A stretch of 64,000 nt of DNA from Podarcis gaigeae (taxonomy: Eukaryota). Position 1 is the first letter of the stretch. Every line of letters begins with the position of its first letter. The stretch is from the NCBI GenBank assembly GCA_964106915.2, contig OZ066921.1; one strand, given 5' to 3'. The position numbers were made by a program, and so were the translations under genes. Shown in pieces: positions 1 through 64,000 of this stretch. The notes under the pieces are model-generated. The model was not told the origin of the DNA and did not search any database. It saw only the letters and a program-made list of their open reading frames with translations.

Positions 1-818
1 GAAGCAGCAGAAGTCTGATTCCCCTGGGGGAAATATGATGTCCATATTTGGTGTGGTTTGCATTTGACTAATGGCAATCAAGAACTTTGGATTGTTCACA
101 AAAGCCCGTCAATGCAAAGATGCAGCAGATTTGCCTGAGATAAAGGTGCTTCTAGTGAATAATATCATCTGAAATGTATATGGTGGCGATTCCCTCCACC
201 CTTCCTAAAACCCATCCATAGGAGCTTCATAGCTGAGCACGATTTCCCCACATCCAAGCCCAATAAACTTTCCACACACTGTCTTGTCTTTAGATTGTTT
301 CAAGCTGGAGACACTTTGACTTTACAAAGAGCCTCTACCCATGGCTGATTCCAATTTATTTATTTTTCATATTTTTTAATTAATTGTCCAAAAACTGTTA
401 TATAAGGTTCTGCAAAATGCACTGTTATTAAACAGGATCTAGTGGCAATATACATGGTCCATATACAATCATAAATCACTGTCGAAGAAATACAGACATA
501 AAATAAAACCAAAATAAATAAACCACAGGTATGCGAATGCTTGGAAGGCAACAGCTAGAACTATTTGCAACGTAAACGTAATAGTTAAGACAAGGTTACA
601 AGGCATGAACCCTATTATAGCAACAGAATACAATCAACTATCAGATTTTCCTTCTTGTTTAATTTCACCCATTTTGTCTTCAAATGCCATCATTTTTCTC
701 ATATACACACAAAAAGTCACACCAAAGATATCTACTCAGTGAGCCCAGATACAAAGTAGATCTCTCCTCTCCATCCCATTCCTCATCCATTTAGGGCCTT
801 TTGGAAATGCCAGGAGCT

Positions 819-3290
819 TCAAAGGATCACACACCCAGAGCCCCCACTCGACTGTTGTCGCATCGCAGAGTTCAAGCGCTGGATCTCGCCCTGAAGCCTG
901 CTGACTTCTTGTTTGAACCCTTCTTCCTGAAGCCGCCTCTGCTCCTAAGGAATGGCAGGGATAAAGAATAAAGTCAATGCCAGCTGATCACAGAGCAAAG
1001 CTGGAGACTGCAATAAAAGAGACAGGGACAGAGCTAGGCCAATTCAGGTGGTGAATTGAGACAGGTGAGCAATTGCTTCCTCCTCCCTTCTCCATATGCC
1101 CCCAGTCCAACTGCTTCTTTCCCCTAATGTTAGGTCCCTGAAGACTATCTCAAGATGACACAGGCATCCTCAGTCAGCTAGAATGGTGCCATCTAGCACA
1201 AACTGGCCCTGTGATTCCTGAAGGATGCATGTTGTAGAGCTCCCCAATGGTCACAAGTCCCCAGAAAAAATAATAATGGCAAGAGAGACAAACCAGACCT
1301 CGTTCATCATCCAAAGAAGTGGCAGCAGCAGCAGGAGGAGGAAGCTTGCTTCCTTCTAGTCTGCCAGAAAGAAGACTCAAAAGAACGTCGTTACTAAGAA
1401 GTATTCCCTAGGGTTGCTTTTTTTGTCCTCCCTCCCACTCCCTTTTCTTTTTGTGCTGTATCTTTTAGATTGTAAGCCTGAATGCTTATTACTGATTGCC
1501 ATGAGCTGCTCAGGAGGCCTTCTTTGGCTAAAGAGTAGGGTAAAAATACATGCATAGAATTGCACACATAGATAGTGTCTTATAGAGAGCCAGTGTGGTG
1601 TAGTGGTTAGGAGCGGTAGTCTCGTAGTCTGGTGAACCGGGTTCGCGTCTCCTCTTCTCCACTTGCAGCTGCTGGGTGACCTTGGGCCAGTCACACTTCT
1701 CTGACGTCTCTCAGCCCCACTCACCTCACAGAGTGTTGTGGGGGAGGAAGGGAAAGGAGAATATTAGCTGCTTTGAGACTCCTTCGGGTAGTAATAAAGC
1801 GGGATATCAAATCCAAACTCCTCCTCCTCCTCCTTCTTTTTCTTCTTCTTCGACTTTAGCCTCTTTAGTGAAAGCTGGTAGGACTGCATAAATGATCAGG
1901 CTTACAGTACTAAGGATATTGTTACCTGGAGCTTTGCATTCATCACCATCTCATGCTCTGCCAGTAGCTTCCTCCTGTCCTCCACCATTTTTGTTTCTAG
2001 CTGCCTTTTGTGCTCCTCAAAACTCTTTTCCTGCTGCTGGGCCCTCTGGACAGCCTCATCTTTCATCTTCTCATGCAACTCTGCTTCCCGGGCAGAGGCT
2101 TCAGCCTTGACTCGCTCCACTAGAGGGAAAGAGAGATGGTGAATGCTAATTGTACATTAAGACACAGGTTGGCAAAGGCTGCATTAGCCTATTTGGAGGT
2201 TGTGTACATACACTGAAATCAAATTTAAAAACACAGCTTCCTCTAAAGAATTCTGGGAACTTTAGTTTACCTTTCACAGACCTACAATTCCCAGCACCTT
2301 TAACAAACTAAGTTCCCAGGATTCTTAGAGAATGGAATGTTCTTTACATGAGTGGTGTGCATGTAGCATTATTATTAATTATTATTATTATTATTATTAC
2401 TATAATTTGTATTGTGTACTAAATACAGCACCATTAGTTCTTTTTTTGCTGCATCACATTTCAGCTGGGCTACAGTGTCAGCTCAGTATCAGGGCTTTTT
2501 TATATTAAAAAAACAGCTTTTATAAATTATCATATCATTGGAAATCACATTGTTATTTTAATGAACTTCAGTCTAGTGGGCCTTTCTCACTTCCCTTAAT
2601 CAGATGACAAGAATATGCCCAGCAACATTTTCCTCTTCCATCCTGTGGTCTCTGTCAAAGTGACCCCTCCATAATGGCCATTACAAATTTTTTATTTATT
2701 AAATGGCAGGTCTGATCATTGTACCCTCCAAGATGTTCCTAGTTTGGCTTTCATTCAGAGGCCTGGGAATTGGTAGGAATCAGGAACTAGCAAAAGTGAT
2801 AGGAAGTGGGGACTCCCACCTCTGACGGAGGAGGCTAAAATTATCCCAGTCAAGATTGTTATGGGTCTGTAAGGCCTGTCTGTGGAGGAGGCCTCTGAAC
2901 TGGGGCTCACCTTCAACCTCCTTCTGTTTGTCCGTGAGGGTCCGGTCAGCCTGCAAAATGGATTGGGCTGCTGCCTCCTTGGATTTCAGGAAGTCTTGCA
3001 GGGCCTGGGAAGCCTAAAGAGGAGAAGAGGGGTAGAGTGAGGCAAATTGTTTGGCTTTGTGCTTGCATGCAAAGCTATATGCAGTAAAGAAGACACTGCA
3101 AAAACCTGAAGGCCAGTCTAGATATGGCAGGGTAGCCATTCGTACTTTATCTAGATTAATGGCCCAATCACATCTGGAGCTGAGCTGGGTTTGTGAGAGA
3201 AGACAGTGAGGTGTATTACTTTAAGTGTATGACTAAGACTGTGGGGACCCAGGTCCAAGTCCCCCACACAGCAATGAAGCGATCTTGGAG

Positions 3291-3337
<47 letters not shown>

Positions 3338-6300
3338 AGCCTATTCCACAGGGCTGCTGTGAGAGAAACATAGGGGGAACACAACTCACACTGCTTTCTG
3401 TTCCTTGAAGAAAAGGCAAGATATTAATTAATCAATTAAAGCAAAATGTAATTTACCTGAAAAAGACATTTCCTCCTCTGCTTTACCCCAAGGTGTACTA
3501 TCCTTTTAAGAAATCTTCTCCCACCCTGATTCACTTCAGGATCAGAGCTGCACTGGGAGAAATGTGGCTGAGCAGAGTGTTACAATATGGATGCAATGCA
3601 GCTGCAAAGTGCTAGCTTGAAAAGTAAACATGATGGGACTGCCCGTGAGAAACAGAGGGACAGTCAACTCACAGTGCGAAGCACCGGAAGAGCTCATATT
3701 ACACTCTGGGAGGTCAACAGGGAATCAAGCCAGGTGAATAGGATTGTTGCCAGTTCATCCTGATAAAGGGCTTGATATCCTGACACAGAGAGCAGGCAAG
3801 GCAGGGGAGTGAGGCAGGGCTTACATTTGTAGCCCACCTTTCCTCCATAGAGCTGAAGGTGACGTACTTGGCTCTCACCCCCCCCCCCCATTTTATGCTT
3901 GCAGCAAAGCTGAGAGGCAAGATATAGCAGAGAAGTAGCGACTGAGCCAGGATCACCCAGCGGGTTTGTTGCTGAAGTAGGGATATGAACTCTGCTCTCC
4001 CAGATCCTAGATCAGCACTCTAACCATTGCACCACAGTGTCTCTTACAGTAATGCTGACAGGGCTACTGACTGGGATGGAGCGACAGCTCTGGAGAAACC
4101 TATTATAGCAAAGGAGCAGTAAAATAGTTATAAGGAGAGGATTTATCCCTGGGGAAGCTAAACGTGGTTTGTGGGTGTGTTGCATGTCCTCTTTTTGCTG
4201 TGCCTACAAGTCTGACTCACCATGAGTCCTTTCCCAGGCACCAGGTAATACTGATCCACCTTTTCCTTCTGGTCATCCAGAAAGCGCTGGTAGCCCCCAG
4301 CCACAGAATAGCTCCCCTTGCCAATCTCCTCTTCCAGGTCCTGGAACAGCTGTGTAAGCACAGCCTGGCAGCGATCTGATGATGCCTGCTCATTGCGAGA
4401 ACAGAACTCTAGAAGCTTGGCATGCAGCTGGGTCTGGAGGAAAGAGGGAAGAGTGGAGGGGAAGAGAGAAGGGGCACAGGGTGAAATGCAAATGGTGCTT
4501 CCTAATGGAGAACAGTCCTATATTCCCTATTCCAGGGATTTCAGGGCTCCCTCTTGTTGCAGGCACTAGCCCCAGTGGACCAGTGCAAAGGGGGAGCAAC
4601 GGATAACATGGTTCCAAAGTGTGTTTCAGTATATGAAATAAAAGGACTTTATTCTGAAAGTTGCTCTACTTGCTCTCCCAGCACCATCAACCAAATAAGC
4701 AAGTTAGCACCCAGAATGCCCCTAACTCTGCTTTTTAGACTTATCATAAATAGCACTGGGCAGGGGAAGGTAGAAAGAAGCTTGCATCTTGCATGTGGAG
4801 GCTCAGGAGGAAGGCTGCAATGCCCCTGAAATCCATGAGAAACTGACTCTTAGATACAGATCAGAAAGTCCATTCTGCTGAGTGCCAGCTGGCTTCCCGT
4901 TTGTCAACCCAGAAGGAGAAGAGATGTAAGAAAGGGCTAAAAGACCCAGGGCTTCTTCACATTTACCTTTCCCCCGCTCTTTCCAGGCACAATCCGTGCT
5001 TTAAAGCTCAGAAAGAGCAGGGCAAACAGTAAGCGTGGATAAGGCCTCAAATAACAGGACCTGCTGCAAGTCTACTTTGCCTGAAAAACGTGGCCCGCCT
5101 ACTACCCTCTGTCCTTTCCTCAAACTGGTCCTCCCACAGTTAGTTCCTCATTCTAAACACCTCCCTTGGGAACAGGGTCACTTTTTCATCCCAACAAAAC
5201 CAAGAGGCTGCCACATGTTCCGTGTTCCTGGGGGCATCTTAGCTCAACTCAACTAGCTCCATTGGCATCCAATCAATGGCCAACACAACCTTGCTAAGGA
5301 GCCGGATCTCATCCCTTGACATCTCGGCTCTGAACTAGGACAGGAATGAATACATTGCCCCATAGAAAGGAACCTCCCATTTCTGAGTATCCAGCTTTCC
5401 ATCCAACACAAAATCCTTCCTAGTTTTCCTCATATCAGATATTGAGAGCCCCCTATCTAATGCCCACTGGTGAGTTAATCCCCATACCCCAAGTTCCTTC
5501 TGGTACTCGTGATTGACATCCTTGAAGGCTCGTGCCAAGAACACTTTAATAGCCTCCTTCTCATATTGGGCATGCACTTTCAGCAGCTCCTCGATAGTCT
5601 CGGTGGGCAGCTTCAAATGTTTCCCCATCTCAGCTTCATAGTATGTAATGGCTTCCTGCACAGCAGCTGTGTTCTCAATCTGCGCCAAGGCTTCCACCGC
5701 GTTCTCTATGCAGGGTATGGAGCCACTGGAGATGGCGTCCACATAGGTCACCACCAGATGCCCCAATGCTGCAAGGGGTAGGAAGGGAGAAAAATATGGT
5801 TTAATAAGATATTAATGTGATTGAATATGATATGAGTAAAACTGGATAAATGATGAACTAATGTAAGCGGCTGGGGAAACACAGCCCGATGGGCAGGGTA
5901 TAAATATTATTTATTATTATTATTATGAGATAGTTCAGGATATATGAAAAAGCTCTCAAATAAGTGGTAATGGTCCAGCACAAATTGTGCAAAAGTCTGG
6001 GGCAAGTGGAAGTGTCGACAGGCCCTTAGTCTCTTGCAGAAAAAAACAACCAAAAAGTATTCTGGTCTATAAACAAAAAAGTATTCCAGTCCATAAACCC
6101 TTCAGCTGGATACTGAAGTTCAGGGTGAAACCCCAGCCTCTCCACCCAGGATTCCCCATGAGCCACTCAACCCACGCCCTTTGCCTCTACTCACATGTCC
6201 CTGTCACCGTGTGCCCTCCCTGGATGACTTTTGCCTGAGCTTGCTCATGAATATAGCTGCAGAAATGCTGAACCTGCTCCAGAAAGTCAGGATTCAGTTT

Positions 6301-8597
6301 AGATTCAGGTAGGTCCTCCAGTTCCTCTAAAGCTCGCCTTGAGGCCGGGCGGTCAAAGACAAAGCACTTGCGGCTGGGGAAATACTGGCGTATGCATTTC
6401 TTGGCAAGGTCCAACTTCTCTGGGTTGTCTAAGAGAGAGAGAATCACAGATAAGGTTATTATCGTTGCTGTTGCTATTATTTTGTGCCCCCTTGGCTCGG
6501 CCCCCTGTGAGGGGGAACATCCCACACCGTCCTAAATCCGGCACTCATCCAGGCTAGGATCCCTCCGACTCTCAATACCTTTCTTCCTCTTCAGGGCATT
6601 CTCCAGATATTCGTCTTCAGTGATAGGTTTCCCATTCAGTTTCAGCAGTAACGAAAAGTCACGCACAGCCCAGACGAAAGCCGGGAAGAACCTAAGAAAG
6701 TCACTCGAATCTTCCTCTTCACCCTCAGAGTCCTTTGCAGGTGTGCTCTTCACCTTAATGCGCTTAGTCAGCTCTGTCACATACCTGGGATCACACTAAG
6801 GAAATTACGATGCCTCTTCCACTTCACAGGGCAGTAATCTCTCAAATACCCCTCACCTTTCCTCCTCTATCCCTCCTCACTATTCCTAAGGCCCTTATTA
6901 GAAATGTCACCCAGTTAGATAAACCTTGCTTCTAGATAAAAACAGTAGTTCCAAATCAAAAAGCACAATTGCTTTGTTTTCAGATGATGTATGCATGCAA
7001 CATAGCAGACACAGTACTAGAAAAGGCATTCCTTCTGTGTGTGTGAGAGAAGGCAGAATGACTCTTTTAAGAAGGACTTGCATTTAAATGAATTAACAGT
7101 TTTTTGCTGCCTCATTGGAGAGGTGTCTTTTTTAGTGCTGTTTCCCTCCCAAAGAAATCTAACCAGCTAACTGATTAAAAATTGCTGTCTTATTTATTAT
7201 CACAGTTTCGTTCATCTTCGTTTGAATTTGTCCATTAGTGTGCTTCCTGGAAACCAGTGCGGTGTCCCCACTAACTGTGACCTACATTGCACCATCCAGT
7301 ATCGTGAAAATAAATGTATGTACAAAGAGGCATTTCCCAGCGTGCACACACAGCTAGATTGCTACCGAAAGCATCTACACACCATCTATTCTGACTGGAA
7401 AGCAGGAAAACTGGCAGTGAACTGCCTGACACCATTTGTACAAAGGATACTGCAGTTTCTCCAGAGCATATTGGTCAATGGTGCCCATGCTGTTGTATAC
7501 AAAGGTGCTGCTTAACAGAATGGACAAGGCAAAAATCCAGGAGTCATTCGCAGTATTGCTCTGTAGGATGGGATGTAAGTAATTAGTGCAGAATCCTGTT
7601 ACACACTTGATCTGCACCTAGGCTGCATCCCTACACACAGTAAAGAACTCAACCTGGTTGATCCCTTTCTGCTCGCACTATCTCACCTTTGGATTACTCC
7701 TATGAGCATCCTTCCTCATCTGAGAGCTTTTAAAGTGCTCCTGATTAGCCTTGTTCTCCTGTTGTATAGTTGTTGTTAATTAAGATTTATATACCACCCT
7801 TCATCACAAGATCTCTGGGTAAAAGGTAAAAACAAAAGTAAATAGTTAAAGAAAAGAAAACAATACCCCCCCCAAAAAACACTTTAAAAGGCTGTAGAAT
7901 ATTAATCAGCCAAAGCCTAGTTGAAAAGGAATGTTTTTGCCTGGCGCCAATGAAGGCGTGAGACACAAAAGGCAATCCCTACCTAGAGATATCAGAGATT
8001 GAACCTAGGACCTTCTGAATGCAAGGCAGCTGCCCTACCACTAAGCTATGGCCCTTCCCCCATGCAATAGCTGCTCTGTGTCTCCAACTTACCTTCTCCA
8101 CATCGCCCAGCCCCTCCGTGTCCAAAAGCACCAAGGTGTGGCCAGGCTTTTTGGGGTGAGGAAGGCACCACATCCAGATGCCCATGGTTTGTGCTTGTAT
8201 TGTGGCCCCCAGACAGAAGCCTATAGGGATCAAATGAGACCGGAATAAGGGAATCAGGTACGAGGGGATCAGCAGTAACCTCAGAATATGGTCCTCTTAG
8301 TGTGGAATTCTCAGATATCTGAAAAAGCGGTTACCTAAATGAAGTAACATCTGAATGTACCTTGCTGGCCCCATCCAGCCCAAAGTCTTTACCCAGCAAA
8401 CCTATTCCTTGTGCAGACTCACCTTTCTTCTTTCCTGCCAGCTTGTTCATGAGGTAGGATTTGCCTGTGCGGTACAGTCCCACGATGGCCACCACAACCA
8501 CTGGCTGCTGGATGCTCTGCAAGATCTTCAGGGCTTCCTGGTTGACCCGCAGCTGTTCACTGGGGTTGTTCTCGATCAGGCACATTGGCTCTTCCAT
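819..8597 (-). CDS. Guanylate-binding protein (GBP family, interferon-inducible large GTPase), complete, 589 aa; orthologue number not assignable
   Basis: Coding exons: 8597-8423, 8220-8093, 7560-7451, 6784-6579, 6428-6195, 5768-5488, 4433-4221, 3013-2911, 2119-1926, 944-819. They total 1770 nt, all phases are compatible, and boundaries are GT-AG. Motifs: P-loop GLYRTGKS, G2 Thr (QTMGIWMW), G3 DTEG, GBP-type G4 VRDF, coiled-coil tail, and C-terminal SGCVIL* CaaX. There is an in-frame stop upstream of the ATG. Confidence 0.96.
1585..1850 (+). mobile_element. tRNA-derived CORE-type SINE (Squam3-like)
   Basis: A box TGGTGTAGTGG, B box GGTTCG, CORE-like GCTGGGTGACCTTGGGCCAGTCAC and a (CCT/CTT)n tail. 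A near-identical copy lies at 47651-47890. Confidence 0.8.
3293..3334. repeat. (TC)n microsatellite
   Basis: Direct inspection; it lies inside a degenerate SINE fragment. Confidence 0.95.
6785..7450 (-). other. U12-type (minor spliceosome) GT-AG intron in the GBP gene
   Basis: The 5' splice site is GTATCCTTTG (U12 consensus RTATCCTT). A branch-site-like TTCCTTAGT lies about 10 nt before the AG, with no polypyrimidine tract. Confidence 0.85.
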
Positions 8598-9353
8598 GAT
8601 GCTTGGCTGAGCAGTTCAGAAGGAAGGAAGGAGGCTGAGGAATCTAAAGAGACAAAAAGAAATTCCAAGCTCTGCTTCTACACTCAGGTTATTTCCCCTG
8701 GAAAGGATGGGTCGAGGTTGGGAAACATTTTCTCCAAGGGCATTTCCTCTTGGACAAGCTTCTGGGCCAGAGCAGTGAATGTGAGCGACTCCTACCATTT
8801 CAAAACATCAGAATGAAAGGACATATTTCAGTTAGGCAAAATCTCTTGGGGGGAGGAGGTGTGGTCCCAAGGCCTACAGGGTAACAGTTGGCACCCGAAC
8901 CTGAGATTCCCCATCCCTTAGCTAGATAAAGGAAGGGCTGCCCATAGGATCTTTGAATGCTATTCTTCAAGAACTATGAAACTATTCACTCACTCCAGGA
9001 CGAGCCCTATCATTAGGTAGAGGGGCAGGCAGCTGTTTTTGTGCATCAGGAAAAGGCCGCAAGTTGTTATTTATTATTACTGCGTTTTCACTGCCAAGAC
9101 ATTTGTGGGGTTTTCTGCCTCAGGTGCCAGAATCACTTTACTTCCTCAATCCCTTGCATAGCCAGCAAGACAGGGCACAAATAGAAAGCATTTGCTGCTT
9201 CGCCAGACTCAGCAAGATGTATCCTGCCAGCCCTGCCTTGATTTGGCCCAAGTCATTTCTTCCCCAGTCTGAAAGTCTGAAAACCAGGGCTTGTGGCTGT
9301 TTCTCTCAAGCTAACAGCTAGGCAGGACTGTGGAGAGAAAAGGTGGTACTCAC

Positions 9354-9480
9354 ATAGGTAATTTTCTGGCTGGTCTGGCTTGGCAGCAGTCTCTCTTCAG
9401 CCAAGAGGAAACTCAGGAGGGGGCTGCAGCTGCTGAAGCTTTTCCCACAGATGTGTGCTTGGAGCAGTTTACAACACTTC
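9354..9480 (-). other. Probable non-coding first exon of the GBP gene (5' end approximate)
   Basis: GTGAGT donor at 9353-9348; the first coding exon has an acceptor at 8645-8644; TATA-like CATAAAAA at 9513-9506. Confidence 0.55.
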
Positions 9481-9576
9481 TGCTCCGACTGCAAACTCCA
9501 GTGGCTTTTTATGGTAGTGCTCACATTAATTCCCCTTAATAGATGCTTTGACTGGAATTAGAATTGCTAAAGAAAA

Positions 9577-9601
9577 GGTTTCAGTTTCCCTTTTGGTTTC
9601 C
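9577..9601 (-). promoter_or_regulatory. ISRE/IRF element (plus a second weaker copy) in the GBP promoter
   Basis: GGTTTCAGTTTCCC (GGGAAACTGAAACC on the - strand) matches GAAANNGAAAC and is followed by TTTTGGTTTCC. It lies about 65 nt upstream of the TATA-like box. Confidence 0.75.
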
Positions 9602-10056
9602 TGTCTTAACCAGCCAGCAGGACTGCTTGTTCTCAGCTGACTAAAGAAGGAGGGGTGAGGTGGAGGTGCTGGAGGCTAGAAGATCCCACTGTTTGAGCAG
9701 GGTAAACTGCACAATTCCTTCATAAAGCTCTAAATTTGACACATGATGTGCTGCCCTGTAGCTGCTTGGCTCCCTGCACTTGGTGACTCAGCCCACAGCT
9801 ACGGCATTTCTGGTCGACGTCAGTGCTTAAGTCAATATGAAATTCTCCTGTTTGCACAGAATAAGTATTGCCCATTTGGTGCTGTGAGGAGGGAAGAAAG
9901 TGGAACCCATACACCCATAATGGGAACACTGTTTTTGACCCCTTGATCTTTGCCAATTCTGCACAGAAAGCTTTTTCAGTGCTGGCATTAACTGATGTTT
10001 CCACAAAGAATGACTTCTGCCTGTGTTCTCCAAAACAATGTTGCTCTTATGCCTCT

Positions 10057-10087
10057 TTCTCGGAATGAGCATCAGCAGTTCCTGGAA
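10057..10087. promoter_or_regulatory. Tandem GAS (STAT) elements upstream of GBP
   Basis: TTCTCGGAA at 10057-10065 and TTCCTGGAA at 10079-10087, both TTCN3GAA. Confidence 0.65.
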
Positions 10088-10120
10088 AACAGAGTAGCAA
10101 TTTCCAAAGATAGAGATGTC

Positions 10121-10415
10121 TGTTATGTACTGAAGTTCTCACCCTGGGCCAGCAGGGGGATACTGTAGATAGTTATGCAAATTCAAAGGATTGAAAGTGA
10201 CATTCAGTGATTGGATAGTTTTTATGCAAATGAAGGATCAAAAGTGACATTCAGTGATTGGATAGTTTTAGAAAGTTGCTACAGTAACGTTGTACTGGAG
10301 CTCTATATAAGCAGGCTGACTGAGCCCTTCAGTCAGTTCTGTTCTGGCCTCTGAATAAAGAAGAGCTGTTTGAAGAATCTCTGTGTCGTCTGATATGTTC
10401 ACCCACAACTTAACA
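10121..10415 (+). mobile_element. Solo LTR (LTR retrotransposon, family not assigned)
   Basis: TGTTA...TAACA termini; near-perfect 5-bp TSD (ATGTC/ATGTA); TATATAA at 10304-10310; AATAAA at 10354-10359; internal tandem duplication of about 48 bp. Confidence 0.8.
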
Positions 10416-12616
10416 ATGTACGAGAAAGGAATGCAGCTCAGTGGTACAGCATCTGTTTTGCATGCAGAAGGTCCCAGGTTCAGTCTCCAGGTGGGGGTGG
10501 GACTGGGAGAGATTCTGGTCTGAAACAGATCAATTGCAGCACAAGCTTTACAAATGGCAATGCAATACAAAAAGCACAGTCTATGACAAGGGGTAGCCAA
10601 CACAGATGCTGATTTGTCCTTTTGCTTAAAAATAAGTGTTGCCAACAGGCCACAGGGTGCTTTACAACAACATCATCATAATAAGCCACACAAGAACTTG
10701 CGAACAAAAGAAGCAGCATCAAACTGTTTTCAAATTACTTCAATCACAATTCCCCTGCTGGAATAGGTGTGCCTTCACCTGCTTTCTAAAACAAAATGAT
10801 AATCTGGCTAGGCACGCCTTAGTGAGAACCTTCCAGAGCAATGGAGCCACCACTAAAAAGGTCCTTCCATTGGTCCCAGAGGTATGCACTTCATCCTGCG
10901 CAGGGACCATCAGTAAGGCATCATCCACTGACCTTAAGGTGCAGGCAGGATGGTCTGTGAGAAGGTGTTCCCATAGGGCTTGTCCACATGTAAACTTTGT
11001 TTAGCTGTTAATCTACTCCCCATCCCACCATTCAAATTGCATTAGACTAGTTGAGGCCCATATGTATTTCAATTTGTATCTGGGTAGTAATTTATACCAG
11101 TAGGTGTTACCTTTTATGTTTGTCCCCACCTTCTAATTTATTAATTCTGTTTCACCAGTTATGTACTGGTAGGGCACATAAACAGATTTCTGCAGGTGCA
11201 CCTTGTTTTTGTTTTCTTGTTTTGTCCTGTTTTAATTCCCCTGCCCAGCCCACAATTTTTAATTTTGTTTGTGCTGTTTTATGGTTTGCGGAAATCCGAG
11301 GAATCAAAATAAATATATACGGCTACATTCCTCCGTTCAGGAACATGCCAAAAAAATTATACTTCATTCTTTACTCCACTTTTAAAGGAATCCTCTCCCC
11401 ATCTTTTTCTTCCTACTCTACTTTTAACACAGTGATTTCTGCCCTTTCCTTCTATTTTTCATTCTGCATCTATTTTTCACAGTGGTTCAGCCAAGCTATT
11501 GCAAGCGCCCTCCTCCCCAGCCATGTCAACCTTGCTAATCTTTATTATTTATTCCGATTGTCCCATTGCAGATGCAACTTTATCTGACCCACACCAGGTG
11601 TTACATACAAAGCCAGATGTGGAGCAGGTGGACATGGTTTGAGGGAAATGGCCTCATTTCTGAAATTAGGGTCCCTGGTGGGCCTAATTTGGCCTGTGAG
11701 CTGAGGGTTTCCCTTCACTGATTTATTCTCAGGGACTGGTCTGTTTGTCACTTATATAAAGCAGAAGGGCGTTGCTGGCAAGTGACAACTGGAAGATGAG
11801 GAAATGAGCCCTTGTTATTATGTGTTGTGATATTCTGTCAGTAGTAGATTATTCCTCCAGACGTTTATCCTTGTCAAGTTGTTGGTGTTGCTTTGATGGA
11901 TAACAGAGGGGACTGATGCTCTGATCAGATCAGCCCACCCCTGACATATGCATCCATGAATATAAGAAGACCATCAGTGAGACAAATTAACTTCTATATG
12001 CAATTAATTCCCACCCCAACATTAGGCATATCAGAAAGGTATACTGAAATCAGGCCCCATCAAAATAACCTTGAGTTTACACAGAAATTCCCATTCCTGT
12101 CTTTATTCTTAATTGAGGTAGCATCGGCCAATGGTATTGTAGGGGGACCCCAACGGCCCCCAAAATATGTTTTGTGTGAGAAACCTATAAAAAGCCCCAA
12201 CTGAATGATATATTGGAGTTCTGTTAAAATCCTTGGTTCATAATAGTTTCCTTTTGTTCATAAAAGACACATAGCCCAGTTGCTGGAAATACCAAAGATA
12301 AGGCATTCAGGGAGTGAACTTCTGAAGAGTAAAATTATGGGAGTCTGGCTGTGCCAGCTTACCAAGGACAACTCCCCTTATGTAGGCTTGTTATCTAGGT
12401 GAACATAAATCTCAGCCTACAATTCTCCTTTCTTTAGTATGTAGGCTTGTATCTATGTAGGCTTCAAAACTTTGGAAGCGAGGGGCCCTAGAAGGGCTGG
12501 ACACACATCAAGTTGCAGACTGGACATCTAGAAAGTTGTATCCAATGAGTATTCTGCCAACTACCCTCTGCAAATGTCTGCAGCGGTTTGATTGGATTTT
12601 ATTTCTAAAACCTATA

Positions 12617-13098
12617 CAGTGGTACCTTGGTTCTCAAACACCTTGGTACTCAAACAACTCGGAACCCAAACGCTGCAAACTTGGAAGTGTTCCAGCTTGC
12701 AAACATTTTAAAGCCAAACATGCTCCATTTTGAGTGCCACGCTTCCAATTTGAGTGCCACACTTCCGTTTTGAGTGTTACACCCAGGTCTGTCTGTTTTT
12801 GCTATTTATTTTGCGTTTTTGTTTGTTTTTTGGCTGTGTGGAACCCAGTTCAGCTACTGATTGATTGATTGTGTGACTGCAGTACATTGTTTATTGCTTT
12901 CATTTTATGGAGCAATGGTCTCATTAGATAGTAAAATTCATGTTAAATTGCTGTTTTAGGGGTTGTTTTTTAAAAGTCTGGAATGGATTAATCCATTTTG
13001 CATTAGTTTCTGTTGGAAAGCACACCTTGGTTTTGGAACGCTTTGGTTTTGGAACAGACTTTTGGAACGGATTAAGTTTGAGAATCAAGGTACCACTG
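12617..13098. mobile_element. Non-autonomous Tc1/mariner-pogo (Tigger-like) DNA transposon
   Basis: TIRs CAGTGGTACCTTGGTTCTC / GAGAATCAAGGTACCACTG, TA target duplication, and three internal TTTGAGTGCCAC-like repeats. Confidence 0.85.
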
Positions 13099-14559
13099 TA
13101 AAAGTGGTAACATGCCCCCCCCCCCAATTCAGCCTTAGTGGAGGTGACTGCGCTGAACCTATTTACTGCAGTAAATAAACTTTGGGACTCCTTCTTCAAC
13201 CCGACTCACGAGTAATTAATGGTACTAGTGAGACAGCAGATTTGCCCTGCAACAGTACAGTATGACTAATATATTATCAACTAGCCCCTAAGTCTCTTTG
13301 CAGCTCCCATTGCCCTTTCAGTGGAATAGCTTGAAATCGGAATTAACAGCCTGCATTTCTGTGACTCGCCTCCTCTGTAGCTAGCAAGGAAATGTATAAT
13401 TCTTGGTGGGCTATTTTAATAACATTGCAGGCTAGTAACTTGTGTGGATTTATTTACAAGCTTGCATTTTTATTCCATGTCCCTCTTTCATATCTGTCAA
13501 TCTCAAGACAGTGTCCGCACCCCCACATATTATATTCACAGCAGTCTTGTACAGTATATAAATATAAATGGATGGTTTATTTTGGTAGCTAACTGACAGG
13601 CAAAAAAAGAAGTTGCAAATGTGATTGGAACAATGTTGGAGAAATCCTGGTCAGTATTTTAAATTTTGGTTTTAGCTCTATCACGATAAAAAAAAATTGG
13701 TTGATAGACCTGATGAAAGTAAATAAGTAAATAAAATAAATAACAAGAGCAGAGTATATTGAAATCCCGTCAGCCATGAAGTACGCTGGGTGACCTTGGG
13801 CCATCTCAGTGTAATTTACCTCACAAGGTTGTTGTGAGGGTAAAATGGGTGAAGAGAAAAAGATGCATAGCACGCTGACCTCTTTGAAGGGAAGATGGAA
13901 CATAAATGCAGTGACATTTCAGTTTGGGGTGATGCCCTTTATTTTGCAGCACAGAGGTGCACAAATCCCAGCTACTGATTCAAGCTGCATTTAATTTAAC
14001 AAGCTAACAAGCCAAAAAATAAAAATTCATAACTTTGTTTCAAAAAGCTTCACGTAAAGAAGCGAGGAATGGGGAATAGTTTCAGACTCCTATCACACTG
14101 GAAAAAAGAGGCCTTTGGGTGGCTGATGCACTTTTAAAAACCATCATTGCCCTTGGGTTTTTCATTTTTGTTGTAATAGCCTTTCATCCAAATTAGGGGT
14201 GCGGGGAATTCCATCCAAGTCGTTTAGCTGAGGGGCTCGATCCCTTTCTTGGCTCATTCTATCTTATTTATATAGGTACAGTATATTCTTAATTACTCAT
14301 TGGTGCAGGGCAAACCACCCAAAATTTTGGAGGGAACCAGAGCATTCTGTGGACACTGTATTTTCCACTGATCTGCCCCGAGCATATTATTCTGCTTTTT
14401 AAGGCATCCCTTTGCCAACTTTTTTCACCAGCACTGTTTTTTAAAACACAGTGATTCTCCCCCTATTTCCCCCACAATGGTTCAGCCCAACTGTTGCTAG
14501 CTTCCTCCCCCTCAATAGTTTGAGCGGACTCCTCCTAACTACCACCCCACACCGCTCGA

Positions 14560-14830
14560 GCCCGAGACGCTCTCGTCGCTCATTGGCTCTCTCTTTTTTT
14601 GCAGTTGGGAGCGAAGAGCGACAGTTTAGCAGAAAGCACTCAAAGTAGCAACCTGGCGAAGCGCGGGGGCGAACGAATGATTTTTGTCTGGTCACGGGGG
14701 CTAAGGGAGTAATAAAAGGCCACTTTTCATTGGCTCGCCGTCCAAGCAGCGAATGATATGAATGCTGTGATTGGTTGTTTGACGTTGGAGTTAAAGGGAG
14801 TGCTCTAGGAACCGTTTTATGTGCATGCAT
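14560..14830. promoter_or_regulatory. Small CpG-rich promoter-like region with three CCAAT boxes; candidate DMRTC2 promoter
   Basis: Local CpG enrichment; ATTGG at 14582, 14729 and 14770; TGACGT near 14780. It lies 1.2 kb upstream of the first coding exon, which begins with a splice acceptor. Confidence 0.5.
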
Positions 14831-16041
14831 GAATGCTTGCTTGCCTTTTATAGCGTTCTGAAATACTCTTCAGTTCTCCTTTTCTTTTTGTCACGCCGAT
14901 CCACAAAAGTATCCCGTAGCCAATATATATATATATCTGTTTCAAAGTGACATGGTAATGCTATAAAAATGTTTCCTCAGAACCTTAATTAGCCTTCGGA
15001 AATAAAATCTGCATTCTCCTCACCCAACAATTTTTTCATAGTATTGACACACCTTCATTGTGAGGGCATCACTAGCAACCATCCCAAAGGATCCTGTCAT
15101 CCTGTCAAAAACAAGATGGTGTCACTATTGCCTGTAGTCACACTCAGTTACTTAACTTTGCTATCTAGTGACACAATTCCCTTGTAAACCCACAGTGTCC
15201 TGACTTTCACACAACTGTTGTGCCTTAACTTCACCTCATTTGGACACCGTGTATTAAGTGCCCTTCCAATACTTCCCCAACAGCAACCTGGCTTCAAACA
15301 CAGCCCAGCGTTTAAAAATTATGTCATGTTTCTGTAGTAATTCCATGGCATTGAGTCCCTCTCGGTCATGTCAAGATTATAGCAGCACATAATAAGGCTA
15401 CGCTACAAGTGTCTGTTTCATATTTCTCCAGAAGCAAATGTTGGTAATTTGGGTGGTCCAGGTGACAGTAGCCAGAGCAGGCCTTCGCATGAAGCGGTTG
15501 TTTTGTGCATCAAATTCCAGAGGGGTTACCATTCTCCTGCCTCTAATCTTCATCTCTGTGGCTGCAATCCAAAATATACTTACTTGAAAGTGAATCCCCT
15601 AGAAAAAATGCAAGGCTCGCTTCCAAGTATGGACTGGGATGTGCTTGTCATTAAAAATAAATAAAAATCAGCCAATTGCCTTAGGGTCATTTTCAATTTT
15701 CATACTGGGAGCAAAAACGTCAAAGGCCAGCCCAGGCAATCACACCTTTGACCTCACCCATTTATTACCCTCTGTTTGGGTAATCCTGATCCACCAGCAG
15801 CAGCGTGCAACTATCTAAAATGGGAAAGATGCCATTTTAGAGGCAAAGAAAATGTATCTTTTCAGGCATATTGCAAGATTGAGACGGGAGGGTATACATT
15901 TGAAGTGGTCAAGGAGTGCATTGGGAATCCTCAAAGCTGGTTCTAGTTAACAGTCAGGATGGGCGGCTCTGTTTGGATCGAAGAAATGGCTTCACATTCC
16001 GAGACATGATGTTTCTCCCCTGCCTTTCAGGTTCCCACACC

Positions 16042-19000
16042 ATGGGAGACAATGAGGATCCTGACGCTGCAGCAGCACCAAGCATGCAGTGCTCCCCTTC
16101 AGACTCCACCACAGATGACAGCAGCACCCAAGATGATTATGTGCTCCCCGCCATCGTACGCTCTCCAACTTGTGCCCGCTGCCGCAATCATGGCATCCGG
16201 GTCCCACTGAAAGGCCACAAGAACACTTGCCAGTTCCAGGGGTGCCAGTGTGAAAAATGTATCCTGATCCTGTACGTCTGGTGGGAAAGCAAGATGGAAG
16301 TGGGTGCTGGCCCCAGACATTGTGGGGATTTGTGCTGAACGTAGCACAGTGCTGGTCTCAGTAGGTGGCACTGTTCCCTTATGAATAAGGCCTTCGTCAT
16401 ATTAAGCTGCAAGTACTACCTCTCCCCTTTGTGCTTTGCTAGCTCCGCGGCAAGCCCATTAATACTTGCAATGATGTACAGCACAATGTTTTTCTTTTTA
16501 AAGTACACTCCTTGCAGCTCCTTGCTCGGTATCCTAAAGGACGAATCTGTATGCAAATGTGCATGGATCACTTAGAAAACTGGAAAAAGGCAATCTTGGG
16601 AGGGTATGACCAGGAAGGTTAAATATGCATCTGAAACTCCAAAGCAGGGCAGGCCAACTTTTCATACCAAGTAGGCCGCAAGAGTCCTTCAACATGGAAC
16701 CAGCAGGCTACATACACGGCCTTGTCCATAGCTGTCAACCTTCCCTTTTTTTTGCGGGAAATTCCCTTATTCCAGCCCTGCTTCCGGAATGTTAGATATC
16801 CTGTAGACTGTCCCTAGGACAGGTTAGGCTACTGATCCCTTATTTTCAAATCTGAAAGTTGACAGCTATGGCCTTGTCACATGGGAGGAGGAATGCAAGG
16901 CCAAAACTTGATGCTCCCACCCCAAACCTTTGCACTGCCTTTCCAAAGCCGACTAGCAAGACGCCATGCTTTGCAAAGGAGGAGCTAGGCTCCGGCAGGG
17001 TTCTAGATCCCTCTCACTTCCTTACCAAAGCTGAGGAAGCACTAACTAGGCTTTGGGAAGGAGGCGGTAGGACCTTAGGACCCTGCCAGAGAGCCCTCAC
17101 ACCTTCTTCCCAAAGCCTAGCCCAGGAGCGGGGGGATCAAATGTTGCCAAGGGCTGCAAAAAAGGCCTCAAAGGCCATGTGTTGGACCACCCTGCTCCAA
17201 AGCGAGAAAAGCAGGTTTTGTTACATCGTAGGGAAAAGGCCAAGAACTCTTTGCTTGTGTGTGATTTGTATTTGCCCACTCTACCACTTTAATTCTTCAT
17301 TTATTTAATGGTTTCTCCTCCCAGGCAGAGACGCCGGGTCATGGCTGCCCAGGTGGCCTTGCGCAGGCAGCAGGAGATGGAGCTGAGGAAGCTGACCAGT
17401 GGTTTGCTGCAGCTTCAGGACAGCCCCACATCAAGCTCTCTCCACCCGGCCAAACTACCAAAAGGGATCAAACCTTGCAGGGGAGACATAGGTAAGCTGC
17501 TATGAGAACAGGAAAACATGGGACATTGAATTACTTTTATATAATTTTTTAAAAAATGCAAAGGACTGAACTGTACTCCTCATTGATCCAAATTTGCTTC
17601 CAGTCCTACATGTGTTTAGTATTATAGCATTTAGCATTAATTATATATACAATCCCATCAGTTTATATGGGAGCAACTGACTTTCTCTCGCCTCTGAGTT
17701 CTAAAACAAAAGAACACCATCAGAGAAAAAGGCGGGCATAAATACATATATAACAATAATAACACAGGCTGCCAAACATAGGGGAGCAGAAAATATATGT
17801 CCGATGTGAATGGCTGCAATGAAATAAATGAGGATTTGTGCTGGCAAGGAATGATTTTTGCAAATTCAGCTCCATGAGCCCTTGCAAACAGATGCTTTGA
17901 ACTTAGATGGAAAAGCTGATTAGGAGTACACACAAAAACTAATGAGTGGGAAGAGAGTTAAGTGTGTTTTCCTCACAGTTTTCCATGCTCCAAAATTCTC
18001 CACCTGAAACTGATTTCTCTCCCCCCCCCAAAAAAAAACCTGTTTGTGGGGTGTTTGTTAAAATGTGTATGTAGTTTTGTCCTTAGGATCAGGGACTAAG
18101 GGACTGCTGCAAGTCCAGCAACCTTTGGCTCTTTCTCTCCTTGAAAAAAATCCATTCACGCTGGTATTTAGAAGCATTCTGTGTCTGTGTTTGTTTTTTT
18201 AATTCTCCTTCCCATTTCCTTTTTTCTTTTGTTTGTCATGTCTTTTAGGTTGTAAGACTGTGGGCAGAGACTGTTGCACTACTGACATTTGTAAGCCAGC
18301 TCTAGGAATCTTTTTTGGCTGAAGACTGAGTAAAAATGTCTTTAAAAAATAAATACCGTATCATAGGAGGTAAATTGGCTGCTTGTCAGATTTTAAGTAA
18401 TAAATACACTTATTTATTTTAAGTATTTTTTACTCCATTATTTTGCACTGAAAAGGCTCCTCTTGAGCCTTTTACTAACAATTTTTGTAAGACAGTCCTT
18501 GCCCTCAAGCTTACAATCTAAATGTTGTGGCAAACAAGGGGAAAGCGGGAAGGCATCAGTTCTTAAAGTTTCAGTTCTTAAACAACCAACTTCAGATAAT
18601 CTGATGGAATAGTGCTGCTAGGGGACAGCTCAGGGAGGGTCGAAGGTGTTAGTCTCTCATCAGAGCAGACCTGTGAGGGGGATGCAGCCGGGTACACTTG
18701 CCCCAGACCTTGGAAGGCTAAGATGGCCAGGGTGCCCTGCCAGGGGCTTGCTGGACCCAGTGGCGTAGCATGGGGGTGCAGGGGGGGCCGGTCACACCGG
18801 GCGCAACATCTGGGGGTTAGGGTTAGGGGGCGCAAATCCACGGGTTAGGGGGCGCAAATTTCCTGCCTTGCCCCGGGTACTGACAACCCACGCTACGCCA
18901 CTAGCTGGACCTATGCTGTTATGCCAAGAACAAGCCTCAGGCCCTGGGTCTCAAACAAGCTCTGCACAGACCTGCAGCAGAGTCAATGAAATAGCCCTGC

Positions 19001-22000
19001 TTCCCTTTGCTGTGCAGCATGACAGACACCAAATGAACTACCATTACATGACTTTTTCAAAATTCAGGCAACATTCCAGTTCACAGCTAGTGACCCACAA
19101 GCTTCTTCTCTTTTGTTGTACAGGCAGGAAAGAGAATGAAGAACCCTTGAAAGATTCAGAGGATGGACTCAGAGGGGTTCCTGGACTCCTACGAAGACAA
19201 AGGCGGAGAGCAGCCAGGAAGGTGAGGAAAAGGGACTAGATCACTTATCTTGTCTTCTTATTTGATGGGGTCATTTTAACAGTAGATTGTGGTTGGCACT
19301 TGCAGAAAGAGATTTCCGGTCTTCTCTTTATACTGGCAACAATATGCCTTTTTCAAAGCTAAACTCAGCTTTGTTGTCATGGAGTTGTTAGCAAAATGGC
19401 CAGGAAATGAGAAATGAAATAAAGCTGGAAGCCTTGAAATGTAGATGTCTTGATATCATCAAATTAAACATAAAGTAGCCAGCCTCATATACGTTTGCCA
19501 GCATAACACTGGAGTCACTATTAGCACTTAGGGGTGTTTTATTTTTGGTACGGGCTGCTTCCCCTTATATATCCAACCTGAGCCTGTGGAACTCCTTGCA
19601 ACAGTAGGCTTGGCAGGCGTGGGCAGTGCCAGACAGTGGAAAGGTGTTCTCCCTGGCAAAATGCTCTGGAATCTAGGTGTAGCCTGTGATGCCTCCCTTT
19701 GTTTCCTTCAATCCTTTAAGATCTAGGAGACTTGACTGATTCTCTGGCTATAACCTCACAGAGAATGTCCCCTATCATGCTATCAGGATTTCCCAAAGTT
19801 AATTAATATATTTCGTGTCAATTAATGATTTGAGCAAAAACTTTTTTAAAAATTGCTTCTTTTATTTGATGTTTGCAATATTTATAAGCTGTATTTGCAT
19901 TGCATTGTGCATTGTTCTCTAGGAATGTTCTTGGTTGCCTCTCCCTCACTGCTCTAAAGTGACAGAACTGCCGTGGGCCCTTAGAGGACATCAACCACCT
20001 CATACTGCTTGGTTCCCACCTCCGCTTCCTATGCCCCCTGCACCCTTCTGCCCATTCTTGCCTCAGGAACATTCTTTTCAATTTCAAGGTACGTTAGGTG
20101 GGTGACCAATTTCTCTAGTAATAAATCTGGTGTAATCTGTTTATTTAATTTGTTGCATTTAGTAGTCCGCTCTTCATTGAACATTTTCAGTCACAGAGCA
20201 GGCAACAACTAATAAAATTAAACAAAGTAAAAACAGCAGCATACAAAAATTACAGAAAAAACCTCGACAACAATTCTGTCACAAGGGAAAAAAGCAAAAC
20301 TACAAAAACCAAATACTGTGGTAAATAACAAACACAAGACAGCCAAGCGTTTTAGACAAACAACAGTCTTAGAAAGAGTTTCTGCTCCCTGTTTCACATA
20401 TAGAAGCCCACTCACTCGCCCTCTGTCTCTCATACAAACAGGACCCCACTCTGAGCCAACAGACCCTCACCCTATGATTTGATGCCTAATATTTTAGTTG
20501 CATGTACCGTAATTAAGAAAACCTACATGATCATAGCACATGCTTCGAAAGATAGACTGCACTTCTTATACTATAATAGCAATTATTATAAGAACTTAAT
20601 GTAACCTTCCAGCATCCTGGTGTTCTTTGAAACAGTCCTGAGGAACGAGGTGTTGCTTCAGAAAGGCTGGCCCTAGTTCTGGTTTCTTATACAGTGGTAC
20701 CTTGAGTTACAGACGCTTCAGGTTACAGATGCTTCAGGTTACAGACTCCACTAACCCAGAAATAGGACCTCGGGTTAAGAACTTTGCTTCAGGATGAGAA
20801 CAGAAATCGTGCAGCAGCGGCAGCGGGAGGCCCCATTAGCTAAAGTGGTGCTTCAGGTTAAGAACAGTTTCAGGTTAAGAACGGACCTCCAGAACAAAGG
20901 TACCACTGTATTGTAAACACCATGTTGGCCTCTGTATTCAGGATCTGATCACTGAGCTTGTTTTCCACCCCCTGCAGGTTGTGATGGTAATGAAGCATTG
21001 TACATGCCAGATAGTTACATGACAGCTCCAGGACAGATGTTTCACCAGACCCCTGGCACGTCCTGGTGCTTACCTTCACCTGCCAATCTGCCCAGGTATT
21101 TTGTGTATGGCATTCCAGCATCGGGAATATTTAAAGCTAAGTAACGGTCTGTGACTGAAAATTTAAAAACATGAATATGTCTCTATAACTGCTAATCAAC
21201 CAGGAAGACTTAACTGTGGGTGACTGAAATCTTTGCTCATTATAGTTGTAAAAACTATAATATAGGTCAGTATGGATATTTCCATATGCAAAATAAATTT
21301 AATGACTGCTTAATTTGCATATGAGAACACATTTCTGGTGAAAATAAGGGAATTCTATCACAATGATAAGAAGAAGTCCTTGCAGAGTTATATAGTAAAA
21401 AGAATGTGGACATTCACTAGAGTTGCTAGATCTTTAAAGAGGTGGCCCTGGCCATATCACATTCCCAAGCATAACATGTTGGATGAGGTCTGTAAAAAGT
21501 AACATAGCTCCAGAGTAAGTTTGAACTTTTGAGCTGGCAATTCTACCACCTGTCCACTCACATTTTGCCCACACTATATGATGAAATATTTGCTCTCTAT
21601 GAAATATTTTCTTGTCCAACATGTTTATGCACATGGCAGTTGTGTAAACACCCTAAGGAAAGTCTGGCAGCTGTAATGTTCTGTCTCCCTGCTCTGCTGA
21701 GGATTCAAAAACAAGAAGCCAGGACAAGACAGAGAACAAATAGTTGGTAATAGCACCTCTGGGTATTAATCACATGGTTGATTTAGCCATCAGGTAGTGC
21801 CTCCCACATGTGGGAATGAACATGCCTTTTGGCTACGATCCTAAGTGTACTTAGCATAAATGTTCAATTAATGTCAATAGGACTGACTTCTGCCACAATG
21901 TTTACAGTATCAGGGTGTATATTAGCTCACTAATCCCAAGAAAGGGCTAATCCAGCTAATGTCAGGGCTGTTGAGGAATAAGTCTCACTAGGCACAATGC

Positions 22001-25000
22001 CCATGATTTAAGATGGGTTATTTATTAAATGATCTACTTCTCTGTGTAACTTACATTGTAAGTAGAAGGTAAAGTTACTAAAGTAATTACAGTGAAGTCA
22101 AAGGGAAGTACAAAAGGTAGAGTTTACTATAGAAATTTATGAGAAACAAAGCAGATAAGCTGATGACCCTTTTGGCCAACTTCTGTTTTTTGTTTTTTTT
22201 TAATAGAATATTTATTAGCATTTTCACAAGTTTTATAGAACACAAAAATCACACAAAAAGGACACAAAAGGTAAAATCCAAAAATACATATATAAAAAGA
22301 AAAAGAAAGAAAAAATCGAAAAAACAAACAATAATCACATGTATAACTTCATTCCCTTATATTCGTGAAAATATCTTTCCCGACCTCCTCATACCTTTCC
22401 ACACTGCATTCCATTCTCTAATTTATTATCTTCAAAAAATCCTTCCCTTAATTTTAATTAAATTTCTTAAGATTTCCTTCCATATTACATGATAATTACA
22501 GCTAGCAACCCCTTAATTTCAGCATCAACATCATCTTAACATTCAACAATTTTATAATGTTTCTTAAGATAATCTTTGAATTTCTTCCAATCCTCTTCCG
22601 CAATCTCCTTCCCCTGGTCTCAGATTCTGCTGGTCATCTCTGCCAGTCCCATATAGTCTATAACTTTCATCTGCCATTCTTCCATGGTGGGTAGCTCTTC
22701 TGTCTTCCAATACTTTGCAATAAGTATTCTTGCTGCTCTTGTAGCCTTTTGGCCAACTTCTGTTGCTGAAGGAAATAGTCAAACTTTGCAGTTACACAGA
22801 AGTCTTAATCTAGAGCAGGAGTGGGGAACTTCAGACTCAGGGGCTGAATGTGCCCCTCAGAACTCTCCCCAGCAACACACCTCAATAGCCCTGTTCTGCA
22901 CCCAAGATTTTTTGCCTGGTTGGAATACGTTCTTGAAGTGTGGTGATGTTCTTTCCTTGCCTGGATGGAGGGTGAAGAGGGGAAACCTCTGACTTTTGCT
23001 TGGCTTACAACAAAGAAAGCATCACATCCACTGCTCCACCCACTTTGGGGCATACATGCGGCCCCCAGATGGTTACTCACAAGGGAGTGAAACAAGGGGC
23101 TGAAAAACATTCCTATCCCTGATCAAGAAGAATCTAGAGGAAGCACAAAATCACAGATAAGAAGTAGATATAGCAAAGACAGTGCTGGAATAATTGTCTT
23201 GTTATGAGTGGAACCAGAGGGTGGTATATGCCTTTACTGCTAGAATAATGTATTTGCACAAATTATTTAAAGAACAATTTTAACAGTTCCATGTAACTTC
23301 AGGTCCTGTATGAATAAACAGAAATTGCTCCATGAAAGACACTACCTAATCTATTATTTATCTTTTATTCTCTGGCACTGGTACAGCAACAGCTGTCTAT
23401 ACTAACAAACATTTACTGCAAACAGCAAGTTGTGGGTGGAAATGTAAAGTGAACTTGGGAGAATGACAGATGCAGAAGCCCCTCTTCCCCCTCAACAGTT
23501 TGTGGTTTAGCAAGGACAGAAGGCGAGTGGGAGACAAGCTGCCAGTAAGGAACTTTATAAACAGGATTGAATGTGCTCTCTGTCTTTCTCTCTCTTCCCC
23601 CTCCCATCCACCCTCTTCCAGCCGCATGGCCCTGAATCCCCTGAGTGGCAACATGGATTTCAGCAGACGTCCAAAGGCTGCACCTTTGGGAGGTCAGGTA
23701 TTTTGGTCCTTGTGTCTTGCACAAAAATTGCCCGTGAGCTGGAATTATTACCTTCTCCCTCCTTCCTGAAAGATGGGAAGACACATTTCAGTGATCTTGC
23801 AGGAGGTAGCGAAGCTGGCAGTCGGAATTATTTAGTCTGCCCTGTTCTGTGGGAGGGTGAATACACACATGCCAATGTATGGTAAGGATTCTCTCCTGAT
23901 GTCTCTCCAGTTGGTGACTCACAGGTGTGTTAGCTTGTCACAGAGAAATGGAGAGCAGTTCAAGGTCTTGGAATGGGCAACCTCTTTACTAATAGTAGAA
24001 CTCATGCTTCCCCTATAAAAGTCCCATGATCCATTTTGTAGGTGATTGCTTCTCTGCCGTAAGAAGGCCCCAACTTGCCAGGGCCTTATATTGGTAGAGG
24101 GCTTTCATGGGCTGGTCCAGTGGTTTAGTGGGAGAGGGTGAAAGTGGGACAGTCAGCCAGTCATGCTCTTTGGTCTAATGTTAAGTTATGAAATGCCATA
24201 GCTCTGGCTGCAAAAGAGGAACTGCGTTGGAAACAGTAAACATTATCCCTTGAAAAGTGAAACAACTCTTATTCCTTTCCAGCCCTTTAAATTGGACTAA
24301 GCAGAATGCACAGCTGGGGAGAACACGAGCAATGATTGGCAAGGCTAAACGATATCCATTCAATCAAAGAATTGTTATTTGGCACAGGCAATTGGTAAAA
24401 TGACTAATAATTGGTCTGTATTTCACTCTGTATACGTGGAAAGCAGCCAGAGTTGCATCTCCATCCTATTCTAATCAGAAACCTTTATTAAAATATTCCA
24501 TGTTGCAAGTGCCCATACCACAGGCCAACCTGGGGTTAGATTAAAGTTGAGGACCTACAACTGTCTTGCTGCAGAGGCCGGTTGTGTGTCATTCTTATTG
24601 CTGCTACCACTTTCCTTTTTTCTTCTTAACTCTGGTGAGGAAAAGGAATCCAGAGCTATGAGCTGGTTACCTGCATGGGTGAAGCTTCAGCTAGCACCTT
24701 CTCATCAGGGTAACACTTCATGCTTCTGATAAAGTGGACTGTAACCCACAAAAGCTTATACTATAATACAATGGTTAAGTCTTTTAATGTGTTGCAGGTC
24801 TCTTTGTTCTTTCCCACCAGCAAAGAAGGATGCAAGATTTACCCTGCTCTTATTCTGTTTCCCAAACCCTGCAAAAAGAACAAGCAGAATCTGTACATGA
24901 GACGTTCATTAATCTAGTTCATGTCTGTTTGTTAATCAAGAGGTTAATAGTCTCTCCCCCTCTCTCTTCAGCCAACCTCTTCTGCTCATGTTTCTGTCTG

Positions 25001-25979
25001 GCCCACCAGGGGGTTTATCTTCTCCCCCCTTTCTGAACAACAGCTGCAGAAAGAGGCTGCTGAAGCCCTGATGGTGCTGAGAAATGCTCCCCAGCCAGGT
25101 CCCATTTTGGCCACTTCCAGTCTTCTGCCCCCTACCAGCTCTGCACCTGCTCTGTTGGCCTCATCAGCTTTCACATGCCCCTCATCAACATTTCACAATC
25201 CTGGGGTGACCAGTCCCTTCCAGCAGCATCCCTCATACTACATGCCTCCATGTGACATTCAGCCTGTAAAGGCTTCCAAGGACATAGCTTTGAAAGGAAC
25301 CCAGCTGTCCCCAGAGTCAGTTAGTGCTCATGGAGAACAGGCCCCCGGGCCTCTTTTCCTTCCTTTACTCCATGGAAGTGCTCTTCCCCAGCAGTACAAA
25401 AATGTCCATCTATTCTCAATTGCTCCACCCCGGGCACCCCAAGTGGCTACTTCTGTAATGGTTTCCAGCATCCAAGCTGTCAAACCCAGCCTCAGAGGGA
25501 CTTCCAGTGTCAGCCACCACCATTTTGTCCCAAACATGGCAACCTACCACACAGCCTCAGGCTCCATGCCGCATACCATCTGCATGCCACAAACTGTAGA
25601 CAGTGGTTGGATTTCAGAGACAAATGTTGAAGTCCTTGCTCCATCCAGCTCCACTCACAGTGGCCCTCAAATTCTGCCCTTCTGTGTCCCACCAATGGAT
25701 GTGTCTGTCACTTCAGTGCCCCTACAAACTGGCATTCCATGCACTCCATTTGGGATGGAACTGCACATGCTTCCTAGGCTGTCACTGTTGAATCCTACCC
25801 CCTACATTATAGCTCAGGAAGGTTTCCCAGAGCCAGTTTCCCCCCCAGGGCAGAAATCACAACAATGCCATCAGCAGCAGAGCCAAGAAGGAAAGCATTC
25901 CAGCAAGGGACAGGAAGGAGAAGAACATGGCAGAAGCCACAATGCGCCAGGGAGCAAGGATCCAGAAGGTACACTATAG
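16042..25979 (+). CDS. DMRTC2: DM-domain transcription factor, DMRTC2 (DMRT7)-like, about 620 aa
   Basis: Exons 16042-16271, 17325-17491, 19124-19221, 19923-20088, 20978-21095, 23622-23697 and 24972-25979 total 1863 nt with compatible phases and GT-AG boundaries. The DM domain [12 protein letters not shown]...KGHK...[10 protein letters not shown]|[17 protein letters not shown] is intact. [15 protein letters not shown] and [16 protein letters not shown] resemble mammalian DMRTC2 as recalled, and linkage to CIC/PAFAH1B3 agrees. Middle exons 5-6 are less certain. Confidence 0.85.
16727..16870. mobile_element. hAT-type MITE in the DM-domain intron
   Basis: Perfect 13-bp TIR CATAGCTGTCAAC and perfect 8-bp TSD GCCTTGTC (16719-16726, 16871-16878). 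Confidence 0.9.
18758..18903. mobile_element. hAT-type MITE containing TTAGGG hexamers
   Basis: TIR CAGTGGCGTAGC / GCTACGCCACTA; perfect 8-bp TSD GCTGGACC. Confidence 0.88.
20692..20908. mobile_element. Tc1/mariner-pogo MITE
   Basis: TA-CAGTGGTACCT...AGGTACCACTG-TA; same family as 31009-31237 in the opposite orientation. Confidence 0.88.
22190..22745 (-). mobile_element. L1/Tx1-like LINE 3' fragment
   Basis: The - strand reads [28 protein letters not shown], typical of the ORF2 C-terminus, followed by a T-rich 3' UTR and A tail. Confidence 0.65.
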
Positions 25980-27147
25980 ACAATGCAGCTGCAATTGATG
26001 CCAGAAGGACTAATATGTGTTATCAACTATTTTTGAAAACTGTCTCCAAAAGAGCAATGACATGTGCAGAAAGCACCCCTGTACCCAAAATATAACTGAG
26101 GGTTATATAAAGTAATATAGAGATTTTATTTTATTTTTCTCACACACAACACACTAGAACTTGATGAAAGTGATTGGCAGTAGGATCAGGACTAACAACA
26201 AAAATACTTCACACTACACAATCAACATGGAATTGGCTGCAGAATGTTGTGATAGCCACTGGACTTAAAAAATAATAATTAGATAATTTTTTGCTGGAGG
26301 ATAACAGTTATTATGATAATAATATTGGTAAACCTTTCAGGGCTGTTGTAAGGGTTATTGAAAGAATGTATGCAAATATGTGCATTTGAGCTTTTAGAAA
26401 AACTCACTATACAAAACTGAAGTATTTTAAATTTTGGAAATGCCCTTCCATGATGCAGCACTGCTACCTGTAGCAATTTGTTTGCTTTCATAGGAATTTG
26501 CACAAAATGTTAAGCACATGTGTAGACAGACATGGAATCTGGAATGAGGGGATCTTTACTTCTCTTTGTAGATATTAATGCTGGGTTCTTGGGTTGTTGT
26601 TTTTTAAAAAAGGATTTGATCTGTTGATGTATAGGAAAATTCCTACCGTTAGCAAGAACAGTCCTTGCAGAGAAATTGTTAAGAATGCATGCAAACTAGC
26701 TTCAGCAGGTTTCTCCTTTATCAGGAAACCTGATTTCATTGACCAAAACATACCCACACCCATATTGCTTTTCTCCTAAACTGAGAATCTTCTGCTGATC
26801 TTCCCGTATACAAGGAAGTACCAAGTGGCAGTGTCCATGGTGCAAATAAGAAACCTGCTCTAGACATCTCATATAGCTTTCCTGGAATTCCTTTGTTTAA
26901 ACACCATCACCTTTGTATCAAGAGGTTTCACAGGAGGTTATACAGCTGGGCTCCTCAGAACACAGACAGAAATATTCAAATCACTTATTCCGGATTAGTC
27001 GCATTGCAGTCAACTTGAGAATCATGGGATTTAAGGATCATGGTCATAATGATGTGCAGAGTACCCAGAGTGTCTGAGAGAAAGAATTCAAAAGGGGCAA
27101 TTACGGTGTTGCCACTTAGGAGCTATTCATACAGGGCTCCTGCAGTG

Positions 27148-27592
27148 TGTCACCTTACTGCTTGTAGCTGACCTGGGTTCACACCGGATCAGGCAGAAGG
27201 CAATGCAATTCCAATTATGTTACCTTCTAGCTGACCTGGAACAAACCCAGGTCAGCCACATGGTATTTACAAATAGCAGGCTGACACCCTGCGGGAGGCC
27301 TGTCTGAATGGCTGTCACAAGATCAGTGTGATTGTTGTATAGGTAGGAATAGGGGAAGAAGCCATTGAGCTGCACTGTTAGAGATCTAACAGGGTTTCTC
27401 TGTTCTGTGTAGGTTCTACAGAAGCAGCGCCTAACTTCCTCGCATCTAAGCAAGCATGCAGCCAGTCTGTTCAGCAAGCCTCACCAAGCCAACAACAGCC
27501 GAGCCACCTCCACCAGGCCAACACCTCCCCCTCTGTTTCCCTAAGCATTGGCCAGATGGGCTCCATCTCGCTCCCCACCTAGGCTTCTGACA
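27148..27592. mobile_element. Possible solo LTR
   Basis: TGTCA...TGACA termini and internal repeated TAGCTGACCTGG, but no clean TSD. Confidence 0.3.
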
Positions 27593-29246
27593 GTGGGAGG
27601 GTGTGTGCATATATAATACTTTGTGAAAAGAAGGGCTTCAGTTGGGTAAAGCCCTTCTCTCCTGATCTTTTAACAGGGCATGGTCAGGGGCACAACCTCT
27701 GCATTTCTTTCCTTCAGATCCCCAGCTGAGTTATTGCAACCACTTTATTGTGGCAAGACAAAGTCAGCATCACTTAACACATTCAATTCATTTTTAACTA
27801 GTTCAGTGCCAGGCAACAGGCAGAGTTTTTGAAAGGGTTTTGAGAAAATGTTAGATTTTTAAATAGCATGTTGGAGTAGCTTTCTAACAAATAGCGTAAG
27901 CAGTTAATGTTCCTTCTTGAAGAAATGGGATATTGTAATGGATTTCTACCATTTAAAAATAAATCACACTGAAATGATTAATGAACAAGACATGTGTTAC
28001 GTTCCCTACACGACTGCTGCCAATAAAATGTTGAGACACAACAGCAGTTGTTTTGGTTTTTATCCCCAGGCTGAAGTTTGAAAGATTTTTTACTTTGCTT
28101 TATCTAGTGCTATTTCAAGAAGGATTCAAGTTTTCTAAATTAGAGCTATACTGAAATTCTGCACTCAGAATATATTAATAGGGTTGTATTTGTAAGCTTA
28201 TGTAGCATGGTGGTTTTTGAGGGTATGCAAGAACACCATGAGTAAAAACCACAAGGTAAGATGAGAAAACCATGTGTCACAGATAATTTCTCCTTTGCAT
28301 GCTGAATTCTTTTACAAACACTTCTATACATTTTCAAATTTATGCCCACAACAAGAACTGTAAGTATTTTTAAACAAAAAAGTTCTCAAACTTGTACCAG
28401 ATGTGACATGTAACAGATTCCCATATACATATTCCTTTATACATACACAGTCACAGAGAGCCTCTGCAGCAAATATCAAGCAGATGTTAAAGTGAGGTTT
28501 GTTCTGCAGCAGTAGATCATACTATGATCTCCCTCACCCCAAACTGGACTGTTCTGTTGCATCTTTCTGCCGGAAAGTGGAGAAGGATGGATGTATTAGC
28601 GAGAGGAGGTGGGGCTGTGTTCTGTAGATTCACACTTCTAGAACAGGCTTTCATTATCAGCTCTCCAAACCAACAGAGCCCACATCACAGTTTGCAATAA
28701 GCAATAATTCCAGAAACAAGTAACTCAAAACCACCCCATTTATTTGTTTATTAGAAAGATGGGCATCCAGGCCTTCCAATGCATTCATATTGCACAGAGC
28801 AACTTAAAACAATTAAAATATAAGCCTTGGTTATTAATGCAAGATAAGCAGAAACATTCTATCTAAAATAGCTTAGAGACCTTTGAATTTCAGATACAGG
28901 GGCAGCAACACTAATTTAAGTTCTACATGTGAGAGCATCCTCAGGACATGCCTTCTCTACAAACAATGTCAGTGTTTTACCTCTTGAAGCTTGAACCTTG
29001 CAGACTATAGTTATGAGAAGAGGCTGAGAATTATCTGCTATTGTTCTCTAGACCCCTCAGAAGGCTGTGGGACTGTCCACCTAGTGTGTGGTACAGGCAT
29101 GCCTACAGTGCCATGCCTTCAGGGTTGATCTGCAGCACTATTCCTTTCTATTGCTGTTCTGTTGAGATTCTCAGGAAAATGGGTCCCCTGTGTGGCTGAG
29201 AGAGAGAATGCAACAGCTTTCCACTGGTCAGTCCCTATTTGGATAT

Positions 29247-29514
29247 AGGTAAAAAGTTAAAGGACCCCTAGACGGTTAAGTCCAGTTAAAGGCGACTATG
29301 GGGTTGCAGCGCTCTTCTTGCTATCAGGCCGAGGGAGACAGTATTTATTCACAGATCGCTTTCCGGGTCATGTGGCCAGCATGACTAAACCACTTCTGGC
29401 ACAGCGGAACACCATGACGGAAACCAGAGTGCATGGAAACACCGTTTACCTTCCCACCACACCCGCCACAGTGGTACCTATTTATCTACTTGCACTGGTG
29501 TGCTTTCGAACTAC
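29247..29514 (-). mobile_element. Sauria SINE, 5'-truncated
   Basis: Colinear with the full copy at 52221-52574 (GGGTCATGTGGCCAGCATGACTAA, TATCTACTTGCACT). Confidence 0.8.
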
Positions 29515-30517
29515 TGTAATAACACACAATGTTTCTTATGTGAATGTGAATATTCAAGTGCCACTCCAGGAGTGGCTGTACCACCATGGGGTGGACTAGG
29601 CCTCAATATACAAGCGCTGGAAAGTCCTTGGTTTAAAACTTGCATCAGCAAGGCCACTATTTCAGGCCAGCACAACTTTGTGAATCCTGGAGCTAAATGT
29701 AGCGCTTTATCAGCTGTATAATATGACCATGCAGGTGCTTGCAGCAAAAATAGGAGGTTCATTAACATGGTGGACAATATGTGGCCAATTGGCTGCATTC
29801 AGATTAATGTGTCACACATTGTGCAGGCTTGGAGTATTTTTTCAGCCTAAGCACCTTATTCTGCAATCAGGTGATAATACTGATCCACCTTACAAGGTTG
29901 TTGTAGGGATGACTGTGTCAAAGTATTTAACACATTATCAACAGTCTGCTAAGTTATTATTTTCCACCACCACCATCCTGTGATTCTAAAATGAATGACC
30001 TGTGCTAATTTCTGAATGGTAAAAGAATACAGTGGGCTTCCAAATGGCTGTGGGAATGCATTAAGCCAGGAATGCAGAACCTCTGGCTCTTCAAATGTTG
30101 GACTCCCAAATCCAGCCAGTCCCAGCTACTATAACTCAGGGAGTTACAGGCCAACAAAATATGGAGAACCAAATATCCCCTGGCTTTCTATTAGCTTGCT
30201 CTCTCCCATTCGCCCCAAAATAGAAAGTGTTGCCAATTTTATTTTTACCTGGCAGGGCTGCAATGCCTTTATTTCAATACGTGAATTTCTGCCAGACGTG
30301 CAGGAACTAAGGCAGTGTGCGATACAGAGGCAGTAGCCTTATTCTCATGGTGCCTGCAGGGTGTGGTGAGAATTATATAAATCTAATTATGTACACTACC
30401 AAATAGGAAAACATTATACAAATATTGCTTCCAACTACTATCACACAAAAAAAACAATTTTGAGCACAAATGTTGTTGGATCTGATATTGAGTTTCAGAT
30501 AGTTCAGTTGGTTAGAC

Positions 30518-31242
30518 CAGAGGTTTTCAACCTTTTTGAGTCCACGGCTCCCTTCTGCGGCATCCCTGCGGGGCTCAGGAGCCCCTTTATGTCACCCCTT
30601 GCCCTGCAGAACTGGCAGTCCCTCACCCCTTTTCAAACACCCCGTGTAGTGTTCTCTCATCCTCCTCTCCTCTCTCCTTGGGAGTCCTCTGGGCAGCAGC
30701 TGCTCTCTCTCCCTCCCCCATCTTTGAGCTGCCCACCCCCTGCTCTACCCCAAAGAGAGGTGCCTCCTCCCACTGCCCCACAGGGGCCTGGGAAGCACCC
30801 CCTGGCCAGCCCCAGAGGCACCATTTGCCCTGAGGAGCCAAGGCTGCTGCAACAAACAGATGTGCAAGCCTTTGGGACACAGAGACGCGAGAAGGCATCA
30901 GAGGAGGGAGAGATGAAAAGAGGTATGGAGGCCAGTGATGCCCGTGGCACCCCTGACCATTATTCAAGGCACCTTGGGGGGCCACGGCAGCACACTGGTT
31001 GAAAACTACAGTGGTACCTCAAGTTAAGTACTTAATTCGTTCCAGAGGTCCGTACTTAACCTGAAACTGTTCTTAACCTGAAGCACCACCTTAGTTAATG
31101 GGGTCTCCTGCTGCTGCTGCTGCGCCGCCAGAGCCCAATTTCTGTTCTTATCCTGAAGCAAAGTTCTTAACCTGAAGCACTATTTCTGGGTTAGCGGAGT
31201 CTGTAACCTGAAGCGTATGTAACCCAATGTACCACTGTACTG
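30518..31242. mobile_element. hAT (Charlie/Buster-like) non-autonomous element
   Basis: Left TIR CAGAGGTTTTCAACC; right TIR GGTTGAAAACTA|CTG split by a mariner MITE; degenerate 8-bp TSD GGTTAGAC/GGTTACAG. Confidence 0.7.
31009..31237. mobile_element. Tc1/mariner-pogo MITE
   Basis: TA-CAGTGGTAC...GTACCACTG-TA; body is the reverse complement of 20692-20908. Confidence 0.88.
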
Positions 31243-31258
31243 GGTTACAGCATGATGC

Positions 31259-31729
31259 CAACAAAGGTCCGTATAGTTAAAGCTATGATTTTCCCAGTAC
31301 TGTAGTGATGTATGGAAGTGAGAGCTGGACCATAAAGAAGGCTGGTCGCTGAAGAATTGATGCTTTTGAATTATGATGCTGGAGGAGACTCGTGAGAGTC
31401 CCATGGACTGCAAGAAGATCAAACCTATCCATTCTGAAGGAAATCAGCCCTGAGTGCTGACTGGAAGGACAGATCCTGAAGCTGAGGCTCCAATACTTTG
31501 GCCACCTCATGAGAAGAGAAGACTCCCTGGAAAAGACCCTGATGTTGGGAAAGATGGAGGGCCCAAGGAGAGGGGGACGACTGAGGACAAGATGGTTGGA
31601 CAGTGTTCTCGAAGCTACCAGCATCGAGACCCAACTGCGGGAGGCAGCGGAAGACAGGCGTGCCTGGCGTGCTCTGGTCCAGGGGGTCATGAAGAGTCGG
31701 ACACGACTAAACGACTAAACAACAACAAG
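31259..31729 (+). mobile_element. Bov-B (RTE clade) LINE 3' end
   Basis: Peptide MRREDSLEKTLMLGKMEG...RWLD...WRALVQGVMKSRTRLND, (CAA)n tail, and 10-bp TSD AGCATGATGC. Confidence 0.92.
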
Positions 31730-31839
31730 AGCATGATGCTGATACTGCCAAGCTTGCAGGTTTGATCCTGGACTAGATGAACCTCCGGGTCCCTTCCAAC
31801 TCTCTGATTCTAAAAATCCTGCCTGCACCAACTGCTGAC

Positions 31840-32322
31840 GCCCATTGGCTATGCATGCATAACGCGGCACCGAGGAAGCAGCAGCCGAGGGGAGATGCAG
31901 AGCACAGCCCGGTCGGGGAAGGGAGGGTACCAGGAACAGCCGCAGGATGAATGGAACAGCGGTACCATTTCCTTCACTAGATGGGGGAGTGGCGAAGGAA
32001 TGCATCCTCCTCCCCTCAAATGACGGGGTCAGATGGTTCCGCCGAGGCCACACAAGCAACCGCTTCCAAGCGCGGAGCTAAGGCGGCTTGAGCGTCAAAG
32101 TCAGTCGGCGGCTAAAGGGGCTCCTCCCGCCGCTGAAGGGTTGGACCAACTGGCTTCTTTCCGATCAACCCCGTAAGTGTTGCCCCCCTCCGTTTCAAGT
32201 GGTACTGCCTGTATCAAGCGTAGAGCGGATAAGGTCAGAGCGAACCACTGCGCACGAGAGGGGGGGAAATCGGGCAAACTCGCTTTTCCCTTCGCCTGAG
32301 GAATCCTAACTCCCGCTTGTCG
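31840..32322 (+). promoter_or_regulatory. CpG-rich promoter and non-coding first exon of PAFAH1B3
   Basis: CpG enrichment; GTAAGA donor at 32323; acceptor at 32940-32941, 15 nt before the ATG. Confidence 0.6.
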
Positions 32323-32956
32323 GTAAGAGTGCTTTAAAAGGCAAGCAGGAACCTTGAGTTATTACATAACCTTGGGGGAGGTTCTGTGGGCAAACCGCGT
32401 TCCTTCCCCCCATTGTGCTTATTGGTATTCCCCACTCGTCTTGAGGGGGCATCTTTGGCTTTTGAGGATTGTACCACTATGCGCTACACAGAGGGGGAAA
32501 CAGTGGACAGCGCTATTGTATCAAAAGGGGAGCCTGCAGGAAAATTAGTCTTATGTCCTGCTTCCTAGGTATTTCCCTCAACACCACTCCCACAAAATAC
32601 AATTTTACCATCACGCTGCCTAGTACCGTCTGCTTTGAAGGCGGGAGGATCCCGAACGAGAAAGACCAATGGCATAAGACCAATCCCCCTTTTTTTGAGA
32701 AATGGGACTGTCGATTCATAGTGAAGCCGATGAGAAACGACTGAACCACTCACGCCGCCGGGAGGGTCAGAGGGAAAGGTTTGCCCGCGTGCAATTAGCC
32801 TTCCTGGACTGGGTGCTGTGTGCACAGTCCCCTCCCTTCCCTGGCTAGGTAGTGCAGTCCCCTGTGCAGGGCAGGTGGGGCGGGGACAGGGGTGGGGGGC
32901 TTTCATTGTGTGAGGTCTCATTCTTGCTTTCGCCTTCCCAGGAGCCACAAGGGACC

Positions 32957-35621
32957 ATGAGTGACGGCGACAAGAACCCAGCCAGCACCCCGACCCCAGT
33001 CACTGATGTGCAAGGGGATGGGCGATGGATGTCCCTGGTGAGAGGCCCAGCTGGCTCAGTGGCCCATTGGGAGGATGGCGGGCTGTAGAGAACAAAGCAA
33101 GGAGGAGGAGGGTTGTGGGCGGGGGGGGGGGAGAGAGAGAGAATAGTTTTCCACCTTGGGAGGGTGCAGTTGCATTTTCCAGGGTTTTCGTTTGCACGTC
33201 TCCAAATGGTGGCAATCACAATTATCAGCTTCGAAAGGCTTGCAAAAGATTTGTATTTTTAGGTTGAAACGCATGCACCCTGCCGCAAAAAAGAGAAAGA
33301 AGCAGGTTACATGCAGCATTTAAAAAAACAACAAAGCAAATGTAGGATAAGGTGAAAAGGGGAGGGAACATCCTTATGAATGAACCACCTGTGAAACAGA
33401 CAAAAGACTCCTGCCTCTCACTTGCCCAATGAGCTCTTTGAGTAGCCTTATTAGTTTTCATTGTCTCTGATCTTTTTGGTTCCTCAGTGCCCTTCCCTGG
33501 AGAAGGCCATGGTCGTTCCTGCCTTTGCAGTTTTCATTTAGTATTTGCGACCCACTTTTTCTCCCAAAGTGGAAAATAACAAGGGAAACCCCAAATGACT
33601 TACAGTGGAGGCGATAGTGCATCGTGGTCCTCAGGCAGTGTACAGTTGCTTGTGTGCTCATTTCTTGTGTGCTAGGCCAGAATTGCCAATGTGCTAATCC
33701 GGAGAAGGATGCAGAACGGAGCCCAATCCCTGTAAAGGGTGCTGTTGTGGTGCAGAGCGATAAAACCACCTCCTACCTCCTCAGTTGTAGGGCTTTCATT
33801 TGACCATCAACATGGGACCTATTTTTAATGTTTCAGAAGTGTAGGCCGTGTCAAATCTATTGCAGCAAAACCAACAGAGCACCTTAAATATTAACACTTT
33901 TATTGTTGGAGATGCTTTTGCAGGCCAGGGCTAGGGCCTGCTTTTAATATTTCAACCTTGTATGTGCCCTCCTTTTCTCCTCTTTCTTCATAATCTCAGT
34001 AGCAGCACCCGCCCTGTGGAACGCCCTCCCACCAGATGTCAAAGAGAAAAACAACAACCAGACTTTTAGAAGACATCTGAAGGCAGCCCTGTTTAGGGAA
34101 GCTTTTAGTGTTTAACAGACTATTGTATTTTAATATTTTGTTGGAAGCTGCCCAGAGTGGCTGGGGAAATGCAGCCAGATGGGCGCGGTATAAATATTAT
34201 TATTATTATTATTATTACTACTACTACTATTACAAAAGAAAATGGTGCTGGTATCACCAGTGTGGCTCACCTGAAGCTGTAAAGGGAGGTGGGACCCACT
34301 CTTATGCTATACGCTAATTGAAGGCCAATAATAGAGTGTTGAGTTTGCGTGGGGCACATTTATGCCCCCTGGGAAGGTTCCATTTCTAAGCCTAATTTCT
34401 CACCTTTGGCCTGGCTACCACCTCACACATTACGATGTGGAAAGAGCTTTCTGAATGTTAGGTACCCCTTTTAGCCTCCTTTTCAGCTACTCCTTTCCCA
34501 TCAGGGTGGACAATAACAGGGGCGTTTTTCCCATTTCTAAGTTTTGGCATGTAAATATATGGCAGTTTTTTGTGTGGTTGGCAGTAACAATGCACAAAAG
34601 CTGCGTACGCAATATAACTTTAAGGTACATTCCAAGCACTTCCCCCCCCTCAAAGGATTCTGGGCACTTTTCATTAAGGGTTGCTGGGAATTGTAACAAT
34701 GTGAGGGATAAACTACATTGCCCAGAATTCTTTGAGGGGGAGGAATGTGCTTCTAATGTGATTTGAAGAATTGGTGTGTGCACAGCCTTAACGCTGCAGG
34801 TATTAAGGCGGCACTCCTGTGCGGAGTTGGGCATATTTTAAGACTCACCTGCATCTCATTTTGAAACTGGTCTGCATGCCTGGGTTGCTTCCTCTCTCCA
34901 CCTAAAGACGTTCCTTTTTTTAACTTTGTCTCTTGAAATTTACCTTCTTTCTCCCCATAAAACAGCACCATCGCTTTATTGCTGATAGCAAAGACAAGGA
35001 ACCCGAGGTTGTCTTCATTGGAGATTCTTTGGTGCAGCTGCTGCACCAGTTCGAGGTCAGGTGGCTCAGAAAGAAACTTGTAAGGGGCGAGATGGGTAAG
35101 TGGAATTCTCTTTTAATAGTCTGACATCCGATTCGCTTCCTCCTCCCCACAGATCTGGAGAGAGCTTTTCTCCCCTCTACACGCTCTCAACTTTGGCATT
35201 GGGGGCGATGCCACCCAGCATGTGCTCTGGCGCCTGCAGAATGGGGAGTTGCAGCACATCCGACCAAAGGTAATTTTTCTGAAATAGTCCTATGCCGACT
35301 CAGCCCATTGGTCCATCCACTCCAGAACTGCCATTTCCCAAGATCTCAGAGGCATTGATCAGCAAGATCCTTTAAAAACTGGATTGAGGACTCTGCCTGT
35401 GATCCTAAAGCTTTTCCCAAGAGATGTCTCCTTATGGGAAGCATCCGAGGAGATTGGGTAGTGGTGGTACAGGAACATAGAGCAGGATGAGGAAGTTGCT
35501 GATCTTTAAGGAGAGTTAGGTCTGTTTCTATTCTTCACCAAGAAAACCAGCAGGAAATCATACAGATTTTCATATTTTCTGCATAATTTATTCTGCCTCT
35601 AGGAAAGTGTGTGTGTGTGTG

Positions 35622-35653
<32 letters not shown>

Positions 35654-36998
35654 ACTTTGGCATTTTTTTCGAAAGGACAAGGAAGTATCCAAAAACTCAC
35701 AAGGGAGGACTGAAAGAAGAGATAGAGATAAACCCACAGTAGCCCTTCTTGCATAATCTCTATGCAAAAAATATTTAACTCCGTTTCTGTGACGCATGCA
35801 TCATATGCCTCTGTCTCTTTATTTTGCCTAATTCTGCTCTCACTAATTAATCAGCCCTTGGGAAGAAGAAGAAAGCACTGGAAATACTGTTCAGACTACT
35901 TCTCCCGATTTGCTGAGATTATCTACACCTCGTAAAGCATATACTATAGCTGCTAGGCCTAAGAACTTGAAACAAGCTTTTAAAACATCAGCTAGGGGCT
36001 TCCATCCTTGCTCACTCATCCCACCCCAATGCTGACCCCATTCCCTTTGCACCTTGCCCCCCCCCCAAAAAACCCCACTCCTTCACAGCTTGCCCCAATC
36101 GCCCCATCCCCATACTGTTTGTCACTGCCCCCACTGGTTAGGGGAGAGACTCCTCCCCCCTGCCTTTGTCCACCTTTGCTGAGAAAAAAGAGCCCAATTG
36201 TGGCTTTAAAAGCAGGATGGGGAACCTGTGGTTGGTGGGAGTTGTAGTACAGCAACATTCCATCCCTGCAGGGAGGAATCTTCAACTACAGAAAGTGATT
36301 GTTCTAACCATGCGGGTGGCCTTCTTTAGGCCAGGACAGCAACCTCCTTTCCCCAAGAGAAACTTATTCTCCCCTCTCCCTCTTTTAACCTATAGATTGT
36401 GGTCGTCTGGGTGGGCACCAATAACCACGGCCACACTGCCGAGCAGGTGGCTGGCGGCATAGAAGCCATTGTGCGGGTCATCCATCAGCAGCAGCCGCAG
36501 GCCCGCGTGGTGGTGTTGGTGAGTGCCGAGGGTGCCCGGGAGGGCTGCTTTGGTGGGAGGGATGAACGTTTCAGGCAGCTACTGTTGGGCTACAACTCCC
36601 ATCATCCCCAGCTAGCAGGACCGGTGGTCAGGGATGATGGGAATTGTAGTCCCAAAACAACCCCACATTCGGGAAACCCTGGCGTAAGGTCTGCACTGCT
36701 TTCTAATCGGCTCGTCTCTTCTCGGATGCAGGGCTTGCTGCCGCGGGGCAAGAACCCCAACCCCTTGCGGGAGAAGAACAGCAGAGTGAACGAACTGCTT
36801 GAGGCAAAGGTTCCGCTGCTGCCCAGCGCCTCCTTCCTCAACGTCGACCCGGGCTTTGTGCATTCGGACGGGACCATAAGCCACCACGACATGTACGACT
36901 ACCTCCACCTGACCCGCAACGGCTACGCCAGACTCTGTCCTGGCCTGCACCGGCTGCTGCTTTGCCTGCTGGGAGAATGCCACGCTCAAAGCCCTTGA
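32957..36998 (+). CDS. PAFAH1B3: Platelet-activating factor acetylhydrolase IB subunit alpha1 (gamma), 225 aa
   Basis: Exons 32957-33037, 34966-35055, 35153-35269, 36396-36518 and 36732-36998 total 678 nt. SGNH motifs GDSL, GIGGD, GTNN and DYLH are present. The N-terminus NPASTPTPVTDVQGDGRWMSLHHRF is B3-type, and the gene is convergent with CIC as in mammals. Confidence 0.97.
33994..34230 (+). mobile_element. L2-type LINE 3' end with (TAT)n tail
   Basis: GCCCTGTGGAACGCCCTCCC...CTGAAGGCAGCCCTGTTTAGGGAAGC...GGTATAAAT(TAT)n. Confidence 0.7.
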
Positions 36999-37127
36999 CC
37001 AAATGCTGTTGCCTGTGGCCAAGATGGAGCCACGCTGTGGCCTGGGTGGCTGCAAAAGGGACCCCTCCCCAGAAGTTAGAATGCTGTCTCTCCCGCCACC
37101 TCTCCTCCGGTCTTCAAGTGGGTGGGC

Positions 37128-37353
37128 AATAAATACAGCTTCCCTCCCAAGCTGTTACGTCTTCATCTACCTAGTATTCAGCACTGAATGTTGATTTCTC
37201 TCCCCCAAATCCCTTTCAGCATGTTAGTTCTGTAGATTGTTAAGTGATTGTGGGAGACTGTTGGGTTGGGGGGCCTGTTGGCCAGCGTCTGCCAAAAACT
37301 TAAGTTGGGCACAGGGCAAGTTGATGCGAACTTGCTTATGTTTACTTAATAAA
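37128..37353 (+). terminator. Two candidate polyadenylation signals of PAFAH1B3
   Basis: AATAAA at 37128-37133 and 37348-37353. Confidence 0.6.
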
Positions 37354-37407
37354 AGTGGTGCACAAAGTATCTGGTTTCCAAGACTGGCTTCTTCTTTGTG
37401 TCCACCC

Positions 37408-37530
37408 AGTAGAACATGAGACCGTTAATCTCAAGGCTGTGGGTTTGAGCCCCACGCCGGGCAAAAATATTTCTGCATTCCAGGGGGTTGGACTAGATGG
37501 CTCTTGCGATCCTTTCCGAGTCTATGATTC
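37408..37530 (+). mobile_element. tRNA-Lys-derived SINE with CR1-type tail (degenerate)
   Basis: AGTAGAACATGAGACCGTTAATCTCAAGGCTGTGGGTTTGAGCCCCACG resembles tRNA-Lys(CTT), followed by GGGGTTGGACTAGATG...CTATGATTCT. Confidence 0.65.
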
Positions 37531-38376
37531 TGACTGGGTGTGGGTTTTTTTGTCCCAGATTTGCAAGCAGCGACTTCTCAAGTGAAAATGGAGGTTTGCC
37601 AAAGCACTATCCTATGCTCTGGGGGTGGCCTGCCTTAAGCAGACTTTGAAAAATTACAGGGATTAGTATAGAACTGTCAAACCGTTAGCCGCAGCGTGTA
37701 GTAGCAGCGGTGGAGAACGAGTAGCCCTCCAGCTCCCGTTGGGACCCCAAACCCCCAGTCAGCATGGACAGTGGTCACAGATGATGGGAGTTATAGTTCC
37801 CCACAGATATGCATGAACCTTCCATGGAGGGCCTATTATGTCTCTGCAGCAGGGAATATCACCTTCTTTGTTCCCTGCAATCTTTGCTAGGTAGTTGAAT
37901 ATTGAATCAGATGGAGCACATGTCAGATCCAGAAAGCTGGTTCTTCTGTATAATTGCACCTTCTCCCTAAAGCTGCTCCCTCCCAAACCTTTAGGTAATT
38001 GAAGAGCAGGGTCTCATCTCTAAACGGACAGGTGGGGATTACTGTTAACCGCCGTGGTGCAAGTCCTGTATCGTCCCTTACAGCCACAGCAAGCGGTGGA
38101 GCTCTCCAAACGGTCGACTCACACTCTTCCGAAACAAGACAGATGCCAACAGCACAGCAGGGTGTGAGATGTGGTGCAAGCCATCATTACACAGCCTTGG
38201 TGCAGAACCTCGCAACGCTATAAATGCCTACTCAATCCTACCATTCACCACTCACAAAAAGAAGATGCCCCGCCTTATCAGGAAATGGCTAAAAAACAGG
38301 CACAGGTCATCTCTCTTCATATGTAGAAATCTAGATTTTGGAGGGGACCATCGTCTACACCATGGGTAGGCAAACT

Positions 38377-38382
38377 TTTATT
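38377..38382 (-). terminator. Candidate CIC polyadenylation signal
   Basis: AATAAA on the - strand about 1.25 kb after the CIC stop codon. Confidence 0.55.
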
Positions 38383-39637
38383 CTGCCGCTGCAGGGCCAA
38401 GGCTCACAGGAACCCCTCTGGTTTCTCATCTCATACACTCATTTCGGACATACCTCTTTTCCCACCCTTTAAGGCTAAAAAGCCTTTGGAGGATGCTGGA
38501 GTGAAGGTTTTGGAAGGAGCTGGGTTCTGTGCCACTCCAAACCAGACTTGCAGGAGAGTTTGGTGGAAAGCGTATCCCCCACCAGGAGGTGTTCTCCAAA
38601 GATGTGCGCAACTAAAACTCCACGACTGAACGGATTGTTAAAGAGCTTTAATAGCATGTGAGGTGGGAGCACCCCAATACAGAAGGGGTTACACACATGG
38701 TCAACATGTGACGTGGGGCCGCCAGGGCACTCACGCTCGGGGGGGAGGCCCCCCAGCTACCCACACCTGCGCTCTATTGCTTCTTTGAGTGCTGGGTCAG
38801 CCCCTCACTCGCAGAAACCCCTCTCCACCCCCTGTCCAGACGTAGGCTGGTCTGTATGCAGTCTCTACCGCAAATAGCGCCCTCTTCCCTCCTCCTCGTT
38901 GCCAACGCAGAGCCTTGCCCGGTCAAGAGAAGCGGGCGTCGTAATCAACTGATCCCGGCAGCGGTCTGGGTGTGCTTTCTTCTTCCTTCGCCTCCGGCGA
39001 CCGAAGCAATAACCCTGTCCAGAACTCAAGGCCGCAGACTCCCCGCCCGACCCCCTGCAGCTGTGTGTATGTGTGTGTGTGTCTGGGGAAAGACTCCCCT
39101 CCACCCCAGTTACGGACACAAAAGCAACGAATATGTGGGTTCTCAAAATATTTAACATTATTAAAAGGGCGGGGAGGGGCCTTGAAATTGGAACCCGGCA
39201 CTTCGCACGGGTCCATCGCTCAGGACCCTTTGTAAAACTGTCCCCCAACTCGGCCCCGTCGCTGGTCTCCGCTGCATTGAGAGAGAGAAAGAGAGCAAGG
39301 CCTGTGTGTCCTGGAATGGTTTTTCAGCACCACCACTTGAGTCCTGGGGTGGAGGGGGAAGCGAAGGGGCTGGCAGCAGTCCAGAGCCCCTCCCTCTCGG
39401 AGCAGACAGGCTGGAGAGGAGTGCAAGAAGAAAGGGGAAGAGTCTGCATAGGAAGGGCAGCTGCCTCCCTGCTTCCAGTCCCTGAGCAGGGGCACAGAAA
39501 ATGGGGGAAGCACTTAGCAAGGGAAGGAGGGCTGGAGGGACGAACAGAGATGGCAGTGGGTGAGAGGGGGGGCAAAGCTCCAATATCCCCCCCCCCACTC
39601 CTTTTCCACAAGGCTGTTTCTCTCTGCTCACGGCTGT

Positions 39638-42600
39638 TCATCTGCTGCTGGTGTTGCCTCCGCTGCCGCTGCCTCCTGGGGAAGACTGCTGGTTACAGTC
39701 CCAACTGGCAGCTGTTGTAGGAAGGGGAGCAGTTGTGGCGGTGGCAGCAGAGGTGGCCTCTGCTCCTTGCGCACAGTCCTGCGCCATGGTCAGCTCCAGA
39801 GGCTGCCCTGCTTCCGCAGCGCTGCCCTGGCTGGCGGGGCCTCCGGGCTCCGGCGTGCTCGGGGCCTGCTCCGTGGGGGTGGCCGCCTGCATGATCTTCT
39901 GCCGCACTTCCCGGATCTTGAGCTGCAAGCAGACCTTGGTGGGGAATATGTCGGAGTAGCGGGCCTGGAAAGCCGCGGTGGCTTGGGCTGCCAAAGAGGG
40001 AGGGAGGGAGGAAAGGTGGTGAGTGCCGCAGCAAGGAGGGTGGGGCGGAGAACGGCTGGGGAATAAAAAAGGGGGGTGGGAAGAAAGCTTGCAAACTAAT
40101 GCAGAGAACTGAACTAGGCCACAAAACAGAGAGAGAAAGACTAAGTAATATTACAGTACTCTCTGAAATGTTTTGAACGCTAGGGCCACATTGGGCAAAG
40201 ATTCCTGCATCTCAGGGGGCTGGACTAGATGATCCTTGTGGTCCCTTCCAACCATACAATTCTATGGAGCGCATTCCCTCATATGAACCTTCCCTGGTTT
40301 TGAGATTTTTCAGGGGAGGCCCCTCTCTCGAGTCCCACCACCCTCAGAGGCACTCTTGGTAGGGATGCAGGAAATGGCTGCCTCAGTGGCTGCTGCCATA
40401 CTTTGCAACTCCCTCCTTAGAGAAGTTAGACTGGCTCCCTCTTTGTCCTCCCTCCAGGCACTTGTTCCAACAGGCTTTGGGGAACTGAGTGCTTTTAATG
40501 AAAGGGCTGGTGCTATGCTGTTTTTATTTGTATGGTTTTAATATATTTTTCATAGATTTAATTCTATTAATGTTCAATTTTTAAAATAATTGTTGTTTTT
40601 TCAAAGGCGGGGTATATGAATGGATGGATGGGATGAATGAATGAATGAATGAAGTGTGATTCCTCTACAGAGATGCAGCCACCCTTTCTAACAGAACAAA
40701 TACAGAAACTCTTCCCTAGGCAGTGCTTTAACAATGTGAAGAACCTGGAGCATACGCCCCACCCACCAGCAAAGCCAAAAAATATACAGAAGAAGCCTAG
40801 AGGGGTACAGTCAGTCTCGGTTCCTGTTCCAAACTGAAAGCTGCCACTCACATAGCAGCAGGAGGATGCAGAGTTGTTCTACTTCAGTCTTTCCTAACCT
40901 GCTGCCCTCCAGCAGCTGTTGGGACTACAACTTCCATCATCCCCAGCTACTGGCCGTGGTGGTTGGGGCTGGTGAGAGCCAGGAATCCAAAAAAAACCGC
41001 CAGACGAGGAAAGCTGCTCTCGATTACATTTCCACAACTGTCTGGTGGACCCTAAAATGGCTGCTCAGTTGAAACCCAAAAACTACAGTCGTTTTTCTTG
41101 CAGTGGAGGAAGGGTCCAAGGGCGGCGGGGGGGGGGGGGGAATGAATCCCCTGCAGGAAAAGGAAAATCCAAACTTCTACTCCCCCAAGGACAATGTCAG
41201 CTGGGAAAGCCGGGCTGAGCTTCCTCCTTACCTGAAGGGAAGAATCCATGATCCTGGAAGAGCTGCATGACCAGAGCCCTCCTCTGGTCCAAGGTACGTC
41301 GGAGTGAAGAGTATGGCACCTTCTCGTATTCCAGCTCCCCAAGTACGTCTTCTGTGTCTGTGCCTAAATTGAGAAAGGATCTATGATGCACCTGGAGCCA
41401 AAATGCCCCTTTAAAAAGTTTGGGGTATGGGTGGTTTGCTAGCGGATAGTTGGGAGATTGCCTGCTCTGAATGGGGTCACCCTCCCTCTGAAGAAGCAGG
41501 TACACAGCTTGGGGGTATTTCTGGACCCTTTCAGTGCTGCTTGAGGCTCAGGTGGCCTCTCCTCCACTGCCACCTTTTCTCCCCAATCATCCCCCTGCCC
41601 TCCAACCTTACTCACCGGTTTTGTCAAAGGTGAAGATGTCTCCTTCGCACTTGGCACTCTTGGGAGTGTTGGGCTCCGAACTGCAGCTGGAGCGGCGCCG
41701 GATCTTCCGCTTGGGGGAGATGGGGTCCTCTGTAGAGGAGTCCAGGTCTGAAGGGGACACCCGCACACAAGTCGTGTTACCAAGTCAGGGGAGGGGAAAG
41801 CCCTGCCCCTAAAAAATCTGCACCAAATTAAACTCAAGGATGCAGAATTACGGGAGAGCCTGGAAATAGGAAGCAAAGTTACGCTTCCTTTCCCACTTGA
41901 TCCCAGAAATGTGAAAGGGGCGGATATCCCACATTGCTTTTTGACTCCAGTAACCTCCTGGGCAAACTTGTCCTGGCTGGAGACTCTCCACAGAACAGAT
42001 GGTACCCCATCCTCCATATCTGTCAGGCTTTGGGGAATCAGATCCCTCCCACGGTGGCAGCCCAGAATCGAGAAACGATTAAAGTTCTTACCAAGCAATT
42101 TATTCAATAATTCACAGAGAATGATGAAGGAATGCAGCAATCCCTATAATGGCATTGCTTCAAGTCCCACCCCCTTCGTCTCTCTTATCCTACGTCATCC
42201 CTGCGCCGGTTGGTCTGGACTTCTGTCTCTTAAGCTTTCTGTTTGGCTACTCTCACTGCACGCCTAGTCCTGGGGGAGGGGGAATCAGGAATGCTCTCCA
42301 AAGACACTGAGTCTGTCATCTGTCTCTCCCCCAGTGAATCTGCTTCCTCTTCCAATATCGCCCAGCTTTTCACCTCTACATCCTCTGAACTATGTCCTTC
42401 TGCAAACCACTGCTCTAAGTCTATACTGTCCTCCTGTTCACAGGAAGGTTCATGAGAAGTGTGGGGGACGGCCACCACCCTTCCTCCTCCGTCCAGCCCC
42501 TGACAATATCTATGTCTGCCGTTCTCATCTGCTCCTCTGTGTTTGTCCTCTCTGTTGCCTTGGAAATGCAATGCCCAGCAGCCGCTAGCACAGAAGGCTA

Positions 42601-45600
42601 TTCCTGGCCCTGCCTGGCTCCTTACCGGTAGAGTTCTTGCGCTTCTTCCGGTAGCTGCCGAGGATGGCACGGGGCGAGGTGGCAAGAGACTGCAGGGTGG
42701 GCGAGGGCAGCACCTCCTCGGGCTTGAATTCGGGCAGCTCGGCAAAGCGCTCCTCAAAATCCACCTCCGACAGAACCCTGCTGGGGAAGGGGACAGGGTG
42801 TGGGTCACACCGTGCAGTCAGGGGCTCCCGCAGAACATGCCCCCCCAACACACACGCTGCCCCCCCCAACCCAGCAGCCTCCTCGTGCTTTGCTCTTCAA
42901 AAGGCCAGTGCTTTCCTCCAGGGTCCCTCCACCACCAGTGACAAGTCTTTGTGGAAACCTTGTCTACGGAAAAGGCCGCCTTCACCCGTGAATTTAACTT
43001 GCAACACCGCCCGTTCCGCAAGAGAGTGCTAACCAACGTGTGTGTTTCTGCCGGATGCGATGCTGGCACGTACTCTCTTACCGACGTGTGAGCTCAGGGC
43101 ACTTTGCACACTTATTTGCACATTATGGAGGCACGTGCCTTTTCTGGAATTGGGCTGTTAGTTCGGCACAAGCATCAACAGCTGTGTGGAAAAGAGTGAC
43201 ACGGAAAGCAGCCTTCACACGTGCCAAACCAAGCTCAACTCCCCCCTGGCGTCTGCAGCTTCCCAAGCTTCCTAGCTGCACAGAGTTCTTCGCACATTAG
43301 AATGCACTGCCACAGAACCTCCCTGGCTCCATGTCACTGCAGGGGCAGAACATCTGGGAGAACCAATCTCAAATCTCCACTCGGCCATGAAGCTCGCTGG
43401 GTGGCCTTGGGCCAGGGACTCTCTCTCAGCCTAGTCTACATCACAGGCTTGTTGGGAAGCTCTGACTGGGAGAGGAGCCATCTTCAGATATCTCAAGGGC
43501 TGTCACATGGAGGATGGAGCAAGCCTATTTTCTCCCGCTCTGGAGGGTAGGACCTGAACCCATGGCTCCAAGTTAAAGGAAAGGAGATTCTGACTAAACA
43601 TCAGGAAGAACTTTCTGACATTAAGAGCTATTTGACAGTGGAACGGTCTCTTCCTCAGGAGGTTATGGACCCCTTGGAGGTTTTAAAGCAGAGGTTGGAT
43701 GGCCATCTCTCATGGATGCTTCAGCTAAGATTCCTGCACTGCAAGGGGTTGGACTAGATGACCCTAAGGGTTCCCTTTCCCACTCTACAGTTCTATGACT
43801 CTAGGAGAACCATGTGATAATACGTATAAAATAAATATAATCAGTATGAACAGAAGGTGGTCCCTTCAAGCTAACTGCCAGCAGCCAACTGCCGATTGAA
43901 GGAAAGGAGTGGCTGAGGCAACCCAGTCAGATGGTTGGCATGTAAATAAAATAATAATAATAATATTGTATGAACAAGCAAGCTGCATTTGGGGGGTAGG
44001 AGGGGGGAATTCGACAACCCCTGATGAAGAACTCCAGATACACTTTGCAAAACGTAACTCCTGGGGAAGGGATGGAACTTGGTGATAGAGCATCTGCTTT
44101 GCATGCAAAAGGTCCTGGGCTTCAACATCTCCAGGGAAAGACTCCCTGCCTGAAACCCCAGACAGCCACTGCCAATCAGTGCAGACCACTCTGAGCTAGC
44201 TGGACCTAATAATCTGACTCTGCATACAGCAGCTGCCTGTGCTTTAGGTCTTTGGCAACCCATTCCTGCAGCTCCCCAATCACTCACTTGTCGACAGAGT
44301 CGAAGGTTTTCTTCAGCGGCGGAGGCCGGACCTTGACTTTCTTCCCCACGGGGACCTCCTTCTGCTCGGGCCCGGCCTCAGATGTGGAGGCTGCTGCTGC
44401 TGGAGCAAGGGTCGAGGGGCCTCCTCTAGGGGCCTCCGTGGAGATCGAAGGACCAGGGCTGAGCGAGGAAGTCAGCGGGCCTGCGGATGGGGCAGACGCT
44501 TCACCACGGCCCTCAGCACTGGCCGTTCTCCAGTCTGGGGAAGTGCAGAACTTGTGGGCCTGGGGAAGAAAGGAATAGGGTGTTTACTACCAGAGAGCGT
44601 CTGGGAAGAGGCATTAAGGAGGGCGAGCCAACATGGAGGCAGATCAGCAAGGCTGGCAAATGGGGAGGTGAACTACTAGTGGGGAGACACTCTCGCTTGG
44701 TTCGCAAGGCAAGATGATTATGTGTGGGAGGTTATTATATAAATGCGCAGCCCAGAATACTCAATCCTGATGTTCAAAACCCTGTAACCTTTCGTGATCT
44801 TAAAACTAGGTGAAAGCAGGTGAAAACGGGGAAGATCTTCCAAAGTCTCCAGGAGATGCTCAGGCCGCAGCTTGGGGGAATCTCCAGGGACATGCTGGCT
44901 GGGGCTGATGGGAATTGTAGGCCAAAACATTGGCTGGTGCGGGGGGAGCGCATGTTGGTCAAGGCTGGCACAGAGAGAGGGATTCTCAGTGGCTGTGCTC
45001 CCCAGACGCACAACCATCACCCTGGAGCTTCTGCTGGAGACTTTGTGGAAGATTTTTCCAGTTTCCGCCTGCCCCAGTGAAATGTTGGGGGTGGGGGTTG
45101 GGTTGGCAAAGACGGTTGCGGGATTTCCAAGCGCTGGAAGCACAGGTTGAGCAAAGGCCTCCTGTCTCCTCCTTACCGTCTCGGTCCCTTTGCTGCCCAG
45201 TGGAGGGTCACGGACCGCCCTCTCTTCGCCGGCTCCTGCCTCCCGCTGGCTCCAGATTTCCGCGGGCGCCGCCTCCGTAACCTGTGGTTGCTGGGGAGAC
45301 GGGGGTGACACTGGCTCCCAGGACTCCCGCTTCAGATCCTGGGCTTTGGGCGGGGGGTTCTGTTCGCTGCCCCGGCACACGGGGGAAAGAGGCAGTTCCT
45401 GGGGCCCCGCCTCCCGCAAAGTCCGGGCTTCTCCCGCAGCTTCGGCCTCCCGGTGGCATCGTGACCCTCCGGGCTCCTGCTGCTGCCCTCCGGGGGGCCG
45501 GGTCGGACCCGGAGAGGGGGAGGATTCGTAAGAGCCGACTGGGATGCTGGCGACCGTGGCCTTCACCTTCTGGAGGGGCTTGAGCGGTGGCCGCTGAGGT

Positions 45601-48600
45601 CGGGGAACCGTTGGAGGAGCGGCAGGGGTAGCTGAGTAGGAGGGAGGTGGGAAAACGAAGCTGGTTAGAGTCAAGTCAGAAACGCCCAAAAGGGAACGAA
45701 AGCCCACCTAACTCAGGATCCGAGCAGATCCGGCACCACAGTAACATAGTGCTGCCAAGCAGGAGTGCCCCACACACTTTTTAAAAAATAAATTTAAATC
45801 TTTATTGGTTCAAAATACAAAGATACAAACATACAATGAAGGTAAGTATTTCAAATTTAAATAAAAGAAAAGAAAAGAAAAGAAAAGGGGGAAAGGAAAA
45901 TTTTGAAACAAAGACAAAAAAATGATAAAAAGAAAAAAAGACCAAAGATTTATACGACATGATATCTATAAAAAAAATATATTTTTTTTTGCAAAAAACT
46001 TCCGATCTTTCTCTTTATACTTTTTCTGTTGTCATGGTAATATCCTTTTTCATACATTCCACTATAATGGAATGCACTATAGTGGAATGCACTTTTTTTT
46101 AAAAAAAGCAAGATTTGTACTCCTTATGGACTTCAAATGATGCAAAATGATGGGCAACATTTGCGGGGATTACAAACTGCAGCCTAGGTGTACAATTTGT
46201 TTCTTTTAGCCCAGTGTCCTCCCTGGCTGCCTCCCCTACTTCTCAGTTTCCTCCCTCTGGGTCAAGCCCCACCTTCAAGTGGGGCTTCCCTGCTGCTACC
46301 CACCCACCCACCCACCCACCCACCCCGTACCTGTGGAAATCAGGCCCTGGCTGGGGCCCCCTGGGCTCTGAGTGCTGCTGCCCCCCTTGGGCAGGATGGC
46401 TGTGGGAGAGGAGACTGTGACGGTGCTTGTGGCTGCCACCGTGTAGACCACGCCATGGCTGGTGGGCTGAGCAGGACTGGTCCCCGTGGGGCTGGGGTAG
46501 ATGGCAGTGATGACCTGCCCTTGTCCGGCACAGGACGCCGGGAGCTGGGGGCTCTGCAGTGGGGACACCACTTGCCCTGGAGCCAGCAGAGGGTTCTGAC
46601 CTGCAGGAAGCAGAACGGGCAGTGGAATCATAGGCAAGCCAGTCGACCCTTGGCGCCATCTCTCATTGCCCCCATGCCCCTTGCCAAGTGCATCCGTCCA
46701 GCCTGGCCCCATCCGCCCCCCCCAGCTGCCTTGCCAACCTTACCTGAGAGCAGCGGCTGCACTATGGCCTGCCCATTCGGCCCGATGGCTGTGAAGCCCA
46801 GTGCCATGGGGGCAGGGCCCACTGGGGACTGAACGTAGGTCGTGGCAGGTGTGGCCGGGGGGGCGCTGGGTTGTGTGTGGGAGGCCGAGGTGCCCAGGGA
46901 GAGGGGGTGCCCGGCTGTTGACTGCACGTAGGTGATCCTGGGGGCAGAGAGAGGGGGGAGAGTGTGTTATAGCAAAGGAGGTGGCTGGTGTTGAAATGAA
47001 CAAGATCGTGCCCTTCCCACCTTCCCCACTCCCCAGGCAGAGTGCCCCCAGGATCTGGCGAAGCCAATCAGTAGGCGGGTGGTCTGTACCTGGTGGAGGA
47101 GGGCAAGAGGACTTTCTGGGTTTGGCTCGGGGAGCCCATGACGGCAGTGGCCACAGTGCCTTGGAGAGCAGCTGGGCTAAGGGGTGGCACCAAGGTGGCG
47201 CTGCTTTGCGAGGAGGGCTGGGGCTGAACCACGGGCACCGGGGTGAGCTGGATGATCTGGAAAAGCAGAAAGACGGGGTGGCCAGGCAGACCTGTCAATC
47301 AGAACTGTCAACCAACATCATGAAAACACTGTTTCCACACGCCATTCAGGCCTGATTTGTCAGAATTCAACATCTGCAGTAGTAGGAACGGTATTCGTGT
47401 AACCTATGCTGCCTTAGGTGCCCTAACTGGAAGAGAGGAAGGAGTGTTGAAGTGTGAGTGGGAACTGCAGCCTGTGAGCAGTAGGGACAGCGAGTTGTGA
47501 GGAAGAAACCATCTGAGCCCACCAATCACCTTTTAGTTTTATCCCTCCTTGGTTTTTAAACCCCCCCCCCCCCAATCCTGAAGATGATCAACTCGTCCAA
47601 AAAAAGAGAGATTAAAAGCAGAGTTTTCTCAGCATTCCAGTCGAAGCAACGCAGTGTGGTGTAGTGGTTAAGAGCGGTAGTCTCCTAATCTGGGGAACCG
47701 GGTTCGTGTCTCCGCTCCTCCACATGCAGCTGCTGGGTGACCTTGGGCCAGTCACACTTCTCTGAAGTCTCTCAGCCCCACTCACCTCACAGAGTGTTGT
47801 TGTGGGGGAGGAAGGGAAAGGAGAATGTTAGCCGCTTTGAGACTCCTTAAAGGGAGTGAAAGGCGGGATATCAAATCCAAACTCTTCTTCTGTACCAAAG
47901 TTTCAATCCTCCAGTTTCGCAGCATGCCTGTGGCCTGACAGCAGAGTGCCATCGTTCAGCTGGGTTGAGTTTTTCTTTGCTTTACTTATAGAACGAGCAA
48001 CTGAATTAAGCACTGCTACACAACGTTAAGAGGCTCTGCTCTCTTCCCCACGTTGTACTACGTTAACAATATACTTAAAGAAACTTGATTACACTATTTG
48101 CAAGGAAAAGGGGGAATACAAGAGTCAAAAACAAATGAAAGAACTGTACTAGCCAAAGGTATCTTGGCAGGTTATAGAAAGCTTGGGGTTTGTTGTTTTT
48201 TTACATGCCATGAATTAAAGACCTTGCGGTTCAAGGGAAGTACCTGGACTTTGAAACCCAGAGGGTGACCCAAGTAGGATATGCAGAGGACAGGGAAAAA
48301 AGACTCCTACATGGGGTAATTTCAAACCCCCATCCCTAGGCTTATCTACTGCTCCATGAATTGGCCACCTATCCACCTTTGTGCAAGAAAGTAATAATAG
48401 CAGCTGCCAGAACAACTACTACTACAACAACTACTATTATTATTGGACAGTCCTGCAGCATTTATGCCAAGCGTAGTATTCACAGTTAGCAGATACCACC
48501 ACCTTCACCCGTCGCATAAGGTACACAGCCCCCCCCCCAATTAACTAACCTTGCTGGCTGGCTGGCTCCCGTTCTGCACCGGGACGGGGAAAGGTGGGGT

Positions 48601-51600
48601 CACCAGAGGCAGCTGGGTGGCAGTGGAGGTGCGCACTGTCACCTGTGGGGGTGCCATGGGCACCAGGACCTTGCCTTGTACCTGGAGCCCAGCAGGGGGC
48701 ACCACCTGCCCAGACACGAGGTGGGTTGAAGTTCCGGGAGATGGAGCTTGAACTGGAGACACTGACTGAACTGGGGGCGAGAGAGGGGGAGAGAAGAGAG
48801 GTGCACACAGCGAGGTCAGTTTACGGATCTCAAAAAGCCCAGCATCTGAGCGGAGGTACCAAGGTACCACATCTCATAAAGGATGTTGCAGAGCTGGGAA
48901 AGGCACAGGACAGGGCAACTATCGGGAGGACAAAAGCACCTCTCCCTACGAGGAAAGCTACATTTGGGGCTTCTCAAGTTTGGAAGATCGATCAAGGATT
49001 ACGTAATTCTACTGTTTTCCTGCAAGATCGCCTTACCCTGTATGTGGCTGCCCAACCACTTTGATCCACAGAACTGGCACTGTGACAGAGGCCACGTAAT
49101 GCTTGCTTCCCATTTGCAAGGAATCAAATCTTCCAGGGCGGCAGCACCCATATGGCGGAGCCCCTTCCTGCCTGCTGACTTCAGGCAGGCACCTTCACCT
49201 TCATCTTTAAAGGGCAGCGGTTGGGGGAGGGGGTTACACCAATTCATGGAGGGCAAAGGCTATCAAGGGCTACTAGCTGTGATGGTCACATAACACACGT
49301 TTCTGGAGAGGCCAATTGACCTCATGCCTTTCACTGTGGGCTCCCCAAAGGCACATGGCTCTCACCATGGAAAATGGGATACTGGACTAGACAGGGCCCT
49401 GGCCCAATGCAGCACGGCTCTTCTTGGATCTTTTACACCAGGGAGAGCCAATGTGCATATTCTTGTCGGCCGCCCGCCTCTTGCTTGCCCAGGGACCGGA
49501 AGTGAACTCTGCCATACAAAACGGTGACCCACGCCATCACCACTAACAGTTAGGAGAGCTCAGTTAACACAGAGGTGGTAGGAGGTTCAGGTAAACCCCC
49601 CTTCATGTATTAAAAATGTCTGGAACCTGGCGCTTCTAAAATGTGTAACGCTTTGGGGCACGGTGACCCTCCAGGGATGAGAGATCCGTTAATGAAAATG
49701 AATCTCTTTCTGCACTCCATCATGGGGCATGGATGAACTAGCCAGGAAGCATTCTCAATCAGTCTTAGGAATTACAGAGAGACTAGGCAGGGTGAGGTCT
49801 AAGCCTCTGATGTGATGCAATTATCTTTTTTAAAAAATAAAATAAAATATTGGTACGGAGGGCATATCAAGCAAAAAGGCCCGTGCCCTTACCTTTGGAT
49901 GCTGAAGACATGACGGTGACATTGCTGTTGCCGCTCCCTGGAGCAGGCTGGATGATGGGGATGGCTTGGGGTGTGGCAATCACCTTCCCGTTGGCTGGCG
50001 GAAGAGTGAAATGGATGCTGGCAGCTCCAGGAGCACCTGCTCCCGCCGGCACCTTTCCCCCGGCCACCTGCAGCTGCTGAGGCAAGGTGGGCAGGATGTA
50101 CTGCACCTGAGTGATGCCGCCTGCCTTGCCCGCTGCCCCCGAGAGGATGCCCTGAGGCTGCAGGATGCTGAGCGGCACTGGGCCGTTCTGCCCAGGCCCA
50201 GGCGGATTCTGCGTGATGAACTGCACCGAGGGCTGCTGTGCGATGGCGCCGGGGGGCAAGACAGTCACCGGAACGGCAGCCCCTCCCACGCTGCCCGCTT
50301 GCCCGTAGCCTTGAGCTCCCACAAGGAGGTTGGTCACCACGCTGCCCTGGTTGGCAGGCCCCTTCCCCACAGCGGTCAAGCCTTGCCCAATGAGAGGGCC
50401 GGCTACAAGGTGAGGTGACGTGGCTTGGATCCCGGGCATCGCCGAGGGCGGCTGAGTCTTCTTGTCGGCGTAGAGGAGGCCGAGGCGCCCCACAGAAATC
50501 CCTTCCGCCTTTGTGGCCCCATCCGAGGGAGGGGGGCTGAGCAGCGGGAGCCCCTCCCCTGACCCGCGTGGGAAGGGCTTGCTGGCGATGGGCACCGGGG
50601 TGCTGCTAACCGGCTTGACCACGTTGGTGACGACGGTGGAGGCCGTGCGGACCAGGCTGGGTGCGCCGCTGTAGCCGATCACTCCCACATTTGGGGCGCT
50701 CATGGACGGGGCCGTCACCAGCACGGTGCCCGAGGACAAGCGGGTGGAATCGGAGAGCACCACGGCCTGAAACATTCCACCAGGCGAAGAGATGACCGAG
50801 TGAGTAGGGGCGGCCAGGGGGGCCACCCCAGACTCTGTGGCTGCTGCCTGAGAGCCCCCTCCAGCACTGTCTGCCCGCTTCCGCCGGTAAGAGGCCGCCG
50901 CCGATTCGAAGCGTGGCTCCAGGCGTTTGGCTGGGGTGTTGTGAGGGCGAAGCCCTCCTCGGGAGTCTTGGGCCTTGAAGGTGCTGGGTGCCAGCTGGAA
51001 GGAGCCGTACGTCTTGGGAGGGGGCTGCTGGTCGAGGCTGTGGGGAGGCAGGGGTGGCTCCAAGTCCAGAGGGGGTGGCGGGCGGCAGGGGGCGAAGGCA
51101 CCGGAGGAAGGAGGCAGCGCAGCCGAGCGGATCACCGGGGAGAAGAGCTTGCGCCCAAAGTCCTGCGAGTAGATGGGGAAAGGGTTAGAAGGCTGTCGAA
51201 CACCCGTGAGCAATCTCCTCCACAGCGTTGCTTTCATACTCTTCCTTACAGCATCGCCAGTCCTGAATAGCAGTGGGTTGGACTAAATGACCATCGGAAT
51301 CCTTTGCAACTCTACAGTTCTAAGTCCCAAAACAGGAATGAGTTCTGAACCAGGACAGTTTGCATTTCGAATCTCACTTCCACCAAGAGGGCAGCAAAGT
51401 CCCCCTCTCTCAGCTCCAGCGCCTTGCCTGCAAAGGACTGTGCTTGTGTTTGCTCATCTTAACACAAAACATTAATTAAAAACCTCTAAAGATGCCATAC
51501 CAAAAGCCAGGAGTTTAGCTTGCAGCAAGGAAGACGCAGGCGGTGCTTTGAACACTCTGAAGCATCCCACTGCTAGACCCCCACAAAAAGCAAAGATTCC

Positions 51601-53698
51601 TCTCTCGTTGCCACAACCTCTTTATGTTGCAAGGCTTATAGTTGCATCCTTATTCCTTTACTTCCAGCCTACTCACCTTGTTGTCGGATTCATCCCCCAA
51701 GGAACCCTCGCTGTCGCTGTCCGTCACTCGTTCCTTGCATTTGAGGTCAACATCAGCAGGGTTGAACCCATCCTCAGCTGTAAGAGGGCAGAAGCCTGAG
51801 TCAGCAAGGCACCTGACCACCTCCAAACATCCCCCACTCCCTCTCCAAAACTCTCCTGGAGAGGCAGAGAGATAGGATTACTGCAAATCTGCAAATTCAC
51901 TTACTGCAAGTGCAGGCAAAATGCAGAGCGTTTATTTCTAATTTTTTGCAGTGTGTGTTAGGTCGCTGGCCCCCTGAAGAGATCTAAATTAGGGGTGCTC
52001 TGGGTGCAAAAGGGAGCTAAGTAATCAGAGGAAAAGAAGGTGCTGGTAATGGGCCAATAACCAGAGCACAACAAAACACTGCGCAGGACAGAAAACGAGA
52101 GGCAGAAATGTCCATCTCTTTACCTACCCGCAGCCCAGCTTTGAAGCAGAGCAATCTGGCTTCTGGTGTTCAGAGAATCTTGTTCAGTAAATAATCAAGA
52201 TTGCATTTCAATGCAGATTAAAAAGGGGGTAAAGGGGACCCCTGACCATTAGGTCCAGTCGTGGCTAACTCTGGGGTTGCGGCGCTCATCTCGCTTTATT
52301 GGCCGAGGGAGCCGGCCTACAGCTCCGGGTCATGTGGCCAGCATGACTAAGCCGCTTCTGGCAAACCAGAGCAGCGCACAGAAACGCCATTTACCTTCCC
52401 GCCAGAGCGGTACCGATTTATCTACTTGCACTTTGACATGCTTTTGAACTGCTAGGTTGGCAGAAGCAGGGACTGAGCAATGGGAGCTCACCCCGTGGCG
52501 GGGATTCGAACCACCAACCTTCTGACTGGCAATCCTAGGCTCTGTGGTTTGACCCACAGCGCCACCCGCATCCCTTAGTTACCTTTTAATGCCAGTACGC
52601 ACCACTACCACTACGTTCACAATCTAAAAAGCAAGTAGCAACAAGAATGGGACTATCCCACTCCTGTAATAAATCTCTCTTGGGATTAGGAAGACACGTT
52701 ATTCAGAATCAGACCACTGGCCTCATCTGCCTCAATACTGTCTGCAGTAACTGGCTGGCTGATGCTCTCCAGGGTGCCAAGCAGGCGTCTACCTGGAAAT
52801 TCCAATGATTAAGCCTGGGGTATTTTGCATGCAGGTCACTTGGCTCTACCGCCAAGAACATCCAGCCTCAATAAAGCAGCACAGCAAACTGCCTCACTCT
52901 GCATTCTATCCCACATGACGGATTGTGTGCAAGGGAATCAGGACATAGAGAAGCTTGTTTGAGAGCAGCTTATTCCACATTAACTAATGCAGAGTACAAT
53001 GATCTTGTGGTACAGAAAACACCTGTGTTTTTTTAATAAATGAGGAAGTCTGAGCCATTGTGGTTATGGGAGTAAGACTGAAGACTTCAATATGAATTCC
53101 ACGCTCCCCAAGGGGGCGTCATCACTCCTGTGCCCTCACTTTGCATCCCTCCCGCCACCAATATTTTGAGTTTTATCCCTCTTTCTTCCTTCTGTGGTGC
53201 AATTTGGTGATTACAGCAGCTTGCCTAAAGCTACTGTTCGAAAAGAGGTGGCTGCTTCCATCGCTGAATTGAGTTTGTGTCTAGAAGAGGAAATTCCATT
53301 CATTTATTTGAGCTAATAAAATTTGAACGGTTTGGGTAGCGGGGAACATTTGTTTAGCTTACAGTGTAATAGCACAGCTTGTCACTGCAGGTAAAGAACA
53401 GTCGGTGTTGCACTCTGACCGAAGTAAATTAAAGTTCCTCTTTATTGTCAAGAAAAACACGGTGGAATCATAGAATTGTATTGTTCGAAGGGATCCTGAG
53501 GATCATCTAGTACAGGTGTCTGCAACCTTTCAGACAAAAAGAGCCACTTGGACCCGTTTCCGAAGAAAAAAAAAACTGGGAGCCGCAAAACTCGTCATTA
53601 TAAAAATAACTTTTTTGTCACTTTTTTTATTATTTCTTTGTTTAACCCCTCAGAATTACTCCTCCTCATAGAAATAAACGTTAAATTAACAAGTTACC

Positions 53699-53730
<32 letters not shown>

Positions 53731-56558
53731 CTTCACTCCCCTTTCAAAACAGTGACCAGCGTACATGCCCCTTTCAATGCAGTGACCAGCGTACATGCCC
53801 CTTACAATGTAGCGGGCGGGCGGGAAGGTGACGTCGGGACGGTGCGTGACTAACGCCCCCACTGCCCCCATGCGACGTCACAGCCAGTACAGCGCCCGCC
53901 ACAGTGGGGAGTGTCGGGGCGCACAATGCGCCTCCTCCCCTCGCTAGCATCTGCCCCGGAGCCGCAGAAAAGGTGTAAAAGAGCCACATGCGGCTCCGGA
54001 GCCGCGGGTTGCAGACCCCTGATCTAGTAGGAATATGAGATCAAACCTGCAAACCTTGGCGTTATCAGCACCACACTCTAGCCAACTGAGCTATCCAGGC
54101 ATTCAGGACAGTCACACTATTCTGCAATCTGCATAAATCATGCTAACGAGCGCATATATTTACTTGGTTTGCGTATTTTCACTCTGCTTCTCTCCCAGTC
54201 ATGGAAAGGCAGTCCACCAGCCCATCTTTGCAGTCTTAAATGTTAGAAACTTAAGGAATTCTGAAGATGCTAAATCCCAAGTACTAATTTCCCAGTACCA
54301 TTTTCCATGCCCACAAACTACAATCTCAGAATACATAGAGAAAACGGATACCCCCCATCAATAATGGAAGAGTAGCAATTTCTTCATCCTTGCACTACAT
54401 TATCCGTGCAGCAAATCACAAGGTATTTCACAAAAACCTAACAAACCCTTTCTTAAATCCATGGGGGTCACAGCCTTTCCAGTCCCACCCAATCAACTTT
54501 AGCATTGTAGAAGTGAGAGTCAAAGATAACTTAGGGGGCCCAGCTTCTTTGCCTCTACAAGCTCCCAGAAATCGCAGAAAATCCTGCCTCCTTGGTTTCA
54601 CTGAATTTTACCAGATGTAACATCATTTGATAACAGATTAAGTACAAGGTTTGTGTGGCACATGGTAGATTTGCATGAATTTGGGTTTGCAGGACAACAA
54701 ACTGGGCTCCCATCGCCCCAGAAAGCAACTTTTTAAGTCATGCCCTAGAACAAGCTATGTGCGCCTATAACACAGTGCTGAATAACCTTCTAGTCTGCAA
54801 GGGGCAAACTCCTAGCAAGAGTTGGGTAGGTAAGAATATAGGTGCACTGATATTTATGGCACAAGAGCAGCACCAAGGCCATACAAGACCCCACGCTATT
54901 CTTGCTGCAGATGTGAGGGCAACAGTTGGCAGACCAACAAGCCTATTCCAAAACAGTGCAGGTCTTATTGATGAAAATCAGTCCTCCAGCTTTCAACTTA
55001 AATTTAATGCTGAACTATTAGTTCATGACAAAAAAAAATCCTTCCAGTAGCACCTTAAAGACCAACTAAGTTAGTTCTTGGTATGAGCTTTCGTGTGCAT
55101 GCACACTTCTTCAGATACACACGAAAGCTCATACCAACAACTAACTTAGTTGGTCTTTAAGGTGCTACTGGAAGGATTTTTGTTTTGTTTTGACTATGGC
55201 AGACCAACACGGCTACCTATCTATTAGTTCATGGTTTGCATCAAGTTCTTGAAACCACAGCATTTAATTAACGTGTCATCTTCCTCACCCTCAGTATATT
55301 TGCAATGTTCCTCATCCTTTGCTTTAGGAGGGGAGCAGCCATGCAGGAATTTAGGGCAACAAGTTTAAATACTACGAGCTCAGTGTGATTCAGGGATAAG
55401 CGAAAGCGTTGTGCTAGCATTTGGGGCAGGGACTCCTTACCAATGACATCGTCATCACCCTCCTCTTCGCAGATGACCATTCGCTCCTCGTCGCTGGTCA
55501 TGTCCTCGCTGGTTGTGCGCTGAGAACGGGAGGCACGAGAGGGGTGCAGGTGCAAGGAGTGCCTGGGGCCTTCGCCTGGGGTTGCAAATGGGGACCCCGA
55601 AGGGCCCAGCCCCCCGAACTGCCCCTTCCCACTGACGTACAGAGACTGTCCTGAGCACATCTGGAACAGAATAGTGTCATCTGTTAGAGCCTCGCATCTC
55701 CCAGGGCAACAAGGTGATCCTTGATCTGCGACCTGAAGGATTTTGTCAGGTCAGACTTCAGCTGAAAGAAGGAACTGGGTGGCAAAAAAAACAGCTGAAC
55801 CAACAAGGAAGCCCCTGAACTAGTGTAGGCCAGAAAAGGCTATGTGTGGTACCACAATTCCCTTTACAAGCTCCCAAGTCAGGTTACGTGTCTGAGCGAC
55901 ACTGCCTTTGCCTTGCATTCTTGCACTTTTTCTTGTCTGTGTGCACATGTGAGCTGGGTTTGTAGCAAGCAATAATCCCTTCTCCTTCCCAAAGCCTCAA
56001 TTCCCCTGGAACTGATCGGAACCCAGATTCTCCATGACCTCCTACTGCCCCGCCCCTCGCCGCCAGATCCCAAGAGTGTGCCAACATACCTGGGTGAGCT
56101 CCTGCAGCACCTGGCTGTCACGGTCGCTCTCCATCCCATGCACCCCACTGTGGGAGAAGGCCCGGGGGCGCTGTGCGCCAGGCCCAGTCGAGGGCAGGAT
56201 CCGCTCCCCATGGCCGTGGCCGGATCCTACCATGCCTGCCTTGCCCTCTGGCCCCAGCAGCACCTGCATCTCGGAAGGGCCTGGTGGGGAAGCAGAGAGT
56301 GGTAAGACAAGAAGGAGAGAGCCTTAAAGCAAGGGGCGGGGGGCAGGGGGGGGAAGAGAGATATGAAAGGAGCTCACCTCCTGGCACAGCAGCGGTACCC
56401 GTCTCAGACATGCTGCGTTCTCGGGTCTCCTTGGAGCATCCCCCTGGCCCCGAGGGCTTCACATCTGAGCTAGACTTTTTCCGATCTTTGTTACACCACT
56501 TCCAGTCAGGGTGTGCTTTGAAATGGGCTTCCTTCACCTGGTTTTATTTGGGGGGGGG

Positions 56559-56604
<46 letters not shown>

Positions 56605-59600
56605 TTGAGAATAGAGAGAAATGAAGAAAAGATACCTAGGCAACGTACCAGCTACTGAGGGGGGAAAGTGGGAATGGCTGTCGCAGACTCCATGCCGCAA
56701 AAGCTAAAATTCTGTGAAATGGAGATCTGAATCCCATCTAAAATGAGCAAATTATGCATCATTGCTATACACTGGGAAAAGAAACAAAGCAAGGCACCGC
56801 ATCCATGTTCCCTTTAAAACTGCTGCTTCTGAGATTTTACTAGGTTTCACCTACGAATTTTTCAAGCATATCTTGGCAACCTAAAGGCCGGAGACTTGCT
56901 TTTGTAATTACATGAAACTTTTGTAATTACATGAAAGCGGATATTCTTCAGAAACTCAGGTCTGCAACCATACAACCTTGCGTACCTTTTCTGTACTCCT
57001 GAAAAGGTTACATACATACAGCCCTGGCTTTCACCACCAGGCCCTGCTTAACAGCATTACTCTTGGGAGACAGAATGCTGGATGAAAGGAGCCACTGATC
57101 TAAGCCAGGCATGCTAGCTGCACAATGGGAGGCAACAGATAGGACGCCCGACTCGCTCTCTGTGTTACGCTCCCTAGGAGGCTGTACCTGGAAGGCCAGG
57201 TCGTGGTACTTCTGTTTCTCCTTGGGCCCCAGCGCGTACCACCACTCGCCTAGGATCTTGCTGACGGTACGGTTGTCTTGGTTGGGGTGCCGTTGGTGCA
57301 CCAGGGCCCGGTGTCGCTTGCTGAAGATCATGAAAGCATTCATAGGCCGCCGGATGTGATCTTTTTCTCTCTGCAAAGAAAAGGGGTGTGTGGATGCAAA
57401 GAGACCAAAGCCACCACTAAACTTATATTTCACCCAGGGTGAATTCTGAATACTGGTGGAGCATTCCGCAGATGAATGAGGAGAAGGGAGGTTGAGGAAT
57501 ATGAGAAAGAGAAGAGGAGATGACAGGAAAAGATCCCTCACCTTGTTAGGACTGCGCCCATCCTTTTCGGAAGATGAATCTCGGTCTTTGGGCAGAGCGC
57601 TCAATGACTGGGTACGACGCTTGCCTGGCAGCAGTGGGAGTTGCATCTCAGAAGATACAACGGACAGGAACCTACAGAAGGAGGTCCAATTTCACCATCT
57701 TCTCCAAACTATTCCCAGAGCCGCCACCTCGCCCGGGTCTCCTGACATCCTCCTTCAACTTAACCATGCTCCCCATTCCCTCTCTGTTTTAGGGTTCTCT
57801 CCCAACTGCCTCACGCCGCTCCTTCCAGCAGCACATTCCCTGATCCACTGTGCTGCGGTCCCACCTCTGTCGTGGACTTATAGCTTGCGCAAGTTGCCCA
57901 CAGCTATAAAACCGCTGTCTGTCAGGCAGGGTGGGGGAGCTGTGACCTCGCAAGGGTGTTGGAAAGAGAACCGCAACAAAGCACGATGGAGCAGCCCCGG
58001 AAGGCAGAAGAACTCACGCATCGTCGTGATCGCTCTCTGTCTCGCTGTCCAGGCGCGAGTGCCCTGGGACGTCGTCCTCCTGCTGGGCTGGCCCTCCGCT
58101 CCCTCCAGGAGTCGCCGCTGATGGCTGGGAAACTGGAGTCGGGCTGTCAGGGTGCGAAGTGTTTGGCCTCCCTGCTTCGGCCCCCGAAGACACGCCGGGG
58201 AGCTCATGGGCCACGGCAGCTGATTCTGGAGGTTCTGAAATGGAAAGCCTCGGGTGAGAATGAACAGCCATGCGCTCTTGCGGAGGAGGGCAAGGAGTTG
58301 CACGCATGCCCGGTCCTACCTGCTGGCCTGTCCCGTAGCAGGAAGCCTAGGTGGAAATTCTGCACCCGCCCCCTTTCTTCCCCTCGTCCCGCCCTGCACA
58401 CTTGCCTTTGTTCTGATTGGATGTAGACGGGTGGCTGACAGGCTGCTGGCCTTCGGTCGGTTGCACGGAGGAATCGGGCTGGCTGGGAGCCAGGAAGGGC
58501 ACAAGGGAGTGCCATGGGAATACAGCCACAGACCGTGGCTCCACATTTGTCCACACTGGAAGGAACGGGAGAAGAAAGAAAGTGTTGCAACAGTCAGCTC
58601 AGACCAGCAAGTAAAATAAAGGGAATAGGAGACTGGGAGTCGGGACTCCAAGGTTGAATCACAGTCCAAGCCTCCCTTCCTCCAGTTCCCTTTCTCTCTC
58701 ATGCACACCTCTAACAGCCTCATCCCAGTTACAGCTCATACCAAGAACTGACTTAGTTGGTCTTTAAGGTGCTACTGGAAGGAATTTTTTTTGTTTAGCC
58801 TCATCCCAGTTGCGTTTCCGTCCTCAGTCCTAGCAGCCACAATCTGTGCCATGCCTTATCGCTGGCTTCTAGGTCCCTGGGGGTGGGAGAGATTTTCTCC
58901 TTTGCCTGCCAGGAAGCAACACTCCCCCTCCTCCGCCCTTCCCAGCTGGAAGCCAGGCAAAGGAATTTTACAGCTGCAGGAGGGGAAGGGGAGGGAAGGG
59001 GTGAGGGGCCCAGCTCACTCAGACTCCCACGCTTGCTGGGGCAGCCAAGCTACTTGGCTCCATCCCAGCCAGAGGGCTTGAGAGCATCCTCAGGAGCTCA
59101 GGCTGCGTGGGGCAAGGGAAGCCAAACGGCGCCCCAGGGTTGTGCCCTCAGGAGAAGAAGGTCCTCCCCACCTAGGAAGAAGTGTCCATAGACATCAGCA
59201 CTGCCCCCCATTAGAAGCTATTCCTTGAAGGTGGAAGTGATCTGCTTGCACTGGCTCTCCCTCCCATCACTTCCTGCTGCCCCTGTATCAGGCTAAGCAA
59301 GACTTCCTTCTTGGGGTTCCAAGAAAAGGCTATTATTGCGCAGGGGAGAGAGACCTGAGCTGGCTTGCATGTGTTTGCGTACGCGTGTGCACACACAATC
59401 AAATTTGCAACGTCTGTACTTCCTGGTTCTATGGCACCCAAAAAACAAACCGTATATGCAACACCAGTAAGCTGAAAATATTGTGAAAACACCTCTATGG
59501 CACGTGGATCCACAGTGTCCACTACAGCTTAACTAAACCAGTGTGACTAAACCAGAGCCTTGCACCACTGCAACAAACCACATCATGTGTTGTTGTTTTT

Positions 59601-61799
59601 TACAGGAAACAACCCAGGACACATTGCAGGGCTGCCTTGATCAACTTCAGTCACACAGTGGCGGCAGCAGGGCTCTGTTTCAGCATCAAACACACAATTA
59701 GTGCCACCTCTACCACCGTCCCACAAACAGCCTCTACAAAACACAGCTGACATGCATAACTGGAAAACTACATGCTTATCAGTTGTGCGCAAAGATGCCT
59801 CAGGCTTAATTCTGTGGAGTGAGTAGTGTTGATTCTAAACAACAGCACAAACTTAAAGCACAACCTAACATACTTTATGCTACCCTCATCCCTGTGAAGC
59901 AACTGCTGCTCAGGGTCACCTGCGTTCTTAAGTGCTCAGCACTTCACAAGCAATAACATACCTACCAGAAAACCAATTCATACTTAGTTTTGACTATACT
60001 TTGGTGGAATAATACACAGAAGGCCAAAGGTTTGATCCCTGGCATCCCCAGCTAAAAAGGTCAGGTTGGGAAATGCCTCTACCAGATGTCCTGGGGTGCT
60101 GCTGCCAGCCAAAGTAGGCAATGCTGAGCTAGATGGACAAATAATCTGTCCTGGTATATAAAGTTTCCCATGTTCCTGCATTGCTCATCATTCCTTTGCA
60201 GGCTGGGGGTTTTCAATTTTATTTGGATTTTACTTATGGTTTGGGATTTTTTTTTTAAAAGAGGACGTACTTATTTGATAAGAAGAATGCTAAAATCATA
60301 ATAGAACCGGGGGGGGGCTCTACTTTCCAGAAAGAAAAGGATAGTTCTATTCCCACTGCTAAGCCCCTTTCCCATCATTCCTCTCTCTCTCTTCCTTCCT
60401 TTGCATCCCCTGATGGATCAGTCACATCGCTCCTGTGCCTGCGTGTAAAGTTAACTCAATTATTAAAAGCACTCAGCGCATCGTGGTTGGACTGTGCCGG
60501 GAAATGCTGGCTCAGTGGCTTCCTGTCCTCCGGCTGGTGACCACATCCCTATGCGGAGGGGGAGGATGAGAAGGGAGGGGGGCAACAGCAGAAGGAAGGG
60601 CACGAAATAGTAAGACCCTCCCTCCGGTCTCTGCAAAGCAACAAGGCTCTTAAAATGTCACGACTGGAGGCTGCCCCCCCCACCCCCAAGTAAAGATTAC
60701 TGATTTAGCTTCCAAGATTGAAGCCGCTGTCCATCGAGAAAAACTACAACACACGTGATGAAGAAAGTACAGACACAGGGCTCGTCTGAAGTGGCACCAT
60801 GTGGAATCATGGCATCCCGCGTCCTTTCCTGACCCCCAAGATGCCCCCATCCAACACAGAGAACAGGACAAGAAATCCAGTTTCATAAACCAACCGCAAG
60901 CCCACCACTATTCTCTAAGCCTCGATTTCTCATCTACAGAGGTGGAGACAAAGCAAGCAAGTTCACAGAGCTGGCATGGATGCAAGACATGGCATGCAAA
61001 TTAAAAGAACTGAAAGCATGAAAACAGCAAAACATGGAATCTTTCTCCAATCACCTTTCCACAGAGGATGCTAATAAAGGGGTGGGGAGGAGAGGGGAGG
61101 AGTGCCCATAGGGAGGGGCTTCAGACAAAACAGGGTGCCCAGCTGTAAACTCAGTCAGGGTTGCCACCTTTACCACAGGCTGCTCTGTCTTTTTACTGCA
61201 TCCAGAAATGCTGGAAAAAACACTGCTGTTCTGTCACTTGCAACATCTCCAACTCCCAAGAAAAAGTTCACCTGGGTGCCAAGCTGCTGTTAGCATAATG
61301 GACCAGCAAACACAATATTGCAAATTAAAGTATCCAACATTTGCTCCTTGTCTTAAGACAAGGAATAGAAATAGTAGCCACGGAAGGGGGAGAGGGAAAC
61401 TTTGAATAGCAATCCCCATCTGCAGCCAAATGACCTCCTGAACTTAAAAGGGGACTATGTGAATGAAATGGAAATATCAAGGAACCCACGCCCCCTTCCA
61501 TCCTGCAGATTTCACCTCTACAGTCATCTTAGTATGAAATGGAAGACACCCTCAATCTCTTGCGACACAAGAAAGGTTAAAGGTCAGCCTCAGGTCAACT
61601 ATATCTTCCAAATCACCCATCTTTCCAGCATGAAGAGAGTACGAGGGAAGACCAAGGCGTGCCTTGCATGTCTCCATACACAAACAAATCCACCTTTCAG
61701 AATTACCACTCTGCAACCCAGAATTCACTGACCGAACATGCCTAGCCCCCTGTGCGGCAGAGGGGGCAACGCTGACGGGGGTCTTTCTGTGGAGAACAT
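39638..61799 (-). CDS. CIC: Capicua transcriptional repressor, short isoform (CIC-S), 20 exons, about 1677 aa
   Basis: Exons: 61799-61733, 58555-58406, 58234-58018, 57671-57542, 57370-57188, 56537-56378, 56280-56090, 55660-55441, 51777-51677, 51162-49893, 48770-48550, 47256-47090, 46937-46744, 46600-46331, 45631-45177, 44559-44288, 42777(42780)-42626, 41747-41616, 41363-41232, 39987-39638 (5034 nt, phases compatible). Motifs: ATXN1-binding [22 protein letters not shown] 14-3-3 site, HMG box [17 protein letters not shown]..., C2 DLKCKERV, and C1 domain RRALVMQLF...[15 protein letters not shown]. The CIC-L-specific exon would lie beyond the window. Confidence 0.97.
43483..43803 (+). mobile_element. 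CR1 LINE 3' fragment
   Basis: ORF2-end-like sequence (GGAAAGGAGATTC...AGGAAGAACTTTCTGAC) and CR1 terminus GGACTAGATGACC...TTCTATGACTCTA. Confidence 0.8.
47651..47890 (+). mobile_element. Squam3-like tRNA/CORE SINE
   Basis: Near-identical to 1585-1850. Confidence 0.82.
52221..52574 (-). mobile_element. Sauria SINE, full length
   Basis: The - strand begins GGGATGCGGGTGGCGCTGTGGGTCAAACCACAGAGCCTAGG, has a GGTTCGAATCC B box, and ends in an (ACCTTT)-like tail. Confidence 0.88.
53465..54096 (-). mobile_element. tRNA-Ile-derived SINE with CR1 tail, split by a hAT element
   Basis: - strand head GGATAGCTCAGTTGGCTAGAGTGTGGTGCTGATAACGCCAAGG...; tail ACTAGATGATCC...TTCTATGATTC. Confidence 0.75.
53513..54021. 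mobile_element. hAT (Charlie/Buster-like) non-autonomous element
   Basis: 15-bp TIR with one mismatch (CAGGTGTCTGCAACC / GGTTGCAGACCCCTG); perfect TSD ATCTAGTA; internal (TG)n and a 30-bp tandem duplication; CpGs still retained. Confidence 0.92.
55028..55220. mobile_element. Penelope-like retroelement remnant with inverted pLTR arms
   Basis: 64-bp inverted repeat (55034-55097 / 55118-55181, 1 mismatch), flanking 13-bp direct repeat CTATTAGTTCATG, and an embedded hammerhead core. Confidence 0.75.
55081..55118 (-). ncRNA. Minimal type I hammerhead ribozyme motif
   Basis: - strand GUAU-CUGAAGA-A-GUGUGC(AU)GCACAC-GAAA-GC-UC/AUAC: stem I GUAU/AUAC, CUGANGA box, 6-bp stem II, GAAA box, palindromic AGCU stem III, UC cleavage site. 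Confidence 0.8.
56561..56599. repeat. (GA)n microsatellite preceded by a G run
   Basis: Direct inspection; it forms the polypyrimidine tract ahead of CIC exon 6 on the - strand. Confidence 0.95.
58731..58796 (+). mobile_element. Short fragment of the same Penelope-like element
   Basis: AGCTCATACCAAGAACTGACTTAGTTGGTCTTTAAGGTGCTACTGGAAGG matches the arms at 55034-55181; 15-bp flanking direct repeat AGCCTCATCCCAGTT. Confidence 0.75.
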
Positions 61800-62439
61800 C
61801 CCAAGGCGTGTTGAGCCGTTGTCCTGAGGGCAGGTGGACCACGTGTCTCTCAGCTGCCCAGTCCGGAGAGCATTCTCCCCCTGCCCTTGCCCTGGGGAGG
61901 GAGGCGTGGGGGGTGGTTTCTTTAACAGGCCCACTGAAGTCTGCAGCTTTGGGTGCGCGCTGGGTCAGCAAGCCAGTTCCCCTCCACGGCAGAGGGCCGC
62001 CTTAGAAAGTCCCATGCGGGGCGAAGGCCAGCTGGATGTCAACAGTCTGAAGGCTCACCACCCCACTGCCGCCCATGTGCAACAGCAGCAGCAGCAGCAG
62101 GAGGGGCAACACTCTTCTACGGCCTGCTCTGGTCCTCCTCACAGGCGCAGCAGCGTGTCCGGCAGTCGGCATGGGGTAAGTTAGGAAACATTTTAGGGTG
62201 GGGGAGCAGAGGGAGGCGAGGTAGGTAGCCGTGTGGCGGTGGCATGTGTGTGCGTGCACCCATGTGCCAAGCCGGCTGCTCTGGCAGTGTGTGCAAAAAG
62301 AGAGGGGCGTGTGGGTCCAGCAGTGTTGAGAGGAAGGTGCTGGTGGGAGAGAAAGAGAGAGAGGGAAGGAAATACAGGCTGCTTTGAGGTGCAGTTTCTA
62401 GAGGTGGGTGTGTGCGAGTATGCAAGGGCACTTTAGCAC

Positions 62440-63400
62440 CTCAGCGATGAAAGCGGGTGGGTAGGAAGGAGAGGGGTTGGAAGGGGGGCGGAGAGAGAGG
62501 GCGCCCACACCGCCTGCCCCGATCCCCGGCCAGAGGCTTGTCGCCTGGCAGGATTACGGTGTGCGCGCATTGGGAAGGCAGGAAGAGATCGGGGAGGGGG
62601 GAGGGGAGGGAGGGGAAGGGGAGAGGTCGCGAGTTGTCCGCCTATTCCCGTCTGCCCGCCTCCCCTTCCTCCTCCTCGCAGCCACTGTCGGCGACAGGCG
62701 GGCGGTTGCTTGTCGCGGAGCGTCTTGACGGAGACGGAGGGAGGAGGCTGTCGCTGCTGCTGCTCCGCCTGTCGCGCCGTCCCCTCCGGTTGTAACGTTG
62801 TAACCAAACACCATTCACTGCCTGCCCGCCTCCTCCTCCCTCTCCCGGCCGCTCCGGGCTACGAACAAGGGCGGCCCCCTCGCCCGAACCGCCCTCCTCT
62901 CGCTCTCCTCGCCCGCTCCCTCCTTCTTCTTCTCCTCACTCACTCGCTCGCTCTCCCTCACACACACTCACACAGACTGCCGTCGTCACGCATGCCCAAT
63001 TAGCCCCCGCCGCGCCATTGGCTGCCGCCGCGCTGGGTCATTCACATGCAAATGAGCACCCCTCCCTGCCGCACGCACCGCGGCCGCCCATTGGCCGCCC
63101 CTGGAATGTCAGTCATATGCAAATCCGCGAGCCGCCGCGAGGGTGGCGGTGGGGGTGAAGGAACGGATCGCGGGGCGGGAGAAAGAGAGAGAGAGGTGGG
63201 GGGGGGTGAGAGGGATTCCCATTGGCCGTGGTTTACTACCAGTCGCCTTCTCCTCCTCTTCTCCCGCCTCCCGCGGCTCCCCCCCCCGTCTTCTCTCTTG
63301 TACTCTACCGCCGCCTCAGGCCCGCCCGTCGGAACCCAGGGAGAGAGGGAGAGACCACGCCCGGGGAGGGGGGGGGAGCGGAGGAGAGAAAAAGGGAGGC
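62440..63400 (-). promoter_or_regulatory. CpG island / CIC-S promoter
   Basis: Dense CpG; four CCAAT/ATTGG boxes (about 62996, 63017, 63090, 63221); two ATGCAAAT octamers (63046-63053, 63117-63124); GC boxes. Confidence 0.8.
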
Positions 63401-64000
63401 GAAGTGAGGGGAGAGGGGGCAAGAAAGGCGTGATAAGGGGGGCAGGGGAAGGATGGGGCGGGGGGGGGGGGCGAGGTGGGAAAATCCTGGGGGCGGAGGG
63501 GGATGGAAATGAGTGGGGGCAAAGGGTGGAGGGGTGGAGGCAAAGGGGGAATTGAGAGTAGGGGGCATAGGGAGGAAGGGTGGGGGAAATAAGGGTGGGG
63601 GCTTAGGGGGAAGCGGGGTAAGAGGAAGGGCAATAAAAGGGAAGGTGGGGGGGGAAGGATGGGCAGGAAGTAGTGACGGGGCCAACCAGGTCAAGAGTAA
63701 GAAAAAAGAGGAAACAAATAGGGCTAATGCAGTTTTGTTTTGTTTTTAAGACAAAGCAAAGTAGGGAGGGGATACTAAGGAAAGCTGTGCAAGATTTGCG
63801 GTGTTTGGGTCCGTCCCCCCCCCCCCCGCTTATTGGCTTAGCGCACAACGGCCTAGGACCTGCGAGAGACCAGGGTTCAAATCCTTGCTCAAGAGGTGAA
63901 GCTGCCTTGGCGTGACCTTGGACCAGTCACCACCTCTGAGCCTGGGCTTGTTGTGGGGATTAAATGAAGGATTTGGGGAGGGGGGAGAGAGAGAGAACCA

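What the first reader, a model, noticed from the sequence alone, without database searches (positions are those of the whole stretch)
55028..55220. Intact minimal hammerhead ribozyme, sense to CIC pre-mRNA, caged inside a 64-bp hairpin
Seen: on the CIC-transcribed strand, intron 8 (about 320-360 nt after the donor) contains a complete hammerhead core: GUAU CUGAAGA A GUGUGC-AU-GCACAC GAAA GC UC|AUAC, with predicted cleavage between 55085 and 55084. An inverted copy of the 3' half is transcribed just before it (63/64 complementary), and the unit is flanked by a 13-bp direct repeat. Known: Penelope-like retroelements carry minimal type I hammerheads whose palindromic stem III favours dimeric cleavage. 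Inference: the inverted arm pairs with the GAAA/cleavage strand and should silence the ribozyme, which may explain why it is tolerated in this gene. The long dsRNA could also be an ADAR or Drosha substrate, giving a potential conditional self-cleavage switch.
Basis: partly seen in the sequence, partly recalled or inferred. Interest (0 to 1): 0.75.

Follow-up and report, generated by a model that had tools for sequence, protein, structure and literature searches.

The report
Twin-primed Penelope stub caging its hammerhead
This is a young, 193-base leftover of a very common jumping gene in an intron of CIC, and its self-cutting RNA motif is predicted to be locked in a hairpin, likely as a routine by-product of how the element inserts rather than as a switch that controls the gene.

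Summary
The anatomy is as described: minimal hammerhead at 55118-55081 (- strand, CIC intron 8), arms 63/64 complementary, 13-bp duplication. Folding puts the ribozyme fold 31 kcal/mol above the hairpin. But it is one of 11,151 exact cores in this genome, the end of a Neptune-type Penelope-like retrotransposon with an intact parent (897 aa, RT + GIY-YIG). 46 of 100 sampled cores carry such an inverted arm, and contigs of three related organisms hold the empty site. The cage is not needed for tolerance: four uncaged cores lie sense in host introns, lone minimal hammerheads are reported inactive, and only about 3% of arms are lost across the cleavage site, so templates were uncut RNA. Sister copies point to both nicked target strands priming on one transcript: tail on one arm only in 33 of 34, arm variants matching in 28 of 28. 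A weak, non-significant trend (uncaged 4 sense:10 antisense; caged 8:8; p 0.28) leaves selection against uncaged copies open. The scan has noted this architecture and mechanism on other genomes.

The parts
55028..55220 (.). Whole 193-bp insertion: two head-to-head 3' stubs of a Penelope-like element
   Evidence: Empty-site contigs join 55014 to 55221 in runs X7, X8, X12; 39 other near-full-length copies at 95-98% among 40 scored
55221..55233 (.). Target-site duplication, copy upstream in the CIC transcript
   Evidence: 13 of 13 identical; single copy at the empty site
55015..55027 (.). Target-site duplication, downstream copy
55118..55220 (+). Arm 1: element-sense on +, so antisense in the CIC pre-mRNA; runs from stem II 3' strand to the end of the tail; this is the cage
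   Evidence: 93.5% to the parent copy over 108 nt; pairs with 55030-55097
55186..55220 (+). About 35-nt tail present on this arm only (between the two inferred reverse-transcription start sites)
   Evidence: Tail on one arm only in 59 of 62 identical-junction copies and 33 of 34 sampled insertions; feature described in PMC8557442 and PMC11167929
55028..55120 (-). Arm 2: element-sense on the CIC strand; starts 1 nt after the parent's predicted transcription start, carries the whole hammerhead, ends in the U-rich tract without tail
   Evidence: 96.7% to the parent over 90 nt; parent has TATA 30 nt before an initiator-like motif
55081..55118 (-). Minimal type I hammerhead: stem I 55118-55115/55084-55081, CUGAAGA 55114-55108, extra A 55107, palindromic stem II 55106-55093, GAAA 55092-55089, palindromic stem III remnant 55089-55086, C17 55085
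   Evidence: 11,151 exact copies of its 34-nt core
55118..55120 (.). 3-nt microhomology at which the two arms are joined
   Evidence: Read from the sequence; the same junction recurs 62 times
55441..55660 (-). CIC exon 8 (short-form count); donor at 55440
   Evidence: AG/GT ends and open frame; gene name from recalled protein likeness

Best explanation
The feature is a young, one-off, head-to-head insertion of two short ends of a Penelope-like retrotransposon, likely made when both nicked target strands primed reverse transcription on the same uncut transcript, and its hammerhead is predicted to be inert in the CIC intron. Shown: the parent has terminal repeats bearing this hammerhead around an RT + GIY-YIG frame; the insertion has a 13-bp duplication and is missing in related organisms; arms within one insertion share variants, only one carries the tail, and junctions vary between copies. 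Inferred: the parent transcript starts just before the hammerhead; the endonuclease nicks both strands 13 nt apart; one 3' end primes in the U-rich tract and copies to the RNA's 5' end, the other primes about 35 nt further 3' (hence the tail); the two cDNA ends anneal over 3 nt and are filled in. Whichever strand is later transcribed folds as a long hairpin, so caging comes free. The intron is spliced out and the stub is likely neutral.
For: Parent L141: 897-aa frame, Pfam RVT_1 E 9e-12 and GIY-YIG E 7.5e-06, hammerhead in both repeats. 11,151 exact cores, reversed-pattern control 0, only 62 with this junction. First 100 listed cores: 46 have an antisense copy of the catalytic 3' half within 600 nt upstream, 34 within 60 nt. 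A two-state variant (49 A, 51 G) matches between arms in 28 of 28 head-to-head pairs under 500 nt apart, P 4e-9 if independent, and in 42 of 45 scorable identical-junction copies. Tail on exactly one arm: 33 of 34 distinct insertions and 59 of 62. In 15 of 29 scorable insertions, and in the CIC copy, each arm holds sequence the other lacks; L043 and L052 have the tail alone as second arm. Arm counts 15,037, 14,669, 14,180, 13,191 for patterns extended 4 nt at a time: the step across the cleavage site loses 3.3%, against 2.4% and 7.0% for its neighbours. Empty site in 3 runs of 3 studies. PMC11167929 (parts 1-2 of 4 read): a lizard element nicks and extends both strands, starts at two sites that bound the tail, uses unprocessed RNA, and its hammerhead does not cut without protein. 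PMC4209133 (parts 1-2 of 4 read): a single minimal motif showed no detectable cleavage.
Against: No intermediate was observed; a hairpin intermediate trimmed on one side by the endonuclease could also give one-sided tails. L020 has a tail on both arms (1 of 30). 3 of 45 identical-junction copies have discordant arms, and two opposed pairs 0.8 and 1.7 kb apart are discordant, so 'one RNA' is not universal; matching arms could also come from two RNAs of one source locus. The sample of 100 cores is the first 6.7 Mb of one contig, with about twice the genome-wide density. Orientation trend (uncaged 4 sense:10 antisense, caged 8:8) runs against full neutrality, though p is 0.28. Inertness is computed, not measured; no RNA data for the locus.
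Confidence: 0.72

Rival explanations
1. Same inert Penelope stub, but the mirror arm comes from fold-back or self-priming (for instance on an antisense template) followed by endonuclease trimming of one end, not from two target-primed starts.
For: PMC3846280 (passages read) interprets head-to-head junction palindromes as self-priming on an antisense template; PMC8557442 (passages) ascribes the tail to endonuclease resolution. Matching arm variants (28 of 28) and the 3-nt junction microhomology fit fold-back equally well.
Against: Plain copying of one arm cannot give arms that each hold private sequence (15 of 29; 50 of 62 with the tail on the shorter arm) or tail-only second arms (L043, L052) without an extra trimming step; both arms end at one of two fixed sites that match the two start sites measured in PMC11167929.
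Confidence: 0.15
2. The cage arises by insertion but is then favoured: the ribozyme can cut host pre-mRNA (as a dimer or helped by the element's protein), so uncaged sense-intronic copies are purged and caged ones, as in CIC, survive.
For: Uncaged cores 4 sense:10 antisense in host introns against 8:8 for caged. Without the arm the core folds within 0.8 kcal/mol of its minimum. PMC11167929 shows protein-assisted cleavage; an intact parent frame exists. Preprint 10.64898/2026.07.22.740005 (abstract, part 1 of 5 and passages) reports fewer retrozymes in Xenopus introns than expected.
Against: Fisher p 0.28 (0.16 with three uncertain calls). Four uncaged sense-intronic cores persist. The sense strand also has a U-rich tract followed by AG, so a splice-signal effect would give the same bias (inference). 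Templates were uncut even in the element's own particle. In 300-nt context uncaged cores rarely form stem I (P 0 to 0.28 in 7 cores).
Confidence: 0.1
3. A domesticated conditional switch: editing or dicing opens the hairpin and the ribozyme then cuts CIC pre-mRNA.
For: A 68-bp near-perfect duplex is a plausible ADAR or Microprocessor substrate in principle (established knowledge); the insertion appears present in four labelled organisms.
Against: Young insertion, absent in 3 relatives that differ by only about 2-3% in the flanks; junction identical to 61 other copies, no adaptive change seen; a lone core has no stem III and no partner core in the window; 31 kcal/mol barrier.
Confidence: 0.03

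Closest known systems
Inverted-pLTR insertion units of endonuclease-bearing Penelope-like elements (PMC8557442 and PMC3846280, passages read)
   Same: Inverted 5'-truncated copy adjacent at the 5' end, 30-40 bp tail at one end only, target-site duplication, TATA plus initiator in the terminal repeat, hammerhead in the repeat; parent with RT and C-terminal GIY-YIG and a CX4CX2C linker as in Neptune/Nematis.
   Different: Extremely short (no coding sequence); junction falls inside the ribozyme so only one strand keeps a whole core; family not matched to a named Repbase entry and not placed on a tree.
Minimal hammerheads of metazoan Penelope-like elements (PMC4209133; review PMC6765202, passages)
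   Same: 4-bp stem I, extra nucleotide before stem II, G10.1-C11.1 pair, palindromic remnant of stem III, dispersed single copies, some pairs 100-700 bp apart on opposite strands.
   Different: Stem II is itself a perfect 14-nt palindrome and forms the intermolecular duplex in the predicted dimer; activity of this variant untested.
PAc, Poseidon element of the green anole (PMC11167929)
   Same: Two start sites bounding the tail, uncut RNA as template, hammerhead at the repeat-frame junction.
   Different: Other clade by linker motif; here the start codon lies about 130 nt after the core start, not inside stem II; that paper does not discuss inverted copies in the parts read (its one use of 'inverted' concerns a blocked oligonucleotide).
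Conserved intronic hammerheads of amniotes, RECK and CTCL (review PMC6155905, passages)
   Same: Type I hammerhead in a host intron.
   Different: Those are conserved across amniote classes and keep tertiary contacts; this one is a recent, repeat-borne, minimal motif missing in close relatives.
Twin priming of LINE-1 (recalled; named in search listing, not read)
   Same: Second target end primes on the same RNA and gives an inverted 5' part joined by microhomology.
   Different: In LINE-1 the two parts do not overlap; here the same 60-100 nt are usually copied twice, giving a hairpin.

Membership tests
Endonuclease-bearing Penelope-like element | Single frame with RT and C-terminal GIY-YIG in a parent copy | tested here: met
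   L141, 897 aa, PF00078 and PF01541 above cut-off
Endonuclease-bearing Penelope-like element | Direct terminal repeats (pLTR) bearing a hammerhead | tested here: met
   Core in both repeats of L141, 3,010 nt apart
Endonuclease-bearing Penelope-like element | Inverted 5'-truncated copy and 30-40 bp tail at one end | tested here: met
Endonuclease-bearing Penelope-like element | Insertion with target-site duplication into an empty site | tested here: met
Neptune clade | CX2-5CxxC linker between RT and endonuclease | tested here: met
   Motif read in the L141 protein; shared with Nematis per PMC8557442
Neptune clade | Placement in the RT tree | not tested
   No reference proteins fetched
Minimal type I hammerhead | Conserved core C3-U4-G5-A6-N7-G8-A9, G12-A13-A14-A15.1, U16.1-H17 with stems I and II | tested here: met
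Minimal type I hammerhead | Match to an Rfam hammerhead model | tested here: not met
   No hit at gathering score or at E up to 10; models may not cover forms without stem III (inference)
Minimal type I hammerhead | Self-cleavage, as dimer or with protein | not testable with these tools
   Indirect only: no excess of copies ending at the site
Non-autonomous element moving as a unit (MITE- or SINE-like) | One fixed structure in most copies | tested here: not met
   62 of 11,151 cores share the junction; tail side and arm variants differ among those 62
Non-LTR retrozyme | Tandem direct repeats each with a hammerhead | tested here: not met
   Single inverted unit at this locus; tandem copies exist elsewhere
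Domesticated intronic hammerhead (RECK type) | Orthologous conservation over distant taxa | tested here: not met
   Empty site in organisms E, F, G

The most novel reading that the evidence does not exclude
Thousands of these minimal hammerheads are a latent, transposon-protein-activated knife in lizard pre-mRNAs: double priming builds a cage into about four in ten insertions, and selection removes uncaged copies from the sense strand of introns while caged ones such as the CIC copy pass.
Probability: 0.1. Interest if true: 0.65.

Novelty: new member of a known kind. Interest (0 to 1): 0.24.

Why it matters
For CIC it likely does not matter. The value is in the family: more than 11,000 near-identical young copies and an intact parent give a dense record of how Penelope-like elements insert, a step still unresolved in the papers read. 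Three cheap genome-wide readouts (one-sided tails, matching arm variants, no pile-up of ends at the cleavage site) favour double priming on uncut RNA and make the model testable with the existing in vitro system. An annotated genome would settle in one pass whether uncaged sense-intronic hammerheads are selected against.

Tried and rejected
Rfam at gathering score and at E up to 10: no hammerhead model; the microRNA hits are far below their gathering scores and reflect the hairpin shape only. RNA evidence: no RNA holder listed; run X15, RNA by guess only, covered parts of the flanks and gave nothing usable on editing, small RNAs or cleavage. A unit that transposes whole: first suggested by 39 near-identical full-length copies, rejected because that search selects for the junction and 62 of 11,151 cores have it. 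A genome-wide count of caged cores by gapped pattern could not be made, so the caged share rests on a sample of 100. Orientation test: 100 regions of 10 kb fetched, 486 exon candidates scored, the top 150 sent to Pfam; 30 copies got a host-gene call, 3 more were uncertain, the rest were dropped; underpowered. Core-less single arms as a control: 10 regions fetched, most turned out to hold a core with one change, 1 informative, so no test. Lunse, Weinberg and Breaker (PMC5785218) is not held; known only through review PMC6765202. Supplements of the papers were not opened; those of PMC11167929 (Fig. S1-S2) may bear on insertion ends.

Full report
Observation. The hammerhead core stands at - strand 55118..55081 with C17 at 55085. 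The arms differ at 1 of 64 positions, 55138, and the unit 55028-55220 is flanked by a perfect 13-bp repeat. The strand folds at -142.9 kcal/mol, z -20.4, with 0 of 200 shuffles as stable. The exon ending at 55441 has proper ends and is the eighth of the short CIC form; the core lies 322-359 nt after its donor and the next exon is near 51,780 (the name CIC and its first exon are recognised from recall). Rfam gives no hammerhead match at gathering score in the window or at E up to 10 in 54900-55350. Stem II folds as 5 bp with a 4-nt loop and is a perfect 14-nt palindrome. Forcing the hammerhead fold costs 31.0 kcal/mol with the arm and 0.8 without it.

What it is. A DNA search of the own genome scored 40 of 1,176 candidates; 39 besides this locus match nearly the whole unit at 95-98%. 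The 34-nt core occurs 11,151 times exactly, the reversed control 0 times; 62 copies share this junction. Following the sequence past the tail led to L141, a copy with direct terminal repeats, each bearing the core, around an uninterrupted 897-aa frame with Pfam RVT_1 (E 9e-12) and GIY-YIG (E 7.5e-06) and a CX4CX2C linker, which PMC8557442 (passages) gives for the Neptune and Nematis clades. No tree was built. In the parent a TATA motif lies 30 nt before the A of an initiator-like motif, 7 nt before the core; such promoters in terminal repeats are described in PMC3846280 (passages). 57 of the 100 sampled cores have their 5' end 1-6 nt before the core, that is, just inside the predicted start. 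The host is likely a lizard, inferred from recalled likeness of its SINEs, from no call.

Age. Contigs of runs X7, X8 and X12 (organisms E, F, G; three studies) join 55014 directly to 55221, keeping one copy of the 13-bp target. Runs X2, X4, X5 and X6 (organisms A-D; one study) have flank contigs that run 24-31 letters into the element at both ends and stop; only one of these eight ends reaches the tool's 31-letter rule for bridging, so presence in A-D is likely rather than shown. Flanks of E-G differ from the window at 15, 17 and 22 of about 825 letters, those of B-D at 13-16 of about 900. The insertion is therefore young.

How common the cage is. Of the first 100 cores listed (6.7 Mb of contig C1, about twice the average density), 46 have an antisense copy of the catalytic 3' half within 600 nt upstream, 34 within 60 nt, and 57 have some inverted stub (head-to-head pairs count twice). 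PMC8557442 describes an adjacent inverted 5'-truncated copy and a 30-40 bp tail at one end as typical of these elements, and PMC4209133 (parts 1-2 of 4) saw motif pairs on opposite strands.

How the cage is made. A variant with two states (49 and 51 of 100 arms) matches between arms in 28 of 28 head-to-head pairs under 500 nt apart, P 4e-9 if independent; two opposed pairs 0.8 and 1.7 kb apart do not match. Among the 62 identical-junction copies 42 of 45 scorable match and 17 could not be scored; the tail is on the antisense arm only in 50, on the hammerhead arm only in 9, on neither in 3. One search lists 36 inverted rows; dropping 2 duplicates (L049, L050) leaves 34, with the tail on one arm in 33, on neither in 1. 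L020, outside these sets, has both tails. Dropping the tail-less row and 4 rows where the walk failed (L047, L150, L153, L160) leaves 29: the tail arm is shorter at its 5' end in 15, longer in 4, equal within 3 nt in 10 (my recount's rows). In those 15, as in CIC, each arm has sequence the other lacks, and in L043 and L052 the second arm is the tail alone. Neither arm is then a plain copy of the other. PMC11167929 (parts 1-2 of 4) found that a lizard element nicks and extends both strands and starts at two sites bounding the tail. Together these suggest double priming on one RNA, or on two RNAs of one source, with the cDNA ends joined at the 3-nt microhomology 55118-55120. PMC3846280 proposed self-priming instead; with an added trimming step it is not excluded. 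Two literature searches listed no paper that I could see applying twin priming to these elements; I read listings only for most hits. The scan's own notes record the same architecture and the same idea on other genomes; I had noted the idea, and their agreement is not independent evidence.

Does the ribozyme cut? Extending an arm pattern 4 nt at a time gave 15,037, 14,669, 14,180 and 13,191 matches. The step across the cleavage site loses 3.3%, its neighbours 2.4% and 7.0%, so few if any copies were made from a cleaved 3' product. This agrees with PMC11167929 (unprocessed RNA is the main substrate, no cleavage without protein, no reads ending at the site) and PMC4209133 (single motif inactive, dimers weak). 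The window has no second core.

Is the cage needed? I fetched 100 regions of 10 kb, scored 486 exon candidates, sent the top 150 to Pfam, one to the PDB, and read the rest by eye. 30 copies got a host-gene call; names are recalled, about half are backed by a Pfam or PDB hit, calls were not blind, 8 of the 30 lie in one MDGA-like gene, and 3 of the caged ones are only partly caged. Uncaged cores: 4 sense, 10 antisense (1 more uncertain). Caged, CIC left out: 8 sense, 8 antisense (2 more uncertain). Fisher p 0.28, or 0.16 with the uncertain ones; binomial p 0.18 for 4 of 14. The four uncaged sense cores (ATL1-like intron 1, L217; MIS18BP1-like 5' intron, L197, with one change in stem I; MDGA-like, L198 and L213) have no antisense core within their 10 kb. 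A U-rich tract followed by AG on the sense strand could cause the same bias (inference).

Comparison and verdict. It works like, and is a member of, the inverted-repeat insertion units of endonuclease-bearing Penelope-like elements. It is not a domesticated intronic hammerhead of the RECK type (review PMC6155905, passages), nor a tandem retrozyme (preprint 10.64898/2026.07.22.740005, part 1 of 5 and passages), nor a unit that moves whole. Editing and small RNAs could not be examined. Novelty: new member of a known kind; interest 0.24, carried by the mechanistic record of the family and the untested orientation bias, not by CIC.

Noticed in passing
window 58733-58796 (+): Second, core-less stub of the same family in CIC intron 1, antisense to the gene, with an apparent 15-bp target duplication and a few bases like the tail end at its other junction.
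   Followed up: partly
window 58405-58404 (-): The donor after CIC exon 2 reads GC, an apparent GC-AG intron that keeps the frame.
   Followed up: no
window 7984-8055 (-): Weak Rfam tRNA match, 31.4 bits against a cut-off of 29; possibly a tRNA-derived SINE head.
   Followed up: no
L141:3503-6196 (G000:C17, about 2 Mb from the window): Parent copy with an uninterrupted 897-aa frame between two hammerhead-bearing repeats; three more loci are open for the 584 codons held.
   Followed up: partly
L061-L080: Short direct tandems that restart exactly at the hammerhead's 5' edge after running 30-250 nt into the reading frame, giving two cores 150-400 nt apart, the likeliest self-cleaving dimers; restart points often show one extra G or T.
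   Followed up: no
L197:7800-8021 (-): An uncaged core followed within 100 nt by an older copy with a change in its GAAA box, sense in the 5' intron of a MIS18BP1-like gene.
   Followed up: partly
L243:4960-5070: Caged copy sense in an intron of a glycogen phosphorylase gene, about 430 nt after a donor, the same setting as in CIC.
   Followed up: partly
window 55093-55106 (-): Stem II is a perfect 14-nt palindrome, so two cores are predicted to pair through stem II, not only stem III.
   Followed up: partly
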